64,000 nt of DNA. Origin: Minisyncoccota bacterium (GTDB taxonomy: Bacteria > Patescibacteriota > Minisyncoccia > UBA9983). The first letter of the stretch is position 1, and every line of letters starts with the position of its first letter. This document shows positions 1 to 64,000 of the stretch, piece by piece. Below the pieces are notes generated by a model, which made no database searches, was not told where the DNA came from, and saw only the letters and a program-made list of their open reading frames with translations. The translations under genes and the position numbers were made by a program. Location: NCBI GenBank assembly GCA_041648395.1, contig JBAZPC010000002.1, positions 29,181 to 93,180 on the forward strand, given 5' to 3'.

Positions 1-589
1 GCGCGGGAGAAAAATATCTTGCCGGAACTTTTTTGATAATTTTCGGCTCGCCGTATGCTTTAACGCTAATAGAGAGGATTGATTCTTTGCCTGCCCTGAG
101 CGAAGTCGAACGGGCAACCATTCTTTCTGCCACTTCTTTTTGCACCATCAAAACCATTCGCGACGGCTGCTTTGCCCCGAGCGAAGTCGAGGGGTCCCCT
201 TCCAAAAATTTTCGCAAAAAATGCGAGGTGATATAGTAAGGAATATTGGCAACAATCTTGTAGTCAGTAGTCAGCATTGAGTAGTCAGTAAATTTTAATA
301 TATCGCCGTTTATTATTTCTAAATTAGAGTATCCCACTTTCCGGCGATCGCTAGATTTTGGTATACTCTTAAATTTTTCATTCAGATAATCAGCCAGTCG
401 TTCATCTTTTTCAATGGCAATCACTCGTCCTCGCGGCACCGCTTTCAGTAGCGCCTCTGTTAAAATTCCCTTGCCTGGCCCGACTTCCAAAATAATATCA
501 TCCGGCTTTAAATCCGCCGTCTTCATGATGTCAGCGATAATTTTTTTAGAATTAAGAAAATTTTGTCCGAGAAATTTATTCGGCTTCAT
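1..589 (-). CDS. rsmA: 16S rRNA (adenine1518/1519-N6)-dimethyltransferase RsmA/KsgA, N-terminal ~196 aa; gene runs off the window start
   Basis: Own translation of the minus strand from ATG(rc) at 587-589 gives MKPNKFLGQNFL...LEVGPGKGILTEALL (SAM-binding motif) ...NIPYYITS. It is absent from the ORF track because no stop lies in the window. Its ATG overlaps the pcrA stop (ATGA). It contains an in-frame heptamer repeat at 260-292. Confidence 0.75.
   Translation of the reverse strand, partial: MKPNKFLGQNFLNSKKIIADIMKTADLKPDDIILEVGPGKGILTEALLKAVPRGRVIAIEKDERLADYLNEKFKSIPKSSDRRKVGYSNLEIINGDILKFTDYSMLTTDYKIVANIPYYITSHFLRKFLEGDPSTSLGAKQPSRMVLMVQKEVAERMVARSTSLRAGKESILSISVKAYGEPKIIKKVPARYFSPA
260..292. 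repeat. Heptamer tandem repeat (tagtcag/cattgag units; AGTAGTCAGTA family), in frame within ksgA
   Basis: It encodes the TDYSMLTTDYK segment. Confidence 0.8.
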
Positions 590-2514
590 AAAATTTCAAT
601 GATTTCTTCTTCTATTAATTGATTTTCGTTTTTCTCCAACTTCATCAAATGCTCCGGGATGTCCGACAAAAAGCGCGACGGGAGATTCATTTGCCGGCCG
701 CCGAAAATTGTGCGGACAATACTGAACGACAAAAATAATTTTTCCTTGGCGCGCGTGAGCGCGACATAAAATAATCTTCGCTCTTCCTCCTCTTTTTCCG
801 CGTTATTCGCGCCGAAGCCAGAGTGCGGAAATAATCCTTGCTCCATCCCGACAATAAAAACATTTTCAAACTCCAGCCCCTTGGCGGCATGGACGGTCAT
901 CAAACGCGCTCCTTCTTTTTTATTTTTGTCGCCAAAATCCAAATTATCTTGGTCGCTCATTAATGCCGCGTCGGTAATCATTTTTTCCATTCCCAACGGT
1001 GTCTCAAGCGAGTCATAGCGCGAGGCGATACTTACCAATTCCTTTAAGTTCTCCAGCCGTTCTTTGTCGTCATCGCTTCCGTTTTCCAAAAAATCCTGGT
1101 AGTCGGTTTTTTTCATAATAAATTTAACCACTTCCGACGGCCGGCTATTTTCAATCTTTTCTTTTATTTGGTCAAGAACAGCCAGAAAATCCCCTATTTT
1201 TTTCTCCATCTCTATCGGCAGTTTTTTTTGAGCAAAATAATTAAGGATACTCACTTTGCCGATTCCGCGCGGAGGCACATTGATAACCCTTTTGAAATCA
1301 AGGAGGTTGTCGCGATTCAAGGCCGCCCGAATGAAAGAAAAAATATCTTTTACTTCTTTGCGTTCATAAAATCTCGTGCCGAGAACATTGTACGGAATCC
1401 CGCGCTTCAAACATTCTTCCTCAAAAATCCGCGACTGGAAATTCGCCCTGTATAAAACAGCAACCTCCGAAGGTTTAACCTTCGTTTTAATCAGCTCTTT
1501 TATTTTATGAACGACAAATTCCGCCTCCTCTTTCTCGTTCATCGCCTCAAAAAGAGAAATCACCGCGCCTTCTTCGCGGGTGGCAGAAAGTTTTTTCTCC
1601 TTTCTCATTTTATTTTTTTCTATCACTCTTGCCGCCGCCTCCAAGATATTTTTCGTTGAGCGATAATTTTCTTCAAAGACAATAGTTTTAACTTCCGGAA
1701 AATCTCTTTCAAAGTTTATGATGTTTCTGAAGTCCGCTCCCCGCCAACCATAAATCGCCTGGTCAATGTCGCCGATGACGCAAATATTTCTGTGCTTCTC
1801 CGCTAAAATTTTTGAAAGTTCATATTGGCTTTTGTTTGTGTCTTGATATTCGTCAATTAAAATATATTGCCATAAGTTTTGGTAATGGCTTCTCGCCTCT
1901 TTGTCTTTTTTAAAAAGAAGAACGGTTTTTAAAATAAGGTCGTCAAAATCCAACGCCTGATGAGCCTTTAGTTTTTTTTCATATGCATCCCAGATATTGC
2001 TTAATTTTCTCGGGAAAAAATCCCGGCCGGCGATTTCTTCAAAATCCTCGCAGCTTATCAGGTCGCCCTTGTATCTTGAAATCATATTCAGCATTTTATC
2101 CGGTTGAAACTGCTTTGGGTCAATGCCCAATTCTCTGATTGATTCTTTGATGACTTCCAGCGCGTTTTCTTTGTCAAAAATGGAAAAATTTTTGTTTATG
2201 CCCAGGCCTCTCCCGTGATTGCGCAAAATAAAAACCCCAAGGGAGTGGAAGGTGCTGACGAACGGAGTAGTCAGTATTGAGTAGTCAGTAGTCAGTAATT
2301 TATTTATCCTTTCCTTCATCTCGCCCGCCGCCTTGTTGGTGAAAGTGATGGCCAAGATTCGCTCCGGCTCCGTTCCCTGCTCCACCAAATGGGCGACCCG
2401 ATGGGCGATGGCTCTGGTTTTGCCCGCTCCGGCTCCGGCCAAGACAAGCAACGGTCCATTTTTATGCAAGACCGCTTCCTTTTGAGCTTCATTTAGTCCC
2501 TCTAAAAGATTCAT
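586..2514 (-). CDS. pcrA: ATP-dependent DNA helicase PcrA/UvrD family
   Basis: Walker A GAGAGKTR, UvrD motifs (TFHSLG, DEYQDTN, VGDIDQAIYGWRGA) and 642 aa length. It contains an in-frame heptamer repeat at 2266-2298. Confidence 0.9.
   Translation of the reverse strand: MNLLEGLNEAQKEAVLHKNGPLLVLAGAGAGKTRAIAHRVAHLVEQGTEPERILAITFTNKAAGEMKERINKLLTTDYSILTTPFVSTFHSLGVFILRNHGRGLGINKNFSIFDKENALEVIKESIRELGIDPKQFQPDKMLNMISRYKGDLISCEDFEEIAGRDFFPRKLSNIWDAYEKKLKAHQALDFDDLILKTVLLFKKDKEARSHYQNLWQYILIDEYQDTNKSQYELSKILAEKHRNICVIGDIDQAIYGWRGADFRNIINFERDFPEVKTIVFEENYRSTKNILEAAARVIEKNKMRKEKKLSATREEGAVISLFEAMNEKEEAEFVVHKIKELIKTKVKPSEVAVLYRANFQSRIFEEECLKRGIPYNVLGTRFYERKEVKDIFSFIRAALNRDNLLDFKRVINVPPRGIGKVSILNYFAQKKLPIEMEKKIGDFLAVLDQIKEKIENSRPSEVVKFIMKKTDYQDFLENGSDDDKERLENLKELVSIASRYDSLETPLGMEKMITDAALMSDQDNLDFGDKNKKEGARLMTVHAAKGLEFENVFIVGMEQGLFPHSGFGANNAEKEEEERRLFYVALTRAKEKLFLSFSIVRTIFGGRQMNLPSRFLSDIPEHLMKLEKNENQLIEEEIIEIL
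2266..2298. repeat. Heptamer tandem repeat (AGTAGTCAGTA family), in frame within pcrA
   Basis: It encodes the LLTTDYSILTTP segment. Confidence 0.8.
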
Positions 2515-2759
2515 GCGACCATCATAGCACCATTTCCGCTATCCACAGGTTTGTTTTGGCTTGGCTAAAAAGGTTGACTTTTGGGTCGGTTCTGGTAGGA
2601 TAGGAATGTTGTTGAAAGGTTGATATAGAGAGAAATTACCAGTAAACCCTTCATTTTAAACATATTTCTACTAACTCTCAAAGTCCTGCTGACATTCCAA
2701 GTAGCAAGAAGCAGGGCCAAATATCGCAATTTTTTGTTGCCTATGGTGGCTTAGCTCTT

Positions 2760-3740
2760 TTGCTTTTGGCTTTTTTTGTCTTTTCCTCTACGGCTCACGC
2801 TGGCTTTTTTTCTTTTTTAAATAATATCCTTGGTTCAAAAAACCAAGAAAAACCGATTTATAATTCACAAACCGTTTCCCTTTTGGAAGGGTCGCTATCT
2901 CCCGAATCGGGAACAGGCAAAGGCGGAGGAGATATAACAATTGTCAATAATGCCCTTTTGCCCGACTCTGGACCGTTGGGCACTATCGCCGACATAAAAG
3001 ATAGGAGGGCAACGCCCGACCAGATAAGCATTTATGTGGTTAGAAAAGGGGATAACATTTCCGAAATAGCAAAAATGTTTGATGTTTCGGTAAACACTAT
3101 AATTTGGGCAAACAGTTTAGCTTCCGGGGAATCAATAACTCCTGGTCAAATTCTCGTCATTCTTCCTGTTTCTGGCATTCAGTACACGGTCAAAAAAGGC
3201 GACACGGTGAAAAGTATTGCAAAAAAATTAAGCAGTGACATAACAGAAATCCTCCAATATAACGGCTTGGCGATAAACGACAATTTAACTGAAGGCCAAA
3301 CAATAATAATTCCTAACGCAGATTATTCGGAAACGGAAAAAAGCCCGCCTTCCACTCAATCCATAAAACCAAAAATTTCAAACACGCCGTTTTATGCCGG
3401 ATATTATATGAGGCCCATTGAGGAGGGAAGAAGGTCCCAGAAAATTCATGGATACAACGCCGTTGACTTGGCTGATTCATGCGGAACGCCGGTTATGGCC
3501 GCCGCTAGCGGAGATGTTCTTATAGGCAGAGGCACGGGGTGGAATTCCGGATACGGGCATTATATTGTTCTCGTTCATTCGAACGGCACGCAAACTCTCT
3601 ACGCGCACTTGAGCGAAAACATCGCCACGGAAGGATGGCATGTGACGCAAGGACAAATAATTGGCTACATTGGTTCAACTGGCAAGTCAACTGGCTGCCA
3701 TGTCCATTTTGAAATCCGCGGCGCCCAGAATCCGTTTTAA
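2760..3740 (+). CDS. Secreted peptidoglycan hydrolase with two LysM domains and a C-terminal M23 peptidase domain
   Basis: N-terminal signal/TM segment, two LysM-like segments (YVVRKGDNISEIAKMF..., YTVKKGDTVKSIAKKL...), and an M23 motif GYNAVDLA...GHYIVLVHSNGTQTLYAHL...TGCHVHFEIRG. Confidence 0.85.
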   Translation: MLLAFFVFSSTAHAGFFSFLNNILGSKNQEKPIYNSQTVSLLEGSLSPESGTGKGGGDITIVNNALLPDSGPLGTIADIKDRRATPDQISIYVVRKGDNISEIAKMFDVSVNTIIWANSLASGESITPGQILVILPVSGIQYTVKKGDTVKSIAKKLSSDITEILQYNGLAINDNLTEGQTIIIPNADYSETEKSPPSTQSIKPKISNTPFYAGYYMRPIEEGRRSQKIHGYNAVDLADSCGTPVMAAASGDVLIGRGTGWNSGYGHYIVLVHSNGTQTLYAHLSENIATEGWHVTQGQIIGYIGSTGKSTGCHVHFEIRGAQNPF

Positions 3741-3777
3741 GTATTTAACCGACTTACGATGTCGGTTTTAGTTAAAA
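3711..3777 (+). repeat. Cassette boundary repeat R1: ~30-bp core gaaatccgcggcgcccagaatccgttttaa plus hairpin aaccgacttacgatgtcggtt
   Basis: The core overlaps the last 10 codons and stop of the M23 peptidase gene. A related core recurs at 4769-4798 and 5324-5353, and the hairpin recurs at 5352-5372. Confidence 0.8.
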
Positions 3778-3780
3778 TTT

Positions 3781-4770
3781 ATGAAAAAACGAAATCAAGC
3801 ACAAACAGGCATTGCCCTTATAGAAATCGTCTTAACAATAATGATAATTACTGTAATTGGTGGAATCATTTATTTTTATTGGCAGAAAAATATAAATTAT
3901 ACAGAAATTCAACAAATAGAAAGTCAGCAACAAGCCGTGCAACAGAAATTCGAATGCAATTTATCACCGAAAGAAAATTACATTATAGTTAATGGTAAAG
4001 TAAATTTCCCTCGTGGTATTAAAAACTATACTGATTACGAAATCGTTGTTGCATCCGATACATACAAAATTTCTCTGGATGGCAATTTTTGTGCAAGTGT
4101 TCCTAATGGAGTTTTTATAATTGGAGTGTCTTCGAGTAACGAAAATGATTTTTCTTTACTTTCTGTGATTGTCTCAGAAAAAGATACTGATATCATTATT
4201 AACTCTAAAACAACAGCAGTTGGATTACTTTTTACAACACCTTATTTTCTAAACAACGACCCGGTTAAGGCAACTGAAATTATTAAACAGATAGAAAATA
4301 ATTCAAAAGTAAAAATATTATCCGACCAAATTGAAAACAAGGAAACATTATCTATTAATGATATTGAAAACAGGCCAATATCCGACGCATTTAAAAACGC
4401 TCTGAACTCTGTATTGGGGACAAAAAACGATAACAATAATTCTAAAATTCAACCCCAGGTCATAAATTTTGAAATGACCATAAAACCAGCAAATTATTAC
4501 AAAAACCAAAAAGGAGAAAGTTACATTTATGGGAAACTTATTGACTTAGATAAAAATGCACAAATTGAATTTAAAAAATATCTTGCAACGAAATATTTCG
4601 ATGTAGGATCTAGCCAAATTAGAGTTGACATAATAAACGATACTAAATTTCTGGGCAAACAACCACTTGATGACTACAATAACTTCGAGGTTAAAATTAA
4701 AGGCTATATTATAAGTATAAACGATATTGATAAAGTGCGCATTATTGCTAACGAAATTTTTGTATTTTGA
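3781..4770 (+). CDS. Type IV pilin/pseudopilin-like protein (prepilin-type N-terminal hydrophobic segment)
   Basis: The N-terminus MKKRNQAQTGIALIEIVLTIMIITVIGG resembles the prepilin cleavage/methylation segment. The rest is Asn/Ser-rich and extracellular-like. Confidence 0.5.
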   Translation: MKKRNQAQTGIALIEIVLTIMIITVIGGIIYFYWQKNINYTEIQQIESQQQAVQQKFECNLSPKENYIIVNGKVNFPRGIKNYTDYEIVVASDTYKISLDGNFCASVPNGVFIIGVSSSNENDFSLLSVIVSEKDTDIIINSKTTAVGLLFTTPYFLNNDPVKATEIIKQIENNSKVKILSDQIENKETLSINDIENRPISDAFKNALNSVLGTKNDNNNSKIQPQVINFEMTIKPANYYKNQKGESYIYGKLIDLDKNAQIEFKKYLATKYFDVGSSQIRVDIINDTKFLGKQPLDDYNNFEVKIKGYIISINDIDKVRIIANEIFVF

Positions 4771-4798
4771 AATCCGTGGAGCAAAGAACCCGTTTTAG
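4769..4798 (+). repeat. Cassette boundary repeat R2 (core only): gaaatccgtggagcaaagaacccgttttag
   Basis: About 75% identical to the R1 and R3 cores. The pilin-like gene's stop codon TGA lies inside it. No hairpin follows. Confidence 0.7.
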
Positions 4799-4836
4799 TT
4801 TGATTTTTAATTTAAGCGTGGTATCATCATCGCTAT

Positions 4837-5070
4837 ATGGTCACCATTACCATTCCTCAAAAACTAATAAAAAACGACGACCTAATAATCATTCCTCGCA
4901 AAGAGTATGAAAAGCTTTTCCGTGTTTTTAAAGGGAAAAAACTTACTCCGCTTGACCGAAATTTAGACGAGGCGATTTCAGAATATAAAGCTGGAAAAAG
5001 TTTTGGCCCATTTACCACCGCCGAACAAGGTATCAAATTTCTTAAAAGTCACAGAGCCAAGAGAAAATAA
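4837..5070 (+). CDS. Putative antitoxin (AbrB/MazE-like swapped-hairpin N-terminus) of the RelE/ParE module
   Basis: 77 aa with VTITIPQKLIKNDDLIIIPRKEYEKL, an AbrB/MazE-like beta-hairpin pattern. It ends 3 bp before the RelE-like gene. Confidence 0.45.
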   Translation: MVTITIPQKLIKNDDLIIIPRKEYEKLFRVFKGKKLTPLDRNLDEAISEYKAGKSFGPFTTAEQGIKFLKSHRAKRK

Positions 5071-5073
5071 AAA

Positions 5074-5319
5074 ATGAAACATATTTTTCTTGAACGCTTT
5101 GTAAGGCAACTGGAAAGTTTCCCAATTGATACACAAAATAAATTTTATAAACAATTAAATTTTCTGTTAAATAATATTCGCCACCCATCGCTTCACGCCA
5201 AGAAATATGACGAAACGAAGGGTATCTGGCAAGCAAGAGTGGATAAAAATATCAGATTTTATTTTCAAATTGACGGCGAGACTTATATATTACTTGGGGT
5301 AGAACGCCATAAGAAATAA
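5074..5319 (+). CDS. RelE/ParE-family type II toxin (mRNA interferase)
   Basis: 81 aa with HPSLHAKKYDETKGIWQARVDKNIRFYFQIDGETYILLGVERH, typical RelE/ParE superfamily core, immediately downstream of a small partner ORF. Confidence 0.65.
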   Translation: MKHIFLERFVRQLESFPIDTQNKFYKQLNFLLNNIRHPSLHAKKYDETKGIWQARVDKNIRFYFQIDGETYILLGVERHKK

Positions 5320-5323
5320 ATTA

Positions 5324-5372
5324 GAAATCTGCGGCACCCGAAATCCGTTTTAACCGACTTACGATATCGGTT
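5324..5372 (+). repeat. Cassette boundary repeat R3: core gaaatctgcggcacccgaaatccgttttaa plus hairpin aaccgacttacgatatcggtt
   Basis: Third copy of the core plus hairpin, directly after the RelE gene stop. Translated it reads LEICGTRNPF*, mimicking the M23 C-terminus FEIRGAQNPF*. Confidence 0.8.
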
Positions 5373-5384
5373 CTAAATTAAATA

Positions 5385-5660
5385 ATGAAAAATAATTCTG
5401 TTAAATTTAATGATGGCTGGTGTTTTGCTACAGTAAATGGGCGTTTAGCTGAAATTTATTTTGATAAAAAACGTGGAATTTTTGCACACTGCTATATAGA
5501 CAAAAAAGAATACAACAAATCAGAACAAAAAATGATTGCTTCGGATATTAAAAAATATAAATTTGTTTATAGAAATGGATATTATTTTGATAAAATACAG
5601 AAAGTAAAACACAAAAAAGTTAGCATCTATAAAATTTTTCCAGAGATTAGAAAAATATAA
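5385..5660 (+). CDS. Hypothetical protein (91 aa), last ORF of the cassette array
   Basis: ORF starting 12 bp after the R3 hairpin. No recognisable motif. Confidence 0.3.
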   Translation: MKNNSVKFNDGWCFATVNGRLAEIYFDKKRGIFAHCYIDKKEYNKSEQKMIASDIKKYKFVYRNGYYFDKIQKVKHKKVSIYKIFPEIRKI

Positions 5661-5675
5661 AAAATTACTCAATTT

Positions 5676-7214
5676 TTACTTCGGCCGGTATTGCAATGCT
5701 TCTAAAATGTGTTTTTCTTGAATTTCTTCGGCACCCTCTAAGTCGGCGATGGTGCGCGCCAGCTTGATGACGCGATGGTAGGCCCGACCGGAAAGGTCAA
5801 GCCGTTTGGCGGCTTGGTTTAAAATGTTGGTCACACTATCTGAAAGCGGGCAAAATTTTTTCAGATCTCTGACTCCCATCTCGCTATTAGTTAAAATTTT
5901 CATACTTTTCCCGCCCTTGGCGGAAAATCTTTCACCTTGAATTTTTCTCGCCTTTATCACCCTTTCTTGAATTGCCTTTGACGGCTCGCCTGAAATTTTT
6001 TCGTCCGACAATTTTTCATGCTCCACCTGCGGCACTTCCAGCCATAAATCAATCCTGTCCAAAATCGGGCCGGAGACCTTTCTGGAATAACGCATCAAAG
6101 AACCCTGCGAACAAACGCAAGGTTTTGTTTTTGAATTCAGATTTCCGCAGGGACAGGGATTCATGGCGCAAATGAGAATGAAACGCGCCGGAAAGGTGAG
6201 CGACTCTTTGGCGCGGGAAATGTTTATAACACCGTCTTCTAGCGGCTGACGCAGGGCCTCAATCACCCGCCTTTCAAATTCCGGGAACTCATCAAGAAAC
6301 AAAACACCGCGGTGGCTAAGAGTAATTTCGCCCGGCCGCGGATAAGTTCCTCCGCCGACCAACGCCACATAAGATGAAGTATGATGCGGACTGCGAAACG
6401 GCCTCTCGCTCAAAAAATCTTCCTGCAACGCGCCGGCCACACTGTGAATCAAGGTCGTTTCCAAAACTTCCTCAAAAGAAAAAGGAGGCAGAATGGCGGC
6501 GAGCGCCTTGGCCAACATGGTCTTCCCTGTGCCGGCGGGACCGACCATTAGAACATTATGTCCGCCGGCGGCGGCGATTTCCAAACCGCGCTTGGCGCTC
6601 TCTTGCCCTTTGATGTCAGAAAAATCAAAATTTATTTCTTCAATTAAGTCCTTAAAATCAATTTGCGTTTCCGGTTGTTCGTTAAGATTAAAATCTTTTT
6701 TGCTGTCCAAATGATTTACTATTTCACTTAATGAATCGCAGCCGAAAATTTTTATTCCTCTCACAAGGGCGGCCTCCTTCGTATTTTTATTCGGCACAAA
6801 AATTTCTCCAAAGCCCTGTTTCTGGGCGTATTTTACCAAAGCCAAAGTTCCTTTGACGGGCCGAATCGCTCCGTCAAGCGCCAGTTCGCCGAGAAAAATT
6901 TTTCCGTTCACGTCAAAAGAAATTTGTTTTGAGGCGAGAAGATAAGCCAAAGCGATGGCTAAGTCAAAAACCGGCCCTTCTTTTTTCAAGTCGGCCGGCG
7001 CTAGAGAAATCGTCACTCTTTGATTTTTCTTTTGCGGAGAAACGAATCCGGAATTTTTGATGGCCGCTGAAATTCTGTCTTTTGATTCTTCCACCGCCTT
7101 GTCCGGAAGGCCGACGACGGAAAAAGAATGCAAACCCTGCATCAAATCAACTTCAACTTCTATAATATTGGCTTTTAGACCTGTAACTTGGGCGGAGTAA
7201 ACTTTAACAGCCAT
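5676..7214 (-). CDS. comM: YifB/ComM family Mg-chelatase-like AAA+ ATPase
   Basis: N-terminal Lon-like domain, Walker A GPAGTGKT, and a ChlI-like core with MNPCPCG arginine finger/zinc region. 512 aa. Confidence 0.85.
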   Translation of the reverse strand: MAVKVYSAQVTGLKANIIEVEVDLMQGLHSFSVVGLPDKAVEESKDRISAAIKNSGFVSPQKKNQRVTISLAPADLKKEGPVFDLAIALAYLLASKQISFDVNGKIFLGELALDGAIRPVKGTLALVKYAQKQGFGEIFVPNKNTKEAALVRGIKIFGCDSLSEIVNHLDSKKDFNLNEQPETQIDFKDLIEEINFDFSDIKGQESAKRGLEIAAAGGHNVLMVGPAGTGKTMLAKALAAILPPFSFEEVLETTLIHSVAGALQEDFLSERPFRSPHHTSSYVALVGGGTYPRPGEITLSHRGVLFLDEFPEFERRVIEALRQPLEDGVINISRAKESLTFPARFILICAMNPCPCGNLNSKTKPCVCSQGSLMRYSRKVSGPILDRIDLWLEVPQVEHEKLSDEKISGEPSKAIQERVIKARKIQGERFSAKGGKSMKILTNSEMGVRDLKKFCPLSDSVTNILNQAAKRLDLSGRAYHRVIKLARTIADLEGAEEIQEKHILEALQYRPK

Positions 7215-7219
7215 CGAAA

Positions 7220-7600
7220 TTATTTTTTCTTCGCGTGCTTAATGCAATTTTTGGCGGACGGGTTCGCCTCCAATCTGTCTTCTTCAATCTGTTCGCCCCC
7301 TGTTTCGCAAATCCCAAATTTTCCATTTTTTATTTTTTCCAACGCCTCATTAATAAAAGTGAGCTGGCTTTCAAGCTTGTCTTCAATAGCTGCCCTGTTT
7401 TCCAATTGCTCAAAGGCGTCCGCCAATTCGTTCTTGTCCGCGGTCATGACGTTCATATCGGCCATGGTCAGTTCCCAATCGCCCGCTATCTTCGGATTTT
7501 TCTGTCCGACATGAGAAAGGGCCTCCTCCAGGTCTTTTTTTCTCTTCTCTAGTTTTCCTTTAAAATATTCGGTTTTCTGTTTTGACAACATTTGTTTCAA
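7220..7600 (-). CDS. DksA/TraR-family protein with a degenerate C4 zinc finger
   Basis: Coiled-coil N-terminus and a C-terminal CETGGEQIEEDRLEANPSAKNC segment resembling the DksA/TraR zinc-finger region with only 2 Cys. Confidence 0.45.
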   Translation of the reverse strand: MKQMLSKQKTEYFKGKLEKRKKDLEEALSHVGQKNPKIAGDWELTMADMNVMTADKNELADAFEQLENRAAIEDKLESQLTFINEALEKIKNGKFGICETGGEQIEEDRLEANPSAKNCIKHAKKK

Positions 7601-7630
7601 ATAATAACAGAATGAATTTCAATTGCAAAT

Positions 7631-8497
7631 TTACTGATTCAGATATTGGGGCAGCGCAAAACGTCTGATAATTTCTTCCAAGGCATCTTCTCCAGAAGAC
7701 ACGACAAGATAATCTCTATTTATGAAAGAATAGGAAATAACAGGGATGCCCGACGAGCCGTTCAAAACTCTGGCGTCATGATTTCTTATTACTTTGTCCG
7801 TAAAAGAACTCATGGCCGAAACAATGTCCTTTATCATAAAAATGTCTTTTAAATTGTCAGCCATATTTTCTTCCCATTTCATCATTGAAATAAAAGCTTT
7901 TTCATATGATTTTATTTTGAAAATCAAAGATGGCTGATTATTGTAAACGCTCAACATAAAACTTCCTTCAAAAATATCGGCCGTGTCGCCCGGAAAGGCG
8001 ACGCCAAAATTATCAAACAACTCTTTTGTCGTCGCTAATCTTTTTGTCTGCCCGCCTTCTTTGATGATAGCAATATAGAGGAGTTTGTTTTCTTTGACCG
8101 GCTCTTTGACAATACCCAAAATACTACCAAGAGTTGTTTCTTTTTCAAAATCAGAAATCAGAACCGGCTTAGGCAAAGAAACAACCGGCTGTACAACTTT
8201 TTTCCCGCCAAAAATCGCAAAGCCGCCAATCACCGCGCCGATAATAATTAAAACAGCTCCGGCCAAAATTATGTTTCTTTTGGTAAGAAGGGAAGCGCTT
8301 GGAGCAGCGAAAGAGCCGAAGCCCCTTTTTACCTGCGCCGCCGCCACGTCAACCATGGAAATGCCTTCATCTTTTATGTACTGCGAACTATCGGACTTAA
8401 ACGTCCGCAAAACCGGCAGACCTGTTTGCGCAGATGAGTCCGCTTGTTTAGAACCTCCTTCTTCTGTTGTTGTTTTCTCTTCTGGGAGCATGATCAA
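7631..8497 (-). CDS. Membrane-anchored hypothetical protein
   Basis: Single TM helix (IILAGAVLIIIGAVIGGFAIFGG). No known motif. Confidence 0.35.
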   Translation of the reverse strand: MIMLPEEKTTTEEGGSKQADSSAQTGLPVLRTFKSDSSQYIKDEGISMVDVAAAQVKRGFGSFAAPSASLLTKRNIILAGAVLIIIGAVIGGFAIFGGKKVVQPVVSLPKPVLISDFEKETTLGSILGIVKEPVKENKLLYIAIIKEGGQTKRLATTKELFDNFGVAFPGDTADIFEGSFMLSVYNNQPSLIFKIKSYEKAFISMMKWEENMADNLKDIFMIKDIVSAMSSFTDKVIRNHDARVLNGSSGIPVISYSFINRDYLVVSSGEDALEEIIRRFALPQYLNQ

Positions 8498-8919
8498 AAT
8501 AATGGGTCTTGCGACTTTAAATATTTTTCCGCTTTTTGTATAACCATTTTAACAAAATTCAAATAATCGCTGGCCTCTTTATTGGAAATTATTATTCCGC
8601 CTTCATATAAATCTAGATTTCTTTTCCTTCTCATTTTGTCGCCTATTATTCCCACATTTTTATCGTTCAAAATTATAGATAATTTCTCTAAAATTTTAAC
8701 ATGGTGGCCCTTTCTGCTTTTAATCCTGTGGCCATGCAACGCTATTAAAGCAATGCCTATTTTTATTAGGGCATTATACGAGAAATTAAAAATCACCTCC
8801 TCTTTTTTATTTTTGGCGGCAATATGAAAATCTTTCAACGCGTTGCTAAAATATTTAGAGATTATTTTCTTGTCAAATTTATTTTTCTGGAAAAATCTTG
8901 AGTCAAAACTTATGTTCAT
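8494..8919 (-). CDS. HEPN-domain protein (toxin-like half of a HEPN/MNT pair)
   Basis: 141 aa helical protein with a 4-bp overlap to the upstream nucleotidyltransferase gene. The arrangement is typical of HEPN/MNT modules, but the R-x4-6-H motif is not clear-cut. Confidence 0.5.
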   Translation of the reverse strand: MNISFDSRFFQKNKFDKKIISKYFSNALKDFHIAAKNKKEEVIFNFSYNALIKIGIALIALHGHRIKSRKGHHVKILEKLSIILNDKNVGIIGDKMRRKRNLDLYEGGIIISNKEASDYLNFVKMVIQKAEKYLKSQDPLF

Positions 8920-9461
8920 ATTATTTTTATGTATTTTGAGGAAAAAATGTCTTTTATAAAATGATCCCTTTTTTGTTTTTTTCTTTTAAATTCTTTTTCC
9001 GTCATTTCAATGGAATTTATTTCTCTCCCTGTTAATTCTTGGATTTCTAAAATGGCCTTTTGCAATTTTATCATATCAAAATCGCCAATAATCAAAAGAT
9101 CAATGTCGCTTTCCGAAACAAACCCGCCTTTGGCGTATGAGCCGAAAATGTAAGCAGAATCAATTCCTTTTATCTTTTTTAGCTTATCAGTCAAAATTTT
9201 TTCAAACCCAAATCCTTTCAAAATAATTTTTTTGTATTCTTTGAGAAACGGGTATTTTTTATTCAAAGAGAAAAATCTTTCTTTTCCGCGAAATTCATCT
9301 AGGAGCAAGCCGTCTTTTTTAAGTTCCAAAAGCTTTTTGTGCAGATTTGACGGATTTTCTTTTATTATTTTTGCCAACTCATTGACGTAAAACTTTTCGC
9401 CTTCATTGAGAAAGAAAAAATTGAGTGTTTTTTGAACCAATTTTGACCGCAGTGATATCAT
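8916..9461 (-). CDS. Minimal nucleotidyltransferase (MNT) with N-terminal wHTH
   Basis: GS-x9-DxD motif (IFGSYAKGGFVSESDIDLLI) preceded by a winged-helix-like N-terminus. It overlaps the HEPN gene by 4 bp. Confidence 0.7.
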   Translation of the reverse strand: MISLRSKLVQKTLNFFFLNEGEKFYVNELAKIIKENPSNLHKKLLELKKDGLLLDEFRGKERFFSLNKKYPFLKEYKKIILKGFGFEKILTDKLKKIKGIDSAYIFGSYAKGGFVSESDIDLLIIGDFDMIKLQKAILEIQELTGREINSIEMTEKEFKRKKQKRDHFIKDIFSSKYIKII

Positions 9462-9564
9462 GGTATGATTATACCATAATTATAGTAAATTTCTACAACA
9501 CACAATTTTTTATTTCTTCTTCTATTGAATCAATTATATATTAATATTATCTAAGCTAAAAATT

Positions 9565-9590
9565 AAAGGCGGGAAACATTCCCCGCCTTT
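9565..9590. terminator. GC hairpin aaaggcgggaaacattccccgccttt
   Basis: Palindromic stem aaaggcggg/cccgccttt flanked by T/A runs, downstream of minus-strand ORF 9650-9904. Confidence 0.5.
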
Positions 9591-9649
9591 TTAAATCATA
9601 TTTTACAATTTTTTCTTCATACTTTTAGAAAGGGTGGCGAGGTGAGGTT

Positions 9650-9904
9650 TCACCTCGCCAAGTCAGAAAGAACTATTTGTCCGCAAAGGACTTTTTTAAC
9701 GGTATCTTTGTGCCCGATACGAATGGGCATGTTTCCTCCACATTTTGGACAAGTTAGAGTTTCACACATTTCTAACATCCATTGTTTTTTATAGCCACAT
9801 TTTTTGCAGATATAAATACCGTCATATTGCATACTATCATCAAAAAGATCATAGTAATGCCTTAAAATAAACCTGTTGACTATGCCACAGCCCATATCAA
9901 ACAC
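9650..9904 (-). CDS. Small zinc-ribbon protein (CxxC...CxxC)
   Basis: 84 aa with CKKCG...CPKCGG. Confidence 0.35.
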   Translation of the reverse strand: MFDMGCGIVNRFILRHYYDLFDDSMQYDGIYICKKCGYKKQWMLEMCETLTCPKCGGNMPIRIGHKDTVKKVLCGQIVLSDLAR

Positions 9905-10224
9905 CTCCTTTTTTATTTAACCTTTTCTAAAAGCATTTTATAAAAGAGCAATATTTCCGATAACTTCTTCGTATGCGAAATTATTCTAAGGGTAAAATAG
10001 CAAAACTATCCTTTAAGGTCAAGGAAAATTTTTTTGGCAATCTATTGATGCCGAAACGTTATTTTGTAGTTTTTCTAGTCTTTTATGTGGCTGTGGATAA
10101 ACTTGCTTGAAAGAAATAATTATGATATATTACAGGCACAAGCAATGGCTTATCTGATTTTGATCAAAACCCGCCTAAAAAGCGGGTTTTTGACTTCTTT
10201 AATAGTGATTAAATCTGTCTTTAT

Positions 10225-10440
10225 TTAATCTAAACTCAAAATCATCCACGTATAAAATATTATCAAAAATTTCTTACCGTAAGAAAAGTTTTTGACTAGA
10301 TTTCCAAGTTCTTTAATTCCCACTTTCCATCCAAGATTTTCCTTCCATTTATCCACGTTGCCATAATCAACAACAGTAATCGTTCTTTCTCTTTTTTCTT
10401 TAAAACTATCTAGAAATTCTTTTATGTCTAGCTGGTTCAT
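10225..10440 (-). CDS. Hypothetical small protein
   Basis: 71-aa ORF only. Confidence 0.2.
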   Translation of the reverse strand: MNQLDIKEFLDSFKEKRERTITVVDYGNVDKWKENLGWKVGIKELGNLVKNFSYGKKFLIIFYTWMILSLD

Positions 10441-10460
10441 ATTTAAACCATTTTAAACCA

Positions 10461-12650
10461 TTATCTCCTTCCTCTAAAATTATTATCTCTACGAGGAGGA
10501 CGAGGACGGTCGCCGTTTCGGTCTCCTCCATTGCCTCGCGGGTCAAGTTCGGGATTGTAGTTCGGGTCGGCTTGTTTTAGGGAAAGATTAATTCTTCCTT
10601 TTTCATCCACGCCGATAACTTTGACCGTGACAATTTGGTCCGGCTTCACGATGTCCGTCACTTTTTCCACACGGAACGGCGCCAGTTCGGAAATATGAAT
10701 GAGCCCCTCCTGCCCGCCGCCGATGTCCACCATAGCGCCGAATTCAAACATACGCGTAACGGGGCCAGTGATTGTTTCGCCCGCTTTAAATTCATGAGTC
10801 AAATCCTCAACCATTTTCTTGGCGGCATCCGTATCTTTGTGATTTTTTCCGGTGATAAGCACCGTGCCGTCCTGTTCAATATCAATTTCCGCGCCGGTTT
10901 TTTCCGTAATACCTTTAATAACTTTCCCCGCCGGCCCGATAACCGCCCCGATTTTTTCCGGGTCAATCATAATTTTGACGATTCTCGGCGCGTAAGCGGA
11001 AAGCTCTTTTCTTGTTTCCGGAATTTCTTTAAGCATCGTTTCCATAATTTCCTCTCTCGCCTTTTTCGCCTGTTTCAATGTTTTTTCCAAAATTTCCACA
11101 GTCACGCCGTCAACTTTAACGTCCATTTGAATAGCCGTGACGCCTTCCTTCGTTCCCGCCACCTTGAAATCCATATCGCCATGATGGTCCTCGGGGCCTT
11201 GGATATCCGTGAGAACTTTAAAATTTTTCTCGTCCTTCATCATTAATCCCATGGCAATTCCCGCCACAGGCGCCTTAATCGGCACACCGGCGTCCATTAA
11301 AGCTAAAATTGATGCGCAGATTGAACCTTGCGAAGTGGAGCCGTTTGACGCCATTGATTCGGAAACAATGCGAATGGTGTAAGGAAAAATTTCTCGCGAA
11401 GGAATAATTGCCGACAGCGCCCGCTCCGCCAAAGCGCCATGCCCGATTTCGCGCCTTCCCGGATTTCCCATTCTGCCCGTCTCGCCCGTGGAAAACGGCG
11501 CAAAATTATAATGATGCATAAAATGTTTTTCCGTTTGCACTTCCATTCCTTCAATCAATTGGACATCTTTCGGCCCGCCAAGAGTGACAACAGACAGAAT
11601 ATGCGTTCCGCCTCTGAAGAAAACGCCGGAGCCGTGGAGGGTCGGCAAAAATCCCGCTTTGGCATAAATATTTCTCAATTCATCCATTTTTCTTCCGTCC
11701 GGCCTTTTGTCGTTTTCCAAAATTTCTTTATGAATGATGTCATTCACCTCCTCTTCATAGAGATCGTCGGCTTGATTTTTCTTTTCCTCGCCGAATTTTT
11801 CCGCGGCGGTCTTCATCCATTGATGTTTAAGGTCGCCGATTTCTCCTTTTGCGCCGCCATAAATGGCTTTATCTAAGTCCTTGGCAATTTCTTTTTTGAA
11901 AAAGTCGCGCATGTCGGCCAGTATTTCATCCAAATCAACTTTTGCCTTTTCTTTTCCAATTTCCGAAATTATTTTTTCCTGAAATTTTTGAATAATGGCA
12001 ATTTCTTCAAGCGCCTTTTCCATTCCTTTAATGGTAATATCTTCCGGAACTTCTTTCGCGCCCGCCTCAATCATGTTTATTTTTCCATTTGTTCCGCAGA
12101 TAACGGCATCAAGGATAGAGCTGTTACGCTCTTCATAAGTCGGATTGACGAGAAAATTTTGTCCTCCGTCAGCTGACGGAATGTAGCCCATACGGACGGC
12201 GCCGACCGGTCCGCCCCAAGGGATGTCCGATAGGCCGAGCGCCAGCGAGGCGGCGATGATAGCCGGAATGTCGGAATCATTTTTAGTGTCAATGGAAAGA
12301 ATGAGCATAGTCACTTGCACTTCGTTTCTCATTCGCTGGTCAAACAGCGGTCTGATGGTGCGGTCAATGACGCGGCCGGAAAGAATCGCTTCTTCCGACG
12401 GCCTGCCCTCCCTTCGCATAAATCTGCTTCCAAGAATCTGACCGGCGGCATAAAATCTCTCTTCATAGTCAACGGAGAGTGGGAAATAATCCAAGCCCTC
12501 GCGCTTGTTTTTTCCCATCACCGCCGTGGCAAAAACCGCCGTGTCTTCATAACGGACAAGAACGGAGCCGTTGGCTTGGTCGGCTAAGTCGGATATTTCA
12601 ACGGACAATTTCTTGCCGCCGAAACTTGTTTCGTATTTTTTTATTTGCAT
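10461..12650 (-). CDS. pnp: Polyribonucleotide nucleotidyltransferase (PNPase)
   Basis: 729 aa with two RNase PH-like domains and KH + S1 domains at the C-terminus. The N-terminus MQIKKYETSFGGKKL is typical. Confidence 0.95.
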   Translation of the reverse strand: MQIKKYETSFGGKKLSVEISDLADQANGSVLVRYEDTAVFATAVMGKNKREGLDYFPLSVDYEERFYAAGQILGSRFMRREGRPSEEAILSGRVIDRTIRPLFDQRMRNEVQVTMLILSIDTKNDSDIPAIIAASLALGLSDIPWGGPVGAVRMGYIPSADGGQNFLVNPTYEERNSSILDAVICGTNGKINMIEAGAKEVPEDITIKGMEKALEEIAIIQKFQEKIISEIGKEKAKVDLDEILADMRDFFKKEIAKDLDKAIYGGAKGEIGDLKHQWMKTAAEKFGEEKKNQADDLYEEEVNDIIHKEILENDKRPDGRKMDELRNIYAKAGFLPTLHGSGVFFRGGTHILSVVTLGGPKDVQLIEGMEVQTEKHFMHHYNFAPFSTGETGRMGNPGRREIGHGALAERALSAIIPSREIFPYTIRIVSESMASNGSTSQGSICASILALMDAGVPIKAPVAGIAMGLMMKDEKNFKVLTDIQGPEDHHGDMDFKVAGTKEGVTAIQMDVKVDGVTVEILEKTLKQAKKAREEIMETMLKEIPETRKELSAYAPRIVKIMIDPEKIGAVIGPAGKVIKGITEKTGAEIDIEQDGTVLITGKNHKDTDAAKKMVEDLTHEFKAGETITGPVTRMFEFGAMVDIGGGQEGLIHISELAPFRVEKVTDIVKPDQIVTVKVIGVDEKGRINLSLKQADPNYNPELDPRGNGGDRNGDRPRPPRRDNNFRGRR

Positions 12651-12746
12651 AAAATTCGCTATGCCGAGAGCCGGATTTTCAGATTTTAGAGCACGAATTA
12701 AAATTCATGTTCTACCTATCTGCCAACCCGAAACCTGTGGCATAAA

Positions 12747-13013
12747 TTAAATTGATAATAGCTTTAATGTAGGACGCCCGCCACTTATCCACTGAAAAAC
12801 AGTAAGTATTAATAGAGAAATAATAAATATTATAGTTGCTAAATTTTTATATTTACTATGACTTTCTTTTAATGTGTAATTATCAATGATAAATAAACTA
12901 AAGACATATAGAATTATTATTAATCCAATTAATATTGGATGAGCTACAAATCCACTAACAAGCGCGATAAGTATTGCTACAAGTATTGATGGTATTGATG
13001 TTAAAATTTCCAT
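12747..13013 (-). CDS. Small membrane protein
   Basis: 88 aa with two predicted TM helices. Confidence 0.3.
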   Translation of the reverse strand: MEILTSIPSILVAILIALVSGFVAHPILIGLIIILYVFSLFIIDNYTLKESHSKYKNLATIIFIISLLILTVFQWISGGRPTLKLLSI

Positions 13014-13026
13014 ATATCAAATTATT

Positions 13027-13545
13027 TTACCCCTTTATCAAAAACTTTTTTGTGTTTTCGTCCATGTCGATGAACTCGTCGGCGATTTCTTTTATTTTTG
13101 CCGAGGTTGAACGCCCGAAGGCGATCACCTCCACACGCCTGCCTTGATTTTTTAAATATTCCACAAGCGGCGTGTAATCCCCGTCTCCGCTGGCAATGAC
13201 AATGGTGTCAACAATCTCCGCCGTCTTGATGGCATCAACCGCGATGCCCACGTCCCAGTCCGCTTTTTTCATTCCGCCGTAATATTCTTGAAGTTCTTTG
13301 CTTCTAATCTCAATGCCAAGTTTTGAGAGCGCTTCAAAAAACGGTTTTTCCTCGCCGGTCTTTGTGGAAACAACATAAGCGAAAGCGCGAATGAGCTGTC
13401 TTTGTCCGACAACCGACTCAACCAATTCTTTGAAATTAACTCTCTTTTGATAAATGGCGCGCGCCGAATGATAAAGATTCTGCACGTCAATAAAAACCGC
13501 CACGCGCTGGTTTTTATATTTATCTGAACTAAAGAGAGAGAACAT
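13027..13545 (-). CDS. NYN/LabA-like nuclease-domain protein
   Basis: VFIDVQNLYH...ASGDGDY motifs of NYN/LabA domains. Confidence 0.7.
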   Translation of the reverse strand: MFSLFSSDKYKNQRVAVFIDVQNLYHSARAIYQKRVNFKELVESVVGQRQLIRAFAYVVSTKTGEEKPFFEALSKLGIEIRSKELQEYYGGMKKADWDVGIAVDAIKTAEIVDTIVIASGDGDYTPLVEYLKNQGRRVEVIAFGRSTSAKIKEIADEFIDMDENTKKFLIKG

Positions 13546-13550
13546 AAATT

Positions 13551-13820
13551 TTATTTTTTCTTAAGCTCCAACTTTTTGGCGAGAGCATCGTATCGTTTCG
13601 CGTCTTTTTTGGAAAGATAATTCAACATTGCCCTTCTGTCGGAAATCATTTTTAAAAGGCCCCGGCGGGAATGGTTATCCTTCGGATGCTTTTTCAAATG
13701 CTTGGCAAGCGACTCAATCTGCTCGCTCAAAATGCCGATTTGCGCCTCGGGCGAACCAGTATCTTTGTCATGAAGATGAACTTTTTTGATTACCGCTTGT
13801 TTCTTTTTGGCTGTTAACAT
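13551..13820 (-). CDS. rpsO: 30S ribosomal protein S15
   Basis: 89 aa. ...HLKKHPKDNHSRRGLLKMISDRRAMLNYL matches S15. The canonical rpsO-pnp neighbourhood is present. Confidence 0.9.
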   Translation of the reverse strand: MLTAKKKQAVIKKVHLHDKDTGSPEAQIGILSEQIESLAKHLKKHPKDNHSRRGLLKMISDRRAMLNYLSKKDAKRYDALAKKLELKKK

Positions 13821-13875
13821 AAGACAAATATATCAAAAACCGCCAAACTTTGCAAATTTTGTTATACTGAAACTA

Positions 13876-14760
13876 ATGTCGCACAATATAAAGGAATTGC
13901 ATCGGCAATTCCTTGAATACTTGGAAATAGAAAAAGGGAGGAGCTTGAAGACGGTTGAAAATTACGACCGAGATTTGAGGAAGTTTTTTGAATTTTCCAA
14001 AATTAAGGCACCCTATGAAATTACAGACGAAGCCGTCCGCAATTTTCGCCTTTGGCTCAACAGAAAGGAATTGAAGAAAAAAACGCAGAATTATTATTTG
14101 ATAAGCTTACGGGTTTTTCTGAAATATCTCGCGAAACTGGGAATAAAATCATTGCCGGCGGAAAGAATTGAGCTGGCAAAAATAGGACAAAGAGAATTGG
14201 ATTTGATAACAGAAGAGGAGTTGGCCAGATTATTGGACGCGCCAAAAGGAAACACCCTGAAAGAATTGCGAGACAAAGCAATTTTAGAATTATTATTTTC
14301 CACCGGCTTGCGCGTTTCCGAATTATGCTCATTAAACCGCGACCACATCACGGACGCCCGAGCCGGCGAATTTTCCGTGCGCGGAAAGGGAGACAAAATA
14401 AGGGTGGTTTTTATATCGGACAGCGCCCAGAAAGCGATAAAGGACTATCTAAATAAAAGGGTGGACACGGAAGAGGCGTTATTTGTAAGCGCCGGAAAAA
14501 ACACAACTCGTTTAGACCGCCGTTCCATTGAAAGAATTGTAAAATTTTACGCCATCAAAGCCGGCATTGCCAAAAAAGTGACGCCCCACGTCATCCGCCA
14601 TTGTTTCGCCACGGATTTGCTTTCCAATGGCGCCGACTTGCGCTCCGTTCAATATCTCCTCGGCCATTCTTCCATCACCACTACGCAAATTTACACCCAC
14701 GTCACAGACAAACAACTCCGCGAAGTGCACAAAAAATTCCACGGAAAAGGAAGAAAATAA
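13876..14760 (+). CDS. xerC: Tyrosine site-specific recombinase XerC/XerD family
   Basis: N-terminal SAM-like domain and catalytic R...HxxR...Y (HVIRHCFAT...LGHSSITTTQIYTH). The start is trimmed from the track ORF (13786) to ATG 13876 because the upstream part overlaps rpsO. Confidence 0.85.
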   Translation: MSHNIKELHRQFLEYLEIEKGRSLKTVENYDRDLRKFFEFSKIKAPYEITDEAVRNFRLWLNRKELKKKTQNYYLISLRVFLKYLAKLGIKSLPAERIELAKIGQRELDLITEEELARLLDAPKGNTLKELRDKAILELLFSTGLRVSELCSLNRDHITDARAGEFSVRGKGDKIRVVFISDSAQKAIKDYLNKRVDTEEALFVSAGKNTTRLDRRSIERIVKFYAIKAGIAKKVTPHVIRHCFATDLLSNGADLRSVQYLLGHSSITTTQIYTHVTDKQLREVHKKFHGKGRK

Positions 14761-16248
14761 TTATTTTACAAACCATTTTTTGCGGATTACCTCTATCTCT
14801 TTTCTCTCCACTTCCTCCTTTGTTCCCTTCGCTTTTTTGCCCAGCTCCTCAAGCTCTTTTTCAGACAACGCGTTCAGCTCTTTTGCCTTGTTTTCCAGCC
14901 ATTCTTCCATGTTTTTTGACGGCTCATCAAGCACTTCTTCTAAAAGAGCGTGTAAAATAAAGCCGATTTTTGGCCCCGGTTTCACGTCCAACAATTCCAT
15001 AAGCCGATTTCCGTCAATTTTTAGCATCCCCACGGAAAGCGGCGCTCTCATTGCCTCATCTATCATTGATTCATATTTGCGCAGGCGATAAGGCGACTCC
15101 TTAGGCACGCCCATGCCAATCCGGTCGCTAAAACGAACCTTCATTAAATCCCAAATATTTTCCGGTCCGACATTGCGAACAGTCCTGCGCACAGCAGATA
15201 AAGTAATCTTGTCCGTATCGGAAAAAAACAAATGATAACGGACAAGCTTTGCGATAAGTTCTATGTCCTTTTTGGAAAATTTAAGACGAGATAAAATCTT
15301 AACGGACATTTTTCCGCCAATGACGTCATGTCCGTAAAAAGTCCAGTCCTTGTTTGCTTCGTTCCATTGTCTAGTCGCCGGTTTGGCGACATCATGCAAA
15401 AGAGCCGATAAACGCACAAAAAATGGCCATTTTTTGGACACGGCGTGATCTAAAGCCCTTAAATTATGCTCCCAAACCGTGAATTTATGGTCTTTATTTT
15501 GCTCTATCCCGATTCCCTCTTCCAGCTCCGGAATGACATATTTCAAAACCCCGAGTTCGTTCATTGCGCGTATCCCTTGATTCGCGTTGTCTGACATAAT
15601 GATTTTTTCAAACTCATCTTTGATACGCTCTTTGGCAATCATTTCAAGTAAATGCGCTTTTTTCTTTATGGCTTCCTGTGTTTCATGTGAAATTTTCCAG
15701 CCCAATTCCGCGCTAAATCTTATAGCGCGCAATATCCTCAAGGCGTCTTCTTCAAACCTTTCTTCGGGATTACCAACGGCTTTGATAATTTTATTCTTCA
15801 AATCATCTTGGCCGCCAAACAAATCTATAATTTTATTACTGATTACTGACGACTGATTACTGACTACTGCCATCGCCATGGCATTTATTGTAAAATCCCT
15901 CCTTTTCAGGTCGTCCTCAAGGTTACTTGTGAAACGGACTTCATCTGGATGGCGCTTGTCAGAATATTTGGACTCCAAGCGAAATGGCGTTATTTCTATA
16001 ATTTTCAATGTTTCATCAGAAACATCTTCATTTATTACTCCAACGGTGCCGAATTTATTCTCGTAAATTGTTTTATGAAATAACTCCTGAATTTGCTCTG
16101 GTGTGGCATTTGTCGTTATATCCCAGTCCTTTGGTTTCGCGTGTAACAATAAATCACGCACGCATCCGCCAACCAAAAACGCCTCAAAACCAGCACTTTG
16201 AAGAACTTTAATAGCTTGAGAGATTATTGGAGGAATTTTGCTTCCCAT
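14761..16248 (-). CDS. cca: CCA-adding enzyme / poly(A) polymerase-family tRNA nucleotidyltransferase with HD domain
   Basis: GGCVRDLLL...RDFTINAMA head domain and HD motif (LLHDVAKP). It contains an in-frame heptamer repeat at 15836-15869. Confidence 0.8.
   Translation of the reverse strand: MGSKIPPIISQAIKVLQSAGFEAFLVGGCVRDLLLHAKPKDWDITTNATPEQIQELFHKTIYENKFGTVGVINEDVSDETLKIIEITPFRLESKYSDKRHPDEVRFTSNLEDDLKRRDFTINAMAMAVVSNQSSVISNKIIDLFGGQDDLKNKIIKAVGNPEERFEEDALRILRAIRFSAELGWKISHETQEAIKKKAHLLEMIAKERIKDEFEKIIMSDNANQGIRAMNELGVLKYVIPELEEGIGIEQNKDHKFTVWEHNLRALDHAVSKKWPFFVRLSALLHDVAKPATRQWNEANKDWTFYGHDVIGGKMSVKILSRLKFSKKDIELIAKLVRYHLFFSDTDKITLSAVRRTVRNVGPENIWDLMKVRFSDRIGMGVPKESPYRLRKYESMIDEAMRAPLSVGMLKIDGNRLMELLDVKPGPKIGFILHALLEEVLDEPSKNMEEWLENKAKELNALSEKELEELGKKAKGTKEEVERKEIEVIRKKWFVK
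15836..15869. repeat. Heptamer tandem repeat (AGTAGTCAGTA family, opposite orientation), in frame within cca
   Basis: It encodes AVVSNQSSVISN, inserted between RDFTINAMA and the iiDpfgG motif. Confidence 0.8.
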
Positions 16249-16302
16249 AATTATGTGTATTTATTATTGGCGTCCGCCCCGTATTAATTTGCCTTAAAAA
16301 TA

Positions 16303-16374
16303 TGCCCCCGCCAGGATTTGAACCTAGAATACGACGTCCGAAGCGTCGCGTGATATCCGTTTCACTACAGGGGC
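16303..16374 (-). tRNA. tRNA-Arg (anticodon TCG)
   Basis: Manual fold: acceptor GCCCCUG/CGGGGGC (one G-U), D stem GUGA/UCAC, anticodon stem CGACG/CGUCG with loop CUUCGGA, T loop UUCAAAU. No encoded CCA. Confidence 0.65.
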
Positions 16375-16388
16375 AAATAATACGGGGT

Positions 16389-16463
16389 AAAAAGCGTCGA
16401 GTGATACCTGCCCCGTACTTACACCGAAGGCGTATAGTATGGGGTCCATTTCACTACGGGCGC
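16389..16463 (-). pseudogene. tRNA-like 5' fragment related to the adjacent tRNA-Arg, with a ~38-nt insertion in the D-loop and no 3' half
   Basis: Acceptor-like GCGCCCG, then GUGAAAUGGA...UAUCAC.CGACGCUU aligning to tRNA-Arg(TCG). It is interrupted by the hairpin ccccatactatacgccttcggtgtaagtacgggg, and no anticodon 3' strand or T arm is present. Confidence 0.35.
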
Positions 16464-16588
16464 AATATATCAAATTTAACATAAAAATGTTAGGATGTTA
16501 AGTAAACAAAAGATGATTCTAATGGACATTCTAATGGACAACTTGTCCGCCTTGGAAGGATGTCCGATAGAATTATGTCCGATAGAAA

Positions 16589-17047
16589 ATGGCTCAAACT
16601 AATAAACAAAAAGTAGGAGAAATAGGGGAGGATGTGGCGTGTACGTTTCTTGAGAAACACGGGTATGATATTATTGACCGCAATTATCGCAAGAAGTGGG
16701 GGGAGCTTGATATTGTGGCAAAAAAAGACGGGGTTTTGCATTTTGTTGAAGTAAAGTCAGTTTCTCGTGTAACCGAATACAATCCTAAAACTGATTTTAA
16801 AAAATCAGTTCGGCCGACCAGTTATTGTCATAACTGGTTTAGGCCGGAGGAAAACGTCCATCCTTGGAAAATGAAACGGCTTTATCGGGCAATTCAGACT
16901 TATTTATTAGAAAAAGTTTCAGACTTGCCCGCCGAAGTTTTAACGGAGGAGGGTGAAACAAACTGGCAAATAGATATCTTAGCCGTCTTTCTTGATCTTA
17001 ACACTAGAAAAGCAAAATTTAGACTTACAGAAAATGTGATTTTATAG
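16589..17047 (+). CDS. YraN/UPF0102-family endonuclease-like protein
   Basis: GEIGEDVACTFLEKHGYDIIDRNYRKKWGELDIVAKK pattern of the YraN family. The upstream region has paired direct repeats. Confidence 0.65.
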   Translation: MAQTNKQKVGEIGEDVACTFLEKHGYDIIDRNYRKKWGELDIVAKKDGVLHFVEVKSVSRVTEYNPKTDFKKSVRPTSYCHNWFRPEENVHPWKMKRLYRAIQTYLLEKVSDLPAEVLTEEGETNWQIDILAVFLDLNTRKAKFRLTENVIL

Positions 17048-17063
17048 TATAATTCCAAATTAG

Positions 17064-17134
17064 CGGGGCGTAGTGCAACGGCAGCACGAGACGTTTGGGA
17101 CGTTTTAATCCGAGTTCGAATCTCGGCGCCCCGA
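17064..17134 (+). tRNA. tRNA-Pro (anticodon TGG)
   Basis: Manual fold: acceptor CGGGGCG/CGCCCCG, anticodon stem AGACG/CGUUU with loop UUUGGGA, T loop UUCGAAU. Confidence 0.75.
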
Positions 17135-17147
17135 TTAAATTAAGAGA

Positions 17148-17221
17148 CGGGTTGTAGTATACCGGTAGTACGCGCCCTTCGGGAGGGCGTAGACTGGGTT
17201 CGATTCCCAGCAGCCCGACCA
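17148..17221 (+). tRNA. tRNA-Arg (anticodon CCG), CCA encoded
   Basis: Manual fold: acceptor CGGGUUG/CAGCCCG, anticodon stem CGCCC/GGGCG with loop UUCGGGA, T loop UUCGAUU, 3' ACCA. Confidence 0.75.
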
Positions 17222-17266
17222 ACTTAAACTTTTTTCAAATTCAGCTTCGTTCAGTAATTGCGAAAA

Positions 17267-19453
17267 TTAAAACTTTATTCTTTTGAGGCGGAGGGAGTTT
17301 AGAACCACCGACACCGAGCTGAACGCCATGGCTGCGCCGGCTATCATTGGGTTGAGGAGGATTTTAAAGAAAGGGAAGAGAACGCCCGCCGCCACGGGAA
17401 TTAAAACAATATTGTAAATATACGCCCAAAAAAGATTTTGTTTTATATTTCTTAATGTTTTTCTGGAAAGAAGAATCGCTTTGTAAATTCCCATCGGGTC
17501 TCCTGAAGCCAAAGTGATGCCAGCCGATTCTATGGCAATGTCCGTACCGGTGCCGATGGCAATGCCGATGTCCGCCTGAATGAGCGCCGGCGCGTCATTG
17601 ATGCCGTCGCCGACCATCGCCACAATTTTTCCTTTTTCCTGCAATTCTTTCACCTTCTCTGATTTTTTATCAGGCAAAACGGAAGCCAAAATATTTTTTA
17701 TGCCGACTTTTTCGGCAATGGCTTTTGCTGTTATCTCGTTGTCGCCCGTGATCATCCAAACCTCCATGCCCAGATTATTCAATTTATCAATTGTTTCTTT
17801 TGCCGAGTCCTTCAAGGTATCGGCCAGGCCGATAATTCCCAAGGTTTGTTTTTTATCAGAAAGAATCAAAACGGTTTTGCCTTGGCTTTCCGTATTTTTA
17901 ATTTTTTCTTCAATATCCGGCGCCAGCGCCACATTAAAATCATCCAAAAGTTTTTTGTTGCCAAAAATAAACTCCCGCCCCTCGATTGTTCCGGTAATGC
18001 CCTTGCCAATTATTTCCGAAAAATCCGCAACTTTTTTAAGGGAAATATTTTTTATTTGCGCTTCCATGACAACCGCCTTTGATAACGGATGTGTTGAATT
18101 TTGCGCCAAACTGGCGGAAATTTGCAGAATATCTCCGATAATATCGGTCACCGCCGGCTCGCCCTTTGTTATTGTTCCTGTCTTGTCCAGAACAACGGCG
18201 TTGATACGGCCGGCTGTTTCTAAATATTGCGCGTTCCTGATAAAAATTCCGTTTTCCGCTCCTTTGCCAGTGCCTGTTATGACCGCCACCGGCGTGGCCA
18301 ACCCTAAGGCGCAAGGGCAGGCGACCACAAGAACCGCCACAGCATTAACTAGAGCAAACGTTAAGCGGGGAGCGGGGCCGGCAAAAATCCAAATAATAAA
18401 GGTCAAAACAGAGACAGCCATGACAACGGGAACAAAAAAACCCGTAATTTTATCCGCCAGTTTCTGTATCGGCGCCTTTGTCGCCTGCGCCTCTTCCACT
18501 GTTTTTATAATATGAGAAAGAAAAGTATCTTTGCCAACCTTCAACGCCTTCATTTTAAACACGCCCGCTTTGCTGATGGTGGCGCCTATCACTTCGTTTC
18601 CCTTTTTTTTATCGGAAGGAAGAGATTCTCCGGTAACCATTGATTCGTCAAGAGAAGCGTTTCCTTCAAAAATAATTCCGTCTACGGGAATTTTTTCGCC
18701 TTGTTTTACCAAAAGAATGTCGCCAACCCTCACTTTGTTTATATCTATGTCTTTTATATTTCCGTCAGCGCCGACAAGATGCGCTGTTTTTGCGCCAAGT
18801 TTCAGAAGTTTTTTAATGGCTTCCGAAGCAGCGCCTTTCGCTCTCGCCTCCAAAAATTTTCCCAGCATTATAAAAGTTATAACCACAGCTGAAACATCAA
18901 AATACAGATTAAATCCGAGATTAAAAAGAACAACAGCCGCGCTGAAAAAATATGCCGCTCCTGTGCCAACTGCCACCAGTGAATCCATGCCCGGCCTTAA
19001 ATTTTTAAATTCATAAAAGGATCCTCTCCAAAATTGTGCGCCGACCCAAAACTCCACCGGAGTCGCCAACGCCAAAAGAATCAAGAATGACAAATTTTTC
19101 GGGATAAAAGCGACAGCAGCGCCGCCAAAACTGAGAATAACCGCGATAAGAGAAGCAACAGCGCCGAAAATGAGTTTGTTCCTCAATGTTTTCATTTTTT
19201 TTTCTTCCAACATTTTCGCGTGGTCGTGATGCTCTTCTTCAACTTTATAACCGAGATTTTTAATTTCTTTTATTATCGCTTTTTGATCCATTTCTTTTTC
19301 ATGAGTGAGAAAAAGTTTTTCAGAAACAAGATTAACGCTGGCGCTCTTTACGCCTTCTATTTTTTTTACTACTCCCTCAATGGAAGCCGCGCACGAGGCG
19401 CAATGCATGCCGGAAATTTTTAATGTCGTTTTATTTTCCATAATTTTAATCAA
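17267..19453 (-). CDS. copA: Copper-translocating P1B-type ATPase
   Basis: N-terminal HMA domain (GMHCASCAASIEG), CPC motif in TM6 (ACPCALGLATP), DKTGTIT phosphorylation site and GDGINDAP hinge. Confidence 0.9.
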   Translation of the reverse strand: MIKIMENKTTLKISGMHCASCAASIEGVVKKIEGVKSASVNLVSEKLFLTHEKEMDQKAIIKEIKNLGYKVEEEHHDHAKMLEEKKMKTLRNKLIFGAVASLIAVILSFGGAAVAFIPKNLSFLILLALATPVEFWVGAQFWRGSFYEFKNLRPGMDSLVAVGTGAAYFFSAAVVLFNLGFNLYFDVSAVVITFIMLGKFLEARAKGAASEAIKKLLKLGAKTAHLVGADGNIKDIDINKVRVGDILLVKQGEKIPVDGIIFEGNASLDESMVTGESLPSDKKKGNEVIGATISKAGVFKMKALKVGKDTFLSHIIKTVEEAQATKAPIQKLADKITGFFVPVVMAVSVLTFIIWIFAGPAPRLTFALVNAVAVLVVACPCALGLATPVAVITGTGKGAENGIFIRNAQYLETAGRINAVVLDKTGTITKGEPAVTDIIGDILQISASLAQNSTHPLSKAVVMEAQIKNISLKKVADFSEIIGKGITGTIEGREFIFGNKKLLDDFNVALAPDIEEKIKNTESQGKTVLILSDKKQTLGIIGLADTLKDSAKETIDKLNNLGMEVWMITGDNEITAKAIAEKVGIKNILASVLPDKKSEKVKELQEKGKIVAMVGDGINDAPALIQADIGIAIGTGTDIAIESAGITLASGDPMGIYKAILLSRKTLRNIKQNLFWAYIYNIVLIPVAAGVLFPFFKILLNPMIAGAAMAFSSVSVVLNSLRLKRIKF

Positions 19454-20732
19454 CTACCTCAATTATACCCGATACCATCCCCATCCAACAGCTGAATTTA
19501 TATCTGCCGGGTTTTTGGGGCGTAAACTCTCTCATGGAAATTTCTCCGGGAGATAGTTTTATTTCTCCGTCAAACAAATTTCTCGCTATGACCGCGTTGG
19601 TGCAACCGCTTGTTCCGGTGTCGGTAATTTCCCATCTTACCGGAATGCCCGCTTTTACTTTGAAATAATTTGGTTTGTATCCCGAAGAAGACGCTTCCAT
19701 TTTTATAATCTGCTTCCCGTCAATAATAGACGCCAAATTTTCATTCAAGTTTTTTACTCCCAAGACGTTGAGTTGCGCGTTGATATTATAAAGAGCGAAA
19801 AACAAGACCAAAATTCCGGCAATTTTCATGAATCTTTCCGACCAGCGCGGAATACTTGAAAATTTAACGCTGGAAAAGCCGATGGCCAGCAAGCTAGGCA
19901 AGGTGCCGAGAGAAAACAATCCCATTATCAAACCTCCCTGCAAAGCGCTGCCTGATAAAATCGCCACGCCTTGGGCGGTTAAAGTAAACCCGCAAGGAAG
20001 AAAAAAAGTGAACGCGCCCATAAGAAACGGCGCGCCATGTCCGGGAGGCAGGTGGCCGCCAGCCACCTGCCTTGTCAAAAATTTCGGCATCCTGATCTGG
20101 AATTTCTGGAAAAATTTTATGCCGAGCATTTGCAACGACATTAGAATCATTAGCGCTGAAACAATTATTACAAGAAAAGAAGCTGACTTGAGAGAGAATT
20201 GCAACTTGCCACCCGCGACTCCCAGTAATGCGCCAAAAAAAGAATAAGAAATAATTCTTCCGAAACTAAAAAGCAGATGCGGACGCGGCCCGCTCCATTG
20301 TTTCGCCATGGAAAGAATTACCCCGCCAACCAGCGCCGCACAAGTGGAAAAGCCAGCGGCCAATCCGAATAAAAAGAAAGCAAAGAGAGACGATTTTGCG
20401 TTTATGTTCACCAGAGAAGAAATTCCTGTTTTTCCAATAAGAATAATTCCGGCGACTACAACCGCCGAAATAATTATTATTGACGCAATGCTGTTTTTAG
20501 AGAGATGTTCTTTTTGAAACGGATAGGAAGAGAAAACGTAGCCATTTTCTTTAAAAATTTTATTCAATTTTTCAACAGCAGGCGGAGCACTGTCATATTC
20601 AATTAGAACTTTTCCGTTTGACACGGAAGCGTCCGTCAGTTTCACTCCTTCCATTTCTAAAATTTTTTTTTCAATAAAAATCTCGCACGAGGCGCAATGC
20701 ATACCTTTTACATAATAAACGACTTCCTTCAT
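19446..20732 (-). CDS. Metal-handling membrane protein: N-terminal HMA domain, polytopic membrane core, C-terminal cupredoxin-like domain
   Basis: HMA motif GMHCASCEIFIEK, more than 6 TM helices with Cys-containing segments, and a C-terminus YKPNYFKVKAGIPVRWEITDTG...FSCWMGM resembling a small blue-copper fold. It overlaps copA by 8 bp. The start is ambiguous (TTG at 20768 or ATG at 20732). Confidence 0.5.
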   Translation of the reverse strand: MKEVVYYVKGMHCASCEIFIEKKILEMEGVKLTDASVSNGKVLIEYDSAPPAVEKLNKIFKENGYVFSSYPFQKEHLSKNSIASIIIISAVVVAGIILIGKTGISSLVNINAKSSLFAFFLFGLAAGFSTCAALVGGVILSMAKQWSGPRPHLLFSFGRIISYSFFGALLGVAGGKLQFSLKSASFLVIIVSALMILMSLQMLGIKFFQKFQIRMPKFLTRQVAGGHLPPGHGAPFLMGAFTFFLPCGFTLTAQGVAILSGSALQGGLIMGLFSLGTLPSLLAIGFSSVKFSSIPRWSERFMKIAGILVLFFALYNINAQLNVLGVKNLNENLASIIDGKQIIKMEASSSGYKPNYFKVKAGIPVRWEITDTGTSGCTNAVIARNLFDGEIKLSPGEISMREFTPQKPGRYKFSCWMGMVSGIIEVVD

Positions 20733-20768
20733 AAGAATAATTCTATTCGGTGTGCTAGAATTAAACAA

Positions 20769-21242
20769 ATGGACTCAATGATAAGTAACAATTTGGACAT
20801 ATTTATAAAGCTTTCCGTCGCCATGTTTTTGGGCGTCATTCTCGGTGTTGAAAGAACGGTGGCGCATAAAACCGCCGGCATGAGAACGTACGGATTGGTG
20901 AGTATGGGAGCGGCGCTGTTCGTGGTAATTTCAGAAATGGTTGCCAAAAATTACCTCGGAAATGGCTCCGGAGGAGCCATTTCTTCCGTTGACCCGTTGC
21001 GCATGGCCTCGCAGGTTATCGCCGGCGTTGGCTTTCTCGGCGCGGGCTTGATTATCTTTCAGGAGTCGGGGCAGAGGGTCAGCGGGCTCACCACGGCGGC
21101 GGGGTTGTGGGTTTCCGCCGGCATCGGCATCGCCGCGGGCTTCGGATTTTTCTCTTTGGCAATTTTCGCCGCCGTTCTGTCTCTTTTTGTTTTTACAATT
21201 CTTTGGTTCATCGAGAAAAAAATAAAAGAAATGTCGCAATAA
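20769..21242 (+). CDS. MgtC/SapB-family membrane protein
   Basis: LGVERTVAHKTAGMRTYGLVSMGAALF signature of the MgtC family. The start is trimmed to ATG 20769. Confidence 0.7.
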   Translation: MDSMISNNLDIFIKLSVAMFLGVILGVERTVAHKTAGMRTYGLVSMGAALFVVISEMVAKNYLGNGSGGAISSVDPLRMASQVIAGVGFLGAGLIIFQESGQRVSGLTTAAGLWVSAGIGIAAGFGFFSLAIFAAVLSLFVFTILWFIEKKIKEMSQ

Positions 21243-21330
21243 GATATCCACAAGAATTTTTTAAGAACGCAAAATTTTGTTTCATAAAGAGATAAAATAT
21301 AAGTAGTTTAGATCTTTAAGGAGGTGAGGG

Positions 21331-21555
21331 ATGAAAGAGGGAAAACCGTTTGATTGCGATTATAGAAAAAAACAAGGATACAAAGATATCCACGTAGTTC
21401 CAAAAATAATAAACGGAAAAGAGATCTGCCCCCACACCAAAAATTATGCGTGCAAAAACATAATAAACTGCTCTTTTTATAGCACCCTCTTTGAATCACA
21501 TCTTAGTAGAAGAGATAAAATAATGCACGCCTGCGATTCCTACAACCCCGCTTAA
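21331..21555 (+). CDS. Cys-rich small protein (74 aa)
   Basis: Strong RBS aaggaggtgaggg 5-17 nt upstream, 7 Cys, followed by a hairpin plus T-run terminator at 21556-21580. Confidence 0.35.
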   Translation: MKEGKPFDCDYRKKQGYKDIHVVPKIINGKEICPHTKNYACKNIINCSFYSTLFESHLSRRDKIMHACDSYNPA

Positions 21556-21630
21556 GTGGGGTTGTTTTTTTAATAGGGTTGATCCCGTTAGAGGCAGAGG
21601 CGCTGCGAGCCCTCGCGGCCTCTAATGGGA

Positions 21631-21657
21631 TTGACTTTTGGCCTTAAAAAATATAAT
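21631..21657 (+). promoter_or_regulatory. Sigma70-like promoter TTGACT-N15-TATAAT upstream of the acidic Cys-rich mini-ORF
   Basis: ttgacttttggccttaaaaaatataat, preceded by a nested GC hairpin (agaggc...gcctct). Confidence 0.4.
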
Positions 21658-21667
21658 TTTAAGCATT

Positions 21668-21796
21668 ATGGACGACGATAAAGAAAAGGACGGCTGCGAT
21701 TGCGGTTCATGTCCCGGATGCGGCGCAGATGATGCCAGCGAAACAACCGCCGACGAAAAGGAAGTGGTTGAAACCGAGGACGAAGACGCGGAGTAG
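21668..21796 (+). CDS. Acidic Cys-rich mini-protein (42 aa) MDDDKEKDGCDCGSCPGCGADD...
   Basis: Own translation, not in the ORF track (<60 aa). The CDCGSCPGC cluster suggests metal binding. It has its own promoter and a downstream hairpin cccggcaggaagccggg. Confidence 0.3.
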   Translation: MDDDKEKDGCDCGSCPGCGADDASETTADEKEVVETEDEDAE

Positions 21797-21822
21797 CCAA
21801 AACCCGGCAGGAAGCCGGGCCT

Positions 21823-21893
21823 GCGGGATTAGTTAAATGGTATAATATCAGTTTTCCAAACTGAGGTTAGGAGTTCGATTCCCCTATCCCGCA
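21823..21893 (+). tRNA. tRNA-Gly (anticodon TCC)
   Basis: Manual fold: acceptor GCGGGAU/AUCCCGC, anticodon stem UCAGU/ACUGA with loop UUUCCAA, T loop UUCGAUU (one A-C mismatch in the T stem). Confidence 0.6.
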
Positions 21894-21906
21894 TTTTTTG
21901 GAGTTC

Positions 21907-21984
21907 CCTGCCCGCCATGCGAGCCGCCACGCCCGACTTCGCAAGATGAAGTCGTTGCGGGCGGGCAGGCGAGGCAGGCGGGGA
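21907..21984. repeat. GC-rich palindromic element (CCCGCC...GGCGGG family), nested hairpins
   Basis: cctgcccgcc...ggcgggcagg termini are reverse complements with an inner hairpin. It lies immediately 3' of tRNA-Gly in an otherwise AT-rich genome. Confidence 0.6.
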
Positions 21985-22167
21985 TTCTCCCTGTCCGCAC
22001 CAGACAGGAAAAGTCAAAGAGTTTTGGTTCGCCTCGCTTCGCTCGGCGACTAATTTGTATTGGATTTTGGGGGTAAAAACGAATTGGCGATTCTGCATTT
22101 TGGGGGAAGAAAATTTTTTAATCATAAAGTCGAAATAAATTATTATTAACTATACTATAATGCACAT

Positions 22168-22725
22168 ATGAACAAAACTATTAAATATGCGGGTGTCGCT
22201 GGAATACTTTCTCTAATATTTGTCGTTCCAGTAACGTTTTTTGAAATTCTTAAGAGCTTGAACAAACTTGATGGTGGTTTCACATCGGTATACATTTTTG
22301 TTCTCCTCATATCATTGATTTTGTACATTGTTTTCATACATGGCTTTAAACTTGTTGCGGAAAAATATCAAAATAATTTATTGAGAATATCGTCTTATAT
22401 TTTGATAATTTCTGCCATAGTTTATTACGGCTATTTAGTGCTCACTTTAATTTCTCCAAACCTAGACAATATTGTGATCCAAATTTTGGCCGCAGTAATC
22501 TTTGGAGCAGCAAATATCCCATTCGGGATTGCTTTATTAAAACTAAAGCCACAATTTGGTTCTCTCGCCACTGGTGCAGGCGTTGTAGAAATAATTACAG
22601 GTGTCAGTCTTTTATCGGTTATATTGTCAATCGTTGGAATTTTACTACTCATACCTCTTTATATTTTAACGTCAATGATTTTGTTTCGAGCAGCTAAAAA
22701 AATCGAAACAACTCCAGCAATCTAG
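22168..22725 (+). CDS. Polytopic membrane protein, unknown function
   Basis: 185 aa with about 6 TM helices. Confidence 0.4.
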   Translation: MNKTIKYAGVAGILSLIFVVPVTFFEILKSLNKLDGGFTSVYIFVLLISLILYIVFIHGFKLVAEKYQNNLLRISSYILIISAIVYYGYLVLTLISPNLDNIVIQILAAVIFGAANIPFGIALLKLKPQFGSLATGAGVVEIITGVSLLSVILSIVGILLLIPLYILTSMILFRAAKKIETTPAI

Positions 22726-23040
22726 TTAATCTCTGAATTGCTTTTATTGAATGCCGCCAAAGAAAAACTTGAAATTGTCAGCAGTGCGGCTCCGCCGTCT
22801 TTCCGAATTTTCGCGGGGGGAATTCCTCGCCGCCTGCGGCGAAATGCGTTCGGACTAATTCAAGAATCCCGCATTCAAATCAAAACCTGCAAACAAAATT
22901 TTCCTTGGTGTTCCGCTCTGAACAAGCAGGCGGAGGTTCCCCTAGCTTCACCGCTCGGACGGCGGGGCGGAAGGAGGTTGGGGGAGGAATGGAAATCCAC
23001 AGGGGTTGACTCGTTGTGCTTTCCAGACTTGTGCTATAAT

Positions 23041-23817
23041 ATGAACATTATGGAAATACTTATTTGGCCGATGGTTGGTTTCGTGTTTTTCCTCGTCCTA
23101 TTTGGATTGAGGATAGTTGATCAATATGAGCGCGGAGTTGTGCTTACTCTTGGTAAATACACAGGAACGCGTTCGCCCGGTTTGACGTGGATTCTAATTG
23201 GAATTCAGAAAATGACCAAAGTTGATTTGCGTATCACCACTACCGACATACCACAGCAAGAAGTTATCACAAAAGATAATGTTCCCGTCGGTATCAACGC
23301 GGTAGTATACTTCCAAGTTCAAAATGCCGAGCAGGCTGTTTTAACTATAAAAGATTACACGCTCGCGGTTTCCCAATACGCGCAGGCAGCACTTCGAGAT
23401 GTTATCGGCAGTATTGAACTTGACTCGCTTTTGTCGGAAAGAGAAAAAAATGCCGAAGAAATCCAAAAGATTGTTTCCCAAGCAACGGGGTCTTGGGGTA
23501 TTTTGGTTACTGATATTAAAATCCAAGACATAGAACTTCCAGCAGATATGAAGCGCATCATGGCAAAGCAAGCGGAGGCAGAACGTGAACGCCGAGCAGT
23601 TATCATCAAGGCAGAAGGAGAATTTGCAGCGTCAGAGCGACTTGCTCAAGCGGCTGGTGTCTTAAGTAGTACGCCGGGTGGTATTTCAATGAGAACTCTA
23701 CAAACAATAGAGAAAATAAATCCCGATCCTTCCAAGACGGTTATCTTTGCTTTGCCGGTTGAGTTTTTTGAAGGAATAAAAAGCCTCTCGAAATATTTTA
23801 ATGAAAAACAAAAGTAG
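23041..23817 (+). CDS. SPFH/band-7 (stomatin/prohibitin-like) domain protein
   Basis: N-terminal TM then ...DLRITTTDIPQQEVITKDNVPVGINAVVYFQV...AEAERERRAVIIKAEGEF. The start is trimmed to ATG 23041 because the upstream in-frame stretch is GC-rich noncoding-like. An extended -10 tgctataat sits directly upstream, so the mRNA is possibly leaderless. Confidence 0.8.
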   Translation: MNIMEILIWPMVGFVFFLVLFGLRIVDQYERGVVLTLGKYTGTRSPGLTWILIGIQKMTKVDLRITTTDIPQQEVITKDNVPVGINAVVYFQVQNAEQAVLTIKDYTLAVSQYAQAALRDVIGSIELDSLLSEREKNAEEIQKIVSQATGSWGILVTDIKIQDIELPADMKRIMAKQAEAERERRAVIIKAEGEFAASERLAQAAGVLSSTPGGISMRTLQTIEKINPDPSKTVIFALPVEFFEGIKSLSKYFNEKQK

Positions 23818-23820
23818 TTG

Positions 23821-24630
23821 CTATTTGATTTCTTTCAAAAATCCTTCGATAAGGGCAACTGTCTCATCCGCCTTTTGAAATACTGATTTCCAAATTACAA
23901 CAATATCCGCATCGTTGAAAATTGACCGCTGAACTTCGCGAAGTGTGTCGCCTCCAGCGATAGAGATCATGATGTTGTAATTGCCTTTTATGCGACGAAT
24001 TTCGTGTAAAGGTATTTGTTTTTCCCGATTAAATTTTTCCTCATCTACACCTCGGTGAATAATAACTACAGCCGGAATTTTTTTGAGCGAGCGCAATACC
24101 GATAAAGGAAATTCTACATTCATCATGTCAATCATTGCGTCCAGTCCGCTCTCCTCACATTTTTCCACAAACGAATTGAGGGTTTCTATTGGCGCATTTC
24201 CTAAAGCAATAGCCGCGCTCGCTCCGCCCCTTGCGGCTATCTCAACTTCGGTTTCGCCTCTATCCATTGTTTTCAAATCGGCAACAATGTAGGGAAAAAT
24301 TTCTGTACTATTTTTTGTTGTGGAAGGTGCTGTATTTGTGTTAAAAGCAGTTTGAAAAAGTAACGAGGCTACAGAAATTGAGGACGAAACGGCCGGTGTT
24401 AAAAATTGCCCAGACAAATGCTGTTCGTACCATTGGCGAATTTGCCGTATTCCATGTTCTCCATATCTTTTGATAAGCGGCGTTCCAGCTTCAATAATAA
24501 TTCTGTCGCTTATCGGCAATTGATTGATAATTTCATGAGCGTCCTCAAGCGTACCGTTTAATGCCACTTGCAAATAGCGTTTTTTGGGATTTAACCTATT
24601 TGTTGGTTTGTCAGCCATAGATGGCGTCAT
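23821..24630 (-). CDS. Orotidine-5'-phosphate decarboxylase-family enzyme (3-hexulose-6-phosphate synthase / KGPDC-like)
   Basis: YLQVALNGTLEDAHEIINQLP...IIIEAGTPLIKRYGEHGI matches the HPS/KGPDC signature. The start is trimmed to MTPSMADK (24630) because the upstream in-frame stretch spans the hup terminator. Confidence 0.5.
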   Translation of the reverse strand: MTPSMADKPTNRLNPKKRYLQVALNGTLEDAHEIINQLPISDRIIIEAGTPLIKRYGEHGIRQIRQWYEQHLSGQFLTPAVSSSISVASLLFQTAFNTNTAPSTTKNSTEIFPYIVADLKTMDRGETEVEIAARGGASAAIALGNAPIETLNSFVEKCEESGLDAMIDMMNVEFPLSVLRSLKKIPAVVIIHRGVDEEKFNREKQIPLHEIRRIKGNYNIMISIAGGDTLREVQRSIFNDADIVVIWKSVFQKADETVALIEGFLKEIK

Positions 24631-24714
24631 TATATTAGATTTAGACGAATTTTGCCAATTGTTTCGGTGAAAAAAGAAAAGAAGCCCGCGAGGTAGCCGC
24701 CAGAAAGACATAAA

Positions 24715-24750
24715 AAACAAAAAACCCTCGACACAAGCTCGGGGTTTTTT
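24715..24750. terminator. Hairpin aaaaaccctcgacacaagctcggggtttttt downstream of hup
   Basis: GC stem flanked by A and T runs. The loop motif cgacaagctcgggg recurs at 44462-44496 and in-frame at 49811-49840. Confidence 0.6.
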
Positions 24751-24795
24751 GTTTTTCCTAGCTAGAAAAAAATTATTTGACTGCAAGCAGTGAGT

Positions 24796-25068
24796 TTATC
24801 GAACTGCTTCTTTCAACGCCTTGGCTGCCCTGAATTTCGGGGCTTTTGAGGCCGGGACGCTCACTGCCTCTCCTGTTCTTGGGTTCCTCGCCTGGCGCGC
24901 CTTTCTTTGTTTTACGGAAAAAATTCCCAATCCGGCAATAGAAACTTCGTCTCCTTTTTTGAGAGAAGAAACGATTGAGTCAATCATTGTGTCAACCGCC
25001 TTTTCCGCGTCAACTTTGGTTCCTCCGAGAACATTTTGCACCGCTTCCACAATTCCATTTTTATTCAT
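24796..25068 (-). CDS. hup: DNA-binding protein HU
   Basis: 90 aa with MNKNGIVEAV...GLGIFSVKQRKARQARNPRTGEAV (arm and beta-ribbon). Confidence 0.9.
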   Translation of the reverse strand: MNKNGIVEAVQNVLGGTKVDAEKAVDTMIDSIVSSLKKGDEVSIAGLGIFSVKQRKARQARNPRTGEAVSVPASKAPKFRAAKALKEAVR

Positions 25069-25073
25069 AAATT

Positions 25074-25155
25074 GAGTATTTAGTAGCCAGTATTTTAGTA
25101 GCCAGTATTTTTTAAAAAATTATTCTGACTACTCTTTACTGATTACTGATTACTA
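25074..25155. repeat. Heptamer/15-mer repeat block (agtagccagtatttt x2 plus an inverted ctgactact...tactgattactgattact), intergenic hup-rny
   Basis: It has direct and inverted copies of the same family. Confidence 0.75.
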
Positions 25156-25221
25156 TTATTAATTTTCGACCTGTTATTATATGGCTCTATTATATAGATT
25201 GGCCTTTTTAATGCAATACCC

Positions 25222-26751
25222 TTATCTGGCGTACTCAATTACCCTTGAATCTCTAATAACGCTCACTTTTATCTCGCCCGGGTATTTCAATTCGTCTTCA
25301 ATTTTATCGGCAATTTGGCGCGCCATCTTTTTCGCCTCAATATCGGACACCTTGTCGGGCGTGACGAAGATTCTTATCTCCCGTCCCGCTTGAATGGCGT
25401 ATGACTTTTCCACGCCAGTGAAAGAATTGGCTATTTTTTCAAGGTCTTCCAGCCGTTTCAGGTAATTTTCCAGCGTGTCCCGCCTCGCGCCCGGCCTGGC
25501 GCCGGAGATGGCGTCGGCCGCCTGCACGATCACCGCTTCCACGCTTTCATACGCGTATTCCTCGTGGTGCGCCTGCATGGCCTTGATAATTTTTTCGTCA
25601 ACGTTGAATTTTTGGAGAATCCTCCTGCCGATGTCCACATGCGTCCCTTGGATTTCGTGGTCCATGGCTTTGCCGATATCGTGCAGAAGTCCGGCTTTTT
25701 TCGCCACCTGCACGTCAGCTTTCAATTCTGAGGCCAGCATGCCGGCAAGGTGCGCCACTTCAATGGAATGCTGGAGAACATTCTGGCCGTAGCTTGTCCT
25801 AAAATACAATCTGCCTAAAATAGAAAGGAGTCGCTGGTCAAGGTCAATCAATCCCGTTTCGTACGCAGCCGCTTCTCCTTTTTGTTTGATGAGTTTATCA
25901 ACCTCCATTTTCGCCCGCTCTGCCATCTCCTCAATTCTTGCCGGCTGGATTCTGCCGTCCAAAATCAAATTTTCCAAAGCGATTTTTCCAATCTGCCTGC
26001 GCACGGGGTCAAATGAGGAAATGACAACGGCGCCCGGCGTGTCGTCAACGATAATTTCCACTCCCACGGCCTGCTCCAGCGCCCTAATGTTTCTTCCTTC
26101 CTTGCCGATAATTTTTCCCTTCAAGTCGTCGGAGGGAATAGGCACGGTGGTGGTGGTAACCTCCGAGGCGGTTGAAGAAGCCAGCCGTTGAATGGTGGAA
26201 ACTAAAATATCTTTCGCTTTCCTTTCAAATTCCTCCCTGCCCGTCATTTCCATCTTTTGAATGCGCATCATCAAATCCTGTTCATATTTTTTCTCTGTCA
26301 TTTCTATCAACTCGTTTTTGGCCTGCTCTTCCGAGAGGGAAGAAATTTCTTCCAATTCCGTCATTTTTTTCGCCTCCAGGGCTTCCAGTTCTTCTTTTTT
26401 ATTTTTCAAGAAAACGATTTTTTCCTGAAGATTCTGCGCCTCTTTTTCCACTTCCTCGCGCCTTTTTTCCACATTCTCTTCTTTTTGTAAGGCACGCTCT
26501 TCAAGTTTGCGCACTTGAACAAGGGCGGTTTTTTCCTCCTTTTTTGCTTCTTCTAATATAGATTCTGCTTTTTGTGTCGCTTCTTCTATCGCTTTTTGCG
26601 CCTTGTCTTTGGCGTCAAGAAGGAGCTGTTTTATCTTAAATTCGGCCGAACTTTTTTGTTTAAGAGAGACGAGCTGGTGAAAGAAATAGCCGATGATTAT
26701 TCCTCCCAATCCCGAAAAGCCCGCCAAAAGCACAACTTTGGTTAAATTCAT
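25222..26751 (-). CDS. rny: Ribonuclease Y
   Basis: N-terminal TM, coiled coil, KH domain (GKIIGKEGRNIRALE) and HD domain (LLHDIGKA). 509 aa. Confidence 0.9.
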   Translation of the reverse strand: MNLTKVVLLAGFSGLGGIIIGYFFHQLVSLKQKSSAEFKIKQLLLDAKDKAQKAIEEATQKAESILEEAKKEEKTALVQVRKLEERALQKEENVEKRREEVEKEAQNLQEKIVFLKNKKEELEALEAKKMTELEEISSLSEEQAKNELIEMTEKKYEQDLMMRIQKMEMTGREEFERKAKDILVSTIQRLASSTASEVTTTTVPIPSDDLKGKIIGKEGRNIRALEQAVGVEIIVDDTPGAVVISSFDPVRRQIGKIALENLILDGRIQPARIEEMAERAKMEVDKLIKQKGEAAAYETGLIDLDQRLLSILGRLYFRTSYGQNVLQHSIEVAHLAGMLASELKADVQVAKKAGLLHDIGKAMDHEIQGTHVDIGRRILQKFNVDEKIIKAMQAHHEEYAYESVEAVIVQAADAISGARPGARRDTLENYLKRLEDLEKIANSFTGVEKSYAIQAGREIRIFVTPDKVSDIEAKKMARQIADKIEDELKYPGEIKVSVIRDSRVIEYAR

Positions 26752-26957
26752 ATGCGTAGAGCATTTTGTTCTTATTTTCCATTTTTTTTAAACTCGAACT
26801 GATGCCAAAATTAAATAATAAACTTATGGCTTTATAGTAGCCCATATGATAAAATAAATCAACATAGGGACGAGTGGTGATGGGTTGATGTTATCGAACT
26901 TCAATTTTTTGCGAAGATTTATAATAAGGATATAAAGTATTTTATAAAATAAATCTT

Positions 26958-27395
26958 ATGTTAGTATTTGTTCTAATTTTAATATTAATTGCGATACTGT
27001 ATTCAACTGAACGCGGGAGAGAACTTCTCAAAGATGTTTTGTTATTACCCTTTAAAATAATAGGTATCCCTTTTAAATTAATAAGAGAAGGAAAAGATAG
27101 AATTCAAGAAGAAAAATTAGCACAAGAGATACCCAAAGACAAAGAGGAAATTAAAATATTACTTTCAAAAAAACAGATTGAAATGTTAGATGAAATTAGC
27201 CTCGAAATCGGTTGGAAAAACAATAAAGACATAATTATCGAACAAGTAAAATTTTTTGAAAGTATTTTAGAAAGTGGTGCCGACCCAAGAAATCTTAATT
27301 TGACTGAAAACTTTTACTATATTAAAAGTGGTCTTTTTGAGAAAGCAAAAAAAGAATTATTGGATAAGAGTAAAAACTTTATACCAAAAATATAG
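26958..27395 (+). CDS. Hypothetical membrane-anchored protein
   Basis: N-terminal TM, Lys/Glu-rich, AT-rich codon usage. Confidence 0.3.
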   Translation: MLVFVLILILIAILYSTERGRELLKDVLLLPFKIIGIPFKLIREGKDRIQEEKLAQEIPKDKEEIKILLSKKQIEMLDEISLEIGWKNNKDIIIEQVKFFESILESGADPRNLNLTENFYYIKSGLFEKAKKELLDKSKNFIPKI

Positions 27396-27405
27396 AAGAT
27401 AAATC

Positions 27406-27615
27406 TTGAATGTTATGGATTACTCAAAATTAAAAAAACTTGAAGCAGAATACTTGCATCTTTTAAAAGTATCATCTCAAGGGGAAGAAAGAATAAAATT
27501 ATTTGAATCTAAAAGCATACCACTAGAAAAACATGGAGAACATATTGTATTTTTAGAAAACGAAATCATAAAGTTAAAGGAAGAATTATCATCAGAAGGG
27601 ATTATTTACAAATAA
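27406..27615 (+). CDS. Hypothetical coiled-coil small protein
   Basis: 69-aa ORF, 10 bp after the previous one. Confidence 0.25.
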   Translation: MNVMDYSKLKKLEAEYLHLLKVSSQGEERIKLFESKSIPLEKHGEHIVFLENEIIKLKEELSSEGIIYK

Positions 27616-27979
27616 AAAAATGATAAGTCCACAAACAAAAAAGAATATATTGAAGATGATTTGGCTTAATAATTGAAGTCCGTTTTCAGTTTTCAATAAG
27701 GGCCATTTTTATAAGTATCTAATCATATCCTTACGATCGTATGAATATGATTAATTTCAAATTTTCCAAACAACCCAATATAGTATCCCCTATAAAAGGC
27801 GATAGTATCGGTTAGGGGATAGTAGGTAATGATAATGAGATAAAATAAAATGCAGTTTCCTGTGCTACAAAATTAAATAATAAATCCTAAAAATCTATTG
27901 TCCCTATTTTGAGCGATCGCTGATTTTGGAGACAATGTAAAATGCGAAAAAGGCAAGTTCCTGTGCTACAATTAAAAAA

Positions 27980-29542
27980 GTGGAGAAAAAAATAAGTGAA
28001 ATAAAAAAATATAAACCTGTTGCGCTTGTTATCATTGACGGCTTTGGGGTTTCGCCCGATAAAGTTGGTTCGCCGTGGGAAGCGGCGAAGCATCCGGCGT
28101 TTGAAGAGATAGAAAAAAATTTTCCGTTCACTTCTTTGCAAGCGTCGGGTATCGCCGTCGGTTTGCCGTGGGGGAAAGAAGGGAACAGCGAAGTCGGGCA
28201 TCTTACCATCGGCGCGGGAAAAATAATTTACAATTATCTGCCGCGTATTTCCACCGCCATTGAAGACGGAACTTTTTTCACGAACGAGGCGTTCTTGAAA
28301 GCGGTAAAACATGTGCAGGGCAATAGTTCTTCTTTGCATATTCTCGGTCTTTTTTCTTCCGGCACGGTGCACGCTTACGAGGAGCATCTTTACGCGCTTT
28401 TGGAGTTGGCAAAAAGAAACAATTTGCCGAAAGTTTTTCTGCATCTTTTTTCCGACGGCAAGGACGCCTATCTGAAAGAAGGCGCCGTTTATTTTAAAAA
28501 TTTGGAAAAATATCTTGCCGAGCAATATCCGAACGTAAAAATCGCCTCGGTCATAGGCAGAAAATACGCCATGGACAGAGACGGCAATTGGGACAGGACG
28601 GAAAAAGCGTACAAACTTTTTACTGAAGGGGTAGGTGAGCCGTTTAAGTCGGCTTCGTCGTTCATGGAAGAAAATTACAAAAAAGAAATTTTTGACGAAG
28701 CGGTCCCCGCCGCCTTCGCTGAAGCTACGGCGGGCCAAAGCAGAATCAAAAATGGTGACGCCATAATCTTTTTTAACTTCCGTGAAGATAGTGAGAGACA
28801 ATTATCCAGTATGTTTATAAAGAAAGAAGATGTTTTAGTTGTTACCATGACCGAATACGATAAATCGCTTCCCGCCCTCACCGCTTTCAAATCGCTGGAA
28901 ATTGGTTCGCCTTTGGCAAAAATAATTTCGGACGCCGGTTTGTCCCAACTGCACGTGGCGGAGTCGGAAAAATACGCCCACATCACTTATTTCCTCAACG
29001 GGGGAGAGGAAAAGCCATTCAAAGGGGAGGGAAGGGTTTTGGTGCCGTCGCCTCATGTGCCATCTTACAGCCAGGCGCCGGAAATGTCGGCGGAAAAAGT
29101 TTCTGAAGCGATTATCACGGGATTAAATAAATATGATTTTGTCGCCGCCAATTTCGCCAACGCGGATATGGTGGGACACACCGGAGATTTCAAGGCGACA
29201 GTCGCGGCTTTGGAAAAAATTGATTCTTGTATTAGTAAAATTGCCGCAGAAATTTTAAAGCTTGATGGCATCTTAATTATCACCTCTGACCACGGCAACG
29301 CCGAGGAAAAACTTTACAAGATGACGGGGGAGAAAAAAACAAAGCATTCCATCAATCCGGTGCCGTTTTATTTAATAGGGAATGATTTCAAAAAAGAAAT
29401 GATAGCAACGAGCGACGAGATAGATAAAAATTACAAAGATGTGAAAGGCACTCTTTCCGACGTGGCGCCGACAATTTTGGAACTTTTTGGATTAAAAAAA
29501 CCAGCCGAAATGACCGGTAAAAATTTGCTGGAATTATTTTGA
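27980..29542 (+). CDS. gpmI: 2,3-bisphosphoglycerate-independent phosphoglycerate mutase
   Basis: VIIDGFG...[20 protein letters not shown]...TSDHGNAEE iPGM motifs. 520 aa. Confidence 0.9.
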
Positions 29543-30124
29543 GCCGTTTTTGGTTTTGAGCACGGCGTCAATGATGCCGTATTTTTTCGCCTCGTCGGGA
29601 TCCATAAAAAAATTGCGGTCGGTGTCTTTGGAAATTTTTCCCACCGACTGGCCGGTGTGCTTGGCAATAATTTGATTGAGGCGGTCTTTTGTTTTTATGA
29701 TATGGCGGGCCTCAATATCAACATCAATCGCCTGTCCCTCGGCCCCGCCCATCACTTGATGGAGTAAAATCTCGGAATTTGGCAAAGCAAATCTTTTTCC
29801 TTTCTGCCCCGCGGCCAAAAGCACCGCCCCCATGGAGGCCGCGATTCCCACGCAAATAGTGGAAACATCAGCCTTAATGTGATTCATTGTGTCGTAAACG
29901 GCTAATCCGGCAGTGACCGAACCGCCCGGAGAATTTACATAAAGATAAATATCTTTCTTCGGGTCCTCTTTTTCCAAAAACAAAAGCTGGGCGATTACCG
30001 AGTTTGCCACGCCGTCGGTAATGGGGCCGGCAAGAAAAATAATCCTGTCTTTCAAAAGGCGGGAGTAGATGTCGTAGGCGCGTTCGCCATATTGTGATTT
30101 TTCTATAACTGTTGGAATTAACAT
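29534..30124 (-). CDS. clpP: ATP-dependent Clp protease proteolytic subunit
   Basis: [18 protein letters not shown]...[18 protein letters not shown]...GIAASMGA (Ser-His-Asp triad context). Confidence 0.95.
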
Positions 30125-30831
30125 GATTCTAAAAGTTTAAAGACCTTTTCATTCATTAATATGCCATAAGCATAGTCCTTAGCCCGACCTTCGTCAATTC
30201 CGATGAGCTCTTCTTCTGAAGCTCCCAGCTTTTCGCTTTTCGCGATCTCTCCCAAAATCATGCTGAATTTTATTCTCTTTTCGGCGTTATTTTCGTCGCC
30301 GTTTTTCTTTTCCGCTTCCAAAATTATTTTTGGGATATCTATTTTTGTCGCATCCGCTATTTTTTCCAAAATTTCAACCCTTCTTTTCCCTAGCGCTTTT
30401 ATTTTTTCTTCCTCCGAACCCAATTTATCTTCTTTTGCTTTTTCGATTTTAGAAGCGATGTTTTTGTAATCAGGAAGCTGAATTTCCGGCATAACCGCCG
30501 TTTTTATTTTAAAGCCAAGGGGATTGTTTTTGGCAATTTTTGTGATGCTGATTTGCGGATGGCCGATGGCAAAAATCTTATTTTCTTCAAGAATTTTTTG
30601 GTATTCTTTTTGGAGCGCGATTTCCGCCATTGTTTCCAAAACAGCGCTTTCACCGACTTTCTCAATCAAAACTTTTTCCGGCGCGTTGCCCGGCCTGAAC
30701 CCGTCTATTTTTATTTCCTCCGACATTTCTTTCACCGCCTCGCTCCGAAAACTTTCAAAAATATCGGCTTCTATCTCGCCGGCAATTTCCATCTCCGATC
30801 CGGGAAGTTTTTTTATTTCTAAATTAGTCAT
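30118..30831 (-). CDS. tig: Trigger factor (shortened form)
   Basis: N-terminal ribosome-binding-domain-like sequence and the tig-clpP gene order. Only 237 aa, so a reduced version. Confidence 0.55.
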
Positions 30832-30838
30832 CTGTTTT

Positions 30839-31303
30839 TTATTGTAGAAATTTTATAACCACGCGCCTGTTCGGATCTTCACCTGTGCTTTCCGTGGCGA
30901 TGTCCGGGTATTCGGTCAAAACCGCGTGAACAATTCTTCTGTCGTAGGCGCTCATCGGCTCCATCTCCAGCTCTTTCTTGAAATATCTCACTCTTTGGGC
31001 GCTCATTTTGGCCAGATTTTTTATCTCTTCAATTTTTTTTGCCTGATAATCGTTCACGTCCAGAAAAAACTGGATTTTTTCCAGCTCGTTTTTTTTAAGT
31101 TCGTTCTCGGTAATTTTTTTTAATAGATGGCTTAGCGCTGTCAGATTGTGGCCGTTTTCTCCTATCAATATTCCCGCCTCTCTGGTTCTAATAATAAACT
31201 GCGGACACTCGCTGCTCTCTATTATTTCCACTTCTCCTTGAACTGTCATTTTGTCCAAAAATTCCTCAATCAGCGATTTTATTATTTGTTTCTGTTTTTC
31301 CAT
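30839..31303 (-). CDS. jag: Jag/KhpB-like RNA-binding protein (KH + R3H)
   Basis: C-terminal R3H motif (YDRRIVHAVLTEYPDIATESTGEDPNRRVVI). The yidC-jag order is conserved. Confidence 0.75.
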   Translation of the reverse strand: MEKQKQIIKSLIEEFLDKMTVQGEVEIIESSECPQFIIRTREAGILIGENGHNLTALSHLLKKITENELKKNELEKIQFFLDVNDYQAKKIEEIKNLAKMSAQRVRYFKKELEMEPMSAYDRRIVHAVLTEYPDIATESTGEDPNRRVVIKFLQ

Positions 31304-32036
31304 TGTTTTTTTGCATAATTTTATCGGCTTTTTTTCTCACGATGAATTCATGAATTATAGCGAATGTGTTCATGGTTGTCCAATAAACGGCGATGCCACC
31401 GGAAAGACGGGAGACGATAAAAAAAATGAGAACTGGCATCACATACCTCATCTGAATATTCATATTTCTGGCAAGGTCGTCTTTGAAAGAACTTTTGGCG
31501 CCGGTGTTCAATTTTTTTATCGGCGGGAGAGCCAGTTGCATTTGAATAAATTGGGTAGCGGCGGTGATGAAGCCCAAGATGTAACTTTTTTGGGTTAAAT
31601 CAAAAAGTCCGAGAAAATTTATATTAAAAACCTGCGGGATTTGTAAAAAAGAATAAATATGAGCCGGGTCAAAATGCACGCCAGCGATGAAAACTTTATA
31701 TAAAGCGAAAATAATAGGAATTTGAATTAAGAGCGTGACAAAACCGGAAAAAGGATTGACCCCATGCTGGCGGTAAAGTTCCATGGTTTTCTTGGCTTGC
31801 TCTTGGTTGTCTTTTTTATATTTCTCTTTTATGTCCTTGAGCGCCGGCTCCAGTTGTTTTATTTTTTGCTGGGTGATAATGGCGCGATGGTTGAGAGGAA
31901 AAATAATAAGGCGGACGATTATAGTTAGAATAATAATAGCGAGACCAACATCATGAAAGGGCAGGATGTTTATCAAAAAAACAAGCCCGTTTAAAAACGG
32001 CTCAAAAAAAGCGGCATTAAAGGCGGAAGAAATCAT
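31266..32036 (-). CDS. yidC: Membrane protein insertase YidC/Oxa1 family
   Basis: Five TM core with conserved ...RYVMPVLIFFIVSRLSGGIAVYWTT. Confidence 0.85.
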   Translation of the reverse strand: MISSAFNAAFFEPFLNGLVFLINILPFHDVGLAIIILTIIVRLIIFPLNHRAIITQQKIKQLEPALKDIKEKYKKDNQEQAKKTMELYRQHGVNPFSGFVTLLIQIPIIFALYKVFIAGVHFDPAHIYSFLQIPQVFNINFLGLFDLTQKSYILGFITAATQFIQMQLALPPIKKLNTGAKSSFKDDLARNMNIQMRYVMPVLIFFIVSRLSGGIAVYWTTMNTFAIIHEFIVRKKADKIMQKNNGKTETNNKIAD

Positions 32037-32045
32037 TGTTATATT

Positions 32046-32381
32046 CTAGATAATATTTGCTTTTCTGGAAACCCCCAGAATTTCTTTTTCTAGCTCTTTT
32101 GATTTTAATTTTTCGCTTCCGGGTTTAAAAAAATAGACGGCCGTCGCGCCGGAAACAAAAAGGCCGATGTTTTTCCATACAATATGCCTGGCGCGACGCT
32201 TGATGGTATTTCTTTTAACCGCGCTTTTGGCTGTTTTTTTTGACACAACAAAGGAAAAGGTTGGGTTGTTGTCCTTAGTGTGGATTACTTTTAGATAAAC
32301 GGCTTGGGAGTCGAATCGTTTTCCAAATTTTAAGACCTTTTTTAAAATATCTTTATTTAATCTGTGTTTTTTAGGAAGCAT
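32046..32381 (-). CDS. rnpA: Ribonuclease P protein component
   Basis: 111 aa. MLPKKHRLNKDILKKV...AVKRNTIKRRARHIV matches the RnpA basic motif. It sits next to yidC and is divergent from dnaA. Confidence 0.8.
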   Translation of the reverse strand: MLPKKHRLNKDILKKVLKFGKRFDSQAVYLKVIHTKDNNPTFSFVVSKKTAKSAVKRNTIKRRARHIVWKNIGLFVSGATAVYFFKPGSEKLKSKELEKEILGVSRKANII

Positions 32382-32483
32382 TTTTGTTAATTAAATCATA
32401 CAATAAAAAAGCAAAAGAACAATCTTCACAACTCATCCACGGGATATTAACATATTGGCATGTTTTCACTCTGGCTTTGAAGG

Positions 32484-32510
32484 TTGATGAAAACAAAGAG
32501 CAAGTATAAT
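32484..32510 (+). promoter_or_regulatory. Candidate dnaA promoter TTGATG-N15-TATAAT
   Basis: ttgatgaaaacaaagagcaagtataat ends 8 bp before the dnaA ATG, so the leader is short or absent. Confidence 0.4.
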
Positions 32511-32518
32511 TAATTTTA

Positions 32519-33889
32519 ATGGTTATGGATTTTGATAAACTTTGGAAAGACGCTTTGGTGGAGATAGAGCTCGGTGTTTCAAGGGCCAGTTTTATTACTT
32601 GGTTCAAAAATACCAATATCGCCGGCGAAGAAAACGGGGTGCTCTTCGTAAACGTCCCCAATACCTTCGTTAAAGAATGGCTTTCCGGCAAATATCATAA
32701 ATTTATTTTAAGGGCCGTCCATAATATTCATCCTCATATCAAGAATATAGAATATTTAATATCATCCGTCTCTTCCGCTTTGCCAAAAAATTCAATGGCT
32801 CCGAAAGCTATGCCCGTTCAACAGGAAGAGCAACTTGGTTTTAATGAATTTTATATAGACAAGGAGGCGAATCTTAATCCGAAATATACTTTTGATTCTT
32901 TTATCGTCGGCTCTTTCAATGAAGTGGCGCATGCCGCCGCGACGGCGGTGACAAAAAATCCCGGTTCTGTTTATAATCCTCTTTTTATTTATGGCGGAAC
33001 CGGCTTGGGAAAAACCCACCTTCTTCAGGCGATCGGCAATAAAATGAAAGAACAAAACCAAAGCGCCAAGGTGCATTATATGACATCGGAAAAATTCGCC
33101 TCGGAGTTCATTAATTCCGTTCAAAATAAAACCGTCTATGATTTTAAAGAGAAGTATAGAAAATATAATCTTTTAATAATAGACGATATTCAGTTTTTTT
33201 CGGACAAGCTGAAAATCCAAGAGGAATTTTTTCATATCTTCAACACCCTTTATGAAAGAAACAACCAGATTGTTTTTTCCTCAGATCGGTCGCCCAAGCA
33301 TATTGTCGGGCTTGAAGAGCGCTTGAGGTCGAGGTTTGAAGGAGGAATGATGGTTGATATTTCAAAACCAGAATATGAATCACGTTTGGCGATTTTAAAA
33401 ACAAAAGTTGAAACAAAAGGATTTCCTTTGGACCAGGAGATTATGGAATTTATCGCCGCCAACGTGGAAGATAATATTAGGGAACTGGAAGGCGCTCTTA
33501 ATTCTATTGTTGGCCAATCAAAAATAAAAGGAAAAATTCTTTCTGTTAACGAAATAAAAGAAATATTAAAGAAAAACGCAAAACCACAGAAAACCGTCAC
33601 TTTTTCTGATATTATTAGGGTTATCGCTCAATTTTACGAAATAAACGAAAAAACTATGTTTGAAAAAACAAGGAAGAAAGAGATAGTTAAACCAAGACAA
33701 GTGGCAATGTTTTTATTAAGGGAGGATTTAAATACTTCTTATCCTTTTATCGGCCAAAAATTCGGCCAAAGAGACCATACTACTGTTATTCATGCTTACA
33801 AAAAAATAAGTGGGTTAATAAAAAAAGATGAAAAATTAAATAATGAAATTAATAATATTAGGGGGATATTATATGGAAAAGATGTGTAA
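32519..33889 (+). CDS. dnaA: Chromosomal replication initiator protein DnaA
   Basis: AAA+ Walker A GGTGLGKTHLLQAIGN, sensor motifs, and C-terminal DNA-binding domain (VAMFLLREDLN...FGQRDHTTVIHA). Confidence 0.95.
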   Translation: MVMDFDKLWKDALVEIELGVSRASFITWFKNTNIAGEENGVLFVNVPNTFVKEWLSGKYHKFILRAVHNIHPHIKNIEYLISSVSSALPKNSMAPKAMPVQQEEQLGFNEFYIDKEANLNPKYTFDSFIVGSFNEVAHAAATAVTKNPGSVYNPLFIYGGTGLGKTHLLQAIGNKMKEQNQSAKVHYMTSEKFASEFINSVQNKTVYDFKEKYRKYNLLIIDDIQFFSDKLKIQEEFFHIFNTLYERNNQIVFSSDRSPKHIVGLEERLRSRFEGGMMVDISKPEYESRLAILKTKVETKGFPLDQEIMEFIAANVEDNIRELEGALNSIVGQSKIKGKILSVNEIKEILKKNAKPQKTVTFSDIIRVIAQFYEINEKTMFEKTRKKEIVKPRQVAMFLLREDLNTSYPFIGQKFGQRDHTTVIHAYKKISGLIKKDEKLNNEINNIRGILYGKDV

Positions 33890-34044
33890 AAAAATAATAA
33901 GATGTAGTTTTTATAAAATTTTTATTAACATCTTATTAAATTAAAATAATAATTAAAATAATAATTAAAATAATTTATTAACATATCCACACACTAATAA
34001 TAAATAATAAAATATAAATTTATAAATAATATATTATTAAAACT
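33890..34044. promoter_or_regulatory. Candidate oriC: AT-rich dnaA-dnaN spacer with DnaA-box-like ATATCCACA and three tandem 12-mers
   Basis: 155 bp that is more than 90% AT. A DnaA box (8/9 match to TTATCCACA) lies at 33983-33991. (aataattaaaat)x3 tandem at about 33945-33985 looks DUE-like. A perfect TTATCCACA also lies just after dnaN at 35154-35162. Confidence 0.5.
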
Positions 34045-35148
34045 ATGAAAACTATTTGTTTAAAAAACCATCTTAAAGAAGCTATATATTTATGTGAGAA
34101 AATCACAGGTAAAAATTTAAGTTTACCGATTTTGAGTAATATTCTTATTTCCACTGAAGATAGAAATTTAAAACTTACCGCCACAAATTTGGAAATTGGA
34201 ATAGAAGTTGAAATTCCAGCTAAAATAGAAAAAAAAGGGAAAGTGGCCGTACTGGCGAATATTTTTTCTAGTTTTATTTCTAATATCTCTAATGAAGAAA
34301 ATATAACTCTTGAATCGCAAAATAATAATCTTTTAGTTTCCATACTAAACAGCTCAACTTTAATAAAAGGGCAAAAGCCGGATGATTTTCCGATTCTTCC
34401 AAAGACGAATGAAAAAAGAGAAGTTGAAATTCCAGTCGAAGATTTTATTAAAGGACTCAAGTCGGTTAGCTACGCCGTTTCATTTTCAAATATTAAACCA
34501 GAGATATCGTCGGTTTTTATTTATTCCGGGAAAAATACGCCGCTGACTTTTGTCGCCACTGACTCATTTAGGTTGGCGGAGAAAAAATTCAAATATTCTT
34601 TCCCTGATTTTAAGGGTGTGCTTGTGCCTCAAAGGAGCGTGAGTGAAATTATGAGAATTTTTGACGGAAGAAAAGGAAAGGTTAAATTAATTTTCGATAG
34701 AAACCAAATTTTTGTCGTTCTGGATAATATAAAATTTATTTCCCGGCTCACTGAAGGAGTTTTTCCTGACTATCAGCAAATAATACCGAAAAAATTCACT
34801 ACGGACGTGGTTACGGACAAAAATCTTTTTATCGGCAGTTTAAAAACCGCTTCTGTTTTTTCAAACAAACTTAATGAACTTAACATGGCGGTAAACTCAA
34901 AGAACGGATCGGTTTCAATAAAAACATCAAACACGGAGGCAGGCGAGCATACAGCAAACATTCCGGCCAAGGTAACGGGCGAAGAACTAAAAATGACTTT
35001 CAATCACAAATATATTTACGATTGTCTTCCGCACATTGATTCGGAAAAAATTCTTTTGCGTTTTTCCGGCGAAGGAAAGCCTCTTATCATCACGGGTACC
35101 GACGACAATTCTTTCCAATACATCGCGATGCCAATGAATATGATGTAA
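34045..35148 (+). CDS. dnaN: DNA polymerase III beta sliding clamp
   Basis: 367 aa with a three-domain beta-clamp pattern, adjacent to dnaA. Confidence 0.9.
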   Translation: MKTICLKNHLKEAIYLCEKITGKNLSLPILSNILISTEDRNLKLTATNLEIGIEVEIPAKIEKKGKVAVLANIFSSFISNISNEENITLESQNNNLLVSILNSSTLIKGQKPDDFPILPKTNEKREVEIPVEDFIKGLKSVSYAVSFSNIKPEISSVFIYSGKNTPLTFVATDSFRLAEKKFKYSFPDFKGVLVPQRSVSEIMRIFDGRKGKVKLIFDRNQIFVVLDNIKFISRLTEGVFPDYQQIIPKKFTTDVVTDKNLFIGSLKTASVFSNKLNELNMAVNSKNGSVSIKTSNTEAGEHTANIPAKVTGEELKMTFNHKYIYDCLPHIDSEKILLRFSGEGKPLIITGTDDNSFQYIAMPMNMM

Positions 35149-35327
35149 AAAAGTTATCCACACCTTTGTTATGAAAGCGCTTAATTTCTATTGCGCAAAC
35201 TTTTCATACGCGGGATAATTAAATTAATATTAAAATAGAGTTATGGTCGACTCTGTTTCTGCTTAAAAAAAATAAAATGGCAAAGAAAAAGAAAGCGAAG
35301 AAAGGAAAGAAGAAATAATTTCTCTCT

Positions 35328-35365
35328 TCAAAAAACAAATCCCGGCATTATGCCGGGATTTGTTT
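35328..35365 (+). terminator. Hairpin aaacaaatcccggcattatgccgggatttgtttttt
   Basis: Perfect 12-bp stem plus T-run, downstream of the mini-ORF MAKKKKAKKGKKK (35277-35318). Confidence 0.6.
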
Positions 35366-35382
35366 TTTGGTATAATTAATTT

Positions 35383-35658
35383 ATGGCATGGAGCAGGGCA
35401 TCAAATTTTTTGGAAAAATTCAAAAATTTAAAGCCGCCTAAAAAATTTACTCAAGACGAAACAATTAAGATAATTAACGATATTTTGGGTATTTCCCTGA
35501 AAGACGGCGACATAGAGCAGAAAGGAATGGCTCTTTTTATAAAATCAAAAAACCCGGCGATGAAAAGCGAAATTTTTTTAAGAAAAAACAAAATTCTTGA
35601 AGATTTAAGCAAAAAACTCGGCCATAAGGCGCCGAAAGATATCAGGTTCAGTAATTAA
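35383..35658 (+). CDS. DUF721/DciA-like small protein (tentative)
   Basis: 91 aa positioned after dnaN, as yaaA/DciA-like genes often are. Sequence similarity is weak. Confidence 0.3.
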   Translation: MAWSRASNFLEKFKNLKPPKKFTQDETIKIINDILGISLKDGDIEQKGMALFIKSKNPAMKSEIFLRKNKILEDLSKKLGHKAPKDIRFSN

Positions 35659-38158
35659 TCCTAATAGGGACACTTACTTCCGTTTTGTTTCTTGCTTTGT
35701 CGTAGGCGACAATTTTTAACGTGGCGCTGTCGCTGATTCCCGCCACGGCGGACGGCGCGAAAGAAAAATTAAACGGTTCTTTGTTTAACGAGCCGAGATA
35801 GGTGTTGTTTAAAAAATAATCAACCTGATCCAATCCGAATCTGCTCTGAACCGACAAGCTCACGTTTATGTTGGAGTTCAAATTATAAACTCCTTCTCTT
35901 GTTGGAGAAATTATATTTATTGTCGGAGCGTATTCCGGCCTGTGAACGTCGTCAAATTCTTTCGGCGCGTCGTTAATCGTCTGGTCTTTAATTCCTTGTC
36001 TTGCTGCCCAATCGCGGACAGGTTTCTCCCAAAGTTCAAACTGCGAATCGCTTGCCGGATTTTCCGGTTTCGGTCCGAGCGGATTATTTTTATCAAGCCA
36101 ATACAAAATTGAATGAACTTGAGTGATTGGTTTTTCCACGATAAGTTCTTGGGGGGTGAATTGCGTCGCCAGCTTGCCGGAAATTTTATCTATCTTATAT
36201 GTTTCTCCTCCTTGCCATTCACCGCGAAGAACCGGCTTCGGTTCATTCATTTTTTGTGGAGATTCAAACTCTTCTTTCGGCAGGTCGCTGAAGGCCTCCG
36301 TGAAAAAAGCGTTCCATAACGGCGCGGCGATAAAGCCGGCAACTTTTTTCTCCATGGAAGAATTATCATTGTTTCCGCACCAGACACCCACGGCCAAATT
36401 TGGCGTGTAGCCAAGAACCCAAGCGTCGCGGTAGTCGTTAGTTGTGCCTGTTTTTACCGCCACCTGCCTGTCGGGAAAATAAAGGGCGGATGTTTGGCCA
36501 AAGGCCGGCGCGCGCGCGGTATTATCGGAAAGAATGTCCGTAATTAAAAGGGCGATATTTTTATCCAGAACTTGGTCCGCGGATGATTTATATTCCTCAA
36601 GAATATTTCCTCGGCTGTCTTCAATTTTTAAAATCCCGGTAGTTTTATTTTTTACGCCGTTGTCGGCAAAAACGGAATAAGCTCCAGTCATTTCCAAAAG
36701 AGAAACCTCTCCGCCCCCGAGAACAAGGGTGAGGCCGTATCTGGAAGGGTCAGTTAATGTGCTGATCCCCATGTCGCCCATTGTTTCTAGAGAATCGTTT
36801 ATGCTGGCGAGGTAAAGGGTCTTAACAGAAGGAATATTTATTGACTGAGCCAAGGCATTTCTTAAAATGACATGGCCGCGAAAAACGTGGTCGTAATTTT
36901 CCGGAGAATAGCATTCCTCCTGTTTTGTGTTTGTCCCGGGCTTGGGCGTGTGGTCGGGATTGCAGGAGCTGTTGAATTCCGTGTCCAAATCAAAGAGGAC
37001 GGTGTCGGGCGTAAATCCTTTTTTGAAGGCCGTGGCGTAAACGAATGGTTTTATAGACGAGCCCGGCTGGCGACGAGCGAGAGTAACGTTGAAATTTCCG
37101 CCGTCTTCTTCATTAAAGTAGTCCTTTGAGCCGACCATCGCCAAAATTTGGCCGGTCTTCGGGTCAATAGCTACAAGCGCGGCGTTGGAGGCGTTAAATT
37201 TTTCCTTATTTTCCGCCGCGTACTTTGCCACCAATTCTTCCGCTTTCGCCTGCAGTTTATAATCAAGGGTGGTTAAGACCTTCAGCCCGTCTTGCTCCAA
37301 AACGTCTTTTCCGTATTTGCTTTCCAAATATGATCTTATGAAAATTGAAAAATGCGGGGCCTTAAGCGACTGGTCGCCTTTGTTCATAAAGCTGACTTTT
37401 TCCTTTTTCGCCAGCGCCTCCTCCTCTTCGCTTATAAAACCCAATTCCTTCATTCTTTTTAAGACAAGATTTTTTCTTTCTTCCAGTTCGTTTCTGTGGT
37501 CGCCATAGGGAGAATAATAAGTCGGCGCTTGCGGCAGCGCCGCGAGATACGCCGACTCCGCCAAATCAAGCTGGCCGGCCGGCTTGCCGAAAAAATTCTG
37601 GCTGGACGCCTCAATGCCGTAGTTGCTTCCGCCGTAAGGTATTTCATTCAGATATAATTCAAGAATTTTGTCTTTAGACGTTACCCGTTCAAGTTTTAAT
37701 GTGAGTATCACTTCTTTTATTTTTCTTAAAAAACTTTTATCGCGAGTTAAGAGGGAGTTTTTTATAAGTTGCTGGGAAATAGTTGACCCCCCTTGCTTAA
37801 TGGAACCGGAACCAATGTTGGTAATCATCGCTCTGGCTATTCCGACAAAATCAATACCGTGATGCTGGTAAAAAGTGGAGTCCTCTATGGCGACGGTGGC
37901 GTTTTTTAAATGCCGGGAAATTTGGTCCAAAGGCACCGAGGTTCGCTTGATGTTTTGATGGATATCCCAAAGGAGAACCTTTCCGGTCTTATCGTATATT
38001 TTTGTGGACTGGACAACTTTCCGGCTTTCAAACGCCTCAAAGTCCGGCATTTTTAAAGCGGATATCCAATAAGCAAAAACACTGGCGCCGATTCCGGCTA
38101 GCATTACGGCGAGAAAAATTATTCTATAAAGGAAAGGAAATCTTTTACTTGAAAACAT
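35648..38158 (-). CDS. Class A penicillin-binding protein (PBP1A: glycosyltransferase + transpeptidase)
   Basis: GT51 motifs (EDSTFYQHHGIDF, GGSTISQQL), transpeptidase SxxK/SxN/KTG-like motifs (KTGTTND) and a C-terminal extension. 836 aa. Confidence 0.9.
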   Translation of the reverse strand: MFSSKRFPFLYRIIFLAVMLAGIGASVFAYWISALKMPDFEAFESRKVVQSTKIYDKTGKVLLWDIHQNIKRTSVPLDQISRHLKNATVAIEDSTFYQHHGIDFVGIARAMITNIGSGSIKQGGSTISQQLIKNSLLTRDKSFLRKIKEVILTLKLERVTSKDKILELYLNEIPYGGSNYGIEASSQNFFGKPAGQLDLAESAYLAALPQAPTYYSPYGDHRNELEERKNLVLKRMKELGFISEEEEALAKKEKVSFMNKGDQSLKAPHFSIFIRSYLESKYGKDVLEQDGLKVLTTLDYKLQAKAEELVAKYAAENKEKFNASNAALVAIDPKTGQILAMVGSKDYFNEEDGGNFNVTLARRQPGSSIKPFVYATAFKKGFTPDTVLFDLDTEFNSSCNPDHTPKPGTNTKQEECYSPENYDHVFRGHVILRNALAQSINIPSVKTLYLASINDSLETMGDMGISTLTDPSRYGLTLVLGGGEVSLLEMTGAYSVFADNGVKNKTTGILKIEDSRGNILEEYKSSADQVLDKNIALLITDILSDNTARAPAFGQTSALYFPDRQVAVKTGTTNDYRDAWVLGYTPNLAVGVWCGNNDNSSMEKKVAGFIAAPLWNAFFTEAFSDLPKEEFESPQKMNEPKPVLRGEWQGGETYKIDKISGKLATQFTPQELIVEKPITQVHSILYWLDKNNPLGPKPENPASDSQFELWEKPVRDWAARQGIKDQTINDAPKEFDDVHRPEYAPTINIISPTREGVYNLNSNINVSLSVQSRFGLDQVDYFLNNTYLGSLNKEPFNFSFAPSAVAGISDSATLKIVAYDKARNKTEVSVPIRINY

Positions 38159-38514
38159 TATCTAATATGTTAGTTCCAAAACTTGTTTTTGGCAAACAAA
38201 ATAAAAAGGTCCTATGCGAAAACACAGGACCCGAGACGGCGAGGAGTTAGAAGCCGACAATTATGGCTGCCAGCGCCTTTTTGGCTTCTGTGGGCTGTTT
38301 TTCCACAAACACCCTTTTCAGAGTGTCATGGAAAATTTCCTCCCTTATCTCTTTTTTTCTCCTTTCAATTCTTTTCGTAAAAGAATTTTCTTTTACGAAA
38401 TCATCCAAAAGATTTAACATAATTCACCTCCTTTATTTTTTCTTCCTACATTGTAGCACCTCTGTATTTTTTGTCAATAGTGCCGGAAAAGCCCTTAAAT
38501 GCTACTATCTAAAC

Positions 38515-39669
38515 ATGAAAGACGAGCAAAAGATAAAAGAATTACTGGACAGAGGAGTAAAAAAAATAATAAGCCGGGAAAGTTTGGAAAAAAAACTTAA
38601 ATCGGGAAAAATTTTGCGAATCAAACACGGGGTTGACCCGACAACACCCGACCTGCATCTTGGTTACGCGGTTATTTACAGAAAACTAAAACAATTCCAA
38701 GATCTCGGCCACAAGGTTGTTTTTTTAATCGGCGACTTTACCGGCCGCTTCGGCGATCCGACGGAAAAAACGGAAACCAGAAAAATGCGAGAGAAAAAAG
38801 AAGTCAAAGCCCTGGCAAAAAATTATATAAGCCAAGTCGGGAAAATTCTTGACGCTAAAAAACTTGAGATAAGATACAACGGCGACTGGTATGACAAAAT
38901 GAGCGCCGAGGAACTTCTCCATTTGATGTCAAAGTTTACCACAGCCCAAATGATGCAAAGAGAAATGTTTCAAGAACGCGCAGGGAAAGGGCTTGAGACG
39001 GGATTACACGAACCGGTTTATCCCGTGCTTCAAGGATATGATTCAGTGATGCTTAAGTCGGACGCGACGGCGATAGGAAGCGATCAGGAATTCAACGAGC
39101 TTCAAGGAAGAAGGCTGCAGGAAATATATAATCAAGCGCCGCAGGATTTGGTGATTATGCCGATTTTAACCGGGCTGGATGGAGAGAAAAAAATGAGCCA
39201 AAGCTTGGGAAATTATATTGGCATTACCGAGGCGCCGGAGGCGCAATACGGAAAAATTATGTCTATTCCGGATAAGTTATTATCTGAATACTTTGGATTA
39301 CTGACGGACTTAAGTTTTAATGAAAAAGAAAATCCACGGGATGCGAAAATGCGTTTGGCTTTTGAAATCGTAAAAACTTATCATTCTGAAAAAGAGGCGA
39401 AGAAGGCACAAGAAAATTTTGTTAATCTTTTTCAGAAAAAAGAAATACCTACTGATATTCCGGAAATTAAAATCAAAAAAGAAGAAGCGCTCGGCGATAT
39501 TCTTGTTGAAAATAAAATTATTTCGTCAAAAGGCGAGTTTAGAAGATTGTTAACAGAGAATGCGATAGACGTTGATGGAAAAACAATCACCGATGTTCAT
39601 TATAAAATAGAAAAAACCGCGATTATAAAAATCGGCAAAAGAAAATTCGTAAAAATTATCTTAGCTTAA
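38515..39669 (+). CDS. tyrS: Tyrosine--tRNA ligase
   Basis: HIGH-region variant (DPTTPDLHLGY), KMSQS (KMSKS motif) and a C-terminal S4-like domain. The start is trimmed from the track ORF (38263) to ATG 38515. Confidence 0.9.
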   Translation: MKDEQKIKELLDRGVKKIISRESLEKKLKSGKILRIKHGVDPTTPDLHLGYAVIYRKLKQFQDLGHKVVFLIGDFTGRFGDPTEKTETRKMREKKEVKALAKNYISQVGKILDAKKLEIRYNGDWYDKMSAEELLHLMSKFTTAQMMQREMFQERAGKGLETGLHEPVYPVLQGYDSVMLKSDATAIGSDQEFNELQGRRLQEIYNQAPQDLVIMPILTGLDGEKKMSQSLGNYIGITEAPEAQYGKIMSIPDKLLSEYFGLLTDLSFNEKENPRDAKMRLAFEIVKTYHSEKEAKKAQENFVNLFQKKEIPTDIPEIKIKKEEALGDILVENKIISSKGEFRRLLTENAIDVDGKTITDVHYKIEKTAIIKIGKRKFVKIILA

Positions 39670-39798
39670 TTACTCTTCGTCGTTTGCGCTTGCGAAGTCG
39701 CTGAAATCCTCCTCCTCGTCCACTTCAGCCGGCGCATCGGTTTCCGCGCTGAGTTCATCCTCTTCTCCCTCTAAGTCATATAAATATAAATCTTGCAT
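39670..39798 (-). CDS. Acidic mini-protein (42 aa) MQDLYLYDLEGEEDELSAETDAPAEVDEEEDFSDFASANDEE
   Basis: Own translation. It is convergent with tyrS and shares a stop region with it. Confidence 0.2.
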   Translation of the reverse strand: MQDLYLYDLEGEEDELSAETDAPAEVDEEEDFSDFASANDEE

Positions 39799-39861
39799 AC
39801 TCTCTATTTATCAAAAATATTTTTTTTGGCAAGTGGAAAAGTCACCCCTGTGGATAACCTC

Positions 39862-40344
39862 TCAATATGCTCGGGGCATGCCTACGCTAGAGCAGGTTAT
39901 GGCGCAGGCGATGGCGTCCATTTCGTCGTCTGATTTAGGCGCTTTTTTGAGTTTTAATATTGCTTTCACCATGCTTTGGACTTGCGGTTTCTCCGCCCTA
40001 CCGTAGCCGGTCAAAGCCATTTTTATTTCCAAGGGGGTGAATTCTTTGACGCGAATGTTGTTCAAGGCCGCCAGATAAAGGACCATACCCCTCGCTTCGG
40101 CCACGCCCATTATCGTTTTTTGGTTTTTAAAGAGGAAAAGCTTTTCAACGGCAACAATATCCGGCTTGTGTTTTTTTATTATTTTTTCCAATTTTTCGCC
40201 AAGCGACAAAAGGCGCTGTTCATGCGCGAGCTTTTTGTCTGACTCAAGACAGGTTGAATAAATTAATTTTTCGCCCTTGGCGGTTTTTTCCAAAACCGCG
40301 CAACCAAGCCGGTCAAATCCTGGATCAATGCCTAAAATTATCAT
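39862..40344 (-). CDS. ruvC: Crossover junction endodeoxyribonuclease RuvC
   Basis: MIILGIDPGFDRLGCAV... with catalytic Asp/Glu pattern. 160 aa. Confidence 0.9.
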   Translation of the reverse strand: MIILGIDPGFDRLGCAVLEKTAKGEKLIYSTCLESDKKLAHEQRLLSLGEKLEKIIKKHKPDIVAVEKLFLFKNQKTIMGVAEARGMVLYLAALNNIRVKEFTPLEIKMALTGYGRAEKPQVQSMVKAILKLKKAPKSDDEMDAIACAITCSSVGMPRAY

Positions 40345-40350
40345 AAAATT

Positions 40351-40884
40351 TTATTCCGCATTGGTATAAATATCTTGTATATCGTCGTGGTTGTCCAATT
40401 CTTCAAGAAGTTTATCAAGCGCCTCGGCGTCTTGCTCGCTTAATTCAATAGTGTTTTTTGGAATGTATTTGCCTTCCTTATTTTCAAAAGCCCATATTAC
40501 AGCGCCGGTTTGCGCTAGATTAGCGCCGTTTTTTGAAAGCAGGTGTTTTATCTCTTGTGTCGTCCTGTTTTTATTATCTGTGATTCCTTCTATAACAATT
40601 GCCGTTCCGCCGGGGCCATACGCTTCATAGCGCACATTTTCCAGCTGCGCTCCTTCCAATTTGCCGGCGCCTTTTTTAATGGCGCGTTCAATATTGTCGG
40701 CCGGCATGTTTGCTTCCTTTGCTTTTTCAATAGCAACGCGAAGTTCCGGATTCATATCCGGTTTTTCTCCTTTTCTCGCGGCGAGAGAAATAATTTTGCT
40801 CAACTTCCCAAAAATCTGGCTCCGCTTCGCGTCAGTCACTCCCTTCTGCCTTTTAATTTGAGACCATTTGCTGTGTCCGGACAT
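40351..40884 (-). CDS. YebC/PmpR-family transcriptional regulator (short, 177 aa)
   Basis: MSGHSKWSQIKRQKGVTDAKR...NIERAIKKG signature. It lacks about 60 aa relative to typical YebC. Confidence 0.75.
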   Translation of the reverse strand: MSGHSKWSQIKRQKGVTDAKRSQIFGKLSKIISLAARKGEKPDMNPELRVAIEKAKEANMPADNIERAIKKGAGKLEGAQLENVRYEAYGPGGTAIVIEGITDNKNRTTQEIKHLLSKNGANLAQTGAVIWAFENKEGKYIPKNTIELSEQDAEALDKLLEELDNHDDIQDIYTNAE

Positions 40885-40899
40885 ATAATTAAGTATAAA

Positions 40900-40926
40900 G
40901 CAGTCAGTATTCAGTAGCCAGTATGT
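40900..40926. repeat. Heptamer repeat (agtcagt attcagt agccagt), intergenic yebC / RM gene
   Basis: Same family, different context. Confidence 0.7.
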
Positions 40927-40985
40927 TAGCCACCGAGTGGCGCACAGATTGAAAAAACACTAAAAATGAAGGATAATTAAGCGCA

Positions 40986-43664
40986 ATGGATAAAAATTCA
41001 GCCAAACAAAAAATTCAGGAACTTGTTGAAAAATACGAGGAAGTTTTGAAATCAGGCAAGATAAAGGGATATACCGAGCAGGAAACAAAAAATGGTTTTA
41101 TTGAGCCGCTTTTTAAAATTTTGGGCTGGGACATGACGGATAAAAACGAAATTTCCCTAGAAGAGCAGATTTCCGGCGACCGCGCCGATTATGGCTTTTA
41201 TTTAAACGGCCGGGCCAAATTTTATCTTGAAGCAAAAAAGTTGTCGGCTGACCTGTGGAATGAAAAATTTGCCGAACAATGCATAAAATATTCTTGGAAC
41301 AAAGGCGTCACATGGGCGGTTTTAACTGACTTTGAAAATGTAAAAGTTTTTTGCGCCCAAGTGATAGACAAAAACTTAAACGACAAACTTCTTTTTGATA
41401 TTTCTTACAAAGAATTTATTGAGAGATTTGACCAGCTTTATTTATTATCCAAAGAGGCCTTTGAAAAGGACTTATTGGATGAGTATGCCACCAAAATCGG
41501 CAAAAAACTGCAAAAAGTTTCCGTCGGGGCAAAGCTGTATGAAGATTTGGACGAGTGCAGAAAACTTTTAACAAAAGACCTTCATACTTGGAATAAAGAC
41601 GTGCCGGATGACTTGTTAGATGAAGGCGTACAAAAGATTTTAGACAGATTGGTTTTTATCAGAGTGGCGGAAGACAGGGGAATTGAGTTATCAACTCTCA
41701 AACCGATGATTAACCAATGGAAAACCAGCGGCAAGAATGAAACTCTTTACGAATCAATGGTTGGAAAATTTAGAGAGATGGACGAGACATATAATTCCAA
41801 CTTATTTAGCCCGCATCCGTTTGAAAAATGGGAAGACCACAGCGACGCCACAAAAAAGGTCGTAAAAATTCTCTACGGCGAGGAGGGTTATTACGAATAC
41901 GACTTTAAAGTTATGCCGGCGGATATTTTGGGAGGCGTCTACGAAAGTTATCTCGGGCATCGTCTGCAAAAAGCCAAAAAGGGGCTAACCATAAACAAGG
42001 ACGCCAAGAAGAGAAAAGAGCAGGGGATTTATTACACGCCGGAATTTATTGTTGACTACATAGTTAAAAACGCGCTGAAGCCGGTTTTGGACAAATGCCA
42101 AAGCGTTAACGATTTAAAAAAGATAAAGGTTTTAGATCCGGCTTGCGGTTCCGGTTCTTTTTTATTGAAAGCCGTTGATTTGATAAGCGATAAATACAAA
42201 GAGTTCGGCAATCATAGCGAATTCACAAAGTTGACGATATTGCACGAAAATATCTACGGCGTGGATTTGGACGAAAAAGCGATAGAAATCGCGCGGCTTA
42301 ATTTGCTGATAAACGCGCTGGAGAAAAGGATGAAATTGCCGATTTTAAAAAATATCAGAAACGGCAATTCGCTTATTTCCGGCACGGACGAAGAACTGCA
42401 AAAATATTTCGGCAAAAATTTCCGCGACAAAAAACCATTCAACTGGCAAGAAGAATTTCCGGAAGTATTCAAGGAGGGCGGTTTTGATGTAATAATAGGC
42501 AACCCGCCGTATGTTCAATCTAGAAACCTAAATGACGACGAGCGACATTTTTATTGGAGCAAGTATTTAACTGATACTAACCATTCTGATATTTATTCAT
42601 TTTTTATTGAAAAATCAATAGATATTTTGAAAGAGAAAGGATTTTTGAGCTTTATTACTCCAAATACATGGTTACAAACACCGAGCTTTAAATCTGCTAG
42701 AAAAAAGATTTTTGACGAGAGTAAAGTATTAAAAATCCTGACCTTTGATGAGGGGATAAAAATATTTGGTGACGCCCAAGTATCGAGTGTTGTTTTTGTT
42801 TTACAAAGAGAAGCAGACAACAAAGCAATAGGAAGCAGTCATATAGAGATAGAAAAAGGCGGGATTAACCAAAAGATTAATGAGATAAGTAAAATTAAGC
42901 AAAAAGAAATTGACTCAGAAAAAGGATTCAATATTTTTACAAGCCAAAAACCTCAAAAGATCTTAGATAAAATACTATTAAATTCTGTTGTTTTGGATGA
43001 TATTGGTGAAATTGTTGGTGGCTTAAGAACGGGAGACGATAAAAGATTTTTAAAAGATAAATTAAGCGACCCAGATGATAGAAAATTACTCAGAGGACGA
43101 AATGTAAGCCGTTATTGTTTAGAATGGAATGGAGAATATGTTTGGTATAAACCAGAGATGATGAAGGTTAAACAAGCAGCAGCACCCAAAGAAGCAAAAT
43201 TTTTTGAGGCGAAAGAAAAGCTATTGGTTAGAATGATAACTGGCGGACAACTTATTGCTACCTTTGACGACAATGGCTTTTACTTTTTACAAGATAATCT
43301 TATTTTACCAAAAGAAAAATATAATATTAAATATTTACTAGCCGTTTTAAATTCAAAATTGTCAGGGTTTATAGTTAAAAATTCCGTGTCTAATATAGCA
43401 ATAACACAATCTTTGTTAAAGAAGTTCCCAATTTTTAAAATAGATTTTTCAAATCTAAAAGAAAAAGACAAGCATGACGAGTTAGTTAAATTAGCCGATA
43501 AAATGTTAGATCTAAATAAAGAACTTCAAAAAGTGGAAGAAAATTCTGATAAATGGCATTCTATAAAATCAGAAATAGAAAAAACGGACAAAAAGATAGA
43601 TGAGGAGGTTTATAAATTGTATGGATTGACGGAAGAGGAGATAAGAGTTGTGGAGGGGAAATAA
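40986..43664 (+). CDS. Type IIG restriction-modification enzyme (fused PD-(D/E)xK endonuclease + gamma-class N6-adenine methyltransferase + target-recognition region)
   Basis: N-terminal D...EAK nuclease-like core (GDRADYGFY...FYLEAKKL), MTase motif I LDPACGSGSFLL and motif IV IIGNPPYV, then a long C-terminal region. 892 aa. Confidence 0.7.
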   Translation: MDKNSAKQKIQELVEKYEEVLKSGKIKGYTEQETKNGFIEPLFKILGWDMTDKNEISLEEQISGDRADYGFYLNGRAKFYLEAKKLSADLWNEKFAEQCIKYSWNKGVTWAVLTDFENVKVFCAQVIDKNLNDKLLFDISYKEFIERFDQLYLLSKEAFEKDLLDEYATKIGKKLQKVSVGAKLYEDLDECRKLLTKDLHTWNKDVPDDLLDEGVQKILDRLVFIRVAEDRGIELSTLKPMINQWKTSGKNETLYESMVGKFREMDETYNSNLFSPHPFEKWEDHSDATKKVVKILYGEEGYYEYDFKVMPADILGGVYESYLGHRLQKAKKGLTINKDAKKRKEQGIYYTPEFIVDYIVKNALKPVLDKCQSVNDLKKIKVLDPACGSGSFLLKAVDLISDKYKEFGNHSEFTKLTILHENIYGVDLDEKAIEIARLNLLINALEKRMKLPILKNIRNGNSLISGTDEELQKYFGKNFRDKKPFNWQEEFPEVFKEGGFDVIIGNPPYVQSRNLNDDERHFYWSKYLTDTNHSDIYSFFIEKSIDILKEKGFLSFITPNTWLQTPSFKSARKKIFDESKVLKILTFDEGIKIFGDAQVSSVVFVLQREADNKAIGSSHIEIEKGGINQKINEISKIKQKEIDSEKGFNIFTSQKPQKILDKILLNSVVLDDIGEIVGGLRTGDDKRFLKDKLSDPDDRKLLRGRNVSRYCLEWNGEYVWYKPEMMKVKQAAAPKEAKFFEAKEKLLVRMITGGQLIATFDDNGFYFLQDNLILPKEKYNIKYLLAVLNSKLSGFIVKNSVSNIAITQSLLKKFPIFKIDFSNLKEKDKHDELVKLADKMLDLNKELQKVEENSDKWHSIKSEIEKTDKKIDEEVYKLYGLTEEEIRVVEGK

Positions 43665-43671
43665 AATTTAT

Positions 43672-44184
43672 ATGAAAAACAAAACACCTCAAAAAAAACA
43701 GCCAAAACAATTAAGGACAGCTAGACTCTCTGTGAGTGTCGCAATCCAAGATGCCTTAGAAGTTGGTAAAATTTTAAAAAAATTTGTGGAGATTTTTGGT
43801 GTTTATGATGAGAAAAAGCGTACTGAAATTAAAAATCGTAAAGTTGTTAACGAAGAAATAACAATTAATTTATCTGGATATGAGCTTACTCGAATAAATG
43901 GAGCTTTGCGCGATTATTTAACACTAAGGATAGCAAATATCTTTGATTCGCGTCCTGCTTGCAAATCCCTAAAAGATTATCCCGATATAGATTTAAACAA
44001 AATTAAAAAAATACCGGAAATAAAAAAAATCTTACATGCTCGTGATAATTGGATTGGTCATATCAACAAAAGATTTATTGGACCAGTCGATAAAAAAGTA
44101 CTCTATGGCAAGAAAGTTATTGATTTGTTGCGACAAATTGAAATATTAGTGTGCACCGAAACCATTAAAGAAAAAAACAATTAA
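43672..44184 (+). CDS. Hypothetical protein with possible HEPN-like R-x5-H motif, just downstream of the RM gene
   Basis: HARDNWIGH near the C-terminus. Its start is 8 bp after the RM stop. No other recognisable domain. Confidence 0.3.
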   Translation: MKNKTPQKKQPKQLRTARLSVSVAIQDALEVGKILKKFVEIFGVYDEKKRTEIKNRKVVNEEITINLSGYELTRINGALRDYLTLRIANIFDSRPACKSLKDYPDIDLNKIKKIPEIKKILHARDNWIGHINKRFIGPVDKKVLYGKKVIDLLRQIEILVCTETIKEKNN

Positions 44185-44333
44185 AAAATAACAAAATAAA
44201 TTTATGGCAAAGGCGACATATAAAAACAAAGAAGATTTAAAAAACGCAAAGGAAACAAAAAAATGGAACAAGAAACGGAAAATACCATAAAGCAATTTGT
44301 TGATAAGCGAAACAGGCAAAAAGGAGTAAAAAA

Positions 44334-44520
44334 GTTCTCCCCCCGCTCTTGCGAACGGGGGGCGAGGCCGAAGCCACTTGTGCTTTTATCTTATATCTTT
44401 AACCCCCCGAAGTCAATCCTTTGTGGGTAAACCCCGCCACTCGCGAGTGGCGGGGTAAACAAAAAACCGCCCTTCGACAAGCTCGGGGCGGTTTTTCTCA
44501 GATCAACCCCGCCGAAGCGG
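44334..44520. terminator. Cluster of four consecutive GC hairpins downstream of cspA
   Basis: The four hairpins are ccccccgctcttgcgaacgggggg, ccccgccactcgcgagtggcgggg, aaccgcccttcgacaagctcggggcggtt and ccccgccgaagcgggg. Confidence 0.6.
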
Positions 44521-44528
44521 GGCAGGGA

Positions 44529-44735
44529 TTATGCTTTTGTAACGTTCACGGCGTTCAATCCTTTTTCAGTTTTTTCAACATCAAAAGAAACTTCGTCGCC
44601 TTCTCTAAGATCGTTATATTGCAAACCTCCGGCAAGGTTATTGGAATGAAAGAATAAATCTTTCTGCTCTCCCTCTCGGGAAATAAATCCAAAGCCCTTT
44701 TCCGTAACCAATCTGGCTATTTTGCCTTTTTCCAT
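44529..44735 (-). CDS. cspA: Cold-shock protein CspA family
   Basis: GFGFI RNP1 motif (KGFGFISREG) and FFHSN (RNP2 region). 68 aa. Confidence 0.9.
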   Translation of the reverse strand: MEKGKIARLVTEKGFGFISREGEQKDLFFHSNNLAGGLQYNDLREGDEVSFDVEKTEKGLNAVNVTKA

Positions 44736-44841
44736 CTTTTTAAGGTTTAAGATAAAATGCTTGTAATAAATTAAAGAAACTCAACCTAATCTCTATAACT
44801 TTTCCATTATAGCAACTCCCGTATTGTTTGTCAACAAAAAG

Positions 44842-45603
44842 CTATAAAACCCCTATTTCCTGCTCCAGCCGCTTTTGCTCTATTATTAGTTTTTGCAGTT
44901 CCTGCTCGACAGCTGTTAGCCGCCTTTCTTCTCCTTCAATTTTTCTTTTTAATTCTACCTCTGTCCTTTTTGTTGAATTAGTTTGCGATTGGGATAAATT
45001 TTTGTTTTTTTCCAGCGCTTCAATCTCTTGCTCTATTTCTTTTTCCGCGTTGATTTTTCTAGCCAACTCTAATTCTTTTTTTGAGGCGCTGTCCGGCCCC
45101 TGATTTTTTAAAATAGACAGCTCCTCCTCCAGTTTGCTCAATTTTATTGTAATAAGCGTTACTTGTTGCTTTAACTTATCAAGCTCTTTTTTCTTGGTAT
45201 TAATTTCGTTCTGTTTAAGTGAGATTTTCTGCGCGCCGCTTCTCTTTTTTTGTCCCATTTCCATTTCAAATAATTCTATCTCTCTTCTTATTTTTTCTTT
45301 TTCTTGTTTTTTGTTTAGAATATCATCTTCTTTGAAATTTGTTCTGCCTGAATTTCTTGCTGATTGCTCGGCTATTCTTTCTTTGTTTTTTAAGTCATTC
45401 AGTGCCAAAGTCAGTCCGTTTTTTTCGCTTGTTTTCAAGGCGACTTTCCTTTTTATTTCTTCTAATTCTCTTTTTCGGGCGTCGATTTTTAATTTTTTAG
45501 CCTGTTCTTTTTGAAGACGCGCTCTTTCTTCAAATGCCATTGCTTCTTTCCTCGCTTCCTCCTCTATCCTTTTTTTATTTTCGTCTAATGGATTTACAAT
45601 CAT
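44842..45603 (-). CDS. Charged coiled-coil protein, unknown function
   Basis: 253 aa that is highly E/K/R-rich, immediately downstream of ruvB with a 4-bp overlap. Confidence 0.4.
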
Positions 45604-46646
45604 AATAATTTATTTTGAACCGGCGGTTTTTTGCCTAAATGCTTATAAGCGTGCGGAGTAGCGACTCTTCCGCGTGGCGTGCGCTCCAGAAATCCGAGCT
45701 GAATCAAATACGGCTCGCAAACTTCTTCTATTGTTTCTTCCTCTTCGGAAGAGGCGGCGGCTAATGTTTGGAGGCCAACCGGCCCACCGTTGAATTTATC
45801 TATAAGAATTTCAAGAATCCTTCTGTCGTGGCCGGTTAGCCCGACGTTGTCTATTTCCAAAAGCTCTAGCGCTTTTTTGGCCGTTTCCAAATCTATGGAC
45901 TCTTTTTTATTGACCTGGGCGTAGTCCCTGCATCTTTTTAACAAATGGTTGGCGATGCGCGGAGTAAACCTGCTTCTTTTAGCGATTTCTTCCGCCGCCT
46001 CGCCGCTGATTTCCTCTTCCAAAATTTTTGCCGAGCGTATGATTATTTTTTTAATCTCATCCTTGTCGTAAAAATTCAAACGAAATGTTCCGCCGGAAAA
46101 TCGCGAACGAAGGGGGGAGGAAAGCATGGAGACCCTGGTGGTGGCAGCAATGAGAGTAAACGGCGGAAGATCCAATTGAATGGTTCTTGCCGACGGCCCT
46201 TTGCCGATGATTATATCCAGTGAACCCGACTCCATGGCCGGATAAAGAATTTCTTCAATGAGTTTATTTAGGCGATGGGCCTCGTCAATAAATAAAATAT
46301 CACCGGGTGAAAGGTTGGTAAGAATAGACGCCAGGTCGCCGACTCTTTCTATGGCGGGGCCAGAGGTAACCTTCATTTGCGCGCTCATTTCTTTTGCGAT
46401 AAGATAGGCGAGCGTTGTCTTTCCCAATCCGGCCGGACCGTAAAAAAGAAGATGCTCTGGTGTTTCGTTGCGCTCCAAAGCGGCTCCTAAAAGAATTTTA
46501 AGATTGTTTTTGGTGGATTCTTGGCCAATGTAGTCGTCCCATTTTTGGGGCCGTAACGTTTGGTCAAGAACTTTGTCCCCGCCTGCAATGCTTTGCATAG
46601 CAATGCGGGCAGGTTCTTTATTGAGATTATTTGGGGGGGTTGACAT
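45600..46646 (-). CDS. ruvB: Holliday junction branch migration ATPase RuvB
   Basis: Walker [12 protein letters not shown], sensor motifs and a C-terminal winged helix. Confidence 0.95.
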
Positions 46647-46870
46647 TTTAATTAAAGTTTGCTACTATCAAATAAGCAATTTAAAATCCTATAAAACGGA
46701 TAAACCGCTGCAAAATCCTCTAAGCAACAAGACATTGTCTTATCGGGACTCTTTGAAGGACATTTTGGTTTGCGCCTTTAGGCGACATTTCTGGAATTAT
46801 CCTTATAAAGAAATTCTAAACTTTTGGCACCCATGTTAAAAGAGTTGCTTGGAGGATTTTGAAGCGGTTT

Positions 46871-48535
46871 TTAAAGTTCTATCACTCTTTCCAGTTCATC
46901 AAGAGACGTCACACCCTTGATGACTTTTAAAATTCCGTCCTGCTGCATATTTAAAATTCCCTGCCCTTCCGCTTCTTTCGCTATTTCCGTTTCATTCGGC
47001 ATTTTCATAATAAGTTCTTCAATTTTTTCGTCTACCAATATGGCCTCAAAAATTCCAATTCTGCCTTTGTATCCGATATTGTTGCATGCGGGACACCCCT
47101 TGCTACGCCAAATAGAAACTTCGCCTGTACCTGCCTGCGCAGGCAGGGTTGGCGCCCATTTTTCTATTTTTATTTTTTCTTCCGGCGAGGGCGAAGATTT
47201 TTCCTTGCAGAAATCGCAAAGTTTTCTTGTTAGTCGCTGGGCTAAGGAAATATTGATGGCCGGAGCAATGATGTTCGGATTAACTCCGAGGTCTATAAGA
47301 CGGGGAATGGTGCCGGCGGCGTTGTTGGTATGAAGAGTGGAAAAAACGAGATGGCCGGTTAAGGCCGCGTTCATGGCTATTTTGGCTGTTTCCAAGTCCC
47401 TTATTTCGCCGACCATGATGACGTCCGGGTCTTGGCGAAGAATAGCCCTCAATCCTTCAACAAAGCCGTATCCCTTATCCTCTTCAACTTGGGTTTGGGA
47501 AATCCCCTTGAGATGATATTCCACCGGGTCTTCCAATGTTATTATTTTTATTTCCGAAGAGTATATTTTTTTTAGGAAGGCATAAAGGGTGGTTGTTTTT
47601 CCTGAACCGGTAGGTCCTGTGTTTATAATCATTCCGTTGGGTTTTTTAATTTCTTTCATCAGTATTTGGTACAAGTTTTCTTCTATCCCCAACTCTTCCA
47701 AGGGGACGGAGATTGATTTTGGATTCAAAACTCTCATGACGATTGTCTCGCCATAAGAGCCGGGAATGACTGAAGTTCTTATTTCTATTTCAGTTTCTTT
47801 TATATGAATGCTAAAACGGCCATCTTGCGCCTGGTCGTGGATATTAAGTTTGAGCCCAGAAACAAGTTTTATTCTTGAGAGGAAAAGATTAAACACTTTT
47901 GGTTCAAATGAAAATATGTCGTTAAGCACGCCGTCTAAACGGAAACGCAAACGGATTTGCGTTTCTTGCGGTTCTATATGGATATCGGACGAATTGACGG
48001 CGATGGCGCCGGCTAAAATTATTTCCAGAATTTCCGAAGTGCGGCGGTTTGTTTTTGAAGGTGTGATAGATGAAAAAATTTTTTTCAAGTCATCCAGCGA
48101 TTTTGCCTCTTTTATAAACTCTTCCAATTTTTCCGCCGAAACGTCTATTATTCCAGCTGACATTTCCGTAAAAGCCGGCACCTCGGCGTACTTTTTCCAG
48201 GTCTTCTCCAGCCCTATTTCCGAAACCATGAAAATTTCCGGCTTGTAGCCCTTTTCTTCCAAGTCCTTAAGAATGCCGCTGGTCGCGTCAAGGCCGGGAT
48301 TCAAAACGGCTATTTCAAGTTTCTTTCCTTTTTTTTGGAAGATGGCCATCTTCGCTTTTCTGGCCGTTTCTTCCGGTAATATGATTAAGGCGTCAAGGCC
48401 TACGGTTGTTGTGGCGAGATTTAAATAGGGGATTTTGTATTTTTCGGAAAGAATCATGGCCAAATCCTCAGCTTCCTGTTCGCGCATTTCTTTCAACTTC
48501 TCTTTTTGTTTTTTTTCTGATGAAAAGGTGACCAT
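46871..48535 (-). CDS. pilB: Type IV pilus / type II secretion assembly ATPase (PilB/GspE family)
   Basis: Walker A GPTGSGKTTTL, Asp box, His box and a C-terminal CxxC...CxxC zinc motif (CDFC...CPAC). Confidence 0.85.
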   Translation of the reverse strand: MVTFSSEKKQKEKLKEMREQEAEDLAMILSEKYKIPYLNLATTTVGLDALIILPEETARKAKMAIFQKKGKKLEIAVLNPGLDATSGILKDLEEKGYKPEIFMVSEIGLEKTWKKYAEVPAFTEMSAGIIDVSAEKLEEFIKEAKSLDDLKKIFSSITPSKTNRRTSEILEIILAGAIAVNSSDIHIEPQETQIRLRFRLDGVLNDIFSFEPKVFNLFLSRIKLVSGLKLNIHDQAQDGRFSIHIKETEIEIRTSVIPGSYGETIVMRVLNPKSISVPLEELGIEENLYQILMKEIKKPNGMIINTGPTGSGKTTTLYAFLKKIYSSEIKIITLEDPVEYHLKGISQTQVEEDKGYGFVEGLRAILRQDPDVIMVGEIRDLETAKIAMNAALTGHLVFSTLHTNNAAGTIPRLIDLGVNPNIIAPAINISLAQRLTRKLCDFCKEKSSPSPEEKIKIEKWAPTLPAQAGTGEVSIWRSKGCPACNNIGYKGRIGIFEAILVDEKIEELIMKMPNETEIAKEAEGQGILNMQQDGILKVIKGVTSLDELERVIEL

Positions 48536-48553
48536 GTTTACTTTTATATTATC

Positions 48554-49108
48554 TTATAAAACAACTTCTTTCAATGCCTGCTTCATTTTTATTTCCGCCG
48601 ATGAAAAATTTTCAAAGGGTCCGGATATAAAATATTTTTCTTCAATGTCAGCGTTTATTTTTTCTGCTAGAAAGGGCAGAATTTTCTTCTCCTTGCCGTT
48701 TTCTGTCGCCATGCAGTAAACGCCGTTTTCTTCCTGCCAAAAAACGAAAGAAAGCGGCTGGGGCGGAAAGAAGCCGTTTATTTTTTGGGCTATTTTGTAG
48801 AAAATTTTATTGTCAGCGTATTGAAAATTAGTTTTTTCAAAGTCCTCGGCTGAAATGAAAGTCCACGAGCTTTGCAAATCTTCATTTATGCGAGTGCGCG
48901 CCATGGTCCGACCGAAAAGTTGAGCAAAGGGAATTTTCTGTTCATCGCTGACTTCTTCAGAGAGGTCTTCGTAATCAATATTAATGACAAAAAAATCATC
49001 ATCGTTGTCATAGCTCACCTCCTTCACCTTATATCTGTCTTTCGGCAAACGAATAGAGGAGCGCTTGGCTGAATCAAAGTCCTTAAAGTTTTCACCAATA
49101 TCAGGCAT
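48554..49108 (-). CDS. Hypothetical protein
   Basis: 184-aa ORF next to pilB. Confidence 0.3.
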   Translation of the reverse strand: MPDIGENFKDFDSAKRSSIRLPKDRYKVKEVSYDNDDDFFVINIDYEDLSEEVSDEQKIPFAQLFGRTMARTRINEDLQSSWTFISAEDFEKTNFQYADNKIFYKIAQKINGFFPPQPLSFVFWQEENGVYCMATENGKEKKILPFLAEKINADIEEKYFISGPFENFSSAEIKMKQALKEVVL

Positions 49109-49145
49109 TAGTTAATTCCTAGCACGCAGGCCGGTGTTTTCAAGC

Positions 49146-49173
49146 TTGACAAAATATGCCAATCTGCTATAAT
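49146..49173 (+). promoter_or_regulatory. Near-consensus sigma70 promoter TTGACA-N16-TATAAT
   Basis: ttgacaaaatatgccaatctgctataat, with the RBS aaaggagg and ATG 49213 following. Confidence 0.6.
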
Positions 49174-49212
49174 CTAGACAGAAAAATAAACTAGATCTTT
49201 AAAGGAGGATTT

Positions 49213-49701
49213 ATGAAAAAAATATCAGCATCGGTTCTTTTTGTTGTTTTTATTGCAATAGTTCTTATCGCAACCGGATGCGCAGGTCTCATGGAAACAA
49301 GAAGAGGAGAAACCCGCACAAACCAAGGCGGAGCTGTTGGTTTAGGGTTGGGACTGGCATTTTGCCACAAAAACCCCTATTGCATCGGGGCGGCAACACT
49401 TTTAGGCCTGTTCACGGGAAGCTTTCTTGGCACCGCCGAGAGCGACAAAATCGCCGAACCGAAAGTTGTTGAGGTCGGCGACAAAAAAGTGATTATGGTG
49501 CCGACAGGAATACCCTTTCCCTTTCAAAATCCAAATATCCAAACAAATATCCAGCAGCAGCCGTATTCGAATGAAGAGTGTCGTTTTCAGCCAACAATAG
49601 AATCCCAGGTTGAGTGTTTTCGCGAGAAGACGCGGAACCTAAGGAGCCTAACTGATGCGGAGAATGAATATGCGCGCGAACGGGCGCGCAGAAGATATTA
49701 G
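49213..49701 (+). CDS. Lipoprotein, unknown function
   Basis: Signal peptide with lipobox LIATGC. Confidence 0.5.
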   Translation: MKKISASVLFVVFIAIVLIATGCAGLMETRRGETRTNQGGAVGLGLGLAFCHKNPYCIGAATLLGLFTGSFLGTAESDKIAEPKVVEVGDKKVIMVPTGIPFPFQNPNIQTNIQQQPYSNEECRFQPTIESQVECFREKTRNLRSLTDAENEYARERARRRY

Positions 49702-49756
49702 TCCTTTAGGGGCAGGAAGAAATTCCTGCCCGTTTGTTTTATAATGGAGCAAAGTT

Positions 49757-50212
49757 ATGAAAATTTCTGTTTCAAAAAAGCAGACGAGTAAAATAGCCAA
49801 AGAATTAGCAAAAACCCTTCGACAAGCTCAGGGTAAAAAATTTTTCAACAAAGCTGTTGTTATTGGTCTGTCCGGCGAACTCGGTAGCGGGAAGACGGCT
49901 TTCTGCCAAAGTTTCGCGAAGGCGCTGGGTGTGAAAGAAAAAGTTCACAGCCCAACATTTGTAATTATGAAAAAGTATCCAGTAGTCAGTAGCCAGTATT
50001 CAGTATTATTTCACTTTGATATGTACAGAATTAAAAATCAAAAAGACATTATTACTCTCGGTTGGAAAAAAATAATTTCTGATTCCAGAAACATAATTTT
50101 AGTTGAGTGGGCGGAAAATATCAGAAAAGTTTTTCCCAAAAAACATTTTTGGATAAAAATGTCCCATCTGGGCAAAAAAAGCAGAGGTATTGACATTAAA
50201 TCCGTAAAATAG
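49757..50212 (+). CDS. tsaE: tRNA threonylcarbamoyladenosine biosynthesis protein TsaE
   Basis: P-loop GLSGELGSGKT, HSPTF and HFDMYR motifs. It carries two in-frame repeat insertions: TLRQAQG (49811-49840) and VVSSQYSV (49981-50007). Confidence 0.75.
   Translation: MKISVSKKQTSKIAKELAKTLRQAQGKKFFNKAVVIGLSGELGSGKTAFCQSFAKALGVKEKVHSPTFVIMKKYPVVSSQYSVLFHFDMYRIKNQKDIITLGWKKIISDSRNIILVEWAENIRKVFPKKHFWIKMSHLGKKSRGIDIKSVK
49811..49840. repeat. Hairpin-unit repeat aaaacccttcgacaagctcagggtaaaaaa, in frame in tsaE
   Basis: It encodes TLRQAQGKK. The same cccttcgacaagctcgggg core forms terminator hairpins at 24715-24750 and 44461-44496. Confidence 0.6.
49981..50007. repeat. Heptamer tandem repeat (agtagtcagtagccagtattcagtatt), in frame within tsaE
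   Basis: It encodes the VVSSQYSVL segment. Confidence 0.8.
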
Positions 50213-50258
50213 TATAATCAAGAGCAGAAAAAAGTAAGCAACTTTAAATTTTGAGGAG

Positions 50259-50900
50259 GTGTTTCTGATGAGGAAATTACTGGTTTTTTTAGTGTTTTTA
50301 GTGGTTTTGTTTTATCTGGATAATGTTGAGGCAGCAGAGAAGAAATACTGCGAGTTAAGCAATAATCCTTATACTCTTAAATCTGGCGAGATAGAATATT
50401 CTTTAACAGAGGATACTTTTCTCCCCAATAAAAGAGATGGGAAGGATAAAACGTACTTTTGCTGGCTTCGTAGAGGAGAATTGGTGGTTGCCGACGAAAC
50501 AACAGGGAGAATAACAAGAATTAAAAAATGTTCCAATCCTGTTGTCGGAGAAGCTTATGTTAGCTTGAGAAAAGAAGTTCTCGTTGAGGCTCTCGTCAAA
50601 GCTTTTGAAGCTGCTTCATTATCAACTCCAACTCCACAGCCGCCGCAGCCAACAACCACTCCGGAGTTCGTGGTCATATATTATTATGACCCGCGACTTG
50701 CCGCCCCTGCGCAAAACCAATCGGTTTTTGTAGAGGGCAATAGTGGCGGCTACTATGGCGGCGGCGGAGGATATGGAGGAGGTTATAATAAAACAAAAGT
50801 AAAAAACTATTATAATAATTATTATAATACTCCCCCACCTCCACCCCCATCCCCACCGCCAAGCGGCAAACCGGGGCCGAATCCCCCGGCGCACAGATAA
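50259..50900 (+). CDS. Secreted protein with Gly/Tyr- and Pro-rich C-terminus
   Basis: Signal peptide, then ...GGYYGGGGGYGGGY...TPPPPPPSPPPSGKPGPNPP. Confidence 0.4.
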   Translation: MFLMRKLLVFLVFLVVLFYLDNVEAAEKKYCELSNNPYTLKSGEIEYSLTEDTFLPNKRDGKDKTYFCWLRRGELVVADETTGRITRIKKCSNPVVGEAYVSLRKEVLVEALVKAFEAASLSTPTPQPPQPTTTPEFVVIYYYDPRLAAPAQNQSVFVEGNSGGYYGGGGGYGGGYNKTKVKNYYNNYYNTPPPPPPSPPPSGKPGPNPPAHR

Positions 50901-50995
50901 AATTTGCCCGTCCTGTTTTTCAAAAAAAAGAAAAACAAGGACGGGCCTACTCTTGAGTTTTTAAAAATTAAAAATTAAAAATTCAAAAGTGGATT

Positions 50996-53900
50996 ATGAA
51001 AAAAATTATGAATAAAAATTTAATATTGTTTTCAGGGCTGATAATTTTAGTCGGAGTTTTGGCGCCAACAGTTTTTGCGCAGGCCGCGTATTTTAATACT
51101 GACCCATCGGATCATCCAATATTAAGGGTTGCCAACGCCACAAAAAATCCTTTTTGCACCAGTTGCTGGAATTCAACGGTCACGGCCGATGCCGGCGACA
51201 TTGTTGATTTTGATATTTATTACCACAACACGTCCAGTGAGAAAGCCATTCAGACAATGGTCAACGCCATTCTTCCGTCCGGCAGTTCAAACTCTTTTAC
51301 GGTTTCTGGCAGTGTTTGGGCGCAAAACGCTTCCATGATAAGCGGTTCCGCTCTTATCAATCTTACTTCAAGCCAAAGCTTGTCGTTTATTCCCGGCTCT
51401 GTCAGATGGTATCCCAATCAATCGGCGTCTTTTTCTCCGCTTCTTAACGGGCAGTCCGGCGCTGAAATTATCACTGCGTCCGGTTTGAATATCGGCGACA
51501 TCGCCGCGGGATGGAGCACTCAAGGCCATGTTGTTTTTGGAGTTCAGGTGAGCGGCAGCCCAAATCCTCCTCCCTCGTCTCCTACGGTTTCTATTTCTGC
51601 CTCTCCGAATCCCGTTAATTATAATTCCACAACAAACTTAACATGGTCCTCAACCAATGCCACTTCATGTACCGCTTCCGGCGGATGGTCTGGAACAAAA
51701 GCGACTTCTGGTTCTGAAACAACCGGTTCTCTTGCAAGCGCCCAAACCTACACCCTCACCTGCACGGGCTCTGGCGGAACGACTTCAAATAGCGTTACTG
51801 TCAACGTTAATCAACAACAGGGCCAAGCGCCGACAGTGAACACAAACTCTGCCACCAATGTCGGGCAAATTTCAGCCACTCTTAATGGCTCAATCAATCC
51901 CAATTCCAGCGCCGCTAACGTCTGGTTTGAATGGGGAACAACGCAATCAAGTTTAACTAACACTATCACTTACGGCGGAATCGGCGCAGGCGCTTCGGCT
52001 GTCAACGCCTCCATGACGGTTTCCGGCCTCAACCAGAACACCACTTACTATTTTCGCGCTGTCGCGCAAAACTCCTTTGGCACCGTTCAAGGCCAGATTT
52101 TGAGTTTTACCACAGGAGGTGGAGGGGGAACTGGTTTACCGACAATCACCACAAATCCTGCCACCAACATTGTCCAAACTTCCGCTGACCTTAACGGCGC
52201 CGTCAATCCGAACGGCAGCAATACTAACGCTTGGTTTGAATATGGCACTACCCAATCATTTGGCAGCACCACCACCCAGGTTTCTCAAGGTTCGGGTTCT
52301 TCTAATATTAATTTCGTCAGAAACATTACTGGTCTTCAAAACAACACTACTTATTATTATAGGGCCATTGCTCAAAATTCTTTTGGAACGGTAAACGGTT
52401 CAACGCTTAATTTCACAACTTCTAGCGGTGGCGGGGGAGGGGGAGGAGGCGGTAGCCTCCCTGTTGTAAATACAGGGGATGCGTCAAATATTACAGACAC
52501 ATCCGCGGTATTAAAAGGTTATGCTAACCCCAATAACAGCGATACGAACGCGTGGTTTGAATGGGGTAGGGCTGTCGATGGTCTTGTTAATGTCACAAAT
52601 CAGCAGAATGTAGGGGGCGGAACTTCTTATGTGTCATTTCTTTCTGGTATAACAGGACTCACTTCTGGAACTGTTTATGTTTATCGCGCTGTCGCTCAAA
52701 ATGCCGCTGGCACGGCCTTTGGTTCTACTTTGAGTTTTACAGCCACTGGAGGTGGCGGCGGTGGCGGAGGAGGCGGTGGCGGAGGAGGCGGCTCTTGTTT
52801 GCCTATTGTCACAACTAATTCTGCCAGCTTTATAACCAAGGATTCAGCAACCTTAAGGGGACTTGTGAATCCGCAAGGCCGTTCAACAAGCGGTTGGTTT
52901 GAATATGGCAAATCATACGCTTTAACAAACAGAACTGAATCGCAAACAGCCGGCAGCGGTTCGGTTGATACCGATATATTAAAATATCTCGCCAGCATTG
53001 AATCAAATACCAGCTATTATTTCAGGACCGTGGCTCAAAATAATTGCGGTTCGGCGTACGGCAGTATTGTGAGTTTTACCACAGGGCTTGGCAACGGTAA
53101 TCCGCCGGAAGTCATAACTTTAGCGGCAACAAACATAACTCAAACATCAGCCACCATAAACGGAAACGTTAATCCCAATAATTATGACGTCTCGGCGTGG
53201 TTTGAATGGGGGACAAATCCGACTTTATCAGCTTATACTATTACCCCTACGTCAAATCTCGGCTCGGGAAATTTGTTTAAAGCGATAAGTTCAATGCCTT
53301 ACGGCTTGGCGAACAATTCTGTTTATTATTATCGCGCCGTTGCCCAGAATACCTTTGGCGTCGCGCGCGGAACAATCTTAAATTTTACAACTGGGAAAGT
53401 AGAAGCTCCTATCCCCGGTGTCAGTTTTTCTGTCTGGAAAGAAACAAAAAATCTTTCCTTTCCCAACGGCACGATTTATGTTAATTCATCTTCTATCGGC
53501 GATACGTTGGAATTTTCTCTAAACATAAAAAACAAAAGCTCTGACACATTAAGAAATATCATTGTGAAAGACAAAATTTCTTCTTACTTTGATTTCGTGG
53601 AATCAAGCCCCGGAATCAGTTCTAATTCCTCAGGGAATTCATTGGCGTGGAACATAGATTCTGTTGCTTCGGGGGATACAAAAACAATTACTTTTAAAAT
53701 TAAAACAAAAACTGTTGAGGAAAGCGTTGTTATTTCCAACAACTTCACAATCACTGCCGGCGGAATCACCAGAACATCAAACAGCACGACAAACATTCTT
53801 AACCCTTCTTTGATGGCGCTGGATATAGGCGTTGACAAAGACAACGTCAAGAAAAACGAGACGTACAATTATACCGTTAGGTACAGGAATATCGGAATCG

Positions 53901-54322
53901 CGGACGTTGACAATGTTTTGCTCAAAATAATTTTGCCGCAGAATGTCACCCTGAAAGATTCCCAGCCCAACTACGCCACCGCGGAGAAAAATATTCTCTT
54001 TTACAAAATCGGGAGAGTAAATAAAAACGAAAAAGGAACGATTGACATAAGCGTAAAAGTGAGCGACTCTGCCGAAAGCGGAGAAAAGTTGATTGCTACT
54101 GCTGTTCTTGATTACACCGACGCCTTTGGCGCGTCCCAGCCGAATATTTCTGCCTCAGTCACATCTGTCGTGGAGTCCGGATTCTTTGGCACTGCCGCGG
54201 CGCTTGGTTTTTCCTTTGGTGGTTCAAACTTCGGATTCTATCTTTTGTCGGCGCTCTTGCTGGCCGTCATCGGAGTGGTTGTCTACATCCGCCTTAAAGT
54301 TTCCAAGATGTTGAAAGTGTAA
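50996..54322 (+). CDS. Giant cell-surface protein: signal peptide, about 8 tandem ~95-aa repeats joined by poly-Gly linkers, DUF11-like C-terminal repeats, C-terminal TM anchor
   Basis: The repeated unit is TNxATNIxQTSAxLNGxVNPNGSxTNAWFEYGTT...YYYRAVAQNSFGT.G..L.FTT. Linkers are GGGGGGG (GGN codon runs, for example at 52747-52797). The C-terminus is FYLLSALLLAVIGVVVYI. Confidence 0.7.
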   Translation: MKKIMNKNLILFSGLIILVGVLAPTVFAQAAYFNTDPSDHPILRVANATKNPFCTSCWNSTVTADAGDIVDFDIYYHNTSSEKAIQTMVNAILPSGSSNSFTVSGSVWAQNASMISGSALINLTSSQSLSFIPGSVRWYPNQSASFSPLLNGQSGAEIITASGLNIGDIAAGWSTQGHVVFGVQVSGSPNPPPSSPTVSISASPNPVNYNSTTNLTWSSTNATSCTASGGWSGTKATSGSETTGSLASAQTYTLTCTGSGGTTSNSVTVNVNQQQGQAPTVNTNSATNVGQISATLNGSINPNSSAANVWFEWGTTQSSLTNTITYGGIGAGASAVNASMTVSGLNQNTTYYFRAVAQNSFGTVQGQILSFTTGGGGGTGLPTITTNPATNIVQTSADLNGAVNPNGSNTNAWFEYGTTQSFGSTTTQVSQGSGSSNINFVRNITGLQNNTTYYYRAIAQNSFGTVNGSTLNFTTSSGGGGGGGGGSLPVVNTGDASNITDTSAVLKGYANPNNSDTNAWFEWGRAVDGLVNVTNQQNVGGGTSYVSFLSGITGLTSGTVYVYRAVAQNAAGTAFGSTLSFTATGGGGGGGGGGGGGGGSCLPIVTTNSASFITKDSATLRGLVNPQGRSTSGWFEYGKSYALTNRTESQTAGSGSVDTDILKYLASIESNTSYYFRTVAQNNCGSAYGSIVSFTTGLGNGNPPEVITLAATNITQTSATINGNVNPNNYDVSAWFEWGTNPTLSAYTITPTSNLGSGNLFKAISSMPYGLANNSVYYYRAVAQNTFGVARGTILNFTTGKVEAPIPGVSFSVWKETKNLSFPNGTIYVNSSSIGDTLEFSLNIKNKSSDTLRNIIVKDKISSYFDFVESSPGISSNSSGNSLAWNIDSVASGDTKTITFKIKTKTVEESVVISNNFTITAGGITRTSNSTTNILNPSLMALDIGVDKDNVKKNETYNYTVRYRNIGIADVDNVLLKIILPQNVTLKDSQPNYATAEKNILFYKIGRVNKNEKGTIDISVKVSDSAESGEKLIATAVLDYTDAFGASQPNISASVTSVVESGFFGTAAALGFSFGGSNFGFYLLSALLLAVIGVVVYIRLKVSKMLKV

Positions 54323-54326
54323 ACCA

Positions 54327-54377
54327 CTTAGGAGTTGAACTCCTAAGTAACAAAAATCCCGCCCACGGCGGGATTTT
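54327..54377 (+). terminator. Two hairpins after the surface-protein gene (cttaggagttgaactcctaag; aaaatcccgcccacggcgggatttt)
   Basis: Perfect inverted repeats, the second followed by a T-run. Confidence 0.6.
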
Positions 54378-54404
54378 TGTTATAATATATGCTACAATGC
54401 CATT

Positions 54405-54671
54405 ATGACTATCCAAGAATTCATTAAAAAAAGGCGATACCTAGTTTGGTATGTCAAAGAACCGGAAAATCTTTCTCCGGAATCTATTGTGGAAGCGGTT
54501 TTGAATTACGGAAATTGGGACGATGTGCAGACCCTTATTAAAATTATGGGGATTAAAAAAGTGGCAAAAATTTTTCGCGAAAAATCAAAGCCGTCAAAAA
54601 TGGGCAGGCAAAACTATCGCTCTGAAACAAAAAATTATTTTGGGCTATATTTTAATAAATATGCCAAATAG
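54405..54671 (+). CDS. Small protein translationally coupled to the AbiEii-like gene (putative cognate partner/antitoxin)
   Basis: 88 aa. Its last 11 nt overlap the start of the downstream nucleotidyltransferase. Confidence 0.3.
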   Translation: MTIQEFIKKRRYLVWYVKEPENLSPESIVEAVLNYGNWDDVQTLIKIMGIKKVAKIFREKSKPSKMGRQNYRSETKNYFGLYFNKYAK

Positions 54672-55284
54672 AATGCATAAAGAAATTTTAACAGACGAAC
54701 AGATAAAACTATTGCCGTTGCTGGAAAAATTTTCTAAAAATTTTGGGTTGGTTGGCGGAACCGCAGTCGCGCTTCATATTGGTCACAGGAGATCAATTGA
54801 CTTTGATCTTTTTAGTTTGAAAAAATTTAACAATTTGACGCTTCAAAAAAAAATTTCCAGATATTTCAAAATTGATGAAGTTATAGTGAATAAAGCTGGC
54901 GAATATACAATCTTTATTAAAGGAGTTAAACTTACTTTTTTTCATTATAATTACCCGATTGTTTTTTCAGAACGATTGGATAAAGTTGTTAAATTGCCAA
55001 ATCTTCTGACTTTAGCGGCGATGAAATTATTCGCTATGGGCATGAGGGCAAAGTGGAAAGATTATGTTGATGTCTATTTTATTTTGAAAGAACATTACAC
55101 AATTACTGATATTGTTAAAAAGGGTGAGGAAATTTTTGGCGGAGAATGTAATGAAAAATTATTTCGTTCCCAAATGGCTTATTTTAAAGATGTTAATTAC
55201 TCTGAGTCGGTTGAATATATGAAGGGCTTTGAAGTGAGTGATAAAATTATAAAAAAAGAATTGATAAAATTTAGTTTAAAATAA
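54661..55284 (+). CDS. AbiEii/AbiGii-like (DUF1814) nucleotidyltransferase toxin
   Basis: LVGGTAVALHIGHRRSIDFDLF matches the GG-x-AL...R-S-x-D-[IF]-D core of AbiEii-family NTases. The start is set at MPNRMHKE (ATG 54661). Confidence 0.55.
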   Translation: MPNRMHKEILTDEQIKLLPLLEKFSKNFGLVGGTAVALHIGHRRSIDFDLFSLKKFNNLTLQKKISRYFKIDEVIVNKAGEYTIFIKGVKLTFFHYNYPIVFSERLDKVVKLPNLLTLAAMKLFAMGMRAKWKDYVDVYFILKEHYTITDIVKKGEEIFGGECNEKLFRSQMAYFKDVNYSESVEYMKGFEVSDKIIKKELIKFSLK

Positions 55285-55299
55285 TCAAAACCGAAAGAT

Positions 55300-57495
55300 G
55301 TGAATGCGGAAAGGAAAAATTTGGTTCTCATTGACGCTCACGCGGTTTTGCATCGCGCCTTTCACGCGCTGCCGAATTTCACTTCGTCGTCCGGCGAGCC
55401 GACGGGCGCGCTCTACGGCTTTTCCGCTTTTCTCATAAAAATAATAAAGGAACTAAAACCCGATTACATCGCCGCCTGTTATGATTTGCCTCAGCCGACT
55501 TTTCGTCACGCCGCCTATGAAAATTACAAAGCGCAGAGGCCGAAGATGGATGACATTCTGGCGAAGCAGATAAACCGCTCGCGCGACATTCTCAATGCGT
55601 TTGAAATTCCAATTTACGATTCGCCCGGCTTTGAAGCGGACGATATACTCGGCACTATCAGCCATCAACTATCAGCTTTTAGTCATCAGCTTAAAATTAT
55701 TATCGCTTCCGGTGATTTGGATACATTGCAACTGGTGAGCGATGATGATGTTGTCGTTTATACTTTGAGCAAGGGAATAAAAGAGGCGGTCATATACGAC
55801 GAGAAAGCAGTTAAAGAACGTTATGGCTTCGGTCCGGAGTTAGTGCCAGATTTTAAGGGACTGAAAGGAGACCCGTCTGATAATATTATCGGCGTCAAAG
55901 GAATAGGCGAGAAGACGGCGACAGAACTCATAAAAAAATTCGGCACCATTGAAAATTTATACAAAGAAATTAAAAAGGACTCAGAGATATTAAAAAAAGA
56001 AGGATTCAAACCGAAGGCGATAGAAGTTTTAAAGGAAAACGAGGAGGAGGCGCTTTTCAGCAAGACCTTGGCGGAGATTAGGCGCGACGCGCCGATAAAA
56101 TTTTCTTTGGAAGGCAGCGCGTGGAAAGAATCGTTTGACATTGAAAAAGCAAAATCGCTTTTCGGCGAATTCGGTTTCAGGAGTTTGATTGGCAGAATTG
56201 GCGAGCAAAATTTCCCAAAAGAAAAAGAGGCGCCCAAACCAGAAAATTCGCTTTTTGAAAGATTCAAGGGCCAAGTGCCGGAAAAATTGTTCAACGAGAT
56301 AGAACAACCTCTTGCGGGAATTATTTCCGAGATGGAAAAAACAGGCATTCTTCTTGATATCGCTTATTTGAAAAAATTATCAAAAGATTACCACGGCGAA
56401 CTGGAAAAACTTGAGAAAAAAATATGGAAATTGGCTGGACGGGAATTCAACATTAATTCGCCGAAGCAACTGGGAGAAATCATTTTTGATAAACTGGGAT
56501 TGAAAACAAAAAATCGTTCCACGGACGCCGGAGAATTGGCAAAACTGAAGGGCGCGCACCCTATCATAGAAGAAATCGTTTCTTATCGCGAGCTGGCTAA
56601 ACTTCTTTCAACTTATGTTGACACCTTGCCGAAGTTGGCGGACAAAAACGGCCGGCTGCACACGACCTTTGACCAGGCAGGCACGACCACGGGCAGAATT
56701 TCTTCAAAAAATCCCAATCTCCAAAACATTCCCAAGCGCACGGAGTTGGGAAGAAACGTGCGAAGGGCGTTCATCGTGGACAAAGGGTTCAAGTTAGTGA
56801 GTTTTGATTATTCGCAGATTGAATTGAGAGTGCTGGCGATTTTAAGCGAAGACAAAAAGCTTTTGGAAGTTTTCAAGAAAAATGAGGATGTGCATGATAC
56901 TGTCGCCTCTGAAGTTTTCGGAGTTCCCAAAAACAAAGTTACAGCAGAAATGAGAAGGCGAGCCAAAGTAATAAACTTCGGAATCATTTATGGCATGGGC
57001 ATTAACGCGCTAAAAATGAATCTTGAAACGACAAAAGAGGAAGCGCAGAAATTTTACGACGAATACTTTGCGCACTTCAAAGGCGTGGCGGATTACATTA
57101 AAAGGGTGAAAGAGGACGCCCGCAGAAAGGGCTTCACTGAAACTTTGTTCGGGAGAAAAAGATATTTTCCGGAAATAAAATCTTCTCTTGAATACGTGAG
57201 AAAAGAAGCGGAGCGCATGGCAGTGAACGCGCCGCTGCAAGGCACGGCGGCGGATTTTATTAAATTAGCCATGGTAAGAATAAACGAGGCGCTGGAAAAG
57301 AAGTCGTTAAAATCAAAAGCGCGCCTGCTCTTGCAAATCCATGACGAACTTGTTTTTGAAATAGAAGAGAAAAGTATTTCTGAAATAGCGCCGGAAATAA
57401 AGAAAATTATGGAAAGCGTCTATGAAGGCGATATACCCATGGAGACCCGCGTTGTTGCGGGAAAAAATTGGGAGGATATGGTAGAATGCAAATAA
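55300..57495 (+). CDS. polA: DNA polymerase I (5'-3' exonuclease + polymerase; no obvious 3'-5' exonuclease)
   Basis: FEN-like N-terminus (LIDAHAVLHRAF, GVKGIGEKTA) and Pol A motifs (DYSQIELR, KVINFGIIYG, HDELVFE). Confidence 0.95.
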   Translation: MNAERKNLVLIDAHAVLHRAFHALPNFTSSSGEPTGALYGFSAFLIKIIKELKPDYIAACYDLPQPTFRHAAYENYKAQRPKMDDILAKQINRSRDILNAFEIPIYDSPGFEADDILGTISHQLSAFSHQLKIIIASGDLDTLQLVSDDDVVVYTLSKGIKEAVIYDEKAVKERYGFGPELVPDFKGLKGDPSDNIIGVKGIGEKTATELIKKFGTIENLYKEIKKDSEILKKEGFKPKAIEVLKENEEEALFSKTLAEIRRDAPIKFSLEGSAWKESFDIEKAKSLFGEFGFRSLIGRIGEQNFPKEKEAPKPENSLFERFKGQVPEKLFNEIEQPLAGIISEMEKTGILLDIAYLKKLSKDYHGELEKLEKKIWKLAGREFNINSPKQLGEIIFDKLGLKTKNRSTDAGELAKLKGAHPIIEEIVSYRELAKLLSTYVDTLPKLADKNGRLHTTFDQAGTTTGRISSKNPNLQNIPKRTELGRNVRRAFIVDKGFKLVSFDYSQIELRVLAILSEDKKLLEVFKKNEDVHDTVASEVFGVPKNKVTAEMRRRAKVINFGIIYGMGINALKMNLETTKEEAQKFYDEYFAHFKGVADYIKRVKEDARRKGFTETLFGRKRYFPEIKSSLEYVRKEAERMAVNAPLQGTAADFIKLAMVRINEALEKKSLKSKARLLLQIHDELVFEIEEKSISEIAPEIKKIMESVYEGDIPMETRVVAGKNWEDMVECK

Positions 57496-57496
57496 T

Positions 57497-57877
57497 ATGG
57501 CGAAAGAATCAATTTTAATAGTAGAAGACGACAAGTTTTTCAGGGACTTGGTCTCAAAAAAGCTTGAAAAGAACGGCTTTGAAATGCTTTTGGCCGCCGA
57601 CAGCAAGGAGACGCTTACCCTTTTGGAAGAAAAAAAGCCGTCTCTCATAATTTCAGACCTGATTCTCCCTGGGCTGGACGGCTTTGAACTTATTTCTATT
57701 ATAAAAAAAGACGAAAAGACCAAAGACATACCCGTGATAGTTTTAAGCAACCTTGGGCAAAAAGAAGAAATAGAGAGGGCAATGTCGTTGGGCGCGATTG
57801 ATTTTATGGTCAAAGTGAATTTTACACCAGATGAGATTGTGGAAAAAATCAAAAGGGTCTTAAGCGGAAGGATTTAG
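57497..57877 (+). CDS. Stand-alone response-regulator receiver (REC) domain protein
   Basis: ILIVEDD...D (phospho-acceptor ISDLILPGLDG)...K pattern. 126 aa. Confidence 0.8.
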   Translation: MAKESILIVEDDKFFRDLVSKKLEKNGFEMLLAADSKETLTLLEEKKPSLIISDLILPGLDGFELISIIKKDEKTKDIPVIVLSNLGQKEEIERAMSLGAIDFMVKVNFTPDEIVEKIKRVLSGRI

Positions 57878-57882
57878 GAGCC

Positions 57883-58647
57883 ATGATATATCTTCTTTAT
57901 GGAAAAGATGCAGTGAAGAGCAGACAGAAGTTAAATGAGCTTCTGTATTTTTTTCGTTCCAAAGACAGCAATGTTTCTATTTTTAAAATTGACGAATACG
58001 ATTTTGAAAAAGAAAAACTAGAAGAGCTGTCCCGTTCCAGCACGCTTTTCGGTGGAAAGGTGGTTGTGGTATTCAATAGGATATTTGACGACAAAAATAT
58101 TTCAAAAATTATTCTGGAAAATTTGGACGTGTACGCCGCTTCCAAAAATATTTTTATTTTTTATGAGGAAGAAGTGGACGACAAAAATTTTGATTTAATC
58201 AAAGAAAAAGCGAAGAAAGTTCAGAAATTTAATCTGCCTGCAGGTAGGGAACTAAAAACAAGTAAATTTGGCGGAAAGGACTACGGCGACTATAATCCCT
58301 TTCTTATCTGCGACGCCGTCGGCGAGAAAAATAAAAAAAAGGCGTGGCTTTTATTCCAAGATGCGCTTTTTAAAGGCGTGCCGGCGGAGGAAGTTTTTTG
58401 GAAAATTTGGTGGCAGGCAAAGACAATGCTTTCCGTTAAAATCGCGTCCGATGCGGGAGTAAAAAATCTTGAAAAGGAAACTGGCTTTCATCCGTATGTG
58501 GTAAAGAAAAATCTCGGCTTCTTGAGAAATTTCAGCTTCAAAGAACTTGATATTTTTTCCTGGAAACTCGTGGAGCTTTATCACAACGCCCGCCGTGGCC
58601 TGGCCGATTTCGAAATCGGCTTGGAGAAAATTTTAGTTAACTTTTAA
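57883..58647 (+). CDS. holA: DNA polymerase III delta-subunit-like protein (HolA-like, short)
   Basis: N-terminal MIYLLYGKDAVKSRQKLNEL pattern of delta subunits. 254 aa. Confidence 0.5.
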   Translation: MIYLLYGKDAVKSRQKLNELLYFFRSKDSNVSIFKIDEYDFEKEKLEELSRSSTLFGGKVVVVFNRIFDDKNISKIILENLDVYAASKNIFIFYEEEVDDKNFDLIKEKAKKVQKFNLPAGRELKTSKFGGKDYGDYNPFLICDAVGEKNKKKAWLLFQDALFKGVPAEEVFWKIWWQAKTMLSVKIASDAGVKNLEKETGFHPYVVKKNLGFLRNFSFKELDIFSWKLVELYHNARRGLADFEIGLEKILVNF

Positions 58648-58675
58648 CTTTTATTATGTTAATATCATAAACAGC

Positions 58676-59047
58676 ATGGAAAAAATTAAAATTCTTGTCG
58701 TAGAAGACGACGACTTTTTTAGAGATACTGTTGCTAAAAGATTAGAACGGGAGGGGTTTGATGTGTCTTCTGCTGGGAACAGCAAAGAGGCGTTGGAAAT
58801 TTTAGAGACAAAAAAGCCAAACATTGTCTTACTAGACATAATTCTTCCCGGAATGGACGGCTTTGAACTTCTTTCTCTAATTAAGAAAACAGAGAGTATA
58901 AAGGACATTTCCGTAATGATTTTAAGTAATCTGGGTCAAAAACAGGACATTGAAAAAGCGCTTTCCTTGGGCGCGAAGGACTTTATGATTAAAGTGAATG
59001 TCAACTTGGATCAAATCGTAGAGAGAATTAAAAAAGAAATTTCTTAA
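58676..59047 (+). CDS. Second stand-alone REC-domain protein (paralog of 57497-57877, about 55% identical)
   Basis: ILVVEDDDFFRD...LLDIILPGMDGFELLSLIKK...LSNLGQKQDIEKALSLGAKDFMIKV. Confidence 0.8.
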   Translation: MEKIKILVVEDDDFFRDTVAKRLEREGFDVSSAGNSKEALEILETKKPNIVLLDIILPGMDGFELLSLIKKTESIKDISVMILSNLGQKQDIEKALSLGAKDFMIKVNVNLDQIVERIKKEIS

Positions 59048-59054
59048 TTTTTAA

Positions 59055-59075
59055 ATTGTCCGCCCGGCAGGATTC
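59055..59075. repeat. 21-bp direct duplicate of the tRNA-Lys 3' end (attgtccgcccggcaggattc), an att-like site
   Basis: Identical to 60787-60807, which comprises the 3' 17 nt of tRNA-Lys plus 4 nt downstream. Confidence 0.75.
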
Positions 59076-59128
59076 CCCGCCCGCCACGCAAGCCAAGCAA
59101 GCTTGTCTTGCTGGCGTTGCGGGCAGGG
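59076..59128. repeat. GC-rich palindromic element, copy A (cccgcccgccacgcaagccaagcaagcttgtcttgctggcgttgcgggcaggg)
   Basis: Its reverse complement matches 61163-61212 over about 49 nt. It is an internally imperfect palindrome. Confidence 0.75.
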
Positions 59129-59185
59129 AACCTCAAACAAATTACGCCCTCGCTTGGGTTAGCGGATTTTTTACTAATATTTATA

Positions 59186-59404
59186 TTATCTTTCTAGTTT
59201 GTTTATTTCTGCTGGCGATAAAAAATCTTCACACTCCTTTTTTAATTTTTCCTTTATTACATCTAACCCCTTCCATTCCTCGCGAGAAAGAGACAATTGT
59301 TCTTTGTCTTCAGTTTTAGTGGTTATTCTATATGCCCGAGTCCTTTTCTTAATATTTTCCCATTCTTTAAATAATCTTTCGCAATATTCTTGTTTATCTT
59401 CCAT
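59186..59404 (-). CDS. Hypothetical small protein
   Basis: 72-aa charged ORF inside the tRNA-Lys-associated module. Confidence 0.25.
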   Translation of the reverse strand: MEDKQEYCERLFKEWENIKKRTRAYRITTKTEDKEQLSLSREEWKGLDVIKEKLKKECEDFLSPAEINKLER

Positions 59405-59437
59405 AAATTTATTTTACCCTAATAGTAATAAAAAAAA

Positions 59438-59881
59438 TCAGACCATTTCTTTTTTTAGTTTATTGAAACAAATTTTTAGCTTTTCTAAAATAAAATTACT
59501 GCTAATTTGAGGGGGGTTTAATTTAAAATCTAATTTTCCGATTTTGCTAATTCCTAGAATCTTTCCGTGATGGACGCCGAAACACCTATGCCATTGGTAT
59601 ATTTTATTGGCTAAATCTATGTTTATACTAGAATAAGAACTAAGAAAATTTATAAACAATCTTTTTGAAGTTAAGCCGTTTTTAAATCTTGACAAGCCAT
59701 CGATATAACAAAGTGCTAAAATAATCTTTTCTTCTTCGTATTCTCCGCCTATTTTTTCAAGCTGTTTAATTTTAGTTTCATAATTATTAAACCATTTCTT
59801 AATTATTTCTTTGTCTGTCCCGGTCAAAAAACTTTTACGCCACATTCGGAACTCCTCTATATCCTTTTTATTTACTCTCAT
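59438..59881 (-). CDS. Hypothetical protein
   Basis: 147-aa ORF with no recognised motif. Confidence 0.3.
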   Translation of the reverse strand: MRVNKKDIEEFRMWRKSFLTGTDKEIIKKWFNNYETKIKQLEKIGGEYEEEKIILALCYIDGLSRFKNGLTSKRLFINFLSSYSSINIDLANKIYQWHRCFGVHHGKILGISKIGKLDFKLNPPQISSNFILEKLKICFNKLKKEMV

Positions 59882-59898
59882 TGTATTTTACCATTAAC

Positions 59899-60786
59899 TT
59901 AATTTGAAAGTCCGGGAAAAATTATTTGTGCCCTCAAAATTCTCGCCAAAGATTCTACTTTTCCTATTTTTGCAAATGTAGGTATTCCAACATAACAATT
60001 GCCCTTCGGGAAAATAGCTGCACCCCCAGAATTTCCATATTCAATCTTCGCAGAAGTAACATAATAATCTCCTTCGTAACCAGAAATAATACCTTCAGTG
60101 GCAGTAATACCCGTTTCTGTACCTATTCCTGGGTATCCCAATATAACAACACTCTCACCTAAAGAAAGCTGAGTATTACAAACCTGATAGTCGCCTCCTA
60201 TGTTATCAAGATATTTGTCGGGGCTGTTAATTTTGAGAGTTGCCCAGTCATATCCCTGAGACGAAAAAGCAATATTTTCAATAGCTACACTAATAATTTT
60301 GTTATAATTTGGAATTACAATCCTACAAAAATCCGGCCTATAAATAAAATCTTCAAAAACAACATGTCTGTTCGTAATAATACTAACTATAGCATTGTCG
60401 CCATAACCAAAAGTTGATAATATTCCTGAACCACTTTGTATATTGCTACCAAAATTACATTCAACATAAGCTATTTTATTTTTCCACTGTCGGATTATGT
60501 CCGGCAAATCATTTTTTGGTGTCTGCGCTTCTTTAATTATCGTTTTTTGAATAATTTGTGGTTTCTGATTTTTTAGCACCTCTACTTCTTGCCTTAACTT
60601 TTCAACTTCTAAGTCTTTCAGTCGTTGTGTTTCTTGTGCTATTTTTTCTTTCTCAATTTTTTCTGCTTGATATTTTTGGTATTGTTTAATACTAAAATAT
60701 CCTCCACCGCCCAAAACTAAAACGCCCGCAATGATTGCGATTAATATTGGTATTTGAATAAAACCTTTTTGATTTTTAATTCTCAT
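59899..60786 (-). CDS. Membrane-anchored trypsin-like (S1/S1-like) serine protease
   Basis: N-terminal TM plus coiled coil, with a C-terminal ...GYPGIGTETG...GNSGGA motif (the catalytic Ser context). Confidence 0.6.
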   Translation of the reverse strand: MRIKNQKGFIQIPILIAIIAGVLVLGGGGYFSIKQYQKYQAEKIEKEKIAQETQRLKDLEVEKLRQEVEVLKNQKPQIIQKTIIKEAQTPKNDLPDIIRQWKNKIAYVECNFGSNIQSGSGILSTFGYGDNAIVSIITNRHVVFEDFIYRPDFCRIVIPNYNKIISVAIENIAFSSQGYDWATLKINSPDKYLDNIGGDYQVCNTQLSLGESVVILGYPGIGTETGITATEGIISGYEGDYYVTSAKIEYGNSGGAAIFPKGNCYVGIPTFAKIGKVESLARILRAQIIFPGLSN

Positions 60787-60790
60787 ATTG

Positions 60791-60863
60791 TCCGCCCGGC
60801 AGGATTCGAACCTGCGACCCTCTCCTTAAAAGGGAGCTGCTCTACCAACTGAGCTACGGGCGG
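60791..60863 (-). tRNA. tRNA-Lys (anticodon TTT)
   Basis: Manual fold: acceptor CCGCCCG/CGGGCGG, D stem GCUC/GAGC, anticodon loop CUUUUAA, T stem GCAGG/CCUGC with loop UUCGAAU. Confidence 0.75.
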
Positions 60864-60868
60864 ATAAG

Positions 60869-61129
60869 TTACACTTCTGGAAGTATTTTTAATTTTAATC
60901 TATTTTTTAAAAATCTTCTACCAAATCCTGTCTTGAAATATTTCTCTCTTTTTAATGCTGATTGTTTATCTAAACACGCTTCATAATAAACTAATTCTAA
61001 TGGCCATCTATTTTTTGTGGCATCAACTAATCCATTACTATGTTCAATAAATCTTTGTTTCAGGTTTTCACTAAAACCAATGTAAAATTTTTTATCTTTT
61101 TGACTTTGAAGAATATACGTGTAAAACAT
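60869..61129 (-). CDS. Stand-alone GIY-YIG nuclease-domain protein
   Basis: FYTYILQSQKDKKFYIGFSENLKQRFIEHSNG...ELVYYE. The start is trimmed to MFYTY (61129) because the upstream in-frame extension is the GC palindromic element. Confidence 0.75.
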   Translation of the reverse strand: MFYTYILQSQKDKKFYIGFSENLKQRFIEHSNGLVDATKNRWPLELVYYEACLDKQSALKREKYFKTGFGRRFLKNRLKLKILPEV

Positions 61130-61162
61130 TAATTTTTTAAAAATAAATGACCAACTGACCGC

Positions 61163-61212
61163 GCCCGCAACGCCAGCAAGACAAGCTTGCTTGGCTTGCG
61201 TGGCGGGCGGGG
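61163..61212. repeat. GC-rich palindromic element, copy B (inverted relative to copy A)
   Basis: cccgcaacgccagcaagacaagcttgcttggcttgcgtggcgggcgggg is the reverse complement of 59079-59127. Confidence 0.75.
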
Positions 61213-61229
61213 CTACGGGCGGAATTTTT

Positions 61230-61724
61230 TTAAGTGTGCCGATCCGCCAAAACAAACGCGCTGTATGAGTCCGGTTTTATGATTGCCTCAAAGCCGAACC
61301 CTTTCACCATTCCCACCATGCCGTCAATGAAATCCTTGGTCGGGCCGTTTTTTCCCACATCAAGATGAACTTTTATTTTATTATTCCAAAAGAACTCCTC
61401 TCCTAATTTATCTTTTAATCTGCTTTTCAATTCCTGTACAAAAGTGATGGAATGCATTGTCTCTTTGTAAATCCTGTCGCGCAGGGTGGGGCAAAAAACT
61501 TTTTCCGTTTTTGACCAGAAATATCTTCCGCCGTTGCCGACTCTCAAAATGGCGATAGCTGTGACAAATTGAGTTTCGTTGGAACCTTGGGAATCGGAGC
61601 CGACGGTGATTTTGTATTTTGCCTCCGGCTTTTGATTGATATAATTTGCGATTTCCTCAATCAGTTCATCGAATTTGATGTGGCGTTTTAATGTTTCGTT
61701 GTAAAACTTTATATTATCAGACAT
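61230..61724 (-). CDS. DUF458/YkuK-like RNase H-fold protein (tentative)
   Basis: ...KITVGSDSQGSNETQFVTAIAILRVGNGGRYF... resembles the YkuK family. Confidence 0.4.
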   Translation of the reverse strand: MSDNIKFYNETLKRHIKFDELIEEIANYINQKPEAKYKITVGSDSQGSNETQFVTAIAILRVGNGGRYFWSKTEKVFCPTLRDRIYKETMHSITFVQELKSRLKDKLGEEFFWNNKIKVHLDVGKNGPTKDFIDGMVGMVKGFGFEAIIKPDSYSAFVLADRHT

Positions 61725-61729
61725 AAGAT

Positions 61730-62089
61730 TTATAGCGGCAGGTCAAAAGAATATATGCCGGGACCAAGCAATGCCAAACTGATACTTACGGCAACCATCA
61801 ATAACCTCAATATTTTTTCTTCCGTTTTGTTTGAAATAGTTATCAGAGAAACAATGGCGGCTACCTGCGTAAACATTCCGATTGCCAAAAAAATAGCCGA
61901 TAGAATTTCAATAACCCCGATAATTTTTTCTCTCTTTTCCGCTGATTTGAATAATTTATATCCAACTTGCAAAAGAATAACAGCTAAAATCACCCTCAAT
62001 ATCAAAGGAGCCACTTGGGAAAAATTTAAAAGTTCTGGAAATACGCTAAGCATATTCCCATTATAGGCATTAATACGACCGGGAGTCAA
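61730..62089 (-). CDS. DoxX-family membrane protein
   Basis: 119 aa with 3-4 TM helices and LRVILAVILLQVGYKLF. Confidence 0.5.
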   Translation of the reverse strand: MTPGRINAYNGNMLSVFPELLNFSQVAPLILRVILAVILLQVGYKLFKSAEKREKIIGVIEILSAIFLAIGMFTQVAAIVSLITISNKTEEKILRLLMVAVSISLALLGPGIYSFDLPL

Positions 62090-62921
62090 TAATGTTGTTG
62101 TTTTGGTCGTAGAGGATTATTTTGTCATGCTCGTTGTTCCAAAGATTGTATTTTTTATTGAGATAAATTCTCCATTCTGGCTTAAAAAAATCAGAATCAC
62201 GTTTGTGCCGGTTGGCGCAATTATTGTAATTCAATCTATCATTAACATATTGTCTGCAGGCGTCGGTAAAAGAAGATGGTAAGGTGATATATTCCGTGCA
62301 GTTTTTAAAATTATTATTTATGTAATCAATGCAGGCGTTGTCCAGCGTTGCCGGCAGAACCTCGTCTTTTATTGGGTCGGGACAGCTGCCGTAAATCGGC
62401 GGAATAAATGTTTGTAGCTGGTTGAAATATCCGGCGCATTTGTTTAGTTTAAAACTTATTCCTATAGGGCTTTCTCCGCTTGATATTATCGCTTTTTCTC
62501 CGGGAGCGAGAAGAATGTCGTCCAACGTGTTGTCTTGTCCGAGAAAGGGAACGAGGGCGCCTTTCCCTATTTTTATTCTTTCTCCGCCTTTTCCTTCAAG
62601 AGACCAACCGCTTATGTCCACCGAGTTTTTATTGGAAAAAGATGTTTGGATTGATATGAATTCTTTTTTTGGGTCATTTTCTTTTGTTTCAATGCCGGCT
62701 GACAAGTACACGGAGTCCTTTCCTGCGTATCCGCTGGAAGACCCGCCGCTTTGGTTTATCGGCGCTTTGATTTCCTCGGATATTTTATCCACCGGCGATC
62801 CAAAAAACAGTCCTTTTTCTCTCGGTTCTCTTGACGGGCCGCCGAAGGTTAGCCAAATAATAAAAACCGCCACAAAAAACAGAACAGCCCACATCAAGTC
62901 CTTTTTTACATGGTCTTCCAT
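62070..62921 (-). CDS. Secreted/membrane-anchored hypothetical protein with Cys-rich C-terminus
   Basis: N-terminal TM and several Cys in the C-terminal half. Confidence 0.35.
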   Translation of the reverse strand: MEDHVKKDLMWAVLFFVAVFIIWLTFGGPSREPREKGLFFGSPVDKISEEIKAPINQSGGSSSGYAGKDSVYLSAGIETKENDPKKEFISIQTSFSNKNSVDISGWSLEGKGGERIKIGKGALVPFLGQDNTLDDILLAPGEKAIISSGESPIGISFKLNKCAGYFNQLQTFIPPIYGSCPDPIKDEVLPATLDNACIDYINNNFKNCTEYITLPSSFTDACRQYVNDRLNYNNCANRHKRDSDFFKPEWRIYLNKKYNLWNNEHDKIILYDQNNNIIDSRSY

Positions 62922-62933
62922 AAAAAGATTATA

Positions 62934-63851
62934 TCACAGCCGCTGGTGAACAGGGCAGAAGTGCGCCGAGCGTCCGCCGATTCTTATTTTTTTAATAATG
63001 CCGCCGTCGCGCCTTTTGCATTTTTCTCCCGTTTGCTGGTAGGCGTAATGCATTTCTTGATAATGACCTTTTCTGCCGTGGGCGTCGCGATAATCAATAT
63101 AAGAACTGCCGCGCGCTTTAATGGCTTTTTTGAGAATCGGTTTGACGGCGCTGTAAATTTTTTTCAGTTCCACTTCTTTCAGCTTATTCGCCGGCTTCAA
63201 GGGGTGCGCGCCGGCCATCCATAAAATTTCATCGGCGTAGATGTTGCCAATGCCGGCGATGAGCGTTTGGTCCATCAAAACGATTTTAATTTTACCCGAT
63301 TTTTTCCCTATCAACTCTTTAAATTTTACAAAAGTTAATTTCTTATCTAATGCGTCAAGCCCCAGCCCAGCTAGTTCTTCTGGAATTTTTTCTGTTTCTA
63401 AAATAACCACTTTGGCGAATTTGCGCATGTCGCAGAGCGCCAGTTGCTTATTATTAGAAAGAAAAAATAAAAGATGTATGAAGCGATTTTCTGGGTCGCG
63501 AAGAGGACCGGGTTCAATAGAAATCCATTTTTGAGTTTTGAGACCCGTCTTGCCGTCGGGCAGGTTTGATTTTCCCCATTTCCCATATAGTAGGTGCCCT
63601 GTCATTTTTTGATGCACTAAAATTGTTTTACCGCCACCGCGCCCGCCACGCTTCGCTGGCGATGCGGGCGGGGACAAATAAATCAAAATATTTTTCCCGC
63701 GCCGTTCTAATTTCAAAATCTTCTTACTGGCCGTTTCTTTTTTAATTTTTTTCGCGCTGAAAAAATCACTCCAAACATCCCGGATTTTCAATTCGGGCAA
63801 AACTTTTTTCAGGTCATTTACGATTGTCTCAACCTCTGGCAGTTCCGGCAT
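62934..63851 (-). CDS. mutM: Formamidopyrimidine-DNA glycosylase (Fpg/MutM) carrying an in-frame GC-palindromic-element insertion
   Basis: MPELPEVET N-terminus (catalytic Pro2, Glu3), H2TH and a C-terminal zinc finger (CPVHQRL...CxxC). The GC element at 63638-63673 is translated as the LSPPASPAKRGGRGGGKT segment. Confidence 0.85.
   Translation of the reverse strand: MPELPEVETIVNDLKKVLPELKIRDVWSDFFSAKKIKKETASKKILKLERRGKNILIYLSPPASPAKRGGRGGGKTILVHQKMTGHLLYGKWGKSNLPDGKTGLKTQKWISIEPGPLRDPENRFIHLLFFLSNNKQLALCDMRKFAKVVILETEKIPEELAGLGLDALDKKLTFVKFKELIGKKSGKIKIVLMDQTLIAGIGNIYADEILWMAGAHPLKPANKLKEVELKKIYSAVKPILKKAIKARGSSYIDYRDAHGRKGHYQEMHYAYQQTGEKCKRRDGGIIKKIRIGGRSAHFCPVHQRL
63638..63673. repeat. Short GC-rich palindromic element (cgcccgccacgcttcgctggcgatgcgggcgggg), in frame within fpg
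   Basis: It shares termini with the 59076 and 61163 elements. See the fpg feature. Confidence 0.7.
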
Positions 63852-63852
63852 T

Positions 63853-64000
63853 TTATTTTAATATCTTTCGCAGTTCTTCGCGGACGACTTCGCGGTCGTC
63901 CCATTTTATTTTTGTGCCCTTCGGGCCCATGAGCCACGGTTCGGCGCCCTTGCCGGTGATTATCACGGCGTCGCCGGTTTTGGCGTAGGAGAGCGCTTTG
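63853..64000 (-). CDS. Mur-ligase-family C-terminal fragment (gene continues beyond the window end)
   Basis: Own translation gives ...ALSYAKTGDAVIITGKGAEPWLMGPKGTKIKWDDREVVREELRKILK*, a typical Mur ligase C-terminal domain ending. Confidence 0.4.
   Translation of the reverse strand, partial: KALSYAKTGDAVIITGKGAEPWLMGPKGTKIKWDDREVVREELRKILK

Follow-up and report, generated by a model that had tools for sequence, protein, structure and literature searches.

Hairpin-split tRNA-Lys remnants beside a GIY-YIG mini-nuclease gene, apparently one instance of a selfish-element family in CPR bacteria

The window, that is, the whole 64-kb stretch of DNA analysed here, contains a module of about 2.1 kb between a response-regulator gene (58676-59047) and an RNaseH-like gene (61230-61724). 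The module holds open reading frames of 72, 147 and 295 aa (the last with a Trypsin_2 domain), tRNA-Lys(UUU) and an 86-aa GIY-YIG nuclease gene, together with pieces of tRNA-Lys and two inverted copies of a GC-rich palindrome, PAL-A and PAL-B (Table 1). This content agrees with a preliminary description of the locus, which had noted the lack of an integrase; domain searches found no integrase, transposase or recombinase domain in any ORF of the module. Both repeats that it had reported are real: the 21-mer ATTGTCCGCCCGGCAGGATTC occurs in exactly two copies (59055-59075 and 60787-60807), and the inverted PAL pair (59075-59124 and 61163-61212) is 100% complementary over 50 nt and unique in the window, where shuffled sequences gave an expectation of 0 in each case. 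The GC content of the module is 31.6%, compared with 40.4% for the window, and its interior is the 12th lowest of 620 windows. Across the module, an ENA metagenome contig (L001, MEGAHIT k141) matches the window with 100% identity. A Logan assembly from another run (L002) is identical until 61183 and ends within PAL-B, the kind of place where a repeat is expected to stop a contig; every assembly that covers the complete module may go back to the same data.

Table 1. Coordinates of the module's features and of further PAL copies in the window (positions 1-73 are those of the tRNA)
Feature	Coordinates	Strand	Remarks
tRNA-Gly instance	21901..22000	+	GGAGTTC, nested PAL, GATTCTCCCTGTCCGCA; six T separate it from tRNA-Gly (21822-21894)
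Solo PAL in ruvB	46578..46613		36 nt, in frame, +12 aa; the 12 aa are absent in L085 RuvB
3' tRNA-Lys remnant, outer part	59055..59075	-	positions 57-73 (GAATCCTGCCGGGCGGA) + CAAT; exact 21-mer copy of 60787-60807
PAL-A	59076..59127		between C56 and G57 of the remnant T loop; hairpin -21.1 kcal/mol, z = -5.2
3' tRNA-Lys remnant, inner part	59128..59133	-	AGGTTC = positions 51-56; tRNA similarity stops here
72-aa ORF, cargo	59186..59404	-	without family match
147-aa ORF, cargo	59438..59881	-	rare; accompanies the protease gene
Trypsin-like protease, membrane-anchored, cargo	59899..60786	-	295 aa, PF13365 (Trypsin_2); ATG 4 nt past the tRNA
Intact tRNA-Lys(UUU)	60791..60863	-	no other complete copy here; full-length match to Rfam RF00005 (71.2 bits)
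GIY-YIG nuclease gene	60869..61129	-	86 aa, catalytic domain only; PF01541, 54.8 bits, E 1e-14
5' tRNA-Lys remnant, inner part	61150..61158	-	TCAGTTGGT = positions 12-20; contiguous across PAL-B (21 nt)
PAL-B	61160..61211		inverted relative to PAL-A; between tRNA positions 11 and 12; hairpin -19.8 kcal/mol, z = -3.1
5' tRNA-Lys remnant, outer part	61212..61223	-	T + positions 1-11 (TCCGCCCGTAGC); exact 12-mer copy of 60853-60864
Solo PAL in fpg/mutM	63638..63672		in frame, +12 aa PPASPAKRGGRG

Each PAL is bordered on both sides by tRNA-Lys sequence, a feature that had been missed in the preliminary description. The 5' piece, split by PAL-B, adjoins the upstream gene, with ~6 nt between its outer part and the RNaseH-like stop codon. 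The 3' piece, split in the T loop by PAL-A, adjoins the downstream gene, the response regulator, whose stop codon is 7 nt away. When PAL-A is removed, tRNA-Lys sequence becomes contiguous over 27 nt. The stumps cover positions 1-20 (5') and 51-73 (3') of tRNA-Lys, and positions 21-50 of the resident tRNA are missing. With these positions absent and an intact gene present, a split tRNA whose halves would be joined by trans-splicing through complementary GC leaders was rejected. ARAGORN called the intact gene (60791-60863) 'tRNA-Stop(tta)', with the anticodon loop displaced by one base, which was taken as an artefact of a G27.A43 mismatch. A suppressor tRNA was likewise rejected: aligned to the Rfam model, the gene falls in the canonical register and has the anticodon UUU, and tRNAs of relatives that share its anticodon arm are called as Lys.

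The tRNA-Lys neighbourhood was then compared among related genomes, as the preliminary description had proposed. In L085, L084 and L089, whose RNaseH-like protein is 72-80% identical, the site is empty and consists of the RNaseH-like gene, 0-8 nt, tRNA-Lys(UUU), ~10 nt and holA. The two stumps of the window coincide with both borders of this tRNA-Lys: the 5' remnant occupies the start site of the resident gene, and the 3' remnant takes the place of its 3' end. Since the relatives have only gene, tRNA-Lys and gene, the 2.1 kb lies within the ancestral tRNA-Lys. Half-modules were found in two further relatives. PAL, GIY-YIG (74% identity) and tRNA-Lys are present in L102 without a 3' PAL, and L083 has tRNA-Lys, 9 nt, AGGTTC, PAL and the 3' stump without GIY-YIG; because L102 has only the 5' cassette and L083 only the 3' PAL remnant, the module is read as two insertions. 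The GIY-YIG gene upstream of tRNA-Lys is present in the window and L102 and absent from L083, L084, L085, L089 and L104, so that, as with homing endonucleases, presence and absence alternate at one conserved site among relatives. The site just 3' of tRNA-Lys also varies among them.

Stumps and intact tRNAs come from different alleles in L102, L083, L009 and L076. The stump of L102 agrees at 19/19 nt with the tRNA of its relative L104, whereas the acceptor stem of the intact L102 tRNA is different and internally compensated. In L083 the stump is identical to the tRNA 3' end of L084 and L085 and collinear with the holA flank. Comparison of these sequences indicates that DNA has moved between lineages at these tRNA sites. 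The L102/L104 and L083/L084 comparisons would fit both import of the intact tRNA and a stump that travels with the element.

Five copies of PAL occur in the window, three of them beyond the module (21907-21985, 46578-46613 and 63638-63672). The tRNA-Gly copy (hairpin -31.6 kcal/mol, z = -5.1) lies in a 3' fragment that represents another allele and is interrupted at the T-loop point seen for PAL-A; the geometry of AGGTTC and PAL-A is seen both there and in L083. Besides the in-frame copy in ruvB, the 12-aa PAL insertion in Fpg is absent from the Fpg of L089, L084, L099, L083, L058 and L006, and the RNaseH-like gene of L099-L101 and L112 carries a precise 36-nt in-frame insertion that is missing in relatives. 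No target-site duplication was found; in the RNaseH-like gene and in fpg, occupied sites differ from empty ones by exactly the 36-nt element. PAL is GC-rich, 35-60 nt long and conserved in sequence, and its core is kept across phyla in the alignment; RNAalifold gave no support for hairpin covariation, the core being conserved in sequence instead. From its solo insertions we infer that PAL is an independent insertion element, mobile by itself. Like MITE, REP and RPE sequences it is a short palindrome in several copies that is polymorphic among relatives, and neither the target-site duplication nor, among the ORFs of the module, the cognate transposase (IS family or RAYT) that characterises such families was found.

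Several other rules for PAL were considered, and most were rejected. A spliced tRNA intron was rejected, since at loci with enough sequence no PAL-bearing tRNA copy is both complete and without an intact copy beside it. Entry at hairpin apices fits the T loop and the site in the RNaseH-like gene, but D-arm junctions range from position 2 to 22. A duplication left by a staggered cut was rejected because the length of duplicated tRNA differs between loci, from 12 to 36 nt with a further 0-35 nt upstream, which does not suit a fixed stagger. RNA-templated copying of mature tRNA may be a source of the duplication, which often begins at +1 and includes a terminal CCA in the case of tRNA-Gly; the stumps of tRNA-Lys, in contrast, have genomic, non-CCA tails. 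The orientation of PAL relative to GIY-YIG is not constant. The finding of both orientations, of tRNA sequence that always continues at least 6-7 nt beyond the hairpin, and of solo PAL insertion without target duplication was counted against the explanation favoured below.

The nuclease gene has its ATG 30 nt from the end of PAL-B and its stop codon 5 nt ahead of position 1 of tRNA-Lys. Its product carries a GIY-YIG domain with the Tyr...Tyr-x-Gly, Arg, His/Tyr and Glu residues of that superfamily (Y5, Y16, G18, R26, H30 and E62 are invariant in 30 homologues) and is ~70% identical across phyla. The predicted structure (pLDDT 96) adopts the GIY-YIG fold, with UPF0213 and Slx1 as nearest folds. 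A phmmer search against the PDB gave 1ZG2 (E 0.003), and Foldseek gave 1ZG2 (E 2.5e-4), Slx1 (TM 0.59-0.69) and I-TevI (TM 0.43), placing the protein nearer UPF0213 (YhbQ-like) and Slx1 than I-TevI/Seg or UvrC. Slx1 cuts branched DNA close to the branch point (PMC6902002). Given its invariant catalytic residues and nearest folds, the nuclease looks active and structure-specific. At 78-86 aa, proteins of this type comprise the catalytic domain only, with no joined DNA-binding domain for the 15-40-bp target of a homing endonuclease. The database entry for the protein is 128 aa long because the ORF was extended through the palindrome. Within 58000-62500 only tRNA was significant in Rfam, with no group I intron, and the non-coding part of the cassette is ~100 nt; a GIY-YIG gene encoded in an intron or in another known RNA was therefore rejected. 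So was a phage origin, as PHROGs gave no match for the nuclease, the 147-aa ORF or the 72-aa ORF, and IMG/VR gave one match to the nuclease among 2.9 million viral contigs.

To place the locus in context, 80 GIY-YIG loci from GTDB species representatives across CPR bacteria were surveyed; the search itself returned >1,600 GIY-YIG protein clusters. A same-strand tRNA starts within 200 nt after the GIY-YIG match at 56 of the 80 loci, compared with 0.9-2.4% expected, and the median gap between stop codon and tRNA is 6 nt. The tRNA species occupied number 15 and differ between genomes. At 51/80 loci a complete PAL lies 6-58 nt (median 19) upstream of the ATG; PAL of this family is missing in only ~6/80. 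Once PAL is deleted, 41 loci show an uninterrupted 5' portion of the adjacent tRNA (identical in 24), with an inner stretch of median 10 nt. In at least seven loci (L012, L031, L033, L045, L048, L065 and L080) the GIY-YIG ORF lies within PAL arms, in some cases inside protein genes, and in L009 and L076 whole tRNA-Val genes lie inside PAL arms that are themselves inserted in another tRNA-Val. Six other loci have near-identical PAL pairs around GIY-YIG as direct rather than inverted repeats. GIY-YIG is the only recurrent partner gene of PAL among the 80 loci, and these associations indicate that the two are physically coupled. Full-text literature searches turned up no account of the tRNA-linked PAL/GIY-YIG architecture; the hairpin and nuclease apparently form a widespread selfish-element family of ultra-small (CPR) bacteria that has not been described before.

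The remaining genes of the module appear as cargo. The protease is absent from this site in 34/34 related loci. The 147-aa protein has only 4 homologous clusters in 5.8 billion proteins, and its homologue adjoins a protease homologue on L118, L123 and L125. Contig L118 (2,088 nt) encodes an HTH protein, a protease (63% identity), the 147-aa homologue (63%) and a further ORF, and its termini are inverted copies of a GC hairpin that is shorter than PAL and different from it. Another protease homologue (52% identity) lies on L119 within an element (L119-L122) that encodes a large serine recombinase, a primase and an AAA ATPase.

We think it probable, with some reserve, that an ancestral Paceibacterota tRNA-Lys(UUU) was colonised on both sides by a CPR-wide selfish system of PAL and a 78-86-aa GIY-YIG nuclease of Slx1/UPF0213 type. 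The 5' cassette (61223 down to 60864) has the standard unit of the family: a PAL-split 5' tRNA copy, the nuclease gene and an intact tRNA. The 3' insertion (60786 down to 59055) is a nuclease-less unit of cargo genes followed by a 3' tRNA copy split by an identical PAL. The nuclease, having no DNA-binding domain of its own, would act on the PAL hairpin or cruciform or on the neighbouring tRNA gene, and the break would be mended by recombination through short tRNA homology. As the tRNA is essential, only products that keep or import one intact copy would survive, the disrupted copy staying behind as PAL-split stumps. The nuclease gene is probably co-transcribed with the tRNA and may be freed by tRNA 5' processing, and the 3' unit with its protease, 147-aa and 72-aa cargo may have been mobilised in trans via the identical PAL.

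The module could instead be a single 2.1-kb transposon-like composite in which GIY-YIG is joined with an extra tRNA-Lys and three cargo genes, inserted in the resident tRNA-Lys with PALs as terminal repeats and the nuclease acting at both ends. We regard this as unlikely, though several observations speak for it: the 50/50-nt perfect inverted repeat unique in the window, the low GC of the interior, and the PAL arms that enclose GIY-YIG at seven loci and whole tRNA-Val genes in L009 and L076. The identity and inversion of PAL-A and PAL-B, as a single composite would show, and the homologous cargo between inverted GC hairpins on L118 count against two insertions; L118, however, is known only to its contig ends, and its hairpin is not PAL. 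Inward of the palindromes tRNA-Lys sequence runs on, by 9 nt at PAL-B and 6 nt at PAL-A, and therefore the PALs lie within stumps and not at the edge of foreign DNA. The loss of resident tRNA positions 21-50 is not what a simple insertion would cause, L102 and L083 each have one half alone at the same locus, and the direct PAL pairs at six loci do not fit terminal inverted repeats. Of the nuclease-mobilised element put forward in the preliminary description, the association of PAL with GIY-YIG is thus retained, and the PALs are probably not the termini of one transposon.

A classical island, in which an integrase element entered the 3' end of tRNA-Lys (attL/attR being the 21-nt repeat) and lost its integrase, with PALs and GIY-YIG as unrelated later arrivals, seems to us improbable. 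A direct repeat of the tRNA 3' end does bracket the protease, 147-aa and 72-aa genes and marks the far boundary, the position 3' of tRNA-Lys is variable among relatives, and the protease has its homologue in the serine-recombinase element. The crossover in the T loop would also be in keeping, such points reportedly having been given as typical for tRNA-integrating elements by Williams in Nucleic Acids Res in 2002. But neither end of the module has a recombinase, and the direct repeat is interrupted exactly in its T loop by PAL-A, in the same way as after tRNA-Gly (6 nt) and L083 tRNA-Lys (9 nt), where there is no island. It is mirrored by the 5' fragment on the opposite side, and because that fragment is present, 3'-end integration cannot account for the other side. 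Hence the earlier idea of a decayed integrative element was abandoned, while insertion at tRNA-Lys as such is supported: the module, lacking in relatives and low in GC, is inserted and probably foreign, with the duplicated tRNA end as a boundary.

That nothing here is mobile, the PALs being termination or RNA-processing hairpins, GIY-YIG a host repair or RNA factor co-transcribed with tRNAs and the fragments decayed duplications, would suit the stable hairpins, a gene very conserved and always co-oriented with tRNA, and a possible RNA role suggested for prokaryotic Slx1-like proteins from a TrmH fusion (PMC1564403), but is very improbable and largely contradicted by presence/absence at the same site in close relatives, different occupied tRNA species, allelic differences between stump and intact tRNA, in-frame PAL in ruvB, fpg and RNaseH-like genes of only some lineages, and GIY-YIG within PAL arms inside protein genes.

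Beyond the colonisation of this tRNA-Lys from both sides, we tentatively suggest that PAL and its Slx1-like mini-nuclease might represent an undescribed class of mobile element. It could enter essential genes without intron or intein and regenerate or bring an intact copy ('gene-replacement homing'), on which the host would then depend, and tRNA loci might gather nested stumps from successive invasions; recognition would be of the hairpin and not of a long DNA sequence, with cutting at least 7 nt from its foot. Among the conserved targets of such entry would be rRNA, an epimerase gene at its GxGxxG codons, and tRNA genes at the D arm and the T loop. If true, a large share of the genes annotated 'GIY-YIG nuclease family protein' in CPR/Patescibacteria would be the selfish component of a hairpin/nuclease system that targets tRNA genes and not repair genes, and nuclease-driven elements would have, beside self-splicing introns and inteins, a third means of residing in an essential gene, namely keeping or importing a spare copy. 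It would also offer a route for exchange of tRNA genes and adjacent cargo between lineages with very small genomes. In practice, stumps and palindromes interrupt assemblies, as in L002, and mislead gene callers; PAL adds 12-aa peptides to housekeeping proteins; and a 78-aa nuclease with a defined hairpin partner makes a readily testable biochemical system.

Among known systems, phage T4 SegB is a free-standing GIY-YIG homing endonuclease in a tRNA gene cluster. It recognises GGTTCRANTCC, the conserved T-psi-C motif, cleaves numerous tRNA genes and promotes the inheritance of both its own gene and the tRNA genes nearby (PMC2330249). Like SegB, the CPR GIY-YIG gene lies among tRNA genes, and PAL-A splits the same motif midway (GGTTC/GAATCC). 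By analogy with I-TevI-type enzymes, SegB presumably has a DNA-binding region beyond its catalytic domain; unlike the phage enzyme, the CPR protein is a catalytic domain only, of Slx1/UPF0213-like fold, and chromosomal. A conserved palindrome and truncated target-tRNA copies accompany it, neither of which is mentioned for SegB in the parts of that report drawn on here (PMC2330249). Insertions in CPR rRNA genes carry small GIY-YIG ORFs, are neither group I nor group II introns and mostly lie, among those surveyed, at the top or base of stem-loops (PMC11270868). Probably they are the form in which the ORF lies inside PAL arms; a term search of that paper found tRNA and palindromes unmentioned. 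The best sequence and fold matches of the CPR nuclease, Slx1/UPF0213 (YhbQ, BH0048; PDB 1ZG2), share with it a catalytic domain that relies on DNA shape and not on a long recognition sequence, but Slx1 requires Slx4 and works in repair, with no mobile-element role or tRNA linkage described (PMC6902002, PMC1564403). As in tRNA-integrating islands and prophages, foreign DNA lies by an intact functional tRNA and is bounded by a partial tRNA repeat; unlike them, the CPR units have no integrase, include 5' fragments too, carry a palindrome in each fragment and have cargo down to 6 nt. Yeast mitochondrial GC clusters are mobile GC-rich palindromes within AT-rich DNA that are frequently located close to tRNA genes and in some cases in coding regions, but they are organellar and have neither a dedicated nuclease gene nor tRNA stumps. 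Rickettsia palindromic elements (RPE), reportedly described by Ogata et al. in Science in 2000, and bacterial MITEs and REPs (REP/RAYT systems) are short GC-rich palindromes in many copies, and the PAL insertions in ruvB and fpg (36 nt, 12 aa) resemble RPE. PAL differs from these palindromic repeats in having a GIY-YIG nuclease, not an IS transposase or RAYT (HUH), as its partner, in leaving no target-site duplication, and in its strong preference for tRNA genes, its coupling to partial tRNA copies and a core conserved across phyla.

The preliminary description had placed a 21-nt repeat of the tRNA-Lys 3' end and inverted copies of a GC-rich palindromic element (PAL) around a module at the tRNA-Lys locus, and this arrangement was recovered. 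Exactly two copies of the 21-mer exist (59055-59075 and 60787-60807; chance expectation, none), and the palindromes at the module's two ends, PAL-A and PAL-B, form a 50-nt perfect inverted pair (59075-59124 and 61163-61212). The enclosed gene content was also as described, and no recombinase domain was found in the ORFs between the PAL copies, in keeping with the reported absence of an integrase. What had not been seen is that the intact tRNA-Lys lies between one 5' stump and one 3' stump, a stump being a partial tRNA copy split by PAL. Because stump pieces are present on both sides of PAL-A and of PAL-B, each palindrome sits inside a tRNA-Lys fragment; PAL-A splits the T loop mid-motif (GGTTC/GAATCC). 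Read on the tRNA strand from the 5' stump, the order is 20 nt, the GIY-YIG gene, 5 nt, intact tRNA-Lys, 4 nt and the protease gene, followed by the 147-aa ORF, the 72-aa ORF and the 3' stump.

Features of the tRNA-Lys module and PAL insertions in protein genes (window positions unless a contig is named; PAL borders are uncertain by 1-3 nt)
Feature	Position	Strand	Remarks
PAL in ruvB	46578-46613		in frame, adds 12 aa; the 12 residues are absent from relatives' orthologues
3' stump, outer part (GAATCCTGCCGGGCGGA-CAAT)	59075-59055	tRNA strand	tRNA positions 57-73 plus 4 nt, after PAL-A
PAL-A	59076-59127
3' stump, inner part (AGGTTC)	59133-59128	tRNA strand	tRNA positions 51-56, before PAL-A
ORFs of 72 aa, 147 aa and 295 aa (Trypsin_2)	between PAL-A and PAL-B	minus
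tRNA-Lys, intact	60791-60863	minus	Rfam, canonical register, anticodon UUU, 71 bits
GIY-YIG ORF, 86 aa	60869-61129	minus
5' stump, inner part (TCAGTTGGT)	61158-61150	tRNA strand	tRNA positions 12-20, after PAL-B
PAL-B	61160-61211
5' stump, outer part (T-CCGCCCGTAGC)	61223-61212	tRNA strand	one upstream T plus tRNA positions 1-11
PAL in fpg/mutM	63638-63672		in frame, adds PPASPAKRGGRG; the 12 residues are absent from relatives' orthologues
PAL in RNaseH-like (PF04308) gene	L099-L101 6322-6357; L112 1178-1213		36 nt, in frame, adds PVRNATQTVAGG

The module interior has a GC content of 31.6%, against 40.4% for the window, and ranks 12th lowest among 620 windows of that length. An ENA contig (L001) was 100% identical to the window over the module, and a Logan assembly from another run (L002) was identical until 61183, where it ends within PAL-B; the assemblies spanning the whole module may all share one data source. 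The label 'tRNA-Stop(tta)' given by ARAGORN to 60790-60863 was rejected, since the Rfam register gives anticodon UUU with a G27.A43 mismatch, and comparison with E. coli tRNA-Lys likewise gives UUU. The label is taken to be a one-base register shift due to this mismatch, so automated annotation could report a false suppressor tRNA here.

The site was then compared with 34 metagenomic loci encoding relatives of the adjoining RNaseH-like (PF04308) protein. In the closest three (L085, L084 and L089; protein 72-80% identical) the order is an LTD-domain gene, a DoxX-like gene, the RNaseH-like gene, 0-8 nt, tRNA-Lys(UUU), about 10 nt and holA on the opposite strand. Palindrome, nuclease gene and protease are all absent from the tRNA-Lys site of these three, so the neighbourhood comparison proposed in the preliminary description yielded relatives without the module. 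In the window, the 5' stump lies about 6 nt from the RNaseH-like stop codon; at the opposite border, 7 nt lie between the end of the 3' stump and the neighbouring gene's stop codon. Stumps at both gene borders, together with the relatives' gene order, place the 2.1 kb inside the old tRNA-Lys gene, of which positions 21-50 are lost.

The surroundings of tRNA-Lys vary in other respects. Between holA and the tRNA-Lys site of the window lies a response-regulator gene (58676-59047), 60% identical to its paralogue upstream of holA (57497-57865); related loci that extend beyond tRNA-Lys lack it at that position. Just 3' of tRNA-Lys, reading of the sequence gave a DedA-like ORF in L084 and an rpiB-like gene in L104 and L102; L088 has a small ORF there. 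By the same reading, L088 also carries, at 1440-1800, a gene resembling the four-helix-bundle '23S rRNA intervening-sequence proteins', which occupies the position of the window's GIY-YIG gene just upstream of tRNA-Lys. At three other loci (L004, L013 and L024) GIY-YIG directly follows the C-terminus of such a gene.

Further pairs of GIY-YIG gene and palindrome, which the preliminary description had proposed to look for in the genome, were found in genomes across Patescibacteria; homologues of the 86-aa protein form more than 1,600 clusters there, at 60-80% identity. The scan covered a single genome for each GTDB species, and of at least 240 loci confirmed, the best 80 were analysed. Among these best 80, a same-strand tRNA begins no more than 200 nt after the GIY-YIG match in 56 (chance, 0.9-2.4%), with a median gap from stop codon to tRNA of 6 nt; 15 tRNA species adjoin the gene, Lys(UUU) being the commonest. 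A complete PAL stands 6-58 nt (median 19) ahead of the ATG in 51 of the 80, and solely downstream of the gene in 12; the ORF lies between two PAL arms in at least 7, and in 4 (L068, L074, L075 and L079), which lack the GC palindrome, a different, AT-richer inverted repeat, e.g. CCCTGTTAAATAA ... TTATTTAACAGGG, flanks GIY-YIG. At 41 of the 80 loci, deletion of PAL in silico gave an unbroken 5' piece of the tRNA next to the gene, identical to that tRNA in 24 and with mismatches in 17. These 41 pieces stop at tRNA positions 12-36, with 4-16 nt (median 10) on the nuclease side, and the duplicated piece begins 0-5 nt from tRNA position +1 in 21 of 25 loci checked. By this family-wide architecture, PAL-B, GIY-YIG and tRNA-Lys of the window are a textbook family member. 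Comparative anatomy, from which all conclusions here are drawn, shows that the pair is an insertion and prefers tRNA genes, and that every insertion comes with two copies of its target, one truncated and split by PAL and the other intact.

Comparison of related loci also shows the two halves of the tRNA-Lys module to be separable. At the orthologous locus, L102 combines a PAL-split 5' stump and GIY-YIG (74% identity) with tRNA-Lys and unrelated cargo of 685 nt, but has no 3' PAL; compared with its neighbour L104, L102 2383-3463 replaces tRNA position 20 through 8 nt past the gene. L083 has tRNA-Lys, 9 nt, then AGGTTC, PAL and GATTCCTGGTGGGCGGACA, with no nuclease gene at the locus. These separate halves, the tRNA-Lys sequence on the inner side of both palindromes, and near-identical PAL pairs around GIY-YIG that are direct repeats at six other loci and inverted only in the window favour two PAL-associated insertions over one inverted-repeat-bounded transposon. 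The preliminary description had raised the palindromes as the inverted repeats of a single element; the coupling of PAL with GIY-YIG holds, but a composite bounded by PAL-A and PAL-B is an improbable reading against this evidence, even though the two copies are identical. In its favour is L118, a contig of 2,088 nt that starts and ends with a short GC hairpin, CGTCCGCCTTGCGCGCTTTGCGGGCGAAC, in exact inverted orientation (1-29 and 2060-2088) and carries HTH, a protease (63% identity), a homologue of the 147-aa protein and an ORF of 96 aa. So are complete tRNA-Val genes enclosed by palindrome arms (L009 3281-3387 and L076 3260-3384), the palindrome in turn lying in the D loop of a second tRNA-Val gene that is otherwise complete.

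These tRNA-Val genes are nested replacement copies, and three generations share one site in L076, where a stump accompanies a complete copy broken by PAL and, within that PAL, an intact copy. Downstream 3' stumps were seen at L060, L061, L063, L069 and L077. In the window, tRNA-Gly (21822-21894) is followed by TTTTTT, GGAGTTC, a nested PAL and GATTCTCCCTGTCCGCA (region to 22000), a tRNA-Gly 3' fragment split in the T loop, with a second palindrome nested in the loop of the first. The fragment is a different allele, with acceptor strand TGTCCGC versus ATCCCGC in the functional gene, and, unlike the functional gene, encodes a terminal CCA. At 19 of 19 nt the L102 stump GCCTCGTTAGCTCAGTTGG agrees with the tRNA of L104, and the intact tRNA of L102 differs in its acceptor stem (GCCTCCA...TGGAGGC), in its D loop and in its T arm. 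The 3' stump of L083 equals the tRNA 3' end of L084 and L085, collinear with the holA flank, and its intact tRNA is of another type. DNA has moved between lineages at PAL-occupied tRNA sites. Two routes would account for this: import of the intact tRNA in place of the resident one, or arrival of the stump together with the element, out of a co-occurring relative.

PAL also appears to be mobile by itself. Its core, CCCGCCCGCCA-YGCAAG...CTTGC...GGCGTTGCGGGCGGG, is nearly invariant in 22 copies from different phyla; no covariation was detected in the hairpin in this alignment, conservation lying in the sequence, and the elements form stable hairpins when folded (z = -3 to -5). Of the five PALs in the window, two are insertions of 36 nt that keep the reading frame of the gene they occupy. 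Neither the window nor other relatives carry the insertion in the RNaseH-like gene; the 36-nt element is the entire difference between filled and empty sites, without any target duplication. In this respect PAL is like the Rickettsia palindromic elements. Other repeats in the window are a separate short family (AGTAGTCAGTATTGAGTAGTCAGTA-like) scattered at 264, 2264, 25066, 40897 and 49972, and tandem repeats of about 320 nt inside a coding region (51890-53360), with G-rich (GGNGGN) linkers at 52413-52804.

Insertions of PAL with GIY-YIG were also found in protein genes. In three genomes (L045, L065 and L080, about 2900-3350) they break an NAD-dependent epimerase-like gene at one and the same codon of its GxGxxG-coding start. 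Beyond the insertion, 7 nt remain of the old gene (TCGGTTC in L045 and L065), and after a short spacer comes a complete gene whose N-terminus is new. In two distant genomes (L012, about 2960-3280, and L048, about 1130-1440) PAL arms enclosing GIY-YIG break into an AbrB-like ORF, in both cases at one shared codon that follows GW/SW; precise excision reopens the conserved frame in both, and removal could occur at the RNA or DNA level. In CPR rRNA, a published survey found GIY-YIG ORFs within insertions that belong to neither the group I nor the group II introns (PMC11270868); searched by term, its text mentions neither tRNA nor palindromes.

The canonical GIY-YIG residues are all invariant, and the AlphaFold model of the 86-aa protein (pLDDT 96) best matched UPF0213 (1ZG2) and the structure-specific nuclease Slx1 (TM 0.6-0.7), with I-TevI at only 0.43. 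Since a DNA-binding domain is absent, the nuclease more plausibly recognises a DNA shape, the hairpin or cruciform of PAL, than a long sequence; branched DNA is cut by Slx1 close to the branch point (PMC6902002).

In the mechanism we propose, the nuclease would break DNA at or beside the hairpin or within the tRNA gene, and short tRNA homology would be used in repair. A donor locus would supply the sequence by gene conversion, or an element bearing a tRNA fragment would integrate through a single crossover. Selection would retain only products with one working tRNA, and the nuclease gene would ride on tRNA transcription. The protease, 147-aa and 72-aa unit may be a nuclease-less passenger with the same PAL. 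No description of this tRNA-linked hairpin/nuclease architecture was found in the full-text literature searched, the coverage of which is incomplete. We file PAL and GIY-YIG as a free-standing homing-type nuclease with a MITE-like palindrome, with a substantial chance that they deserve a class of their own. The closest documented precedent is the phage T4 GIY-YIG enzyme SegB, whose recognition sequence in tRNA genes is GGTTCRANTCC and which spreads neighbouring tRNA genes along with its own gene (PMC2330249).
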